This document shows, one piece after another, positions 1 to 20,000 of a stretch of DNA of 20,000 nucleotides (position 1 is its first letter; every line of letters starts with the position of its first letter). Below the pieces are notes generated by a model that had not been told where the DNA came from, ran no database searches, and saw nothing but the letters and a program-made list of their open reading frames with translations. The stretch comes from Balamuthia mandrillaris (lineage: Eukaryota), in NCBI GenBank assembly GCA_031835245.2, contig JAVKOQ020000049.1, positions 233,399 through 253,398 on the forward strand, in the 5' to 3' direction. The position numbers and the translations under genes are program-made.

Positions 1-58
1 CAGCAAGCATGTATGTTGCTGTGCTAGTCCAGATGCACGTACAAGAGAAGTAGCAGAG

Positions 59-327
59 TGTTAGAAAGGGCGAATAACATGAACAGATGGGGCCAAAACG
101 TATTATTCAAAGAGGGAACAAGGGAACAAAGGGTGTCAAGAGGGAAAGGTGTGGTGTGAACAAAACAAAACTAACTAACTGAAAGAAAGAGAGAAGGAAG
201 CAACAGAATAAAAGGAAGAAGCCTAGTGATATGGCAGTAGGCAATTGGTCCACATCACAGATGTCAACAGAAAGGAAAGGAAAGGAAAGGGGCAATAGAA
301 CTAATATGTTGAGAGTAATTCTCAACA
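59..327. mobile_element. Solo LTR (family D, 269 bp)
   Basis: TGTTAG...TCAACA termini, flanked by an exact 4-bp direct repeat AGAG (55-58 and 328-331). Confidence 0.7.
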
Positions 328-434
328 AGAGCTAGCTGAGGTAACAGAAGAAGGAGCAGAGCTGCTGGGAGCTTGTTGGTTCTTGCACAATAGCTTGTTG
401 GTAAAATCATCAACACTTATCTCAAGACTCCTCA

Positions 435-630
435 TGTTGGATCCGTCCCGGACCCTCAGCTCTCCTTTCTTTTGTATCCCCAATCCTTCCTTTCTCCCTT
501 TTCTCCCTTTCTCTTAGTGTACTTTGAAGCACGTCGGAGATTCACTCTCGTTGTCCTTCCTCTATTCTCTTGAATACACTCCTTGTCTCGTCACCAACTC
601 TTTCCTTCCTAAGGTTGGATTCAACCAACA
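435..630 (+). mobile_element. LTR (family E, 196 bp), possibly a 5' LTR followed by a primer-binding site
   Basis: Perfect TGTTGG...CCAACA terminal inverted repeat. No TSD. Followed after 4 nt by TGGCGC (635-640), which resembles a tRNA PBS. Confidence 0.5.
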
Positions 631-665
631 AGCTTGGCGCATTGATCCTTTGTGTGGCTAGGTTT

Positions 666-802
666 TGTTATACCACTCTCCCATAATACCTATCCCTATC
701 TCTCCTTGTATATATATTTCTTTCTTTCATTCTATTAAAGGTCTTTCCCTGCACACAACGAGTTAGTATCTGTTGGGTTGTTCCCTCACTGGCCTTATCA
801 CA
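666..802 (+). mobile_element. Very short solo LTR (family A, copy 1, 137 bp)
   Basis: TGTTATA...TATCACA termini; reverse complement of 8952-9091 and 17054-17191. Contains TATATA and ATTAAA in this orientation. Flanks GTTT/ATTT (3/4 match). Confidence 0.75.
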
Positions 803-1247
803 ATTTCTTGCCATAGGAACATGTAGCACCCAGAGTGCAAGGGAGTTGAGGGTATGAAGATGATTGTCTTGTGCTCTTGTGGCTTTTTTCTGAAGAAGAA
901 GGAAGGAAAGCGGCTTCTACTAGGATAGTGATTCCAGCTACCATCATAAGGTCTCGAGGTTTATCCCAGATAGTTTGTTGTTTATAGTGCGTTTTGAGGG
1001 GTTCTAGGATAGACAAAAGAAAAAAGAAAAAAACAAAGAAACAAGAAGAAGTATAACAACAAAAGTGAAAAAGAGAGAGAAAGGAAGAGTAAGGGATGAA
1101 AGGAGAAGTAATAAAAAAACCTTGAACACAGTATTAAGTACTTCCAATAATGCTTCACTGACATGATGAACCCAAAATCTAAAAGTTTTGGAAGTATAAC
1201 AGCAAAAAGTGCAACTCACATCCTTAGTGGGATACACTTCCAAAAAA

Positions 1248-1393
1248 TAAAGTATCCAAAGCACTTTTCACCCAAGACCAACTACAGGAGGCTGAAAATG
1301 AACACAGGCTGGGTTTTCCTTCCTTAAAGTATCCAAAGCACTTTTCACCCAAGACCAACTACAGGAGGCTGAAAATGAACACAGGCTGGGTTT
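1248..1393. repeat. Perfect 69-bp direct duplication (period 77)
   Basis: TAAAGTATCCAAAGCAC...GCTGGGTTT at 1248-1316 and 1325-1393, separated by 8 nt. Confidence 0.95.
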
Positions 1394-1512
1394 ATCTTTG
1401 CCTTGCCCTTGCTCTTTAACGTCACCCTCAGTTTCACCTGAGCCCTTGTCCTCATCCTCGCTCTCATCTTCACCTTTGCTCTTACCCTTGTCCTTGCCCT
1501 TTTGCAAAAAAA

Positions 1513-1597
1513 GGAAAAGTTCCCAGAAACCTTTGTGAAAGTTTAAGGCCCCTGGAAAAGTTCCTAGAAAAATGTTTCCTTATATAGGAATTTTTCC
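1513..1597 (+). repeat. Left terminal inverted repeat of the MULE
   Basis: 1515-1597 aligns without gaps to the reverse complement of 6340-6422: 53/83 identities by hand, 24/30 in the outer part. Built of GGAAAAGTTCC / GGAATTTTTCC sub-motifs. Confidence 0.7.
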
Positions 1598-1905
1598 GGG
1601 CAAATGCCTTATAAGTGACACACTGGCTCCTATCATCCAGAGGAGCTCTCTCCTGTCTACCTTGCCAGTTTTTGCTGTAGTATCTTATCCTTTCCTTGCC
1701 GTTACTGAAACAAAAATTTCCTTTTTAAAACAGAGACAAGAGCGAAGGAAAGAAAAAAGGGTCTTGTGCAACCAAGCAGGATCAGCTGTGAAGGAGCGGC
1801 ACTTTTTAGCAGTACTTTTTCTGCGGGTGAGAGCAAAAGAGAAGGTGGTCAGGTTTTATTTGGCTCCATTTGGTTGTGGCTAACTTGTGTCTCATCAGTA
1901 TTTGC

Positions 1906-2830
1906 ATGGCTGACAACGTTTCCTCCTCAAAGAAACTACAAGAAAGAAAGTATCGAGGCGAAAGGCTGACGCCTTTAATGAGCGTGGCAGAAAGAACACG
2001 AAAGTTCAGGGAACAACAAAAGAAACAAGTTCTCAGTCGGTTCATTCCTACAACCCCGAAACACAGAGAATTAGCGGCAACAGCGTTTGAAGACAAGCCA
2101 GCTACTTTCTCTCAAACGGGCTACCGGCGACTGAAGGAGGATCACGTCGGCTATGCAGTGGTCCTCCTTATCCATGCAGTTAGAAAGGAGCTATGCACGG
2201 GCTGTTCGAAGGACATAGAAGAGCTCGCTGGACAGTTGCCAAAACAGTATAAAAAGAAGACTAACCGCGAGGAGCAGGTAACTGTTCGTCTTGGTTGGTG
2301 GTCTCGCTACCGTAAAAGCATTGTGGAAGTCAAAGGCACAAGCCATCCACTCTCCAAAAAGTGGCTAAACAAACATAAGCCGATATTTGAGAAGGTGGCC
2401 TCTCATTTGAAGCAGCAGTTTCCGGAGCTGTTTGCAAGGTACATGGAGGTAAACGTTGAAGTGGAAAAGGCTCCTGGAAAACATAATCCATTTGCTCCAT
2501 TTGGTATGTTTTTTTTTAAATTTTATCAACACACATCTTTTGTTTATTTACCTCTTGTATTTCTCCTAGTACAGCAACAATAGTTATAAATGTTAACTTC
2601 TGCATGAGTGCTCATTTCGACAAAAATGACTATAGGGGTGGAGTGACAGCAATCCTTGTTCTTGGTACCTTTACGGATGGTGGTGCTCTTGTGTTACCAG
2701 AACTAAACATAAGAATAGAAGCAAAACCTGGAGATTTGATTTTTTTAATGGTTTTGATATTAAACACAAAGTGGTAACCTCCATTGTATCTTTTTGTCAT
2801 CATGATATGCTCAGTTTTGTATTGCAGTGA
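1906..2830 (+). pseudogene. 2OG-Fe(II) dioxygenase, TET/JBP-like (exons 1906-2503 and 2575-2830; frameshift at T-run 2740-2746)
   Basis: Spliced translation: ...HNPFAPF-A-TIVINVNFCMSAHFDKNDYRGGVTAILVLGTFTDGGALVLPELNIRIEAKPGDLIF[frameshift]NGFDIKHKVVTSIVSFCHHDMLSFVLQ*. HxD at 2613-2621, GGxLxxP and PGDxIF strands, distal His at 2765. The 2OG-binding Arg (RxS) is not visible, suggesting a small deletion. Confidence 0.8.
2504..2574 (+). other. Spliceosomal intron (71 nt) in the dioxygenase gene
   Basis: GTATGT donor, pyrimidine-rich body, CAG acceptor. Phase-1 splicing (G+CA) joins the 1870 ORF in frame to the HxD exon. Confidence 0.8.
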
Positions 2831-4375
2831 ATTAATTATTAATAAAAGGAAGGTATCTCTGTTCGACTCCAAGTGAAGCAACTTTTGTTTTTTTTTTTCA
2901 TTTGTTATTTTTGATCTTTGTTTGAAATCCTTTCTTCATATATTTTATCATAAAAGGTGGAGATCTTCCTAGTCGACATAAATTATGGCCTCCAATAAGC
3001 ATTTGTTTTAGTGATTGAAATTCATTGGTTAGTTTCTGTTGATTTATGAATTATGATTTGTTATTCAAGTCCGAAATATTCGAAGTAAAAAATGGCACCA
3101 AATGTATAACGGTTATATTTCCATATTAAGATTGTATGACCTTTGAAAAAATAAGAAATAGCAGTTTGATATTTTCTTTTGTCAAACGTGAAAGCAGTAG
3201 CCCAAGTTCCAACAGAATGAAAACCACTTCTCATCAGCAGCACTATAAAGGTTGGAGCTTTGTTTCTTCTATCCCTGTCAAGGATTTACCCCTATTCATG
3301 CTTGGCTTGTCCCCTGGTGCCCCGGTTGCCTTTCAATGTCGTTGGAAAACCAAAGGGATTGTTTGGTCAAAAGACGTTTTCGCCTGGAATCAGGTGAACC
3401 CGAGAGAAGGCCCAAATCTGGAGCTCAGTGTTGGAGAGGCGAAGAGGAATACCCCAGTGCTCTCTGAAGTTGTTTGGTGCAATGACAAAATGGACTGCAC
3501 CCCGCCAGCGAGTGCCACTAACAAACGGATGAGTGCCTGCGGAAAACAGGCTCGATGGGCCATCTTTTCGGAGGATCTCCACACAGCGTGGAATTACCAC
3601 ACCGGGAGCCATGGAGAACGTTTCGCCCTCTACCACGATGTGCTGCCTGTTCCTGCTTTTCTTAAGAAGGAGATTCTTTCACGGGATGGATTGGAAACCA
3701 GTGCAGGAGGCCTAATCACTGCATCCTCTGCAAGGTGCCAGTTGGAAGCAGGGGCAATGTCTGGCTTGCCTGCTGCCATCCCAAAAGAGCTGCTGCCATC
3801 TGTGGCCAAGATTCAAGACATCATCGCATACGGAAGGAGGAAGCAGCGAGGTCAACAAGGGGAGCAGCCGTTAAGCCGCCAAGAGAGACTGCAACAAGCG
3901 TTGTCCTGAGAAACTATGTCCCCCTTCGTAGCTTGGCCTCGGCGGAGCCTCAGAGAGGGATACTTTCGCACGCAGCAGCTGCAAAGTAGTTGGATGATCA
4001 TTCTTCTGGTGCCCCGTGCAGGAGAGCTTCTGGAAATGTGGGGCCAGGACATTGTAGGGCTGGACGCAATCTGGAAGCTTTCCAAAGCCGAGCTCCCAGT
4101 GTGGGGCTTGGTAGTTGAGGATGAACTTGGTCATCTGTGGCCAGTGGGCTTCCTTATTACCAACAAGGCCAAGGCAGAGGCAATTACCTTCTTCCTTCAG
4201 CTGCTTCAAACAAAGATGGCAGCTGACTTCCCAGACATCAACTGGAACCCCATTACAATGATGGACAAGGATAGGACAATCCGAAAGGCTGCGGTGGATG
4301 CAGGTTTCTCTTTTCTTTTGTGTGAGTTTCACGTTCAAAAACGATGGAGGCAAAAAACCTTGCGTTATAAAGACG

Positions 4376-4457
4376 GTACTTTGTTGTTACCTCTTGTTTC
4401 CTTTTGTCTTTGATTTCGTTGTTACTAACGCTGCGCTATGTTCCTTTTTCCTCGCAG
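4376..4457 (+). other. Spliceosomal intron (82 nt) in the transposase
   Basis: GTACTT donor, TACTAAC branch point at 4423-4429, polypyrimidine tract and GCAG acceptor. Phase-1 join gives RYKD-D-QSAIM in frame. Confidence 0.9.
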
Positions 4458-5272
4458 ACCAATCTGCGATCATGGCTTTGTTGAAACGTGTTCAGCATGC
4501 TCCGACAGAGGAAGAGGAAGAGGAGGCGCTTGAGCTGCTTGAATCGTCGTTTGGTGACTTTTACACCTACTTCAAAGCCAACTGGTTGTCTGCTGATTGA
4601 AAAGATGCGTGGACGACCAAAAGTCGCCCTGGTTTCAGAGAAGGCCTGTACAACACCAACAACGTGACGGAAGCTTTATGGAAGAAGGTAGTGCGGCTGG
4701 ACTTCCATCAAAAAAAGGCCAAAGCACCAGAAACTATGCTGGTTACCTTGGGAGAAACGACCCTTGCATCGCACGACCTGGCGTTTCAGCAGAGATTGGC
4801 GGCCAAAAAGAAACCTAGACCTTCCAGGAGTATCCGTGCACTCTGGATAAGGCAGGCAAAGGGCTGGAAACTGGCGCAGGAAGGCTACTTCTCTCCGATA
4901 ACCAACCGTCACTTCTCCTTTGGCGAATACTACGTGTGTTTCGACCCTTGGCACTGTAGCTGCAACTTCTACCGTTGCACTGGCAAACGGTGTAAGCACA
5001 TTTTTGCGCTGAGCTACCACTTTCAAAGGGAGTTCCCACGAGAAAGCTGTCCTTTTGACCATCCACATCCTGCTTCTGTTCGAATTCCCACAGATCCTGC
5101 TGCAGTCGAAAGCGATCCCAGCGATGACAGCGACTCTGACCCTACCAATGCTTCTAGTGATGATAGCGGCCGTGTCTATGAGGACACCACCAGCGATGAT
5201 GACAAGGAGGAGGGCACCGATGATGATCATTGTCACCCAGATAAAGCGGAAGCAGCAGCCGCAGATAAAGAT

Positions 5273-5377
5273 GAGGAGGAGGAGAAGGAGAAGGAGAAGG
5301 AGGAGGAAGAGGAAAAGGAGGAGGAGGAGGAGGAGGAGAAGGAGGAGGAGGAGGAGGAGGAGGAGGAGGAGGAGGAG
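5273..5377 (+). repeat. (GAG)n/(GAGAAG) microsatellite encoding poly-Glu/Lys
   Basis: Seen directly; lies in the transposase reading frame. Confidence 0.95.
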
Positions 5378-6339
5378 GCTCATGATGGCGAAGCTGAGGT
5401 GGATGATAGTGAAAAGGAGGATCCGGAATGGAGCCAAGTATTAACACAACCTACGCTGAACTTTTCCTATGAAGAGGAAAGGCGACTAGACGAGGAATGG
5501 AACTCTCGTAGGGTTTCTCGAGGTAGACCAAGAAACACGGAGAAACATTTCGCGCTCCCAACCCGACGGAAGAAGAAACCCTCCAAGCAGCAAGAGCTCA
5601 GCAAAGCTATTTCTGCAAATTTGGAAAACAGCCGACCAAAGCAACCTCCGTCAGCCAAACCACACAACGGCAAGCCCAAAGCCACAACTGGCAAAAAGAA
5701 AGTCCCTCCAGCAACAGGCGTCAAGGCTCCCAGAAAGAACAACAAGGCAAAACCACCCACCAGCAACAAAGCTGCGTGTAACCACAAGCCGCCCACTAGC
5801 CCTGCCTCTACAACCTATGTAAAAAAGAAGACGCATGGCCATTATGGCATGAGCCCACTATCGCCGTGGAAAGGAGACGTAAGTAATCGCTTTAGCCCAG
5901 CTCCACCAGGAAGCAAGAGGACACGGCGGCCCAACCCTCGGTACCAGAATGAGGAACTAATTGTGCCACCTAAGCCAGCACAGCATGCAAGGAAAACTTC
6001 CTCCACCATCTCCATCTCCTCCTCCGTCTCCAACTCTATCTCTCCTTCTTCTCATTTTTCAGCGTCTCCCAACCCATCTCCTCTTCCTCTGCCTCCTCCT
6101 CAAGCCACCCACACTGCTTCTTCTCCCCTCCAAGTCGCTGCAACAACCACTCCCCCAGCAAACTCAACTTCCACCGTGCCAGTTGTTTCTCAGAGACAGC
6201 CCAGACGCCTTGCAAGGAGGAAAAGACAACAGCAAAAACACGTTTCCGTTACAAAATAAATTTACTTTACACCCTTTCCTTCTTGGCGACCACCATCATC
6301 AGCTGGCTGTTACTCCCGATCTCTCCTCTTTTAACGCAA

Positions 6340-6425
6340 GGAAAAATTTCGGGAATGGTAAAAATTCCTGTTGAAACCTTTACCTACCTTTGAAACTTTT
6401 ACAAAAATTCTTGAGAACTTTTACC
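6340..6425 (-). repeat. Right terminal inverted repeat of the MULE
   Basis: Reverse complement GGTAAAAGTTCTCAAGAATTTTTGTAAAAGTTT... matches the left end GGAAAAGTTCCCAGAAACCTTTGTGAAAGTTT...; begins 80 nt after the transposase stop codon. Confidence 0.7.
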
Positions 6426-6781
6426 TGTGTCGCTGCCCTTTTTTTAAGGTTTGCATAAGTAAAATGAGACTCTCTATTTTCTTTTATAAGGTTTTTTGTC
6501 TGTAAGTAGTGAGACCATAAAACATTTTACACAAATACACATACATAAACATACAATAAGTAATGAAAGATACAAGACATGGACTATAGAGGAACTAAAA
6601 GTTGTAAGTGACACCATCAAAAGTGCTAGCAGCAGCAGGGGAAAGTGAAGCTTCCCCAGATGATGATGGGGCACTAGTAGAAAGAGGGGGAACACCAAAT
6701 CGTGGCGACTTGAGGCACTGACTCACAAAGCTAATGAGGTGGGGGTTCATATCCTCGGACTTTGCCATCCGGGCATTGATT

Positions 6782-7186
6782 TGTTGGCAACTGCCAACAT
6801 AACCAACTCTTTTCTCATCATTCTTCCTTCTTTCTTTCTCTTCAGTCTTTTTCGCCAGACAGCCAACGTCATCTCTTCGATCAATCTTGTCGACACCAAA
6901 GATCAACTCGTTGTTTCCAGTCTTTTCCCCTGAAGTTTCTTCAAGCTCAGAAATTGAGAATTGGCAATTTCGCTGATGAACCCTCAATCTCTGGCCCTTA
7001 AGGTTCCCTTCTTAACTATAAATTGGTTCTTCTTTTATTTTCTTCACTCGAGGTTGCAGTTCACAAACAGAGGACAAACACACACACACAATCACACACT
7101 TATCTTTTCTCTTTCATGCATTAAATTACATTGGGCTCTCATCACTCTGTTGTTTCTTTTCTTGGTCCTATTCTCTTTGTTTAACA
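6782..7186 (+). mobile_element. LTR (family C, copy 1, 405 bp)
   Basis: TGTTGG...TTAACA termini; near-identical direct repeat of 14101-14493. No TSD and no PBS at this copy. Confidence 0.8.
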
Positions 7187-7296
7187 TCCTCTTCCACAGA
7201 TTCCCTTCCTGCAGCCGGTTCTTCCTCATTCCTCCTCAAGTTTACTACTGCCAAGACCTCTGCCAGCAATTTGGCAAACAGGAGCTTGTTGCCCTC

Positions 7297-7819
7297 ATGA
7301 CTACTACCAACAGTACCCCTTCACCTCCTGCTCTGGCACCTACCCCTGTGGACTCCAAGGCCATCCATGGAAAGATCAAGCACCTTCGGTTTCCTACATT
7401 TGATGGCCAGAACGTTGTCCCATTTCTGGAGCAGCTGACCATAATAATCACACTCTCCAACTGTGAAGATCATACAGAACTATGGTGGGGCAAAGCTAAG
7501 ACTAGAGTCGCATCTGCATTCATGGGTGATGCTCAAAAATGGATCTTGTCCAAAGCTCCGTGACAGCCTCCATTCATGGGCCAGTTTCAAGATGGCCTTG
7601 CAACAAACCTTCTCTCTAGCTGACAGCACTGCTGCCCGTGCCACTATGCTCAAGAAACTTATGCAAGGCAACATGGGGGTCAGGCCATTCTATGATCATT
7701 GGACAACTGTCTACGATGAGATCTACTCTGACACCAATGAGGAGGTCAAGTTTGACACCTTCTGTGAGAAGCTCAGTGAGCATAATCAATTAAACCTACA
7801 GGGAGCCATTTGGTTGTGA
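7297..7819 (+). pseudogene. Ty3/gypsy gag fragment (frameshift near 7560)
   Basis: FPTFDG, FMGDAQKW, then in the next frame SWASFKMALQQTF and LKKLMQGNMGVRPFY: the retrotransposon gag capsid pattern. Confidence 0.75.
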
Positions 7820-7939
7820 CTGTATCCCACAGTCATCTTCATCATCTGACTGGCTGCCTTCCCCTCTGTCTTCAAAAGTAACCTGAATGCGGTTCTTTGG
7901 ATGAGTAACAGTGTTGACTGTACCAAGAGCGAACAGTTC

Positions 7940-8245
7940 ACAGCTCAGACTATCAGCATTGGAATGTTCTTTCCCTGGTCAGTAGGTAACTCAGACGTGA
8001 CCAAATTCCTGCAGCTTGGCAATCCACCTCACCAACTTGTCCAAAGGGTTTTTCTGGAAGAACAGCCACTATAGCGCCAAATGGTTGGTGATGACACATT
8101 CTAGCTACTAAAGAACATAATGTCTCCAATGCTGTAGGAAAAAGACAACGGCATAAGCCTTCTTCTCCATGGCACTCCAATTGAGCTGCTGACCAGAAAG
8201 CTTCTTGCTACTGTAGGCTACAACGTGATATAGCCCATCCTCTCC
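7940..8245 (-). pseudogene. Ty3/gypsy RNase H fragment with multiple stops
   Basis: Minus-strand translation: GEDGLYHVVAYSSKKLSGQQLNWSAMEKKAYAVVFFLQHWRHYVL**..TNHLAL*WL..KLVRWIAKLQEF..Y*PGKEHSNADSLS. Confidence 0.85.
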
Positions 8246-8425
8246 AAGGCGGTGCAAGATTGCCCTCGCCCAACTACCAGAAAGCAACTACAAAGCTTTC
8301 TCAGACTTGCAAACTACTATCGCAAGTTTATCCATCATCTCACGAAGATGGTGAAGCCCTTCACTGACCTCATGAGCCCAAAAACGAAGTTCATGTGGAG
8401 CAACAAGCAGGAACAGGTGTTTTAA
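8246..8425 (+). pseudogene. Ty3/gypsy RT thumb/connection fragment, inverted relative to the flanking pol pieces
   Basis: Plus-strand translation: KAVQDCPRPTTRKQLQSFLRLANYYRKFIHHLTKMVKPFTDLMSPKTKFMWSNKQEQVF*. Confidence 0.85.
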
Positions 8426-8710
8426 CAGGACAAGGCACACATATTTGTGGTATGCTCCTCCATAAGAAAGTGCCAATAACCACATGCTAAGTCAAACTTG
8501 GACCAGAATTTGGAGCCATGGAGGCAATTCAGTCCGTCCTCAACATTTGGCATAGGATAGGAGTCCTTCACTGTCCATTTGTTTAGCTCTCTGTAGTCAA
8601 TACAGAAACGTGGTTTTCGGTCCTTCTTGATGAGATGATCACTGGGTGTGCCCATTCGCTAACTGATTTGTGAATGATGCCCATGAGTAGCATGTCATCC
8701 GTGGCAGCAT
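8426..8710 (-). pseudogene. Ty3/gypsy reverse transcriptase N-terminal fragment
   Basis: DMLLMGIIHKSVSEWAHPV [frameshift] KKDRKPRFCIDYRELNKWTVKDSYPMPNVEDGLNCLHGSKFWSKFDLACGYWH; truncated before YxDD. Confidence 0.9.
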
Positions 8711-8951
8711 CTAGTGGTAGTAAAGAAGGGAGTGCCAGAAGCTTGAGGGATAGCACCACCAGAAAGAGGACTGCTCTGTGTACTAGAAGAAGGGGTTGTA
8801 CCAGTCTGCAGCAAAGTTCCTGACATTATTCGTCACCAAACACTGCTACAAAAGCGCTTCAAGTTTCCTCCGAAAACCCCAAGTATCCAAAAATAGGTAA
8901 TTACCTGAAAAACCGAACTTACCAAGAAAAAAGTAAGCCGATGTCACCAAG

Positions 8952-9091
8952 TGTGATAAGGCCGGTGAGGGAACAACCCAACGGATACCAACTCGTTGTG
9001 TGCAGGGAAAAGACCTTTAATAGAATGAAAGAAAGAAATATATATATACAAGGAGAGATAGGGATAGGTATTATGGGAGAGTGGTATAACA
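8952..9091 (-). mobile_element. Very short solo LTR (family A, copy 2, 140 bp)
   Basis: TGTGATA...TATAACA termini; matches copies 1 and 3. Flanks CAAG/CAAT (3/4 match). Confidence 0.75.
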
Positions 9092-9097
9092 CAATTC

Positions 9098-9514
9098 TTG
9101 CTAAGCATTTGGAGATACACTGCTCTTGCTGATGCTGTCACACGCCTCCACAACCGGGAGACGCGTGAAACCAAGGACAACAGCAGTCTGGTGAGTCAGT
9201 TCATCAACTATATCATCAAGGAGCACCAAACACAAGTTGTGGCCACTCTCAAGGAAACAGAAAAACGACAACTGAATGATGATGAAGATAGCCAGGCAGA
9301 TGCTAGTTCTACCTCTGCCATGGTTACCAAGAAGTCTCGGTTGGAGCTTACCCCTGTTGTTGCTGCTGCTAATCCCATGAATGCCCACTTGGTCAACCTA
9401 CAAGCCACAATGCAAAAGCTGGTGGAGGAAATCAAAGGCATCAAGCAGACACAGGTCTCAATTACTTGTAACTGCACCTGGTGTGGTTGACTCGGTCATA
9501 CTGCAGATGTTTGT
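9098..9514 (+). pseudogene. gag-like C-terminal fragment with a CCHC zinc knuckle
   Basis: Reading through TGA 9488-9490 gives CTWCG*LGHTADVC (Cx2Cx4Hx4C), preceded by a coiled-coil-like segment. Confidence 0.65.
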
Positions 9515-9816
9515 TATTCCCATGTTCCTCCTTCAGCTTGCCCTGCCAGCCAACGATGCTGCTTTCCCTTGAGCCAGTTGCCCCTTCATCCTGCCAACCT
9601 TTGCTCTTTGTGACACCTACTGGTTTGAAGCTATTTTGTAAATATGACGGGCTGAAAGGTGGAAGTAAGGCGCCTCCTGTTGTGTTCAAAGAATCTAGCG
9701 ACTCTTTGTCCAGGTGAAGGATAGAAGCACTACCCTTAGCAAAAACGAAAGAAGAAAAAGAAATAGAAGAAGAAAAGGAAGCGAAGAAGAACCAGCCAGC
9801 TCATAAACTAATTAGA

Positions 9817-20000: not shown

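What the first reader, a model, noticed from the sequence alone, without database searches (positions are those of the whole stretch)
1513..6425. Mutator-like transposon carrying a TET/JBP-like 2OG-Fe(II) dioxygenase: candidate self-encoded DNA-modification or anti-silencing system
Seen: one TIR pair encloses exactly two co-oriented, intron-containing genes. The first has a hidden second exon with N-x6-HxD-xxD, GGxLxxP, PGDxIF and a distal His. The second is a MULE-type transposase (D..D..CxxH..TNNxxE plus SWIM). Established: TET/JBP dioxygenases oxidise 5mC or thymine in DNA and are known as cargo of KDZ (Kyakuja-Dileera-Zisupton) and Plavaka transposons, mainly in fungi. Known MULE accessory genes include mudrB, Ulp1-like proteases and the VANC anti-silencing factors. 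I do not recall a TET/JBP-MULE pairing, but cannot rule out that it has been described. Inference: the element family may erase or alter host cytosine methylation on itself.
Basis: partly seen in the sequence, partly recalled or inferred. Interest (0 to 1): 0.9.

Follow-up and report, generated by a model that had tools for sequence, protein, structure and literature searches.

The report
Mutator transposon carrying a TET enzyme
A Mutator-type jumping gene in the amoeba Balamuthia carries a second gene for a TET-family enzyme that likely oxidises the methyl marks a host uses to silence such elements; this copy is broken, but sister copies have an intact enzyme gene, and the pairing extends a trick published for other transposon types in fungi.

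Summary
Confirmed and sharpened. It holds a two-exon TET/JBP gene and a two-exon MULE/IS256-type transposase. The window's TET protein matches annotated Balamuthia mandrillaris products exactly. This copy is dead: a frameshift and a 21-nt deletion in TET, two stops in the transposase, and decay mostly at CpG. Two paralogues have an intact TET gene, and 3 of 3 other TET loci have a transposase as the next accession. The intact protein folds like CcTet and NgTet1 (Z 23-24) and keeps the metal triad and three of NgTet1's 5mC-pocket residues. Likely role: oxidising host 5mC to relieve silencing; this is untested. No RNA read covered the TET gene in three partly read runs, and 3 of 6 transposases had no TET partner found. 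TET-carrying transposons are published for 11 fungal lineages (Kojima 2025), none Mutator and none amoebozoan. This scan has unchecked notes of TET cargo on MULEs and on Naegleria transposons in other genomes. Verdict: new variant of a known kind.

The parts
1495..1503 (.). left copy of the 9-bp target-site duplication (TGCCCTTTT)
   Evidence: exact match to 6434-6442; only two copies in the window
1504..1615 (+). left terminal inverted repeat, imperfect, starts with GC
   Evidence: alignment and shuffle control
1906..2503 (+). TET/JBP gene exon 1 (basic N-terminal helices and first part of the dioxygenase fold)
   Evidence: tblastn; reproduces annotated isoforms P0004-P0006 exactly
2504..2574 (+). 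TET gene intron, GT..AG, 71 nt; annotated alternative acceptors at 2569 and 2635 give truncated products
   Evidence: from annotation, not confirmed by RNA reads here
2575..2830 (+). TET/JBP gene exon 2: HxD at 2613, distal His at 2765; broken by a 1-nt slip near 2740 and a 21-nt deletion near 2775 that removes the 2OG-binding Arg
3217..4375 (+). MULE transposase exon 1: Cys/His N-terminal region, D (4063), D (4264), CxxH (4321); premature stop at 3907; start codon taken from paralogue P0160
4376..4457 (+). transposase intron, GT..AG, 82 nt
   Evidence: matches models P0162 and P0008
4458..6259 (+). MULE transposase exon 2: catalytic E (4670), SWIM finger (4955), acidic and low-complexity tail; premature stop at 4598
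6328..6433 (-). right terminal inverted repeat
6434..6442 (.). right copy of the 9-bp target-site duplication

Best explanation
This is a decayed copy of a multi-copy Mutator-like DNA transposon of Balamuthia mandrillaris that carries a compact TET/JBP gene inside its ends, and the intact enzyme is predicted to oxidise 5-methylcytosine in DNA, which would likely loosen the host's CpG-methylation silencing of the element. Shown: the ends and TSD, both genes, family membership by profile and fold, paralogous TET-transposase neighbours by accession, and CpG-biased decay. Inferred: (1) the host methylates CpG on repeats; (2) the enzyme flips 5mC into an NgTet1-like pocket and hydroxylates it with Fe(II), 2-oxoglutarate and O2; (3) the oxidised bases are lost by dilution or repair, or are not read as silencing marks; (4) this helps transposase expression or end access, probably with little sequence specificity, since no separate DNA-targeting domain was found.
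For: The 9-bp TSD and TIRs enclose both genes. 3 of 3 other family TET loci have a transposase as the next accession on a contig of equal length: KAL6077719/718, KAL6058068/069 (locus tags 015047/015048), KAL6040453/452. Intact P0007 and P0001 keep H213-x-D215, H264, R274 and S276. The model of P0007 (pLDDT 92) matches CcTet (Z 24.0, rmsd 2.6, 248 aligned), NgTet1 (Z 22.9, rmsd 3.0, 222) and TET2 (Z 19.9), with AlkB-type enzymes at 15.1 or less. A family profile hits NgTet1 and CcTet at about 1e-17, TET2 at 2e-4 and other 2OG enzymes at 0.013 or worse. In that alignment D218, F280 and H282 fall on NgTet1 D234, F295 and H297 (numbering inferred from spacing); D234 sets the preference for cytosine over thymine (PMC4678852, passages). 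D218 is kept in 81 of 86 aligned relatives. Of 39 best-supported element differences from run X1's contigs, 29 are C>T or G>A and 23 of those are at CpG (one ambiguous), against 16% expected, P=8e-14. Flanking repeats have CpG o/e 0.15-0.34 against 0.59 in the element. The related Acanthamoeba methylates CpG on young TEs and silent genes (PMC12344493, section read).
Against: No activity was measured. No read covered the TET gene in RNA runs X14-X16 (about 1.9 Gb each, 3-5% of each run; 20, 16 and 6 reads laid on the whole stretch, at flanks and low-complexity spots); there was no control for how much of those runs is this organism. The element itself decays at CpG, so protection is at best partial. 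3 of 6 annotated transposases (P0008, P0009, P0161) had no TET neighbour found. The TET copies are 94-99% identical, too young to show selection. Equivalents of NgTet1 N147 and R224 were not established. No 5hmC was detected in Naegleria despite its TETs, and in Acanthamoeba DNA transposons are not enriched for 5mC overall (PMC12344493). Balamuthia methylation and DNMT genes were not examined directly. The MULE profile score is below its curated cut-off.
Confidence: 0.55

Rival explanations
1. The TET gene is a passive passenger (Pack-MULE-type capture) that was amplified with one young subfamily and gives the element no benefit.
For: All TET copies are 94-99% identical. The more diverged transposases P0008 (84% to P0160) and P0009 have no TET neighbour found. 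No RNA read covered the gene. MULEs are known to capture host fragments (PMC6446971, passages).
Against: It is a whole gene with a full active site, not a fragment. No near donor was found: the next Balamuthia TET is 36% identical and did not group with it in a quick, poorly resolved tree.
Confidence: 0.22
2. The enzyme is functional but writes a different mark: it oxidises thymine or stops at 5hmC, or acts on RNA, to tag or protect the element or to alter host chromatin broadly, rather than to erase 5mC.
For: NgTet1 has minor thymine activity (PMC4678852) and thymine or RNA were suggested as its in vivo substrates (PMC12344493). CcTet, the top fold match, also acts on 6mA (PMC11040006, passages). 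Phage TET/JBP proteins are equally close in fold.
Against: An Asp at the D234 position favours cytosine and blocks 6mA (PMC4678852, PMC11040006). No partner glycosyltransferase gene lies in the element.
Confidence: 0.18
3. The transposase is a KDZ or other already TET-linked type, so the pairing is already published.
For: The MULE score is below cut-off. The fold prediction failed (pLDDT 33.5). No transposase tree could be built, for want of relatives.
Against: 9-bp TSD, against 8 bp for Zisupton and Dileera and 7 bp for Kyakuja and hAT7. Hits to MULE, ZSWIM RNaseH-like and IS256 models; none to KDZ at E<=0.1.
Confidence: 0.05

Closest known systems
TET+ DNA transposons of fungi (Kojima 2025, PMC12730594; earlier Iyer et al. 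2014, known through that paper and recall)
   Same: A TET/JBP gene inside a TIR/TSD-bounded DDE transposon; upstream and co-oriented as in some hAT7 families; the same untested anti-silencing proposal.
   Different: The carrier is Mutator-like, not among the 11 lineages listed (MuDR appears twice, neither with TET; no hit in the supplement text held), and the host is an amoebozoan.
MULEs with anti-silencing or chromatin cargo: VANDAL/Hiun VANC, Phytophthora MuDR with SET (PMC6446971, PMC12730594 passages)
   Same: Same superfamily; an extra ORF tied to epigenetic marks.
   Different: The cargo is a catalytic DNA-base dioxygenase, not a sequence-specific factor or a histone methyltransferase.
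NgTet1 (Naegleria) and CcTet (Coprinopsis)
   Same: Compact TET fold (Z 22.7-24.0), HxD..H..R core; D234, F295 and H297 equivalents present.
   Different: Only 16-18% identity; activity untested; N147 and R224 equivalents not established.

Membership tests
MULE/Mutator | 8-11 bp TSD | tested here: met
   exact 9 bp; criterion from PMC6446971; one insertion site only
MULE/Mutator | terminal inverted repeats | tested here: met
   about 110 bp, imperfect, above all 300 shuffles
MULE/Mutator | DDE transposase of MULE/IS256 type with CxxH (motif recalled) and often SWIM | tested here: met
   motifs located; PF10551 E 1e-5 to 2e-3, below cut-off; IS256 E 1.4e-7
MULE/Mutator | phylogenetic placement inside MULE clades | not tested
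   only Balamuthia relatives were found
KDZ (Kyakuja-Dileera-Zisupton) | 7-8 bp TSD | tested here: not met
   9 bp here against 7-8 bp
KDZ (Kyakuja-Dileera-Zisupton) | KDZ transposase and CxC domains | tested here: inconclusive
   no such Pfam family listed at E<=0.1 for 4 of 4 transposases; absence of a hit does not exclude
TET/JBP dioxygenases | PF12851 above curated cut-off | tested here: met
   P0001 48.2 and P0007 48.8 bits against 34.9; the broken window exon alone scores 28.7
TET/JBP dioxygenases | HxD..H iron triad and 2OG-binding R | tested here: met
   met in P0007 and P0001; the R is lost in the window copy
TET/JBP dioxygenases | TET fold rather than AlkB or prolyl-hydroxylase fold | tested here: met
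   Z 19-24 to TETs, 15.1 or less to others; same order in Foldseek
5mC-oxidising TETs | 5mC pocket residues (NgTet1 D234, F295, H297, N147, R224) | tested here: inconclusive
   3 of 5 matched by alignment; N147 and R224 not established
5mC-oxidising TETs | measured oxidation of 5mC in DNA | not testable with these tools
   needs an assay

The most novel reading that the evidence does not exclude
The element carries a self-serving catalytic eraser of CpG methylation, an enzymatic counterpart of plant VANC, and is the first named, genome-anchored member of a large unnamed clade of compact TET/JBP enzymes (99 representatives at E<=1e-10, nearly all environmental) that may ride transposons across soil protists, making TET-based counter-silencing a eukaryote-wide transposon strategy rather than a fungal one.
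Probability: 0.25. Interest if true: 0.8.

Novelty: new variant of a known kind. Interest (0 to 1): 0.55.

Why it matters
It adds the Mutator superfamily and an amoebozoan host to a list of TET-carrying transposons published only for fungi, which suggests repeated capture of a methyl-eraser where hosts silence repeats by 5mC. The family is young, has intact TET copies and shows a CpG decay signature, so the open question of whether transposon TETs protect their carriers can be tested by comparing copies. The clade is also a source of small (about 270-290 aa) TET-like enzymes.

Tried and rejected
No whole genome was held, so no DNA-level copy census or second TSD was possible. The run search listed no RNA holder (no evidence either way); 13 of 18 listed rows held part of the stretch, in 5 studies. 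A second read-laying on other runs gave no result, so the introns are unconfirmed by RNA. Summed contig depth (323 on one TET contig against 19-50 on others) was not used as a copy number. The transposase fold failed and it has no PDB sequence relative. The protein atlas did not complete. Viral contigs: no relative for the TET alignment or the transposase; L005 and L006 are chance matches in phage gene regions. Phage records gave only 26-29% matches over at most 44% of the protein, 8 records. Metagenome scan: 4 of 84 pattern matches were relatives, all about 1.1 kb gene-length contigs without neighbours. Of 16 top non-self relatives looked up, 1 was a named-genome protein (Balamuthia P0011) and 15 were JGI or Logan sequences on contigs of 0.9-3.5 kb. 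The tree was a quick run on 132 of 152 rows (20 short ones dropped), 53 of 129 branches open, with no named references; it does not resolve origin. The exon-2 comparisons were out of register and are discarded; one search is the correct one. No gene relic follows the second TIR-like stretch. Literature searches for the pairing: (0 papers), plus 17, 61 and 73 for context; none showed TET with MULE or TET in Balamuthia, but only top listings were seen, the library is open-access only, and Repbase, Iyer 2009/2013/2014 and bioRxiv supplements were not seen.
Full report
Observation. The window holds one DNA transposon from 1504 to 6433. Its ends form an imperfect inverted repeat of about 110 bp that scores 54 against at most 35 in 300 shuffles. 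The 9-mer TGCCCTTTT lies directly outside both ends and nowhere else in the window. The surroundings are repeat debris: reverse transcriptase, integrase and chromodomain pieces and a partial LSU rRNA.

Host and gene models. Exon 2 of gene 1 found a Balamuthia mandrillaris protein at 95% identity. Three annotated isoforms of locus QOT17_007068 are reproduced exactly from the window by one donor at 2504 and acceptors at 2569, 2574 and 2635, so the window is very probably that locus. Three acceptors hint that the annotation used transcripts; this is an inference. The productive intron is 2504-2574. The transposase runs 3217-6259 with an intron at 4376-4457.

This copy is dead. The TET gene has a one-base slip near 2740 and a 21-nt deletion near 2775 that removes the 2OG-binding Arg; a deep contig of run X1 has neither lesion. 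The transposase has stops at 3907 and 4598. One search showed 40 of 298 differing places, chosen by support; 39 lie in the element. Of these, 29 are C>T or G>A in the window copy and 23 are at CpG (one, at 1787, depends on its neighbour), against about 16% expected (P=8e-14). Flanks have CpG o/e 0.15-0.34 and the element 0.59. This is the pattern of methyl-CpG deamination on a younger element among older repeats. Methylation itself was not measured. Acanthamoeba, a relative, has repressive CpG methylation on young TEs, though its DNA transposons are not enriched overall (PMC12344493, one results section and passages read).

A family, not an accident. Four TET loci of this family are annotated. 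For 3 of the 3 other than the window's, the next accession number, on a contig of the same length, is a family transposase. P0007 and P0001 are intact TETs, 99% identical. Against this, 3 of 6 annotated transposases (P0008, P0009, P0161) had no TET neighbour in my searches; I could not read their DNA, so loss, absence or missing annotation are all open.

The transposase is Mutator-like. It has D, D, CxxH, E and a SWIM finger, hits PF10551 below cut-off and the IS256 model at E 1.4e-7, and no KDZ family at E<=0.1. MULE TSDs are 8-11 bp (PMC6446971, passages); those of the TET+ KDZ, hAT7, IS3EU, PHISTA, EnSpm and Plavaka families are 2-8 bp. The fold prediction failed and no tree was possible.

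The cargo is a TET/JBP enzyme. Intact copies pass the PF12851 cut-off. A search of 1.84 billion representatives gave 1032 hits at E<=0.001 and 99 at 1e-10; 79 of 86 scanned hit Tet_JBP at E<=0.001. A profile of 86 sequences ranks NgTet1 and CcTet far above other 2OG enzymes. The model (pLDDT 92) matches CcTet at Z 24.0, NgTet1 at 22.9 and TET2 at 19.9, then AlkB types at 15.1 or less. D218, F280 and H282 align with NgTet1 D234, F295 and H297; D234 binds the N4 amine and sets the cytosine preference, with minor thymine activity remaining (PMC4678852, passages; PMC11040006, passages). N147 and R224 equivalents were not established. The nearest non-Balamuthia relatives are unnamed environmental proteins on short contigs, phage relatives are distant, and the tree does not resolve origin.

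Mechanism. Most likely the element encodes an enzyme that oxidises host 5mC and so eases its own silencing (0.55). Rivals are a neutral passenger (0.22), a different substrate or mark (0.18) and a misclassified transposase (0.05). The main results against the favoured reading: no read covered the TET gene in three partly read RNA runs with the same species label, without a control for organism content; the element still decays at CpG; and 5hmC was not detected in Naegleria.

Novelty. Kojima 2025 (PMC12730594; abstract, introduction, sections 3.2.1 and 3.4, first part of the discussion, passages, and a term search of 193,142 characters of supplement) describes TET+ transposons in 11 lineages of three fungal groups, function unvalidated, none MuDR. 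A MULE survey never mentions TET or dioxygenases. Searches showed no TET-MULE pairing; Repbase, the Iyer papers and closed journals were not seen. A Balamuthia genome preprint says its TEs await annotation (10.1101/2025.02.25.640156, two passages; supplements closed). Two further papers (10.1101/2025.08.14.668559; PMC4738411) were seen as passages and added nothing decisive. Unchecked notes from this scan report TET-like cargo on MULEs, there fused to a second domain, and TET+ transposons in Naegleria; no note matched these sequences. Verdict: new variant of a known kind, interest 0.55.

Noticed in passing
window 15406-15473: Second copy of the element's left subterminal stretch (84% over 69 nt to 1553-1620), beside a 31-nt inverted pair (15274-15304, 15376-15406); no TET or transposase relic follows. 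Possibly an older relative's end.
   Followed up: partly
P0011 and P0163 (Balamuthia QOT17_004295, QOT17_021502): A second two-copy TET/JBP family, 97% identical to each other and 36% to P0007, with HxN in place of the HxD iron ligand; context unknown, perhaps also transposon-borne.
   Followed up: partly
window 8422-8655, 9718-10170, 10498-10854; repeats 663-805, 8949-9094, 17054-17192: Debris of chromodomain-bearing LTR retrotransposons (RT, chromo, integrase) and three copies of a 140-bp repeat.
   Followed up: no
window 10278-10536 and 11297-11553: Inverted duplication of about 250 bp (88%) around an integrase fragment.
   Followed up: no
window 18010-20000, minus strand: Partial eukaryotic LSU rRNA directly beside transposon debris.
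   Followed up: no
window 1248-1398: Tandem duplication of about 75 bp just left of the insertion site.
   Followed up: no
P0008, P0009, P0010, P0160: Public names are wrong (BYE1, guanylyltransferase, HMGB3, RP1L1): all are this transposase. Models P0160, P0010 and P0009 skip the CxxH segment.
   Followed up: yes
P0015 residues 15-110; P0134: P0015 has an N-terminal part that by eye resembles a rolling-circle Rep (recalled motifs; no Pfam hit at E<=0.1) ahead of its TET domain; P0134 joins a WRKY19-type zinc finger to TET.
   Followed up: no
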